Positions 1-30,043 of a DNA stretch of 30,043 bases are shown piece after piece (positions within the stretch are counted from its first letter, which is position 1; each line of letters begins with the position of its first letter). A model generated the notes under the pieces. That model saw nothing but the letters and a program-made list of their open reading frames with translations, was not told where the DNA came from and made no database searches. The stretch is from the NCBI GenBank assembly GCA_964576015.1, contig CAZNTO010000002.1:10081-40123 (forward strand), read 5' to 3'. The translations under genes were made by a program, and so were the position numbers. Source of the stretch: an uncultured Nitrososphaerota archaeon (lineage in GTDB: Archaea; Thermoproteota; Methanomethylicia; Methanomethylicales; Methanomethylicaceae).

Positions 1-353
1 ACCAAAGAACGGGGGTACTCGAAGGCCGGACCGCCTCCTACCGTTACCCTTCCATGCCCGTCGGCTATAGCCGCGAACTGCTGATCCATGTATCCGGAGA
101 TGGTGCTGGGAATGGGTATTAGACCCGCCTCTATTCCTACGCCAAGATCAGCTCCGTCCATCGCACCCAGGACATTCTTCGCCCTTGAAACGGCCCCCCT
201 TATGACCATCTCTAAGCCTACGGGTTGAAGCGGAACATCTGGCGTGACCTCTTTCATGACCACAGAAACCTTGAAGAATTTCGACAGTACCCGCCTAACT
301 GCCCTGACCTTGATGGGGTTCGAGGTGCCAACAACGACCAGCAATTTTAACAC
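1..353 (-). CDS. yjjX: Inosine/xanthosine triphosphatase (YjjX/DUF84 family), 3' end runs off the window
   Basis: Not in the ORF track. Manual translation from GTG at 353: MLKLLVVVGTSNPIKVRAVRRVLSKFF...PLQPVGLEMVIRGAVSRAKN...LGVGIEAGL, matching the GT/SxNPxK, QP, GAxxRA and GIEAG motifs of the family. Confidence 0.88.
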   Translation of the reverse strand, partial: MLKLLVVVGTSNPIKVRAVRRVLSKFFKVSVVMKEVTPDVPLQPVGLEMVIRGAVSRAKNVLGAMDGADLGVGIEAGLIPIPSTISGYMDQQFAAIADGHGRVTVGGGPAFEYPRSL

Positions 354-411
354 TCAATAACGAATAATAATACTAACTTAGATAAGAGTATCCTGATTCG
401 AGGTAGATAAA

Positions 412-1485
412 ATGCAGTATGATAGAAGGCGCAAAGTACTATACGAGTTCATTGAAAAAAACGGGTTGAACGGGGTGCTTGTAGTAAACCCTGAAAACAT
501 CTACTACCTGACGGGGTCGCCCTTCGTGGTCGGGGGGGTTGGCAAGCTCCTATATTTGGGGAAGGACGGCTCCGCATCCCTGATAGTCACGGATCTAGAT
601 TACGAGGAGGCCAGCCAGAAGGCTGTTGGCATTAATCTTGTTAAGACGGACTTTGGTGAACGACCGACTGAGCGTCTAAAGAAGATTGCGGGCAAGAAGC
701 TGGGGTACGAGGATGGTTTTCTTAGCGTAAGCACCTATGAGGCTCTGAAGAAGAACTACACCCTCACGCCTCTTAAGGGGAAGATAGAGAAAATGAGGGA
801 GGTGAAGGACTCTGACGAGGTTGCGAGGATCGAAAAGTCCCAGAGAGTGACCGAGAGGGCGCTTGAGAGGGCCTCCAAGAGCTTCAAAGAGGGCATGAGC
901 GAGCAGGAGATTGCGTCTGAGATCGAGTATTACATGAGGAGGGGGGGTGCTGAGGCCTATGCCTTTGAGAACCTAGTCGCCTCAGGACCACGAGCAGTCT
1001 ACCCGCACGGTATGCCGACCGCGAAGAGGGTTGGAGGAGGGGAGGGGGTCGTACTGGACCTAGGCGTGAAGGTGAGCGGATACTGCTCAGACATGACCAG
1101 GACAGTATTTTTCGGGAAACCAAAGAAGGATATGGTTCAGATATACGAGGCGGTATTCGAGTCCCAGATGGCGGCGCTCCGCGTAGCGAAGCCTGGCATA
1201 AAGGGGAAGGAGCTGGACAGCGTCGCCCGTAATATCCTCAACAAGGCGGGGTACGGGAGGTACTTCGGGCACGGGCTGGGACATGGCGTGGGTATAGCCA
1301 TACACGAGGAGCCGGGTGTCAATACCAGATGCGAGGAGACGCTTGTCCTGGGGAATGTCATAACCATAGAGCCGGGTGTCTATGTCCCCAAGTTAGGCGG
1401 GGTAAGGATCGAAGATATGATCCTTATTACAAAGGGGGGAAGCAGAAACCTAACTAAGTTTAGGAAGGATATGCTTGTATTTTGA
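412..1485 (+). CDS. pepQ: Xaa-Pro peptidase (M24B family, prolidase-like)
   Basis: 357 aa. Metal-site motifs DLGVKVSGYCSDMTRT, HGLGHGVGIAIHE, TIEPGVY and GVRIED. GAGGTA ribosome-binding site upstream. Confidence 0.92.
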   Translation: MQYDRRRKVLYEFIEKNGLNGVLVVNPENIYYLTGSPFVVGGVGKLLYLGKDGSASLIVTDLDYEEASQKAVGINLVKTDFGERPTERLKKIAGKKLGYEDGFLSVSTYEALKKNYTLTPLKGKIEKMREVKDSDEVARIEKSQRVTERALERASKSFKEGMSEQEIASEIEYYMRRGGAEAYAFENLVASGPRAVYPHGMPTAKRVGGGEGVVLDLGVKVSGYCSDMTRTVFFGKPKKDMVQIYEAVFESQMAALRVAKPGIKGKELDSVARNILNKAGYGRYFGHGLGHGVGIAIHEEPGVNTRCEETLVLGNVITIEPGVYVPKLGGVRIEDMILITKGGSRNLTKFRKDMLVF

Positions 1486-1494
1486 GCCTCCCTG

Positions 1495-1510
1495 GAAAAA
1501 CATTTAAATC
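1495..1510 (+). promoter_or_regulatory. Putative BRE-TATA promoter for uppS
   Basis: GAAAAAcaTTTAAAT in the intergenic gap upstream of uppS. Confidence 0.5.
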
Positions 1511-1554
1511 CAGCCAATTCACCCCTAATTTGACCTTAGAAGTGATCTGACAGC

Positions 1555-2373
1555 GTGAGCAGCAGGTTCCTGACATTGAAGGCACAACAATTTGAAAATT
1601 ACGTGAAAGCGGGCATCATGAAGCCTATCTATAAGTACTATGAGAGGAGGCTGGATGGTCAGGTAAGACAGGGAGAGATGCCACAACATGTAGGTCTAAT
1701 ATTGGACGGGAACAGGCGCTGGGCAGCAGAGGTCGGTTTGGCGATAACATCGGGTCACCAATACGGGTTTGAGAAGCTCAAGGAAGTTCTGAGGTGGTGC
1801 TGGGAGCTGGGGATTAATACTGTCACGGTGTATGCTCTCTCTACAGAGAACCTGCAGAGGGACCCGGCCGAGCTGCGGGAGCTGTTAGAACTCGTTGAGA
1901 AGGGTTTCACTGAGGTTCTGGAGAGCCAGGATATTCACGACAATAAGGTTCAGATCAAGGCGATAGGCAGGCTGGACCTCCTTGATGAGAGGCTGAGGGA
2001 AATCATAAAGAACGCCGTGGTGAGAACCAAGGATTACGACAGGAACAGGATATACGTGGCAATAGCCTACGGGGGCAGGGCAGAGATAATAGATGCCACA
2101 AAGAACATGCTCGTTTCTGTGATGGGAGGGAAACTCAAGCCAGAGGAGATCAACGAGGAGACCTTCGCGAAGTATCTATACACGGAGGGGGACAAGGATC
2201 CAGATCTGATAATTAGGACGTCAGGGGAGGAAAGATTGAGCGGGTTCCTGCTCTGGCAAAGCGCCTACTCAGAGTTCTATTTCATGGACGTGTTCTGGCC
2301 GGAGCTCAGGAGAATAGACTTACTCAGGGCTATAAGAACCTACCAGAAGAGGAAGAGAAGGTTCGGGAAGTAG
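1555..2373 (+). CDS. uppS: Polyprenyl (undecaprenyl-type) diphosphate synthase, cis-prenyltransferase
   Basis: Motifs HVGLILDGNRRWA, YALSTENLQR, YGGRAEI and DPDLIIRTSGEERLSGFLLWQSAYSE. Exact start uncertain (GTG 1555 or ATG 1618). Confidence 0.95.
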   Translation: MSSRFLTLKAQQFENYVKAGIMKPIYKYYERRLDGQVRQGEMPQHVGLILDGNRRWAAEVGLAITSGHQYGFEKLKEVLRWCWELGINTVTVYALSTENLQRDPAELRELLELVEKGFTEVLESQDIHDNKVQIKAIGRLDLLDERLREIIKNAVVRTKDYDRNRIYVAIAYGGRAEIIDATKNMLVSVMGGKLKPEEINEETFAKYLYTEGDKDPDLIIRTSGEERLSGFLLWQSAYSEFYFMDVFWPELRRIDLLRAIRTYQKRKRRFGK

Positions 2374-2399
2374 CAACTAGACTGCAGATGGTAGAGGAC

Positions 2400-2407
2400 A
2401 AAAAAAA
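2400..2407 (-). terminator. Possible oligo-U terminator for the DUF373 gene
   Basis: A8 run on the + strand (T8 on -), 14 nt past the DUF373 stop, between convergent genes. Confidence 0.4.
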
Positions 2408-2421
2408 TGAAGGCCACTATG

Positions 2422-3516
2422 TCAAGGACTTGATTTTTGCGGGGTTTCGACCTGAACCCGTTTTCTGAACCGCGGCGTAAGGGAGAATATGACAACGAGG
2501 AAACCGCAGACGAAGGCGCCAAGACCCGCAATCAGGAGGAATGGAATGAGGTTTGCCATTGGATTCTCAATAATGGGGGCTGCCTCTATGACCATCTGCC
2601 TCACAAACACCAGCGCCACAAGACCCACGATCTCGTGCCAGAGCTTCGGGGACTCGTTGAGGTACTTTACGACCAGCCTCCCGCCCATGTAGACGGCCAC
2701 ACCTATCGCGAATAGGTCTATGATGTTGACCAAGGCCAAGCTGGCGAATAGTGCAGCCTGTTCTGGGAGTTTTACGTCTATTAGGGCGATGCTTATACCT
2801 CTGTAGATAGCAACGGCAGAGATTATGAAGCCTATAATGTAGGATATTAGCTTAATGGGGGACTCCTCCCACTCTGACCTTAGGAAACGATCCACATAGA
2901 AGCCCTTTAGTATCAGTACGACCCCAATGATTATGCCAAGTGAGATCAATGCATAGCTAAGAAGATTGGCAAAATAGAGCGCAATTATTGCCAGTATAAT
3001 TATACCCGGAACACCCAAAGCCAACTTAGAGTACTCCGGATCGGCTATTTTCTTGAGGTATCGGTAGAATAGGACGTATGTCTCCTCCACGCTCCTCTCC
3101 TGCTGAACAAAGACCCTCTTTACAGAGATCACGGGGATTTTGGACTGTATTGTCGGGATTACCTGCTCGTCGGCGACACCATCGCTGACGAAGATGAGCC
3201 CCTCCGCCTTAAAGTTGCTAAGTATATAGTCAAGCTCGGAGGAGATCTTGAGGTCAGCCTTGAAGCCGCCCTCTTCAGAGCCTGCTACGATTGCTACCTC
3301 GCAGATGAAGCCTTCGTCGATCAAAGAGTCGTATGTATTGATGGAGGCGAAGATGGAGTTTGTATCAGAGTCTTCGGGGCTCTTGATGGCGAATAGCGTG
3401 GCAACTGAGGCAACTTTGTCCCGCCCCATTATAGGTGTAGCTACACCTGTAACGCGACCAACATCATTGTCCTTATCGACACTAATGACGAGAACCCTTT
3501 TGGCCTTAAGGCTCAT
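2422..3516 (-). CDS. DUF373 family archaeal membrane protein
   Basis: N-terminal LVISVDKDNDVG, PEDSDTN and VSDGxxDE motifs, VKRVFVQQ, then several hydrophobic transmembrane segments. Confidence 0.85.
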   Translation of the reverse strand: MSLKAKRVLVISVDKDNDVGRVTGVATPIMGRDKVASVATLFAIKSPEDSDTNSIFASINTYDSLIDEGFICEVAIVAGSEEGGFKADLKISSELDYILSNFKAEGLIFVSDGVADEQVIPTIQSKIPVISVKRVFVQQERSVEETYVLFYRYLKKIADPEYSKLALGVPGIIILAIIALYFANLLSYALISLGIIIGVVLILKGFYVDRFLRSEWEESPIKLISYIIGFIISAVAIYRGISIALIDVKLPEQAALFASLALVNIIDLFAIGVAVYMGGRLVVKYLNESPKLWHEIVGLVALVFVRQMVIEAAPIIENPMANLIPFLLIAGLGAFVCGFLVVIFSLTPRFRKRVQVETPQKSSP

Positions 3517-3588
3517 TTTCTACACTGATAAAGGATAAAGGATGTTATGAGTTAAATATTTCTGTTAAAAAAGGAAAGCTTTAAATAA

Positions 3589-4461
3589 TTAACCTGGGAT
3601 GCCCTTCGTCTCAAGCACCGCAGCGAACTCCTCGAATGTGAGGCGCCCCCCGTTCTTTAGCTTCTCATTGGCCTTCTCCGCTATTTCTGATCGCTTGTTG
3701 ATTATGAGCTTCGCCTGCTCAGCGAGTGTCTCGGCCTTCTGCTTTATGACTTGGTTCCTGACAACCTTAAACTGAGCATGTGTGGCGAAGAGTTCGTCCT
3801 TGGACTTGCTTATGTCATCTCTTAGACTTTCCATTTCCGCCTTGATCTGCATAAGCTCTGTGACGAGGGTAGGGCGATCCTTGTAGCACTTCATGAGAGC
3901 CTCGTGGTAATTCTTAGACTCCTCAGCCAGGGCGAGGATCTCGCTGTGGACGACGTTGGCTTTCGCCTTCAGTTCGTCGAAGTTTGCTCGGGAACGCTCT
4001 ATCTCCTGGTCAATCTCCTTTACTTTCTTGAAATAGACGAGCCTCTTTTCCAGCTCGGAGATCTTCTGGACGGCTTTTCGGTCTTCGTGAAGCGAAAGGG
4101 TGGTCGTCTGGTAATTCCAGCTAATCTCCTTCAGCTGCCAAAGCAGCTCACTCTCGTTGTAATTCACAGCCGAGAGGACGGCCCCCTTCTTAGCCATCAA
4201 TTCCTTTATCTTCTCGGTGATCTCCGCCTTTGCCTTATGGAACTCATCACGTAGCGTTTTCTTTTCGGCGATGATCTTGTTCTTCTCATCCCTAGACGCC
4301 TTGTTGGTCACAGCGCTTTGCTGCAGCTCATTCAGCTTGTCAAGTATCTCTGACTTCCTCTTGTGAAGACGGTCTAGTTTTTTATAGTCAGCATCTATCT
4401 GATCTTGGATGGTATCAATCTGTCTTGATACAACACCAAGTTCTGACTGTCGATTCTCCAT
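3589..4461 (-). CDS. Archaeal coiled-coil protein, function unknown
   Basis: 290 aa, E/K/L-rich heptad pattern, QTTTLSLHEDRK core and C-terminal GGRLTFEEF, typical of a conserved archaeal coiled-coil family. Confidence 0.75.
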   Translation of the reverse strand: MENRQSELGVVSRQIDTIQDQIDADYKKLDRLHKRKSEILDKLNELQQSAVTNKASRDEKNKIIAEKKTLRDEFHKAKAEITEKIKELMAKKGAVLSAVNYNESELLWQLKEISWNYQTTTLSLHEDRKAVQKISELEKRLVYFKKVKEIDQEIERSRANFDELKAKANVVHSEILALAEESKNYHEALMKCYKDRPTLVTELMQIKAEMESLRDDISKSKDELFATHAQFKVVRNQVIKQKAETLAEQAKLIINKRSEIAEKANEKLKNGGRLTFEEFAAVLETKGIPG

Positions 4462-4480
4462 TCGCTGTCACCTTTATGCA

Positions 4481-5236
4481 CTAGCGGTCTTCGCCGCCAG
4501 TATGTACGCGTTGTATTTGTGCATACAGATCGTCCAGTCCTTCTCCAGTATTTGAGGACGTAAATATAAACTCTCCTAAGGCACCGATATCGATCAGCAG
4601 ATCCAACATTCTCTCAGACATCTCTGTCTTAATGTCACGAGACTCTGCCAAAAAGGCATCCTTTAGCAGATTAGGTTCTGAGATCCACGACAACCCGCGG
4701 TCGTAGAGTTCCTTTGGCAGGAGATCCACCTTAGAGATGCAGTTTATCTGGGGCGCCTTGAATCGCGCGTTGATGGAGTACGAGAGGAGTAGGATGGCAA
4801 CGTAGTCAGAGACCCTGTTGAGGAAGAGGGAGTCGGCCAGGAAGAGGACTGAGAAGTTGTTGTCTGAAAGGGCAGATGCCATGAACATGCCAGAGTCACG
4901 GTAGGCGAAGAGTTCCATCTGCCCTGGGGTATCCACCAGAACGTAATCTGGACCTAGCTTCTGCAGCTCCTCCTTCATTTCATTTACGTGATTTACAGCA
5001 GCATCGACGCAAGCCACCAGGGCACCATTGGGTCCAAGCTTGTAATCCTCGATCATCCTTTCGTAGTTGATATAGTCTCGGATGTCAACGTCCGGCGCGT
5101 AGGGTAACCAGAGAACGCCAGGGTCGAGGTTAATGGTGGCCACATCCATCTCAAACGCGCGGAGCCTTTCCTCTAACGATAGGACGAGCGTGGACTTCCC
5201 GGACCCAGCGGTGCCCGTTATGAATATAAAGTTCAA
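4481..5236 (-). CDS. GPN-loop GTPase
   Basis: Walker A GTAGSGKST, NLDPG, LGPNGAL (GPN loop), DTPGQMELF and SKVD. The TTG start overlaps the upstream stop. Confidence 0.93.
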   Translation of the reverse strand: MNFIFITGTAGSGKSTLVLSLEERLRAFEMDVATINLDPGVLWLPYAPDVDIRDYINYERMIEDYKLGPNGALVACVDAAVNHVNEMKEELQKLGPDYVLVDTPGQMELFAYRDSGMFMASALSDNNFSVLFLADSLFLNRVSDYVAILLLSYSINARFKAPQINCISKVDLLPKELYDRGLSWISEPNLLKDAFLAESRDIKTEMSERMLDLLIDIGALGEFIFTSSNTGEGLDDLYAQIQRVHTGGEDR

Positions 5237-6033
5237 CTCTTCTGCCTCCTCACTTTGCCGCCAGCCTTCAGTACGAGTCTTGAAAAAGATCTCTCCGAGC
5301 TTAAAAGTATACCGTCAAGCTCCAATGTGTCGCTGCCTACCGCGGAGAGATGTATTGTTATAATTGGTTTGGACTCTGTACCCCTAGGATGGGATTTGAG
5401 GTAGATCCTCCTGTTGGAGGGAATCCATCCATCTATGATGGGAGCAAGCGAGGACTCTGGCATCCCCTCGATTATGAAGGACCTCTCCCTGAAGGTCATT
5501 GAGGGGATCCTGCGCTGAATCAGCCATAAGACCTGAGATATGAACATTGCCATCATCTCGCGCGGAACACCTGGGAGGGAGAAGACCATGGTTTCCCTGT
5601 ACTCTACGAAGATCCCTGGCGCGGAGCCGCATTCATTGACCAGCGGGCGACCCCCCACAGGCATAATCGCCAGCTTGTACCTCGACGAGGTCATCTCCAA
5701 TTTCATTGTATGATACTTCGCCTGGACGAGCCGCAGGGCCTCCTTATTAACCTCCTTTGGAAGGTTTAGCGCGGCAGAGAGACCCTCCACGGTCTGATCA
5801 TCGTATGTGGGTCCCAGTCCTCCGGTCGTAATAAGAACGGAGGGCTTTCTCCCAAGGGACTCTGCGATGGCAGAAGATATCTCGCCGACCTTGTCCCCGG
5901 CAACACATATCCTTGTAACGATTATTCCAAGGGCGGTAAGCTGACTAGCTATCCAGGATCCATTCGTGTTGATGGTCTTGCCTATCAGCAGCTCCCTGCC
6001 TATAGTGATTATCTCGGCGTTTATATCCAACAC
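5233..6033 (-). CDS. CinA-like molybdopterin-binding-domain protein (COG1058 type)
   Basis: Motifs EIITIGRELLIG, NTNGSWIA, TGGLGPTYDDQT, GSAPG and LPGVPREM. Confidence 0.88.
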   Translation of the reverse strand: MLDINAEIITIGRELLIGKTINTNGSWIASQLTALGIIVTRICVAGDKVGEISSAIAESLGRKPSVLITTGGLGPTYDDQTVEGLSAALNLPKEVNKEALRLVQAKYHTMKLEMTSSRYKLAIMPVGGRPLVNECGSAPGIFVEYRETMVFSLPGVPREMMAMFISQVLWLIQRRIPSMTFRERSFIIEGMPESSLAPIIDGWIPSNRRIYLKSHPRGTESKPIITIHLSAVGSDTLELDGILLSSERSFSRLVLKAGGKVRRQKS

Positions 6034-6039
6034 CCAGCG

Positions 6040-6237
6040 CTACTTCTTTGTGGACCACCACTTTAAGTACTCCTTTCGCCGCCTCTCCTTCTCCTCTTCC
6101 GGGTTGGCAGATACATATTTGGCCTTGATATCGTCTATTTCTTCACGAGTAACCGCAAGTCCACAGCTCTGACAGACGTACCTCTTATGAACTGTGTCGA
6201 ACCTCAGCTCTCCACCACACTCAGGACAGACACTCAT
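6040..6237 (-). CDS. Small zinc-ribbon protein, 65 aa
   Basis: CPECGG...CQSCG zinc knuckles and a charged C-terminal helix ending YLKWWSTKK. AT-rich promoter-like sequence upstream. Abuts the next gene. Confidence 0.8.
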   Translation of the reverse strand: MSVCPECGGELRFDTVHKRYVCQSCGLAVTREEIDDIKAKYVSANPEEEKERRRKEYLKWWSTKK

Positions 6238-6305
6238 GAGGACGCCTCAAGTTGTAATTTCATCGCGTGTATTAATAATTATAGTTTTTGGATAACCCCT
6301 TAAGC

Positions 6306-7444
6306 TCACATGGTTATATTGGTCAGCCCCGTGGATTCTGCCATTGCCATTACCCTCTTCCATTCTGAGTACGTCAGCCGCCTTGAGAGCTCGGGCACCT
6401 CTCCTGACCTCCAGTGCGGGGTGTACTGATCCATTAGGTTCACCCGAGTATCCCTCCCCAGCTCCTCAGAGATGAACTTCATTATACGCAATAGGCAACA
6501 CTCGAGGTGACCAGGGAGAACCAGAACGCGTATGAGTAGCTCCCCGTACATCTTGGCTGACCGGAGGTTCCTGGTCACAGTCCCCCAGTACCTCGGAACG
6601 TCTGAGATCCTCTTGGCGCAACTGTCCGAGCCGTATTTGAAGTCGATCTTGTAGACGTCTACAACCCCCCTCAAAAGCTCCGAGGCCTCCAAGCTGTAAT
6701 ACCCGTTGGTGTTGAAGAAGACTGGTGTGTTCTCCTTTTCGTAGAGCAGTACCCCCAGCCAGAACGGTATGTGGGGTATAGGATCCCCTCCCACCCAGTT
6801 CTGGTTCCTGCACACCCTCCTCCTAGCGTCGTCTATTAGCAGGGCAAGCTCCTTCTGGGAGAACACCGTCCCGCCCTCGAACTGTTGGCTTATCCCCCAG
6901 TTCTGGCAGTGGAGGCACCTGAAGTTGCAGCCCAAGCTAATTCGGCCGACCTCCGGTCGTATACCGTAAAGCTCGGAACTATCTCAGGCTCCTCGCCCAT
7001 GTGATCGAAGTAAGATGAGACCTTCATCTCCTCCCCAACCCTGCAGTAGCCCAGCTCCCCGCCGAGCCTGTTCTTCATGCACCTCCGCCCGCATAGCACG
7101 CATGATTCGAGGATTCTCCTCCCGAGGAGGTTTTTGAGGTGGAGTAGGGATCTCTTGGGAGGTTGCAGATCGCCAATCTTTAGCTTCCCTTTATCCAGGG
7201 ATTCCTCTAGCTTGGCCTCGCTCACCAACGCCCTTTTATGTATCATCCAGAGCGCTTCCGTAGAGGAGTCCTCAGAGTAGTCTGCTGGAACCATACGACT
7301 TATGAGGAACTTAGCGATGCGCCTATTCTTTACCACGTCAACATAGCGGGGTAGGGCGGAAAGCACCTTCGGGTCCTCCAGCGCGGACGCCGCGTCAGGA
7401 CGTATCAATACCCAGATGAGGATCACCTCCGGTTCCTGAATCAA
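6306..7444 (-). CDS. PflX-like (COG1313 type) radical SAM protein, split by a 20-nt BHB intron. Spliced form join(7444..6961,6940..6306), 372 aa from the TTG at 7444
   Basis: The 5' ORF has CVLCGRRC, GYCRVG and SYFDHMGEEPEIVPS. The 3' ORF has GCNFRCLHCQNWGISQ, WVGGDP, NTNGY, DFKYG and RVLVLPGHLECC. Removing 6941-6960 joins them in frame. Confidence 0.88.
6941..6960 (-). other. Candidate 20-nt mRNA intron with canonical bulge-helix-bulge splice motif
   Basis: Intron ACGACCGGAGGUCGGCCGAA. Central 4-bp helix CGGU/GCCG, 3-nt bulges AU^A and AA^U, inner stem CGACC/GGUCG, outer stem CCGAGC..UA/UAGCUUGG. Confidence 0.85.
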
Positions 7445-8451
7445 ACCATGACATTTATCTCTCCGCCGCAGAATGCGCAGTTCCTTCCCTTTAGGTTAAT
7501 TGACAGCACCTCGAAGCCCGATCGGTCAATCACGTTCTTCCCGCAGTGAGGGCAGTAGGTGTTCTCATACCGGTGGCCCATTACATTGCCAAGGTAGACA
7601 TACTTCAGGCCAATATCCTTCGATGCCTTCCAGAGCTCCTCCAAGTAGGAGATGCGAGGTGCACCTTGGCCGTCATACTTGTAGCTTGGGAAGAAACGGA
7701 GTATATGGAAGGGCGTCTCGTCACCCAGTTCGTCATGTATCCACTTCACGAGCTTTATGAAGGGCTCCTTTGTATCACCGCCTCCCGTGACTATCAAGTC
7801 CGTTATTTCGATGAAGATCTTCTTGCGCTTCATCTCGGCGAGAGCCTGGTAGATCGGCTCAAAGTTGGTAATCTTGCAAAAGTTTCTGTAGAAGTTGGGG
7901 TCGCCGCTCCCTTTGAAGTCGACGGTGGCAGCGTCCAGGTACCCATCTATCGTGTCTATTGCCTCCGGGGTCATGTAGCCGTTAGTGACGAACGTGTTGT
8001 ACAGTCCCTCCTTGTGGGCAAGTTTGGCGGTGTCGTAGGCGTACTCGAAGAATATGGTAGGCTCGGTGTAGGTGTAGCTGATGGAGCTGCATCCCATCGA
8101 CCTCGCCATGGCCACTATTCTCTCGGGGGGTACATCCTCACCAGTGATCCCCCTCTCCTGGCTTATGCTCCAGTTGTCACAGAAGATACACTTGAAGTTG
8201 CATCCAACTGTGGCGATCGAGAAGGCTGTCGTCCCAGGGTGGAAGTGGTATAGGGGTTTTTTCTCGATCGGATCCACTGCGTATGAGGCGGCCTTTCCAT
8301 AGACCAGTGTGTAGAGTGTGCCGCCCCGATTCTCCCGTACGGCGCAGACGCCCCTCTTCCCTGGCTGTATGGTACACCTCCAGCCGCAGAGGTTGCACTT
8401 TACGACATCGGAGCTAAGCCTATCGTATAGCATGGCCTCCAACCTGATCAC
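7441..8451 (-). CDS. amrS: AmmeMemoRadiSam system radical SAM enzyme
   Basis: N-terminal CNLCGWRC and GVCAVREN, then DPIEKKPLYHF, GCNFKCIFC, YTYTEPTIF and VTNGY, plus C-terminal TYCPHCG. Confidence 0.9.
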   Translation of the reverse strand: MIRLEAMLYDRLSSDVVKCNLCGWRCTIQPGKRGVCAVRENRGGTLYTLVYGKAASYAVDPIEKKPLYHFHPGTTAFSIATVGCNFKCIFCDNWSISQERGITGEDVPPERIVAMARSMGCSSISYTYTEPTIFFEYAYDTAKLAHKEGLYNTFVTNGYMTPEAIDTIDGYLDAATVDFKGSGDPNFYRNFCKITNFEPIYQALAEMKRKKIFIEITDLIVTGGGDTKEPFIKLVKWIHDELGDETPFHILRFFPSYKYDGQGAPRISYLEELWKASKDIGLKYVYLGNVMGHRYENTYCPHCGKNVIDRSGFEVLSINLKGRNCAFCGGEINVMV

Positions 8452-8488
8452 TCCATAAACCTCTTAAGACGAAGCGAAAGATAAGAGT

Positions 8489-9373
8489 TTGGAGGATGAT
8501 GACGTGATCGTCGTTCCCGGACCATCGTCACCTAAAGTCGGCGAGAGGGTCGCCCAGATTATCGGCGCCAAGAAAGTGGGGGTGGATTACAAGAACTTCC
8601 CAGATGGTGAGTCGTACATACGCTTGACGGGGAGCATGAGGGGCGAGGAGGTCGTGCTGGTACATACAACATACCCCCAGCCGGACAAGAGAGTGCTCGA
8701 GCTCCTCCTTTTGATCGATACGCTGAAGGACTTGGGGGCGGCTAAAGTGAAGGTCGTTGTCCCGTACATGGCCTATTCAAGGCAGGACACAAGGTTCAGG
8801 GACGGCGAGGCAGTGAGCATTAATACGATCTTAAGACTGATAGAGGCGGCTGGCGCGGACGAGTTTTACACGGTGGACATCCACAAGGAGTTCTCGCTTG
8901 GCGGGTTTAAGATCAAGGCAAAGAACCTTCACGCCACCGGGGTTATAGCGGATCACCTCAAGGGTATGGGGCTCAAGAAACCGTACATCATCTCCCCGGA
9001 CAAGGGTGCCCTAGACATCGCGAGGAGGATCGGCGAGAGGATCGGGGTCGAGTACGGGAACTTAGAGAAGGCGAGAGACAGGATCACGGGAGCGATCACG
9101 GTCAAGGGAGACAGGGTGGACGCGGAGGGGAGGGACGTGGTGATAATAGACGACCTCATCAGCACTGGTGGAACCATCGCAAACGCCTGCAAGATCTTGA
9201 AGGATGGAGGGGCGAGGAGGGTCATCGCCGTCTGTACGCACCCCCTACTGGTGGCAGGAGCCTACGAGAGGATGAAGGGCGCGGGGCTGGATGAGGTGCT
9301 GGGGACGGACACGGTGGAGAGTGAGATAAGCAAGATCTCCGTGGCGCCCCTTATTGCTAAGGAGTTTAGGTAA
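8489..9373 (+). CDS. prs: Ribose-phosphate diphosphokinase (PRPP synthetase)
   Basis: Motifs FPDGESYIR, PYMAYSRQD, SPDKGA and IIDDLISTGGT. Confidence 0.96.
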   Translation: MEDDDVIVVPGPSSPKVGERVAQIIGAKKVGVDYKNFPDGESYIRLTGSMRGEEVVLVHTTYPQPDKRVLELLLLIDTLKDLGAAKVKVVVPYMAYSRQDTRFRDGEAVSINTILRLIEAAGADEFYTVDIHKEFSLGGFKIKAKNLHATGVIADHLKGMGLKKPYIISPDKGALDIARRIGERIGVEYGNLEKARDRITGAITVKGDRVDAEGRDVVIIDDLISTGGTIANACKILKDGGARRVIAVCTHPLLVAGAYERMKGAGLDEVLGTDTVESEISKISVAPLIAKEFR

Positions 9374-9375
9374 TT

Positions 9376-10425
9376 TTGGTTAGGCAGTCAAACCCTGAGA
9401 AGCTCCTCCTGTTACTGTCGGGAGAGCACCCCACCATACCCTACTCAGAGGTATGTGCCGTGCTCCAGACCGAGGGCGTAGAGTTCCACCAAGTCTCGCG
9501 GCATGATCAGGTCCTGATCATAGACACAGAGGGCGGGGCTGGCGAGGTGGTCAAGGGACGGGCGGCATATGTCATGGAGGGCGGGAGGTTCATTCTTCGA
9601 TCCGAACCCTCAGAGCTCATCTTCGAGAGGTGCTGCGGTGGCGCGGACTGGAGCTTTCTGGAGGGGAGGAGCTTTGGCGTCAAGGTGACGAGGGTCAAGG
9701 AGTACTGGAGGGAGATAGGCACCCAGGAGCTGCAGGGGATCGTGGGGGAGATCGTGAAGGGGGAGACCGACTCGAGGGTCGACCTTGAGAAGCCAGAGGT
9801 CTGGATACGCGGTGTGGTGACGGATGGAGGGATCTTCATCTACACGCTGGACTTCCTGACAGACAGGAGGGCGTTCGCAGCCAGGAGGCCGAAAACGAGG
9901 CCATACTTCCACCCCGGCGTGCTAGATCCCAAACTCTCGAGGGCGTTCGTCAACCTTTCGAGGGTCAAGAGTGGCGAGGTGTTTCTCGATCCATTCTGCG
10001 GCACGGGAGGGTTCCTGATAGAGGGTGCGCTCGTGGGGTGCCGCGTATGCGGCATGGACTTGGACATGAGGATGGTGCCTGGGGCGCGGAGGAATCTGAG
10101 GCACTACGGGCTTGAGGCCGACCTAATACACGGGGACGCGAGGAACCTCCCGCTTAGGACGGCTGACGGAATAGCGACAGACCCTCCCTACGGCAGGGGA
10201 ACGTCCACTAGGGGGGAGAATGTGAGGACAATCTTATCAGGGTTCTTCAGGGAAGCCCACAGTGTTCTTAGGGAGGGGGGCTACCTCTGCACTGCTGCAC
10301 CTATAGAATTGAATCCCTCCGAACTGGTGGAGAGGGCTGGCTTTAAGGTTCACGAGGAGCATAGCATGAGGGTTCATAAGTCCCTGACGAGGTCTATAGT
10401 AGTAGCTGAGAGGCAATCGAGATGA
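9376..10425 (+). CDS. trm11: THUMP-domain tRNA (guanine-10-N2) methyltransferase, TIGR01177/Trm11 type
   Basis: N-terminal LSGEHPT, THUMP region (RVDLEKPE), RPYFHPGVLDPKLSRAFVNL, SAM motif DPFCGTGG and TDPPYG. Confidence 0.9.
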   Translation: MVRQSNPEKLLLLLSGEHPTIPYSEVCAVLQTEGVEFHQVSRHDQVLIIDTEGGAGEVVKGRAAYVMEGGRFILRSEPSELIFERCCGGADWSFLEGRSFGVKVTRVKEYWREIGTQELQGIVGEIVKGETDSRVDLEKPEVWIRGVVTDGGIFIYTLDFLTDRRAFAARRPKTRPYFHPGVLDPKLSRAFVNLSRVKSGEVFLDPFCGTGGFLIEGALVGCRVCGMDLDMRMVPGARRNLRHYGLEADLIHGDARNLPLRTADGIATDPPYGRGTSTRGENVRTILSGFFREAHSVLREGGYLCTAAPIELNPSELVERAGFKVHEEHSMRVHKSLTRSIVVAERQSR

Positions 10426-11327
10426 AGGTGACGGTGCTCGGGTCTGCGGCAGGTGTTCCCACGGCGGAGAGGGGGCTTCCCGCAATTCTGGTAGAGGTGG
10501 AAGGGGAGCTCGTGCTCTTCGACTGCGGAGAGGGGACGCAGAGGCAGATGATGAAGGCAGGGTACGGCCTCTGCAGGAGGATGAGGATATTCATCACGCA
10601 TCTTCACGGCGACCACATCTTCGGGTTGCCGGGGATGATTCAGACAATGAACCTACTCAACAGAATACATCCGCTGGAGGTCTACGGACCGCCGGGTCTG
10701 AAGGAGTTCATAGAGGAGACCACAGTGGCCACGATGTCCGAGCCTGTATTCGACCTCTCGGTCTATGAGGTGAGCGAGGGGGAGGTATTCAGGGGGAAGA
10801 GGTACAGGATAGAGGGCGCCTGGGGGGACCACTCCAGGGCCACTATGGCATACCGCATGGTCGTGGGAGATAGCCCCGGCAGGTTCAGGCCAGGAAGGGC
10901 GAGGGCGCTTAGAGTTCCCGAGGGACCATTGTGGAGTGAGTTGAAGTCTGGGAGGAAGATCACATTAAGGGACGGGCAGGTGGTCGAGCCGAAGGATGTC
11001 TTAGGCGAGCCTGTCCCTGGGAAGATTCTAGTCTACAGCGGGGACACGAGATTCTCTCCGAACATCGTGAGGCTTGCTACGGGAGCAGATATGCTGATAC
11101 ATGAAGGGACGCTAGCCTCAACCTTAAAGGACTGGGCCGAGATGGAGGGGCACTCCACAACGGAGGTTGCTGCCCGCGTCGCAAAAGAGGCGAGGGTGAA
11201 GAGGCTGATCCTGACTCACATCAGCGCAAGGTATCCAGATGCCCGCGTGCTGGAGGACGAGGCGAGGAGGATCTTTTCGAGAACGGAGGTTGCCCAGGAC
11301 CTGAAGGTCTACGAGTTGAAGAGTTGA
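10422..11327 (+). CDS. rnz: Ribonuclease Z (tRNA 3' endonuclease)
   Basis: Motifs LGSAAGVP, FDCGEGTQRQ, THLHGDH, flexible arm GPLW, YSGDT, HEGT and THISARY. Confidence 0.96.
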   Translation: MKVTVLGSAAGVPTAERGLPAILVEVEGELVLFDCGEGTQRQMMKAGYGLCRRMRIFITHLHGDHIFGLPGMIQTMNLLNRIHPLEVYGPPGLKEFIEETTVATMSEPVFDLSVYEVSEGEVFRGKRYRIEGAWGDHSRATMAYRMVVGDSPGRFRPGRARALRVPEGPLWSELKSGRKITLRDGQVVEPKDVLGEPVPGKILVYSGDTRFSPNIVRLATGADMLIHEGTLASTLKDWAEMEGHSTTEVAARVAKEARVKRLILTHISARYPDARVLEDEARRIFSRTEVAQDLKVYELKS

Positions 11328-12079
11328 CGGGTCTTTATCAGCGACGACCTTGCATCTGCCAGGGTGTTGGCCTCGACAACCGCTGTGATCTTATCGAGGT
11401 TAAGGTTGGACCTCAGTAGTCCCCAGTCAATCGTACCAGCTCCAACAACCATGTGGTCATCGTTAGAGCCCCTATTGTCGTGAAGGTGGATGTGGATTAT
11501 CCTGTCCTTCATGAACTCCAAGAAAGGCTGCAACTGCGATACCGTGTTCGCGTGCCCCACGTCAAGGGTCATGTAGAGTGGTAGCCCCTCATTTGCCAGT
11601 ACCTGGAACTCCTCCACGGTCTGTAGAAAACACGGGGTGTTCACTGGCATGTTCTCCACTGTTACCGTTACGCCGAGATCCTCTCCATAGGCGATTATCT
11701 TCCGCAGGGACTCCCTGTTCAGGTCCCAGTTTATCTTTGGGATAAGATGCTCCAGCGGACTATGTGTGCCAGGGTGAACCACCACGAGCTCCGCCTCTAT
11801 CTCAGAGGCGTGCTGGATGGACTCCATTATCATGCGGGTCGAGAGTGCCCTGAAACGCGCGTTCGAGGCAGCAATATCCACGCCAAGGATCGGGGTGTGG
11901 ACAGTGTACAATATGTCGTTTGATCTTTTTATCTCCCTGAGCCTCTTCACCCTGCCCTTGTTGATTCTGTCCTTCCAGTCCTCGAGGATCTCCAGCACCT
12001 CAATTTTGAGGTCTAAGAGTTGATCTAAGGTCGAGTACGTCTTTCCGAACGTGCATAACGTGGAAATCCCGATTGGCAT
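11309..12079 (-). CDS. Sugar phosphate isomerase/epimerase family TIM-barrel protein (AP endonuclease 2 fold)
   Basis: Motifs VHTP, VVHPG, VENMP, LDVGHA and HIHLHDNRGSNDDH. Overlaps rnz convergently by 19 nt. Confidence 0.85.
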   Translation of the reverse strand: MPIGISTLCTFGKTYSTLDQLLDLKIEVLEILEDWKDRINKGRVKRLREIKRSNDILYTVHTPILGVDIAASNARFRALSTRMIMESIQHASEIEAELVVVHPGTHSPLEHLIPKINWDLNRESLRKIIAYGEDLGVTVTVENMPVNTPCFLQTVEEFQVLANEGLPLYMTLDVGHANTVSQLQPFLEFMKDRIIHIHLHDNRGSNDDHMVVGAGTIDWGLLRSNLNLDKITAVVEANTLADARSSLIKTRQLFNS

Positions 12080-12495
12080 AGCTCATCGACGGGTACGCCG
12101 TCTACTGTCCTTGTTGCGAGCCATTCTATTAATGACTTTGGATCATCTGCGGATACATGGAAGGTGATGGGACCCAGCGGGGACTCGCCCACCGGCATGC
12201 AGAAGGCGACGTGCCCTGCGAGGGCGACCTGCTTGTTTATGTAGAAGGTTATGGTGGAGCCCTCCACGCCCCTTAGCATGAGCTTCCTGGCTGCGTCCAA
12301 TGTCCTCTCCCTCCTCAACAGGGAGCGGAGCTTCGTGAGCAGGGACTCGTTGCCCTCCTGCACCAAATAGGTGTGCCTGCCCTGCGGCCACCTCTTGAAG
12401 GTGGTGGAGCCGGTGAGGTTGGATACAGCCGCCATTACCTTGGACTCATCCTCGGTGGGGTTCAGCTCTACCTCAACCAAGACCTTTGTCTCCAC
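12025..12495 (-). CDS. DUF54/UPF0201 family putative RNA-binding protein
   Basis: VELNPTEDESKVMAAVSNL, LRRERTLDAAR, FYINKQVALAGHVAF and ESPLGPI. Confidence 0.85.
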   Translation of the reverse strand: METKVLVEVELNPTEDESKVMAAVSNLTGSTTFKRWPQGRHTYLVQEGNESLLTKLRSLLRRERTLDAARKLMLRGVEGSTITFYINKQVALAGHVAFCMPVGESPLGPITFHVSADDPKSLIEWLATRTVDGVPVDELCQSGFPRYARSERRTRP

Positions 12496-13030
12496 GCCTT
12501 ATCCCCTCGAAGAACTTCTTGACGGATCTCTGCAGGTCCTCCACCGTCCCCTCATTTACAAAGACCTTGTTGGCGAGAGCTATCACGGAGCCGAGCCCTA
12601 CTTTCAGCTCCCTGAGATCCCGCTCCCTGAAGGTCTCGATATCCTTGGGATCATCAGGCCTCCCGCGCTTGAGGAGGCGTTCGAACCTCGTTTCGGGTGA
12701 GGCGTGAACCGCTATGAGGCAGATCTCGCTGTTCTTCTTGAAGTACATTAGTTCGTCCATGCTCCTTACGCCCTCTATGAGGGAGAGCCGCTCATTCCTA
12801 ATCCTCGCGAGGCACCTCTTAGCCACAACGTCGTTACCCTCCTCCCGTCTGAGCTTGAGCATGAGCTCTCCGAGGTTGGCCGGGGTCTTGGCGATCCCCT
12901 TGGCCTCAGCCTCCTCCCTTATAACATCGCCCATAGTGACTACTTTGAAGCCCGAGGACCTTGCAGTTTCGGAAATTATGGACTTCCCCGACCCCGGCAT
13001 GCCAGTTATGCAGAACAGCATGACCTTCAC
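12473..13030 (-). CDS. P-loop nucleotide kinase, dephospho-CoA-kinase-like (UPF0200 type)
   Basis: Motifs TGMPGSGKS, MGDVIREE, EGVRSMDE, HASPETRFERLLKRGRPDD and RDLRELKVG. Start GTG 13030 or ATG 13021. Confidence 0.85.
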   Translation of the reverse strand: MKVMLFCITGMPGSGKSIISETARSSGFKVVTMGDVIREEAEAKGIAKTPANLGELMLKLRREEGNDVVAKRCLARIRNERLSLIEGVRSMDELMYFKKNSEICLIAVHASPETRFERLLKRGRPDDPKDIETFRERDLRELKVGLGSVIALANKVFVNEGTVEDLQRSVKKFFEGIRRGDKGLG

Positions 13031-13087
13031 TATCCAAGAAATTAATTAGTACTATGCATATAACGATTTATCTGCTGGTGCTGTTTC

Positions 13088-13648
13088 ATGGAGGTCGTCA
13101 GGGCTTTTCTCGCGCTGGAGGTGGCCGAGGACGTGAAGGAGAGAATAATGGAACTGGAGGGGAAGATTAAGGCGAGCGGGGCGGATGTGAAGCTGGTGGA
13201 GCGGGAGAACCTCCACGTTACGATGAAGTTCCTGGGCGATGTAACTGCGGATGCGGTGGAAAGGGTTTACGAGGCTATGAAGACGATTAAGGAGGTCAAG
13301 TTCCAGCTGGAGGTCAAGGGCACGGGCGTCTTTCCCAATCCCCGCATGGTCCGTGTACTCTGGGTAGGGGCAGGAACTGGGGGAGAGAAGGTTGTCTCGA
13401 TATTCAGGCAGCTGGACTCTGAGCTGGTAATGAAGGGATTCCCGAGGGAGAGGGACTTTACCCCACACATCACTATAGGCAGGGTCAGGTCGCAGAGGAA
13501 CAAGGAAGATCTGCTGAGGGCTATCGATGAATATAGAGGCAGGATGTTCGGTACCACCGCTATCGATAAGATAGTTCTGAAGAAGAGTGTCCTGATGTCG
13601 AGCGGTCCGGTTTACTCGAACTTAAGGGAGGTAGAGCTTGGAGGATGA
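13088..13648 (+). CDS. thpR: RNA 2',3'-cyclic phosphodiesterase (2H family, 2'-5' RNA ligase-like)
   Basis: RAFLAL, the two 2H motifs HVTMKF and HITIGR, and KKSVL..GPVY. Confidence 0.93.
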   Translation: MEVVRAFLALEVAEDVKERIMELEGKIKASGADVKLVERENLHVTMKFLGDVTADAVERVYEAMKTIKEVKFQLEVKGTGVFPNPRMVRVLWVGAGTGGEKVVSIFRQLDSELVMKGFPRERDFTPHITIGRVRSQRNKEDLLRAIDEYRGRMFGTTAIDKIVLKKSVLMSSGPVYSNLREVELGG

Positions 13649-15042
13649 GCGCGGAGATTGAGAGGATAAGGGCAGAGGTGGCAGAGAGGGTCTCTCCGAA
13701 GGCCAAAGACCGCGCGGAGATAGAGAGGGTGCTACGGAAGGTATCTTCGAGGATAAAGAGGGAGGCGAAGAACCGGAAACTCCAAGTGAGGGTAGAGGTC
13801 GAGGGGTCGGTAGCAAAGGACACTTGGGTGGCCGCCGACAGGGAAGCCGATGTGTTCATAATATTCCCTCAAAGGACTAGCGGGGAGGTCGTGAGGGAGA
13901 CAGGGCTCAAACTCGCGAAGGCAGGCGCCGGCGAGTTGTGGAGGCTCGGCTACGCTGAGCACCCCTATGTTGAGGTCGAGATAGATGGTTGTAGGCTTGA
14001 CATAGTGCCGAGCGTTGAGATCCGCGACGGCGACAAGCCAATCACATCTGTGGACAGGACGCCGCTGCACACACGCTTCCTGCTTGACAAGTTGACCCCG
14101 AAGATGAAGAAGGACGTGAGGGTACTGAAGCAGTTCATGAAGGGCGTAGAAGTTTACGGGGCCGAGCTGAAGGTCGGCGGCTTCTCTGGGTACCTATGCG
14201 AGCTGCTTGTCCTCAACTATGGTAGCTTCGAGGGGGTGGTAAGGGCGGCAGCCGGGTGGAGGGATAAGACAGTCATTGACTATATGCACCACTACAAAGA
14301 GAGGGAGGCTGGAAAGGTCTTCGCCGCCCCCCTCGTCATAGTGGACCCAGTGGACAGGAGGAGAAACGCAGCCGCAGCGGTCACCCACCAGTCCTACTCC
14401 ACATTCATTGCCGCCTCGAGGTGGTTCCTCAGGCACCCTAGACTGGACTTCTTCTTCCCGAAGCCAGAGTCCACAACCTTCTCAGAGGTATCGAAGGCGA
14501 TAAAGGAAAGAGGAACTGCGGTCGCCGCTATCGCTGTAGGATGTCCCAACTTGCCCTCGGACATTCTTTGGGGGGAGATCCACAAGAGTCTGATCAGGAC
14601 TGTGGATATGCTGGATGAGCACAGCTTTAGGGTCAACGACTACATGGCATGGAGTGATGAGAAGGAGTCCGTGGTGTTCCTCATAGAGGTGGAGGGGAGG
14701 AGGGTCAGGGAGGGGCGGATCCACATGGGACCAAAGGTCTCATTTGTGGACGAGGCGGAAAGGTTCGTTAACAAATATCTGGACGGCAAGAATGTCCTCG
14801 CCGGACCTTACGTGAGAGAGGACCGCTGGTATGTGGAGCTGAAGAGGGATCACACCGACCTGAAGGCGCTGATCAAAGTGGGGTTTCCCTTGCTCAGGCT
14901 CAGCAAGGACATTATGGTGGAGGCAAAGAGGGGCTTCAAGGTCTTTGTTAACGATGAGCTAGCTACTCTATGCAGACGGAGGGAGGATCTCAAGATCACA
15001 CTGCTCAAGTTCGTCAGGAAGAGACCAGTATGGCTGAGGTAA
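13645..15042 (+). CDS. cca: Archaeal class I CCA-adding enzyme
   Basis: Motifs EGSVAKDTW, EADVF, YAEHPY, VDRTPLH, VYGAELKVGGFSGYLCELL and VDPVDRRRNAAAA. Confidence 0.96.
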   Translation: MSAEIERIRAEVAERVSPKAKDRAEIERVLRKVSSRIKREAKNRKLQVRVEVEGSVAKDTWVAADREADVFIIFPQRTSGEVVRETGLKLAKAGAGELWRLGYAEHPYVEVEIDGCRLDIVPSVEIRDGDKPITSVDRTPLHTRFLLDKLTPKMKKDVRVLKQFMKGVEVYGAELKVGGFSGYLCELLVLNYGSFEGVVRAAAGWRDKTVIDYMHHYKEREAGKVFAAPLVIVDPVDRRRNAAAAVTHQSYSTFIAASRWFLRHPRLDFFFPKPESTTFSEVSKAIKERGTAVAAIAVGCPNLPSDILWGEIHKSLIRTVDMLDEHSFRVNDYMAWSDEKESVVFLIEVEGRRVREGRIHMGPKVSFVDEAERFVNKYLDGKNVLAGPYVREDRWYVELKRDHTDLKALIKVGFPLLRLSKDIMVEAKRGFKVFVNDELATLCRRREDLKITLLKFVRKRPVWLR

Positions 15043-15773
15043 TCCCACTTGAGGACGAACGGCTGAAAAAACTCTTTTCATACCCCCGTTACTCCGAGGA
15101 ACACTACCAGAGAGTCGTGGAGGAGCTCATGGCTTTAGGGGTTAAGAGCATAGTATCTATAGGGAGGCTAGAGATGGACGACCTTCGGGTGGTGGGGAAG
15201 GGGTGCGTAGGGATAGTGGTAGCAGGCATACTTGGGCAGGAGAGGGTCGCCCTAAAAGTTCTGCGGGCAGATGCAAATAGGGCTTCTTTGATGGAAGAGG
15301 CGAGGCTCATGTCGGTGGCTAATGTGTGCAAGGTTGGGCCTAAGATCATTACCTCCAATGATAGCGTCATCGCAATGGAGTACGTAGACGGCAAATATCT
15401 CTCCAGATGGCTGGAGGATCCCCTTGTAACTGAGAAGGTGAGATACGTTGTCCGGGAACTGCTCATCCAGTGCTACAAACTGGACGAGGCTGGGCTCGAC
15501 CACGGGGAGCTCTCAGATGCGAAGAAGCATATCTTGATAGACGGGCGGGGGAGACCCTACATACTCGATTTCGAGACAGCGAGCATGAAAAGGAGGTGCA
15601 GGAACCTCGTCTCGATGCTTAGCTACCTATTCTTCAAGGAGTCAATCGCCGCCATCATTGGCAGGTACTTGTACTGGGATGGGGGCAGCCTCAGGGGCTT
15701 GATAAAGGTGTACAAAAATACACCCTCCAAGATTGCATATCAGGAGATCATGAAAGGGGTAGGACTAGACTGA
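15030..15773 (+). CDS. Archaeal Ser/Thr protein kinase (RIO/Bud32-like, COG2112 type)
   Basis: Motifs GKGCVGIV, VALKV, EARLM, MEYVDG, HGELS and LDFETA. ATG at 15030 preferred over 14970 because it overlaps the cca stop region. Confidence 0.85.
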   Translation: MAEVIPLEDERLKKLFSYPRYSEEHYQRVVEELMALGVKSIVSIGRLEMDDLRVVGKGCVGIVVAGILGQERVALKVLRADANRASLMEEARLMSVANVCKVGPKIITSNDSVIAMEYVDGKYLSRWLEDPLVTEKVRYVVRELLIQCYKLDEAGLDHGELSDAKKHILIDGRGRPYILDFETASMKRRCRNLVSMLSYLFFKESIAAIIGRYLYWDGGSLRGLIKVYKNTPSKIAYQEIMKGVGLD

Positions 15774-15881
15774 ATGGCAAGACCTTCAGGAAAGGGAAGT
15801 TGTTATATGCCAGAGATAGTGAAAACATTGATGCTGAAGGTACAAGTATCGGACCTGAAAATGGGTCTTAGTCCGATATAG

Positions 15882-15960
15882 GGGGCCGTAGTCTAGCTTG
15901 GTCTTGGATGCATGCCTGGGGCGCATGTGATCTCGGGTTCAAATCCCGACGGCCCCACCA
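15882..15960 (+). tRNA. tRNA-Pro(GGG), intronless, CCA encoded
   Basis: Acceptor GGGGCCG/CGGCCCC, anticodon arm CATGC-CTGGGGC-GCATG, T arm TCGGG-TTCAAAT-CCCGA, 3' ACCA. Confidence 0.96.
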
Positions 15961-16170
15961 TAAAACCTTCTTTGGTTGCATAAAATGAGATGAACTGCCT
16001 ACTTAATGGCTGAATCGCTACATTGATGTATCCAAATCATAATTTTTAGTCAATGTCCGAGCCTTATCGATACTTTTTGATATTTTTGTTTGAAAAAATC
16101 TATAAGTATGGTGCCCCAATGTATTATCGAGGCCTCCCTTAGGTTGCAAGGCAACCCTCCACCCCATGCC

Positions 16171-16596
16171 ATGGAAGAGTTTGAACTGTACCCCAAAGTA
16201 TGTAGGCTCCTCTCCGATAGGGGCTATTCTACATACCAGAGTTTCCCGCAGGGTAGGTACAGCCCGTTCGAGGTAGACGTCCTAGGATTTAAGGCGGATT
16301 CGGAGGAGCTCTTCATGGTCGAGGTGAAGCTCTGTCACATCAATAAAGCCCTCCGCCAAGGCATGAGTCGACTGCCCTACTCCGACTATGTCTCTCTGGC
16401 ATTCCCCCAAGCCTATGCCGATTATGTATACAACAAATTCAAGCTATCGCTAAAGAGTAAAGGGTTCGGGCTCATCGCAATAGACGGTACAGCCAAGGAG
16501 ATAATTCCACCCAAAAGGTCGACCTCCCTTAAGGCTGTATTCAAGAGGATCCTCCTCAGGGATGTTTACAAGAGGTTTTTCATGCAACTAGTGTAA
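16171..16596 (+). CDS. Putative PD-(D/E)xK-fold nuclease-like protein
   Basis: MEEFELYPKVCRLLSDRGY, then EVDVLG...VEVKL...ALRQ...DYVSLA, resembling restriction-endonuclease-like folds. The ORF extends upstream to TTG 16090, so the start is uncertain. Confidence 0.6.
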   Translation: MEEFELYPKVCRLLSDRGYSTYQSFPQGRYSPFEVDVLGFKADSEELFMVEVKLCHINKALRQGMSRLPYSDYVSLAFPQAYADYVYNKFKLSLKSKGFGLIAIDGTAKEIIPPKRSTSLKAVFKRILLRDVYKRFFMQLV

Positions 16597-16629
16597 TAAA
16601 AAACTGTTAGATGAGAAAGTAGTGTTCGT

Positions 16630-16858
16630 AAAATAGAAACCGCAATCGAGTTCGGCTTTGAGGGGGAGACAGGAGTTTGATACCCGCCATGGTGGGCATC
16701 TCTTCCGGTTTTCCTATGCACCAACTTACCTTTGGCCGTTGCGCCGGATTTTGTCCAGACGCCCTGGACCGTCCTATCAATGCATCCTGTTCGTTGCACC
16801 GCAACAGCGCCGTTTCCCCCTCCAACCCGAAGGCTATTGAGGGCGCGGTTTCTGTTTT
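16630..16858 (+). ncRNA. Unassigned structured element (candidate ncRNA or MITE-like element)
   Basis: Nested long-range pairing 16630-16643/16845-16858 (14 bp) and 16651-16670/16812-16831, with several internal hairpins. The G-U wobbles favour the + strand. Confidence 0.45.
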
Positions 16859-17198
16859 GGTACCGTTACAGGCTCGTTCCGATCTCGACTGCGGCATAGT
16901 ACACTGCGCACTAAAACCATTTAATCGTTATTGCACAGTTCATATCAAAAAGTGATGTTGTCGTTAGTGATGGAAGTTGATACAGATGAGGTAAATGTAA
17001 TTTTTGGCTATGTCAAATAACACATAATAGAAAGCATTGATTTCATTGCTTGAATCATTTTTTTATGATCGACAAGAACTGAAAAAAAATGTTGGACATA
17101 TCAAATAAATTTTATAAATCCTCTAATTTTGCAGAGTCTTGTAAGCATTGAGATGCACTAAAGGAGGTGAAGGAAAATTGCAGTTCTGACCAGAGCCC

Positions 17199-17645
17199 TT
17201 ATTTGCTCTGGTTAAAATCTCTAAAATGACTTATTGTAAGGGCGACTATCTCCGGCCAGTTGCTGGCGCCACCTTTCCCAACGCCTGGACACTCCTCATC
17301 GTATATGATAAAATATTTTTCGCCGTCTTCTCCAACAAGGCAGATTGCCGCATCTGGTACCTTAATCCCAAAACGCACCAAATCGGCCATATTGACAGCG
17401 AAGAACGGATAGACCCTACAGAGCTTGGGGCGAGATTCGTATATTGTGCAGGTCTTATCCTGTAAGAGACTGCAGGTGAGATTTGAGCTGCCCATAACCT
17501 TCTTTGTCGTGCGCCACTTGCTGTCAGCATTATCGCCGAGGCGTGCCATCTCCTCATCGCTAAGCATCACATCAAGAGAGCAGCAACGGGTGCACCTTGA
17601 ACATTGAAAGTGCGTTGAATTTGTAACGAAGTGAAAGTCCGCCAT
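17199..17645 (-). CDS. YkgJ family cysteine-cluster protein (CxxCxxCC)
   Basis: FQCSRCTRCC, CSLL...CTIYESRPKLCRVYPF and CPGVGKG. Confidence 0.88.
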   Translation of the reverse strand: MADFHFVTNSTHFQCSRCTRCCSLDVMLSDEEMARLGDNADSKWRTTKKVMGSSNLTCSLLQDKTCTIYESRPKLCRVYPFFAVNMADLVRFGIKVPDAAICLVGEDGEKYFIIYDEECPGVGKGGASNWPEIVALTISHFRDFNQSK

Positions 17646-17734
17646 AATCGTTCATCCCATCCTATACAAATGCAGGAGAAAAGGTTATTCATCATAGTTA
17701 GATGAGAGCGAGAGCCCCGCCAGATCCCAGTAGC

Positions 17735-17748
17735 AAAGTTTTTAAAAG
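17735..17748 (+). promoter_or_regulatory. BRE-TATA promoter of tRNA-Gly
   Basis: CAAAG-TTTTTAAA about 26-33 nt upstream of the tRNA 5' end. Confidence 0.65.
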
Positions 17749-17771
17749 ATAATACTTCATTAACCGATTGA

Positions 17772-17871
17772 GCGGCCGTAGTCTAGCCTGGTCTAGGACG
17801 TCGGCCTTCCATGGACTTAATAGGTCTGAAGAACGCCGAGGACCCGGGTTCAACTCCCGGCGGCCGCACCA
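17772..17871 (+). tRNA. tRNA-Gly(TCC) with a 22-nt BHB intron at position 37/38 (17812-17833), CCA encoded
   Basis: Acceptor GCGGCCG/CGGCCGC, anticodon stem TCGGC/GCCGA, BHB with helix CTTC/GAAG and bulges CA^T and AA^C, T arm CCGGG/CCCGG, 3' ACCA. Confidence 0.95.
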
Positions 17872-17965
17872 CCCTAACCGAATAGTGTTAAAGTCCTGTT
17901 TTTTAGGAATGCTTATTCTGTAAGCAGTGAGATCAGTTACTACCACTTTCATCTTGGACTATTAT

Positions 17966-18877
17966 TTATGCGCTCAGAAAGATTCCCACTGTTTCTAGCA
18001 ATGCCGCGATTGCATACAAGGAAATGGCACTGAAGGTTAACCAAGAGTAACGCGTCTTCCCTACCTCCACCGCCTGTCTCGCTAGGACCATAGTAACGAT
18101 GGCAATTGGGACTGCAAAGAGAGCGAGCGCCACTGGTCTGGGCAATAGGGTCATTGACAGGAGAGCGATGAGCCCAAATGCACCCAATGTTATAGCAGAC
18201 ACCAGTGCTTGCCCTCGCTTGCTTCCAAGCCGCACGAGGAGGGTGCGCTTGCCTACTGCGCGGTCGGTCTCGATATCTGGGAACTCGAAGAAGACAAGCA
18301 TCATCCAGTTTATGGCAACGAGCGGAGCGGTAGCAAGGACGACGAAATATCCAAAGTGACCCGCCTGCAACTGGTAGCCGAGCAATGGAACCAGAAGAGA
18401 AACCATCAAGGCGACAACTAGTTCGCCGAAGCCAGTACTGGAGAGTTTCAAGGGTGGCCCAGAATATGAGAATACGCCCACAAGCCCCAAAGCGAAGATC
18501 ATCATGGAGGTGGCTCCTGCCCCGAACCATATACTTAATCCGAGTATAGCTGAACTGCCTACAAATAAGCAAACGAGAGCCGCCAGAAGTGCCGTGCGCC
18601 TTGATATCTCGCCTGTTGGTAGGATCCCACTCCCGCCTGTGAAGAACGTGCGATTGGGGTTGATGCGGTCACCCTCCACATCCCAATACTCATTGAGGTA
18701 GTGCCCCATCAGTTGGGTGGACGTAACAGCTATCTGTCCAAGGCCGTAAACAGATAACCCGATCGTAAATCCCTCGTAACGCGCCACCAATGCCCCCAGC
18801 GCGTACATCACGATGCCGCCGACTAGAAAGATAGGGCGGCTGAGGCGTATAAAGGAGGTAATTTTTCTTGTATTCAC
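17966..18877 (-). CDS. UbiA-superfamily prenyltransferase, MenA-like
   Basis: Motifs NEYWDVEGD, TGGSG, YSGPPLKL..GFGE and FPDIETDRAVGKRTL, with many transmembrane segments. Confidence 0.85.
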   Translation of the reverse strand: MNTRKITSFIRLSRPIFLVGGIVMYALGALVARYEGFTIGLSVYGLGQIAVTSTQLMGHYLNEYWDVEGDRINPNRTFFTGGSGILPTGEISRRTALLAALVCLFVGSSAILGLSIWFGAGATSMMIFALGLVGVFSYSGPPLKLSSTGFGELVVALMVSLLVPLLGYQLQAGHFGYFVVLATAPLVAINWMMLVFFEFPDIETDRAVGKRTLLVRLGSKRGQALVSAITLGAFGLIALLSMTLLPRPVALALFAVPIAIVTMVLARQAVEVGKTRYSWLTFSAISLYAIAALLETVGIFLSA

Positions 18878-18932
18878 AGATCAATACCTTGACGAAGTCT
18901 TTTTTATTTATTCGCTTGCCAGGGGCTAGGAG

Positions 18933-20204
18933 CTAACGGTGCTTGAAGGCACCCAAGCCCAGATATCTTGCTCGCGTTCCCAATAGCTCCTCTATCCTTA
19001 GGAGCTGGTTGTACTTGGAGACTCTCTCCCCCCTCGCAGGTGCACCCGTCTTTATCTGCCCACTGCCCAAGGCAACTGCAAGGTCGGCTATATAGCAGTC
19101 CTCGGTCTCCCCTGACCTGTGGCTGACCACCACCGTGTACCCGCTCTTAACGGCAAACTTGGCGACTTCTATTGACTCTGTGAGGGTGCCTATCTGGTTC
19201 ACCTTGAGGAGGATGGAGTTGGCGGCACCTATCCCCACGCCCTTTCTGAACCTCTTCATGTTGGTAACGAAGAGGTCGTCCCCAACTATCTGTATCTTAT
19301 TCCCGAGCTTTTTTGTAATCAATACAAATGAATGGTAATCGTTCTCATCGAAGGGATCCTCGATGGAGATTATGGGATACTGCTTTACAAGACCAGAGTA
19401 GTAGTCCAAGAGTTCGCCAGGCGAGAGTGTCTTGCCATCCACCGAGTACTCGCCGTCCTTGAAGAAGCTGGAGGCAGCGGCATCGATGGCCAGCCTCACT
19501 TCCTTTTGATATCCCGCCCTCTCTATAGCATCTACTAGCGGACCGAATGCATCCCCAGACTTTGAGACTGGAGGGGCAAACCCGCCCTCGTCCCCGACAT
19601 TTATCGCCAACAGGCCGTAGCGGTCTATGAGGATCTTCTTGAGTTCCATGTAGACTTCAGAGCCTATCCTCAGGGCATCCCTTATGGAGTCCGCACCAAC
19701 CGGCACGATCATGAACTCTTGAATCGCCAGGTTGTTCCCGGCGTGCTTTCCTCCGTTTATGATGTTCATTAGCGGTACAGGCAGGATCCTCGACCCTTTA
19801 TCTAAGTATTTGAAGAGTGGCACCTTTGCGGTATCTGCCGCGGCCTTCGCAACGGCAAGCGATACTCCGAGTATGGCGTTCGCACCGAGCTTGGACTTGT
19901 TCTCTGTCCCGTCTAGCTGGACCATTCTAGCATCAATCTTGGAGAGAGAGCGAGAGTCCATTCCAATAACTGCGGGAGCAATAACCTCATTAACATTGCG
20001 GCAGGCCTTAAGAACACCCTTTCCGTGGTACCTCTTTCCTCCGTCCCGTAGCTCTATAGCCTCATATGTGCCGGTGGATGCCCCTGAAGGCACCGATGCT
20101 CTGCCGAAGCCGCCTTCCGTGAACACCTCCGCCTCAACAGTTGGGTTGCCCCTCGAATCGAGGATCTCTCTAGCCATTACCTTTTTTATCATAAATTTAC
20201 TCAT
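18933..20204 (-). CDS. eno: Enolase (phosphopyruvate hydratase)
   Basis: Motifs [48 protein letters not shown] and [13 protein letters not shown] 20204 follows a GGAGTG ribosome-binding site. Confidence 0.97.
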
Positions 20205-20211
20205 TCGTAAT

Positions 20212-21402
20212 TCACTCCAACCGGTAGCGATCCAGCTGGTTGAGTACATACTCCCTTATCGCGCTTGGCTTTCGGGTCTTGCCGACAACCCTGCCTTTCG
20301 CCATCACCTTCTCAAGCATAAATCGCGTCTCCCCGCCACATAGATCGCATTTACTGACCTTCTCGCTGAAGGGTGTCACTCTCCAGCTGTAGCATTTCTC
20401 GCAGCGCCATGCCTGCTTCCTGCCTGCATACTTTCCGCGCTTTGTCATGGGTCTCCCGTCTATTTCCACAATATCCATTGAGAAGTCCACCGTAGGGGCA
20501 TTTGCCACCGAGGTACCCACGCCAAACCCGTCAACAGGACCCTCCGCGAGGCTTGAGACGGACCTCTCGTTCAGCCCTCCTGAAACGTAAATCTTCACTT
20601 TCTTGTACCCCCTGATGTCGAGCTCCCACCGCACCTCCCTGACTATTTCAATGAAGTCCCCCCTTCTAGAGCCAGGAGTGTCCAGTCTTACCCCATAGAG
20701 GCTTTTACCTAGGGTCTCTGCTGCGAGTATGGACTCGAACTTTTCGTCGCAGAGCGTGTCCACAAGGGCTATTCTGGGGACACTCTTCTCCACAACCTCA
20801 TCGAAAGCCCTCCATGCAGCCCTCTGATCTTCAAAGAGGAGTATCATAGGGTGGGGCATGGTTCCAGCTGGTTTTATGCCCAGCAGCTTTGCGCCAGCTA
20901 CTCCAGAGACGCCGTCGAACCCGCCTATGTATGCAGATCTGTCAAGCATAGGTGCCAGGGCTGGGTGCATACGCCTTATGCCGAAGGCGAAGACATGCTT
21001 ACCTCTCGCCGCCTTCTTAACCCTAGCGGCTGAGGTAGCAACGCCAGAGGCTTGGCAGAGGAGACCTACCGTGGCGGTCTCAACGCTCACGAAGGAGTTG
21101 TACCTACCGATAATGGCCATTTGGGGGAGGCGGAAGCCCCTTGAGTCCTTCGTTGGGAAGATTGTCCCCTCCGGCAGGGCATAAACGTCCACTGGTAGAC
21201 CCTCATAGAGGTTGAGGACCTCATCAAGGCCACAGAGTACGCCCCACTTCCATTCCTCGGGGAGTTTGCCGACCGTCACCTCAGCCACTACTGGTTTGTT
21301 TATCCCCTTAGCATCGAGGACCTCCTTTGTCCTCAGGTAGTAGATGTCCGAGGTATCCCCGGACCTGATCTCGTCATCGGTTGCTACATAAAACCGCCGC
21401 AT
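20212..21402 (-). CDS. pncB: Nicotinate phosphoribosyltransferase
   Basis: Motifs [43 protein letters not shown] and FGVGT, with a C-terminal CxxC...CxxC. Confidence 0.92.
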
Positions 21403-21461
21403 AACGATTCCCCTGTTGGAGCGTACGATAATAAAAATGGTAGGGCGTCCTTAAATATGCT

Positions 21462-23669
21462 TCAGTCGTAGTCCTCGATGGAGAGTTGTTTCGTCCCCCT
21501 CTTCGATTTTACCATTGACCACTCCTCCTTTGAGACGGTACCTCCCGCCTGCTCCTTGATCGACCTAATGGTCTCGGGGCCTATCGTAGGGATCCGGTTC
21601 AGCTCCGTTGGGGATGCCCTCCTCAGATCATCGATTGTCTTTAAGCCAGCGGAAAATAGAGCTCTAGCTCTCACCCTACCGATACCCCTGAGCGAGATAA
21701 GGGGGAGTAGCTCCTCTTTGATGCCATTCTCAACCCTTATCGAAAGGTTGAGGAGAGGTGCCAATGCCTCCTTGTAACCCAATAGCTTGGCTAGCTCGTG
21801 CGCTGCGTGGACGAGCCATTTCGCTGATTCCACGTATGAGTATATGTCGCCAGAGCCTACATCAAACCTCTCGACGATCCCGTCTTCTGGTGATTCCTCG
21901 ATCCAGTCCTTCAATAAGAGGGCGGTCTTGATCTCCTCAAGCAGTACCTCGTACTCAAGGCACTCATCCTCCGGCAGGTCGAATAGCAGCAGGTCAGATT
22001 TGGCCTCAAGGAACGCTGTAACTGCCTCCAGCTCCCGCTTCCTCAGGTAGAGCCGCGGCATATCAGGGGTGTGGCATATGAGTGTAAGGTAACTGACCGG
22101 GGGCATGCCAGACCTTCGCATCTTTAGACCGTTTCTGAGTATTACTGCAGACTTGGGGTCGATGTAGAGCTCGGCGACCCTCTTTCCCAGCGCGGTGGGT
22201 ATAAGTTTCATACCATCTGACTTTACCATCCCCTCGGAGGTCAGCATCTCCAGCGACTCCAGCACCGCGCTCCTGAAGGAGTTTATTCCATACTGATAGC
22301 CGCATAATGACCTCTCCAGATAGTCGAAGACATCCTCCTGCGAGTGCGCCAAGCCCATGGTTATGGTAGCGAGGATGTGAGACCTGAGGGAGGACGCCGC
22401 CCCCAGCTTCGACCACACCCTCTCGGGCTTTGACAGCACGTACTCCTCTAATAGGAAGTCCCGCTCAGCCTCGCTCCTCGCCAGCAGTATGGCCTCGCCG
22501 CTGGTATCGTACTTAGGCCTGCCGGCTCTCCCAGCCATTTGCTTCTCCTCAAGAACGGGTATATTGGTTTGGCCTATTCCGGCCTCGTAGCGCCTATAAT
22601 CATAGATCAGGACGCGCCTTGCGGGTAGGTTAACGCCTGACGCAAGAGTTGGGGTGGCACAAATGCACTTGATCATGAAAGAGCGGAATGCGTCCTCTAC
22701 AGCCTTACGCTGTTCGTAGGTAAGGCCAGCGTGGTGGAAGGCGACGCCACTGGCGACGGCCCTTGCAAGCCTTTCCGAGACGCGGGTCCTCTCCCCCATC
22801 TTCAGTATCTTGGATGAAAGATCAATTAGTTTCCTCTCCTCGCTCCGCTTGAGATGCTTCCTGATGGGCTCCGAAATCCTATTCGCAAGGGTTACGGCAG
22901 AGAGCCTGCTGCCTGTGAAAACGAGCATCTGGCCGCCGGATCTTATTACGTCCACGGCGAGGTTGGCGACCGGGTCCTTCTCCTCGCTCTCGATCTTCTT
23001 GTGCTGACCGTCCTTGAATACCACGGACTGTTGGAAGTATACGCCTTCCAGCAGGGGCACAGGTCTCCAGTCGCTGGTTATGGGCGTGGAGCTGAGCCAT
23101 CCCGCTATCTCGTCGGCGTTGCTTATGGTTGCACTCAGAGCGAGTATCTGCGCCTTCGGATTTAGGAGGCGGAATCCCGTAAGTAATGCCTCGAGGGTTG
23201 GCCCCCTTGACCCGTCGCCAAGCAGGTGGATTTCGTCTGCCACAATGAGCGAGAGGGAGTTGACCCAGCCGGGCCTGTGGCGAAATATGGAGTCTGCCTT
23301 CTCGTTGGTCGCGATGATTATGTCGTTCCTGCCAAGAGTAGGGTTGACGTAATCAAAGTCACCAGTGGAGAGGATTACCTTGACCCCGATCTTGGTGAAC
23401 TTTGAAAACTCTTCGTACTTCTCGGTGGCGAGAGCCTTCAAAGGGACTAGGTAGAGGACCTTCCCGCCCCTCTCCATAACATGCTTGAGCGCACAGATCT
23501 CGGCGACCATCGTTTTGCCCGAGGCTGTGGGGACTGCCAAGACGAGGTTCTTTCCTTCTAGAACCCCAGCCCTCACCGCCTCCTCCTGCGGCGGGTAGAG
23601 TTCAGTTATGCCCGATTCGCTGTAGAGCTTCTTAGCCTCCTCTCGTATTGGAAGCTCCTCGACCCTAAT
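21462..23669 (-). CDS. hel308: Hel308 (Ski2-like) SF2 DNA helicase. The reading frame extends 5' of the tracked GTG (23576) and the start is probably non-canonical (ATT 23669 or CTG 23687)
   Basis: Q-motif LYPPQ upstream of the tracked start, then PTASGKT, DEIH, ALSAT, HHAGL, TLASGVNLPA, QMAGRAGRP and HhH GIGRVRA. Confidence 0.93.
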   Translation of the reverse strand: MRVEELPIREEAKKLYSESGITELYPPQEEAVRAGVLEGKNLVLAVPTASGKTMVAEICALKHVMERGGKVLYLVPLKALATEKYEEFSKFTKIGVKVILSTGDFDYVNPTLGRNDIIIATNEKADSIFRHRPGWVNSLSLIVADEIHLLGDGSRGPTLEALLTGFRLLNPKAQILALSATISNADEIAGWLSSTPITSDWRPVPLLEGVYFQQSVVFKDGQHKKIESEEKDPVANLAVDVIRSGGQMLVFTGSRLSAVTLANRISEPIRKHLKRSEERKLIDLSSKILKMGERTRVSERLARAVASGVAFHHAGLTYEQRKAVEDAFRSFMIKCICATPTLASGVNLPARRVLIYDYRRYEAGIGQTNIPVLEEKQMAGRAGRPKYDTSGEAILLARSEAERDFLLEEYVLSKPERVWSKLGAASSLRSHILATITMGLAHSQEDVFDYLERSLCGYQYGINSFRSAVLESLEMLTSEGMVKSDGMKLIPTALGKRVAELYIDPKSAVILRNGLKMRRSGMPPVSYLTLICHTPDMPRLYLRKRELEAVTAFLEAKSDLLLFDLPEDECLEYEVLLEEIKTALLLKDWIEESPEDGIVERFDVGSGDIYSYVESAKWLVHAAHELAKLLGYKEALAPLLNLSIRVENGIKEELLPLISLRGIGRVRARALFSAGLKTIDDLRRASPTELNRIPTIGPETIRSIKEQAGGTVSKEEWSMVKSKRGTKQLSIEDYD

Positions 23670-23683
23670 ACTACGCCCTCCGA

Positions 23684-25756
23684 TCAGGTCTTCTTAATAA
23701 AGCCGGGTTTGGACTCGTAGATGATTCCGTCGTTCATCCACTTCGTGATGGTATCGTCGGTAAATTTCCTGAAGAATCCTTCGGTTTCGGCCCGTAAGAT
23801 GAAGGCCTCTCTCTTGATGGGCCCCATCTCGTTCTCCTTCTCCATGGTAATTAAAAGGTCAAAGAGAGCAGAGAGCTTGTCGCTCGCGGACTTGGGGCGG
23901 CCGACCATGATCATGTCAATGTCAGCTTTGCCCGTCGCCCGATCTACTCCAACCTGCATCAGGTATGACTTCATCAGCTTCGTCACTGGCTCCACGTCCT
24001 CCTTTCCAACCTCCTTCTTGAGGGCAAGCTTCGCCCTTGCCTCGGAGAGCCTGATGACAGCCTCGAGCTGTCTCATGGTGATCGGCACCGGTGAGTCGAC
24101 GCCCTCGTCCTTACCGCGCATCTCAAGGAAGAACTTCTCGATCCTCTCGCTCGCCTCTTCGCTCAGCTTCGGGGTGGCGTGTCTCCTTACGTAGTACAGG
24201 TACTTCTTCAGGATGAGGGGGTCGATCATTGATCCTTTCTCTATCTTGAGCCCCTGGTGAAGCCTCAGGATGTGCTCTGTCATGGCCCTGTCCCGCGCCT
24301 CCTCTGGCCTGTCTATCAGTATGAAGATTAGGTCGAACCTTGAGATTATGGTCACGGGGAGTTCTGAGATGTTCTCGGAGATGGATCTCTGCGGGACGTA
24401 CCTGCCGAAGGTCGGGTTCGCTGCGGCAAGTATACTGCTCCTTGCGTTGAGCTGGACAACTATGCCAGCCTTGGCTATGCTGATGGTCTGCTGCTCCATC
24501 GCTTCGTGTATGGCGGAGCGGTCCTCAGGGCGCATCTTGTCGATCTCGTCTATGCAGGCCACGCCCTTGTCCGCTATAACTAGGGCGCCTGCCTCTAGGA
24601 AGAACTCATTCGTATTCTTGTCGCGCATGACGGTGGCTGTCAGGCCTGCAGCTGTGGAACCCTTTCCCGAGGTGTAGACCCCCCTCGGCGCGACCCTGGC
24701 AATGTACTGGAGCAGCTGCGACTTCGCGGTTCCTGGGTCACCAACAAGGAGGATGTTTATGTCTCCCCTTATCTTTATGCCGTCGGGCATGGTCTTGGTG
24801 ACTCCGCCAGCCAGTTGGTATGCAATGGCCTCTTTGATCTCATCGTAGCCGTAGATGGATGGCGCAATGGATCCGAAGATCTTCTGGTAAAGTAGCGGGT
24901 CTTTAGCCAGTTCCTTTATCGCCTTCTCATCCTCAGGTGTTATATGAACCTCCTCGGCACCCTTCTCTGAGATCTCGAGGTGGTTAATCTCAACGCCGGT
25001 GGAGAAGGTGGCGAGTCTATTCCCCTTTGCAGTGAACTCCTGCTTCGCTTGAAGTGTGCCGACAAGGGAGATCCTGTCGCCTGGTCTCGATATATCCACG
25101 AGGTCTCCCTGCAGGACTCCCTCCACGGACCGGGGGAGGTGCCCTGGAGGTAGCTCCTCGGGCCTCTCCTGCAACGAAATCATCTGCCAGTCCACGAAGG
25201 TGGACTCCTCTGGTATTAACCTGAAGAAGCCCCTCCTTCCGCAGTCCTGATTTGAGCACTGTTGAGGTTGGGCTAGAAAGGTGCCAGTCTGATCTACCCT
25301 CATTTTCTCCCCGCACTTCGGGCACTGAAAGACTGCGACCTTCAGGTGTTGCTTTATCGTCGAGGACCTTGTGACTATGCCCTCTACCATGGTTAGTCTA
25401 CCCATATGGGTTGACTTTAGCGTACGGAGCGGTACCACTTCATCGAGCTTCCTGAGCCGGGCTTGGAAGTTTTTAACCTTTGTAGAGTACTGCATGTTCT
25501 CTACGCGCATGACATCGTAGATCGCTTCGTTTGCCTTTGATAACACCTCTGTCGGCTTATCTTTGAGATCTAAGGCAAGATCGGGGTCGAAGGAAATCAG
25601 GTCGTCGAAGTCGATTACAAGGGAAGTCATCCCCTGGGACGCCATCTGGGATATCGCTTCCCTGTACTTGTATGCTCCTTTCTTGTCCTGAAATGACTTT
25701 AGGAAGTTGACGAACCTATCTCGGTAATCCATGACCTCAGCAAGAGCCTCGACCAT
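23684..25756 (-). CDS. mcm: MCM replicative helicase, no intein
   Basis: C4 zinc finger CPKC...CSNQDC, GDPGTAKSQ, IDEIDKM, AAANP, SRFD and RQLE. ATG 25756 preferred because it follows the gins23 stop. Confidence 0.97.
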   Translation of the reverse strand: MVEALAEVMDYRDRFVNFLKSFQDKKGAYKYREAISQMASQGMTSLVIDFDDLISFDPDLALDLKDKPTEVLSKANEAIYDVMRVENMQYSTKVKNFQARLRKLDEVVPLRTLKSTHMGRLTMVEGIVTRSSTIKQHLKVAVFQCPKCGEKMRVDQTGTFLAQPQQCSNQDCGRRGFFRLIPEESTFVDWQMISLQERPEELPPGHLPRSVEGVLQGDLVDISRPGDRISLVGTLQAKQEFTAKGNRLATFSTGVEINHLEISEKGAEEVHITPEDEKAIKELAKDPLLYQKIFGSIAPSIYGYDEIKEAIAYQLAGGVTKTMPDGIKIRGDINILLVGDPGTAKSQLLQYIARVAPRGVYTSGKGSTAAGLTATVMRDKNTNEFFLEAGALVIADKGVACIDEIDKMRPEDRSAIHEAMEQQTISIAKAGIVVQLNARSSILAAANPTFGRYVPQRSISENISELPVTIISRFDLIFILIDRPEEARDRAMTEHILRLHQGLKIEKGSMIDPLILKKYLYYVRRHATPKLSEEASERIEKFFLEMRGKDEGVDSPVPITMRQLEAVIRLSEARAKLALKKEVGKEDVEPVTKLMKSYLMQVGVDRATGKADIDMIMVGRPKSASDKLSALFDLLITMEKENEMGPIKREAFILRAETEGFFRKFTDDTITKWMNDGIIYESKPGFIKKT

Positions 25757-25761
25757 AACAA

Positions 25762-26331
25762 TCACTTCGTTTCTTCGGTGAGGATCTTCTGCCTCCACTC
25801 CTCCATCTCCGCTCTCAGAGCGTTGAAGAGGCCTCTCTCTTCAGGCTCCAGCGTGTCGATAACGGTCTTGGCAGGGTTCCTCTCGAAGGACAGGTGGAGT
25901 ATTTTCTGCAGTCTGCAGTTAATAAGGTCTTGTGCCTTCATAAAGACCTGCCTCTGCTCGTTAAGAGTGGTCTGCGTAGGGTTCTGCCTGATGCTTGAGT
26001 TCAGCGTGAGGATTAGATCCCTGAGCTTGGGGTAGAAATGCGGGGGCAGTTGAGAGAGCATCTCGTTCCTCTCCTCCTTCCAGCAGAGTTTGTAAAGTTC
26101 GCTAGACCTCAGTTGCTGAGTCTCTTCGAACATCAGCTTCACCACTCCCTCCGCCTCCAAGGCCTTGGCTGCCCAGAGCGGAAGCTTAGCCTCGCTGCCC
26201 TCCACGAAGGCTTTCATCTGCAGGCCGCCGATCTTTGTGGGTGGAAGGGGCTTCTGGAATATTACGCCCACCGGCTCCTCCTCGTACAGGAATTCTGAAG
26301 TTTTTATATCCTCGGACGCCCTGCGAGACAT
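25762..26331 (-). CDS. gins23: GINS complex subunit, Gins23 type
   Basis: LPLWAAKALE, LPPHFY, LINCRLQKI and LEPEERGLF, immediately upstream of mcm. Confidence 0.85.
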   Translation of the reverse strand: MSRRASEDIKTSEFLYEEEPVGVIFQKPLPPTKIGGLQMKAFVEGSEAKLPLWAAKALEAEGVVKLMFEETQQLRSSELYKLCWKEERNEMLSQLPPHFYPKLRDLILTLNSSIRQNPTQTTLNEQRQVFMKAQDLINCRLQKILHLSFERNPAKTVIDTLEPEERGLFNALRAEMEEWRQKILTEETK

Positions 26332-26362
26332 ACTCAGATCTCTCTCCGATACTCCAATTAAG

Positions 26363-27076
26363 TTATTTGGTTTTCTTTAGGGCTCTAAGCGAGTTGTAGG
26401 CGGGTATCGCTATAGTTATCCCTACCAGGACCTGCCCTACATTAAAGGGAACCTCGGCCAAGGCTACGTAGCCTAGAACGAACTCTTCGTAGAGATAGTA
26501 GCCCAGCACCATGAAGAAGCCAGACACGGCGGCAGAAAGCACGAGCCACCCCACTTCCGGCCGGGCCACAAAGGAGATCAGGACTACTATAGCGCCGATT
26601 ATCAGTCCAATGAGAGCCCAGATCGCCTGCGTCATGCTAACGGTAAAGGATGCCCCAAAGCCAGGCAGACCTAATGAGATCTCAGACGACCCAACATAGT
26701 AGGTACTTCCAAGCAGGAAAACGGATGAGGAGAGGATCGCACCCACTATAAGTGAGAGCAGCCGCCAGTACCTAGGTTTTAGCTGGGGCTTTCTGGTGGC
26801 AAGAAGACCAAGTACACCCCCCTCTACCCCCTTTATCACCAAGGTTGCGGGCGCGAAGAAGAAGTACCCTAGTATTAAATCAGCTATCATGGATCCCACG
26901 CCTCCAGCAAAGGCACCAGCATAGGGACCCGCCAGGAGCGCGACTATGTAGACCATGGACTCCCCGATGTTGAAGTAGCCCCTTGTTGCGGGGACGTATA
27001 CAGTGAATACGAAGGTCGATACCGCCACCAGCCCAGTGTAGAAGGCTAAGAGCGGGATCGTTCTGGCATTGAGCAA
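26363..27076 (-). CDS. ECF transporter S component, substrate unknown
   Basis: GYFNIGESMVY, GGVGSMIADL and TLVIKGVEG motifs with multiple transmembrane segments. Confidence 0.85.
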   Translation of the reverse strand: MLNARTIPLLAFYTGLVAVSTFVFTVYVPATRGYFNIGESMVYIVALLAGPYAGAFAGGVGSMIADLILGYFFFAPATLVIKGVEGGVLGLLATRKPQLKPRYWRLLSLIVGAILSSSVFLLGSTYYVGSSEISLGLPGFGASFTVSMTQAIWALIGLIIGAIVVLISFVARPEVGWLVLSAAVSGFFMVLGYYLYEEFVLGYVALAEVPFNVGQVLVGITIAIPAYNSLRALKKTK

Positions 27077-27224
27077 GCGTTTTTTCCTCTGTAAATGTAG
27101 GTGGGCATACGCATAAAAACGTGTTTCTCGGCAAATTTTGCGGCTTCCCTCAGTTATTTTTGCGTTTAATAGGGGTTAAATATCTGACCGACTAGAAGGG
27201 AGATGAGAGAAGGAGGTTACACAG

Positions 27225-28208
27225 TTGCCAGAATTACGTGAAGTCATGTGGACAGAGAAGTACCGCCCAAAAACCCTCCACGAGATCGTGAATCAGGCAG
27301 AGATAATCGAGCGGCTCGAGCGGTTCGTTAAGCAGAAGTCAATGCCAAACTGCCTCTTTGCGGGTCCGCCGGGTACCGGGAAGACCACTGCCGCCCTTTG
27401 CTTAGCGATGGATCTCTTCGGAAAGCAGTATCACAAGAATTACTTAGAGCTCAACGCGAGCGACGAGAGGGGTATCGATGTGGTCCGGACGACGGTGAAG
27501 GACTTTGCCAGGACTATAAGCATGGCAGAGGCACCCTTCAAGGTTCTCGTGTTAGACGAGGCGGACAATATGACATCGGACGCCCAGCAGGCGCTTAGGC
27601 GTACGATGGAGATGTATACAAATACGTGCAGGTTCATCCTAGCCTGCAACTACTTCAGCAAGATTATCGAGCCCATACAGTCGAGGTGCGCCTTCTTTAG
27701 GTTCGCCCCCCTAAAGCCCGAGGATATCAAGGCGAGGGTGAAGTACATCTGCGGATTGGAGAGGGTGGATATCACGCCAGGTGGTCTAGAGGCGCTCATC
27801 TATGTGGGAGGGGGCGATCTGAGGAGGGTTGTCAACACGCTACAGGCGGCTGCTGCAGTCGGGGACAGGATCGATGAGAAGGTTATCTACAGGATCGCAG
27901 GCAGGGTAAGCCAAAAGGAGATCAGGGTATTTCTTGAGAAGGCACTTGATGGAGACTTCAATGCGGCGAGGGAGGAGACCGTGAAGCTTATGGTGGAGTA
28001 TGGTCTCTCTGGTCTGGATATAGTGAAGCAGATCCACAGGGAACTCCTAGGTCTCGACCTTGACGAGCGGGTGAAGCTCCAGCTCATCGAGGTCGTGGGC
28101 GAGGCTGAATACAGGCTGTTGGAGGGCGGGAGTGACGAGATCCAGATGAACGCTGTGCTGGCTAAGATAGCGATGATCGGAAGGGGCAGCAAGGGGAGAG
28201 GGCATTGA
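27225..28208 (+). CDS. rfcS: Replication factor C small subunit
   Basis: Motifs WTEKYRP, GPPGTGKTT, ELNASDERG, LDEAD, SRC and GDLRR. AGGAGG ribosome-binding site before the TTG. Confidence 0.97.
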   Translation: MPELREVMWTEKYRPKTLHEIVNQAEIIERLERFVKQKSMPNCLFAGPPGTGKTTAALCLAMDLFGKQYHKNYLELNASDERGIDVVRTTVKDFARTISMAEAPFKVLVLDEADNMTSDAQQALRRTMEMYTNTCRFILACNYFSKIIEPIQSRCAFFRFAPLKPEDIKARVKYICGLERVDITPGGLEALIYVGGGDLRRVVNTLQAAAAVGDRIDEKVIYRIAGRVSQKEIRVFLEKALDGDFNAAREETVKLMVEYGLSGLDIVKQIHRELLGLDLDERVKLQLIEVVGEAEYRLLEGGSDEIQMNAVLAKIAMIGRGSKGRGH

Positions 28209-29401
28209 GCCTTCCCTGGTCGGAGCGCTTCAAGCCAAAGATATTGCAGGAGATAGTGGGGAACTACTCGTCGGCAGAGCAGCTACTCAATTGGGTCAGA
28301 GCCAGACTTGAGGGTGAGGGAATAAAGAAGGCGGCGCTTCTGAGCGGCCCGCCAGGGACGGGCAAGACGCTCTCGGTTGGCATCGTGGCGGGGATGCTCG
28401 ACCTTGAACTCATTGAGATGAATGCCAGCGACTTCAGGACCGAGGAGCTTGTGGACAAAATGGTGGGCGGCGCGACTCTTCAAGCGTCTCTATTCGGTAG
28501 GAGGGGTAAGCTCGTCTTCTTTGATGAGCTCGACGGTATATCCGGAAGGGAGGATAGGGGAGGACTGGCGGCGATTCTTAAGATTATAAGGGAGACGAAA
28601 TACCCTGTCGTTCTAGCGGTCAACGACCCTTGGGATCCTAGGTTCAGATCACTTAGAGAAATCTGTGAGATGATACAGTTCAGGAGGATAAGGAGTCCGA
28701 GCGCTGAGGTTCAGTTGAAGAGGATCGCGAGGCTCGCTAATGTCTTGGTGGATGATGCCCTGATAAAGAGGGTTGCGGAGAGGACTGGCGGCGATCTGAG
28801 GGCGGCGATAAACGACCTTCAGATGCTGGCCGAGGGGCGGAGGTCCCTCAGAGACGGCGATGTGGGTTTGCTGCCCCAGAGGGCACAGGAGAAGGGAATA
28901 TTCGATGTCATGAAGGGGATATTCTCAGCCCAGGGCTGCTTGGAGGCAAAGCTCGCAGTCGAGGGGTCCTCGGTGGACATAGAAATGGTTTTGCAGTGGA
29001 TTAACGAGAACATACCCAATCAGTACACCAATCCAGAGGAGAGGGCTGAGGCGTACGACTGGTTCTCCAAAGCGGATATTTTCATGGGCAGAGTAAAGAG
29101 GGGGCAGATGTGGGATCTGATGAGCTACGCCATTGAGCTCGCAACCGGCGGTGCTGCTCTTGCGAGGAGGGGGCCTTACAGGTTTACAAGGTACAACTTC
29201 CCAAGGAGGATAGGCATGCTCAGCCGAAGCAAAGAGGTCAGAGGAAGGAAGAGGGAGGTCCTGAAGGCGATTGGAGGAGAGATGCACACGTCTGTGAAGA
29301 AGGTAGCAACGGAGTACCTCCCTTACATGGAGATGATGGTTGAAAATAGTAAGCTCCCAAGAGACCTTCTCAGCTGGGCAGAAGATAGTAAGGAGACCTA
29401 A
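28205..29401 (+). CDS. rfcL: Replication factor C large subunit (short form, 398 aa)
   Basis: Motifs PWSERFKP, GPPGTGKT, EMNASD, FDELDG, GDLRAAINDLQ, WINENIP and ADIF. Confidence 0.93.
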   Translation: MSLPWSERFKPKILQEIVGNYSSAEQLLNWVRARLEGEGIKKAALLSGPPGTGKTLSVGIVAGMLDLELIEMNASDFRTEELVDKMVGGATLQASLFGRRGKLVFFDELDGISGREDRGGLAAILKIIRETKYPVVLAVNDPWDPRFRSLREICEMIQFRRIRSPSAEVQLKRIARLANVLVDDALIKRVAERTGGDLRAAINDLQMLAEGRRSLRDGDVGLLPQRAQEKGIFDVMKGIFSAQGCLEAKLAVEGSSVDIEMVLQWINENIPNQYTNPEERAEAYDWFSKADIFMGRVKRGQMWDLMSYAIELATGGAALARRGPYRFTRYNFPRRIGMLSRSKEVRGRKREVLKAIGGEMHTSVKKVATEYLPYMEMMVENSKLPRDLLSWAEDSKET

Positions 29402-30043
29402 GAGTTAAGGCCTTTAGGAAGAGCTCCTTTATTTCCATGTCCGAGCAACCCCTCCGAATGAGATCCAGCGTATCAATCAGGTTATCTGACTTCATTAGGC
29501 AAGGCTTCAGCTTTCCGTCGCTCGTCACCCTCAGCCGAGAGCACCTCATGCAGAAATTTGGGTTGTTCATGGGGCGCACGACCTCCACTGGTAACCCGTT
29601 CACCATGTACCTCCTCCTTTGGTTCATGCCCTCCCGCTCCGTAACATGGTCAGCACTCCTTGCTAGCCGCTCCTCGATATCTAAGAGGTCCTTGTGGTAT
29701 TTCTCAAAGAAGGGCTGCTTTAGGTTCAGGTTCTCGAGTTCTATGATCTGGAGACCGCCATGGATGGATCTTGCGAATTGTAAGAGCTGATCTATCTCAC
29801 CCTCGTTGACTCCCTTCATTATGACGACGTTTAACTTGATCTCCACGCCCAGCCCTTGTGCCTCCCTTATACCCTCGATGACCTCTTCCAAGAATCCGCC
29901 AGTGAGTGAGTGGTAGACTTCAGGCCTTATGCTGGGAAGGGAGACATTTAGGCGATGCAGACCGGCATCAACCAGGTCCCGAGCATATAGCTTCAGTAAA
30001 GATCCATTGGTGGTTATGGCGACATCCTCCAAGTTCATGGATA
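29370..30043 (-). CDS. moaA: GTP 3',8-cyclase MoaA, 5' part lies beyond the window
   Basis: ITTNG, RLNVSL, IKLNVV and the C-terminal cluster motif FCMRCSRLRVTSDGKLKPCL. The frame is open to the window edge. Confidence 0.92.
   Translation of the reverse strand, partial: SMNLEDVAITTNGSLLKLYARDLVDAGLHRLNVSLPSIRPEVYHSLTGGFLEEVIEGIREAQGLGVEIKLNVVIMKGVNEGEIDQLLQFARSIHGGLQIIELENLNLKQPFFEKYHKDLLDIEERLARSADHVTEREGMNQRRRYMVNGLPVEVVRPMNNPNFCMRCSRLRVTSDGKLKPCLMKSDNLIDTLDLIRRGCSDMEIKELFLKALTLRSPYYLLPS

Follow-up and report, generated by a model that had tools for sequence, protein, structure and literature searches.

A probable bulge-helix-bulge intron within a PflX-like radical SAM coding sequence of Methanomethylicia

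The DNA analyzed here (30,043 nt, referred to below as the window) is an unremarkable piece of an archaeal chromosome, with a G+C content of 53%. On its minus strand, two open reading frames adjoin in different frames, one of 184 amino acids (6890..7444) and one of 209 amino acids (6306..6935), and a candidate bulge-helix-bulge (BHB) intron is located where they meet (Table 1). The upstream neighbor is amrS, an intronless paralog that runs up to or into the start of the intron-bearing gene, and therefore the two genes are probably co-transcribed. Downstream of the intron-bearing gene are genes for a zinc-ribbon protein, a protein with a molybdopterin-binding domain (MoCF_biosynth) and a GPN-loop GTPase, and this gene order is also seen in three orthologous loci (L001, L002, and L005).

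At the gathering threshold of Rfam, the window contains two tRNAs and nothing else. The Trp identity given to the tRNA at 17772-17871 by ARAGORN under default settings is a miscall, and the tRNA-Gly(UCC) recognized instead carries a canonical BHB intron. This intron, 11 kb away from the candidate, suggests that the genome has a BHB splicing machinery; endA and rtcB themselves are absent from the 30,043-nt window.

Table 1. Coordinates of the candidate intron, its host gene, neighboring features, and predicted counterparts in two complete genomes.
Feature	Coordinates	Strand	Description	Basis
BHB intron ACGACCGGAGGUCGGCCGAA	6941..6960	-	20 nt	removal restores the frame and a conserved Phe
Complete BHB motif	6932..6976	-		minimum-free-energy folds; RNAalifold consensus of 25 orthologs; pair counts
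Exon 1, radical SAM gene	6961..7426	-	N-terminal Cys-rich domain; 3' end ...ACG GUA U	ORF 6890..7444; tblastn, collinear with orthologs over residues 10-161
Exon 2, radical SAM gene	6306..6940	-	radical SAM core; 5' end UU AGC UUG GGC UGC	ORF 6306..6935
amrS	7441..8451	-	radical SAM enzyme of the AmmeMemoRadiSam system; intronless paralog	NCBIfam TIGR04337, 290 bits, above cut-off
tRNA-Gly(UCC)	17772..17871	+	22-nt canonical BHB intron at position 37/38, ~17812-17833	ARAGORN intron mode; BHB scanner match at 17806; Rfam tRNA
M. petrocarbonis LWZ-6 predicted intron	~CP130488.1:1135032-1135054	complement	23 nt	computed from ortholog scan
Ca. M. verstraetei LCB70 predicted intron	~CP186953.1:1089657-1089678		22 nt	computed from ortholog scan

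Cutting after the second base of each bulge removes exactly the 20 nt proposed in the original prediction, and their removal in silico does restore the reading frame, giving an open frame of 1119 nt that reads PSFTVFSLGCNFRCLHCQNW / EPEIVPSFTVFSLGCNFRCLHCQNW at the junction. The spliced product is collinear with intronless homologs of ~363 amino acids, and its predicted junction-spanning tryptic peptide is VSSYFDHMGEEPEIVPSFTVFSLGCNFR. A length of 372 amino acids had been given for this product, which holds when translation is counted from the first TTG at 7444, but the orthologs point to GTG at 7426 (366 amino acids) or AUC at 7417 (363 amino acids). Comparison of start codons with those of the orthologs leaves the start of exon 1 uncertain among these three positions, with AUC at 7417, which is located 8 nt after a GGAGG, most likely being the one used.

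The spliced protein matches Pfam PF04055 (Radical_SAM) over residues 161-318 (E = 6e-16; 59.5 bits against a cut-off of 29.5 bits), with the match beginning at the splice junction. The CxxxCxxC motif that serves as the criterion for the radical SAM superfamily is present as CNFRCLHC, encoded in exon 2 at 6929-6906, and the frame ends with a stop codon at 6308-6306. No NCBIfam family that would specify the enzymatic role is matched above its cut-off; a PDB sequence search with the spliced protein likewise gave no match. Homologs are named in their sources either "radical SAM protein" or "putative pyruvate formate lyase activating enzyme". We refer to the host as a PflX-like radical SAM gene; the organism is a member of the Methanomethylicia (Verstraetearchaeota).

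Translation of the unspliced mRNA gives the N-terminal domain followed by an out-of-frame tail, without the cluster motif. The stop codon that had been predicted for this product is indeed found, at 6890-6892; however, it was thought to precede CxxxCxxC, and it actually lies downstream of the nucleotides encoding this motif. The motif is thus lost from the unspliced product because it is read out of frame, and not because of an earlier stop.

The minus-strand letters of 6932-6976 are CCGAGCTTTACGGTATACGACCGGAGGTCGGCCGAATTAGCTTGG, as originally quoted. Read as mRNA from 6976 to 6932, they can be divided into CCGAGC, UU, UA, CGGU, AUA, CGACC, GGA, GGUCG, GCCG, AAU, UA, and GCUUGG. An outer helix formed by the exons (6976-6970 with 6938-6932) encloses a central helix of 4 bp, CGGU/GCCG (6966-6963 with 6946-6943), which is bordered by two bulges of 3 nt each on opposite strands, AUA on the 5' side (6962-6960) and AAU on the 3' side (6942-6940), and an inner stem of 5 bp, CGACC/GGUCG (6959-6955 with 6951-6947), is capped by the loop GGA (6954-6952). 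The 20-nt intron hence starts with the third base of the 5' bulge, continues through the inner stem-loop and along GCCG, the 3' strand of the central helix, and ends with the second base of the 3' bulge.

This architecture, which had been proposed by inspection of the letters, is the minimum-free-energy fold of the 45-mer (-20.2 kcal/mol), with AAU(U) unpaired on the 3' side. This fold persists in contexts of 57 nt and 111 nt, with z = -3.1 relative to shuffles for the 57-nt context, while a context of 71 nt has a different minimum-free-energy fold. The helix bordering the 3' bulge is weak, in that a single A-U pair, invariant among the orthologs, closes this bulge and is followed by a 2-nt bulge before an exon-exon helix of 5-8 bp. 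Because of this single A-U pair on the 3'-bulge side and the interrupted outer helix, the motif is near-canonical and not strict. The UA/UA pair that had been drawn on the outer side did not withstand comparison with orthologs, roughly half of which have C as the first base (TTC instead of TTT). No copy of the intron sequence was found elsewhere in the window, allowing up to 3 mismatches, and given this single occurrence we rejected an origin as a repeat or mobile element.

A BHB-like motif by itself is not significant, and the case rests on comparison. A loose scanner, set to a 4-bp helix, two bulges of 3 nt, a minimum of 5 bp for the inner and 2 bp for the outer helix, and introns of 11-120 nt, found 83 matches in the window vs. 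80 ± 10 in dinucleotide shuffles. Other short matches (e.g., at +3785, +21592, and -25145) were taken as chance, since they are within or antisense to uninterrupted ORFs. For any given position and length, the scanner matches at a rate of only ~1e-5, and here protein homology independently fixes both the position and the length of the insert.

A scan of GTDB species genomes yielded 28 loci, comprising 22 of the Methanomethylicia/Verstraetearchaeota type and six from Bathyarchaeia. All 22 orthologs of the Methanomethylicia type (57-85% amino acid identity) carry an insert at the identical nucleotide, with lengths of 20, 21, 22, 23, 24, 31, or 33 nt in these reference genomes, and none of the six Bathyarchaeia orthologs has one. 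Insert-bearing orthologs include those in the complete genomes of Ca. Methanosuratincola verstraetei LCB70 and of the isolate M. petrocarbonis LWZ-6, and no lineage-specific loss of the intron was seen among the members of the class that were sampled. When metagenomes were scanned with a pattern of the intron, 23 stretches were recovered, 18 of which are the same gene and include variants of 34 nt; the remaining five (L037, L041, L043, L053, and L056) are unrelated chance matches, and there was no sign among the 23 stretches of the same intron in another gene. Overall, the insert lengths are 20, 21, 22, 23, 24, 31, 33, and 34 nt, covering all classes modulo 3.

A search of 5.8 billion proteins with the spliced protein returned 3070 matches. 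Among the best 120 of these, homologs of ~363 amino acids, mostly from Bathyarchaeia, share ~50% identity over 97% of the query, no full-length match exceeds 53% identity, and higher values are reached only by 209-aa fragments, namely the window's own and one at 82% identity (P0023). The latter is encoded on four JGI metagenome contigs with the gene order of the window. The insert at its locus is 31 nt long and interrupts the gene at the nucleotide seen in the window; the BHB core is shared, and the inner stem differs.

Sequence conservation is concentrated in the elements that define the motif. The core ACGGUAU-R-CG...CG-GCCG-AR-UUAG is invariant in 25 distinct sequences, as are the two 3-nt bulges and the 4-bp helix (25/25); each sequence folds individually into the same architecture, and an RNAalifold consensus recovers it. 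Pair counts on this structure show standard pairs in 89% of cells, with a central helix that does not vary, an inner helix that is 95% paired, and an outer side that is 80% paired with register shifts. Three pairs of the inner helix vary on both sides (GC 13 / AU 12; CG 14 / AU 9 / UA 1 / GU 1; and UA / CG / UG), and a covariation score as high as the observed one occurred in none of 500 shuffles. In slid controls, where the 3' partner was moved by 1-3 columns, pairing drops to 10-55%. The comparative tests suggested in the original prediction all turned out in its favor. It had called for a search for covarying BHB pairs in intron-bearing relatives, and across all ~29 distinct intron-bearing sequences the geometry is kept while the inner helix covaries. 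It had also called for a search for intronless orthologs, which were found in Bathyarchaeia with T-V/I-F-S at the junction.

Removal of the insert restores ...PSFTVFS(L/S)GCN... in every intron-bearing ortholog. All spliced ORFs are open, with complete copies of ~363-394 amino acids, most of them 363-366, and the unspliced frames end 2-27 codons past the junction. This includes four independent variants whose inserts would maintain the frame (21, 24, 33, and 33 nt), each of which contains an in-frame TGA or TAG. The junction residue Phe, assembled from U and UU, corresponds to the Phe (TTC) of the intronless Bathyarchaeia orthologs, and moving the cut by 1 nt in either direction would put Tyr or Ile in its place. 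The same cut rule fits the intron of tRNA-Gly to within 1 nt.

Compared with the two closest relatives (L001 and L006), dN/dS is 0.14-0.15 upstream of the insert and 0.14-0.17 downstream of it, and therefore the downstream half appears to be translated in the spliced frame. Decay of the gene without conservation of BHB pairing had been named as an outcome that would speak against an intron; the opposite is seen, with open ORFs and dN/dS of ~0.15 in both halves. Relative to more distant orthologs, dS is saturated, indicating that the intron arrangement is old. Only four of 172 conserved degenerate codon columns lack synonymous variation among 24 intron-bearing sequences, and three of the four follow one another at the splice site (ACG, GUA, and U|UU), where they make up the central helix and the 5' bulge. 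At the ACG and GUA codons, intronless orthologs use ACT/ACA/ACC and GTG/GTA/ATA.

Taken together, we consider it very probable that 6941-6960 is a genuine spliced archaeal BHB intron inside the PflX-like radical SAM coding sequence. In the pre-mRNA, CGGU at the end of exon 1 would pair with GCCG of the intron to form the 4-bp central helix, and the two 3-nt bulges would be bordered by the stem-loop of the intron on one side and by the exon 1-exon 2 helix on the other. EndA would then cut between bases 2 and 3 of each bulge, i.e., after U6961 and after A6941, as in the rule described for cbf5, where cleavage is placed between the second and third bulge residues (PMC2738675). A ligase of the RtcB type would join ...ACG GUA U to UU AGC..., and the 20-nt intron would be released, probably as a circle. 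The join would form a Phe codon across the junction and yield an mRNA for an enzyme of 363-366 amino acids. We infer the cleavage and ligation steps, and the enzymes performing them, from the established pathway for archaeal tRNA, rRNA, and cbf5 (PMC2738675, PMC7714728, PMC10485636). Based on published enzyme specificities, a near-canonical motif such as this may require, or would be handled most easily by, an endonuclease of broad specificity (PMC6379350). An enzyme of such a type, (alpha-beta)2 or epsilon2, would thus be expected in the lineage.

Alternatively, the two ORFs might be separate genes, and an N-terminal Cys-rich protein might then associate with a separately made C-terminal radical SAM core, with no splicing involved. 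Two ORFs are called in every genome, purifying selection acts on both halves, and the insert is located at a domain boundary, at position 2 of Pfam Radical_SAM, all of which would be expected from such a split gene. However, neither a start codon nor a ribosome-binding site is conserved for the downstream half, the "TTG" at 6935 being CTG in about half of the orthologs, and the cluster motif begins, with its first Cys, just four codons past the junction. The invariant BHB core, the pairing between exon and intron, and the frozen synonymous sites would also be left unexplained, and we regard a split gene as very unlikely. Translational recoding, in which the mRNA stays unspliced and the insert is crossed by ribosomal bypassing of the T4 gene 60 kind or by a frameshift, has in its favor that a short insert with a stable stem-loop resembles bypass elements. 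By contrast, the lengths of 20-34 nt fall into all classes modulo 3, so that no single +1 or -1 shift fits the orthologs, and in none of them is GUA or ACG repeated at the 3' end of the insert (...GCCGARUUAGC), which leaves a bypassing ribosome no matched take-off and landing codons. Furthermore, the parts that are conserved are elements of a BHB (the bulges and the 4-bp exon-intron helix), which bypass does not predict, making recoding highly improbable.

It is also conceivable that EndA cuts the motif without subsequent ligation of the exons, so that the BHB acts as a signal for mRNA decay or processing and limits expression, for which mRNA decay initiated by the tRNA endonuclease in yeast provides a precedent (PMC10485636). 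In that case, the downstream frame could not be translated, which is at odds with its strong conservation in the spliced frame, and the junction rebuilds a conserved Phe codon exactly; cleavage without ligation therefore seems extremely improbable. A single genome viewed alone does resemble a gene with a frameshifting insertion of 20 nt, as would result from a pseudogene or an error of sequencing or assembly. However, more than 25 lineages, from independent assemblies, share the insert and its site, dN/dS remains ~0.15 past the supposed frameshift with no stops in the spliced ORFs, and the saturation of dS between clades indicates that the arrangement is ancient. The junction region of the window is moreover identical in two metagenome stretches (L034 and L035) and in an independent Logan assembly (L005), and the possibility of an assembly artefact that the original prediction had raised is excluded by this identity. 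We give almost no credence to a pseudogene or artefact.

If the intron is spliced as proposed, it could in addition serve as a conserved gate of expression, in which unspliced mRNA supplies a stand-alone Cys-rich domain and spliced mRNA the full enzyme, with the ratio between them set by the activity of the splicing endonuclease. Such a role would be consistent with the retention of the intron in every sampled lineage, its site exactly at a domain boundary, and the stops in every in-frame variant, although we consider it rather unlikely.

Since 2002, cbf5 has been the single documented archaeal coding sequence with a BHB intron. The reviews available up to 2023 list two mRNA substrates of archaeal splicing, cbf5 and the 5' UTR of HVO_1309, and expect more (PMC7714728, PMC10485636); besides the latter case, cbf5 was the only other BHB intron reported (Schwarz et al., 2020, PMC7714728). 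In the literature searched, which does not extend to all journals, we found no report of an intron for Verstraetearchaeota, Methanomethylicia, Methanosuratincola, or a radical SAM gene. On present evidence, the radical SAM intron would thus represent a second family of BHB introns in coding sequence, independent of cbf5. Splicing of mRNA by the tRNA endonuclease would then not be a one-off, and the family would offer compact, near-canonical substrates of 20-34 nt, including one in M. petrocarbonis LWZ-6, which exists in pure culture (PMC12244365).

There are also consequences for annotation. It had been predicted that the gene is mis-annotated, and public gene callers do split it into two ORFs; in genomes of Methanomethylicia it is called in this way or would be taken for a pseudogene with a frameshift. 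Because this applies to every Methanomethylicia genome, archaeal annotation pipelines should check split ORFs for BHB motifs.

The closest known parallel is the intron in the cbf5 pre-mRNA, which was reportedly described by Watanabe et al. in 2002. It is found in Desulfurococcales and Sulfolobales, and resembles the radical SAM intron in being a BHB-type intron within an archaeal coding sequence for which the same cut rule is predicted (Yokobori et al., 2009, PMC2738675). Both occur clade-wide within Thermoproteota/TACK, combine a variable interior with conserved BHB-forming bases, and lead to mis-prediction of the gene. In contrast, the host of the cbf5 intron is a gene for a pseudouridine synthase, whereas here it is a gene for a radical SAM enzyme in the class Methanomethylicia, and on these grounds we rejected the idea that the two introns are homologs; the likeness is one of mechanism, not of descent. 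The radical SAM BHB is close to canonical, whereas the majority of cbf5 motifs have been called unconventional or relaxed, and splicing of cbf5 is known from cDNA and in vitro cleavage, whereas that of the radical SAM intron is predicted from sequence.

As is proposed for the radical SAM intron, the BHB intron in the 5' UTR of HVO_1309 from Haloferax volcanii (PMC7714728) is cut from an mRNA, and not from a tRNA or rRNA, by the archaeal splicing endonuclease; it has been validated experimentally. It differs in its location, as a 5' UTR intron leaves the reading frame uninterrupted, and in its host, a euryarchaeon with an enzyme of the alpha2 type. Introns of pre-tRNAs, represented in the window by tRNA-Gly, share the hBHBh' layout, a similar length (22 vs. 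20 nt), and, bordered by two bulges of 3 nt, a central helix of 4 bp formed between the 5' exon and the intron. Unlike them, the radical SAM intron resides in an mRNA, and codons (CCN AGC U / A GCY UGG G) take the place of the anticodon stem in its outer helix, which a 2-nt bulge interrupts.

Outside the archaea, the IRE1-dependent splicing of HAC1 and XBP1 offers a functional analogy, in that a short, frame-changing intron is removed independently of the spliceosome by a protein endonuclease together with RtcB or a tRNA ligase, and spliced and unspliced mRNAs encode different C-termini. However, the nuclease and the motif are unrelated, with paired stem-loops in place of a BHB, and the process is regulated by stress. 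Should the radical SAM intron act as a gate of expression, it would be an archaeal analogue of this HAC1/XBP1 type of regulated unconventional splicing.

Four independent variants of the predicted intron have lengths that are multiples of three: 33 nt (L006, L042 and L054), 24 nt (L007), 21 nt (L008, L044 and L045) and again 33 nt (L030 and L039), the L-numbers denoting loci in other genomes or metagenomes with intron-bearing orthologs. An in-frame TAG or TGA is present in the intron regions of all four, and therefore the unspliced insert cannot be read through in any ortholog. That stops occur in every one of these variants may be due to chance (about 1% by a crude estimate) or to selection against read-through.

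Ortholog alignment places the start of the intron-bearing radical SAM gene at the codon directly 5' of a conserved Trp, with GGAGG 8-9 nt upstream. Some orthologs have ATG or GTG there, whereas the window, L001, L006 and L011-L017 carry ATC and L018 carries ATT. Because ATC or ATT occupies the aligned start, and in-frame ATG, GTG or TTG is absent across more than 50 codons in L011 and L013-L017 and across 27 codons in L018, the sequence comparison suggests AUC/AUU initiation, which would give a 363-aa product.

Elsewhere in the window, replication genes are clustered at 21462-29401, and several RNA-processing genes are grouped at 9376-15042, with two tRNA genes shortly downstream. Three sizeable ORFs had no match in the Pfam search (E ≤ 1e-5); according to precomputed annotations, the counterpart of the 290-aa ORF in relatives has PF23435 (DUF7121).

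Features located in the window
Feature	Position	Strand	Basis
ORF, 290 aa	3589-4461	-	no Pfam match at E ≤ 1e-5
ATC at aligned start	7417-7415	-	ortholog comparison
THUMP-domain methyltransferase	9376-10425
tRNase Z-like metallo-beta-lactamase	10422-11327
LigT / 2'-5' RNA ligase-like phosphoesterase	13088-13648
CCA-adding enzyme	13645-15042
ORF, 267 aa	14970-15773	+	no Pfam match at E ≤ 1e-5
ORF, 168 aa	16090-16596	+	no Pfam match at E ≤ 1e-5
tRNA-Gly(UCC), 22-nt canonical 37/38 intron	17772-17871; intron ~17812-17833	+	ARAGORN intron mode and BHB geometry
Hel308-like helicase	21462-23576
MCM	23684-25798
GINS subunit	25762-26331
RFC small subunit	27225-28208
RFC large subunit	28205-29401

Default ARAGORN called a 100-nt tRNA-Trp(CCA) over the coordinates of the tRNA-Gly(UCC), a call that was replaced on the basis of intron mode and bulge-helix-bulge (BHB) geometry. 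The intron boundaries from ARAGORN differ by 1 nt from those of the BHB rule, in which each 3-nt bulge is cut between its second and third residues.
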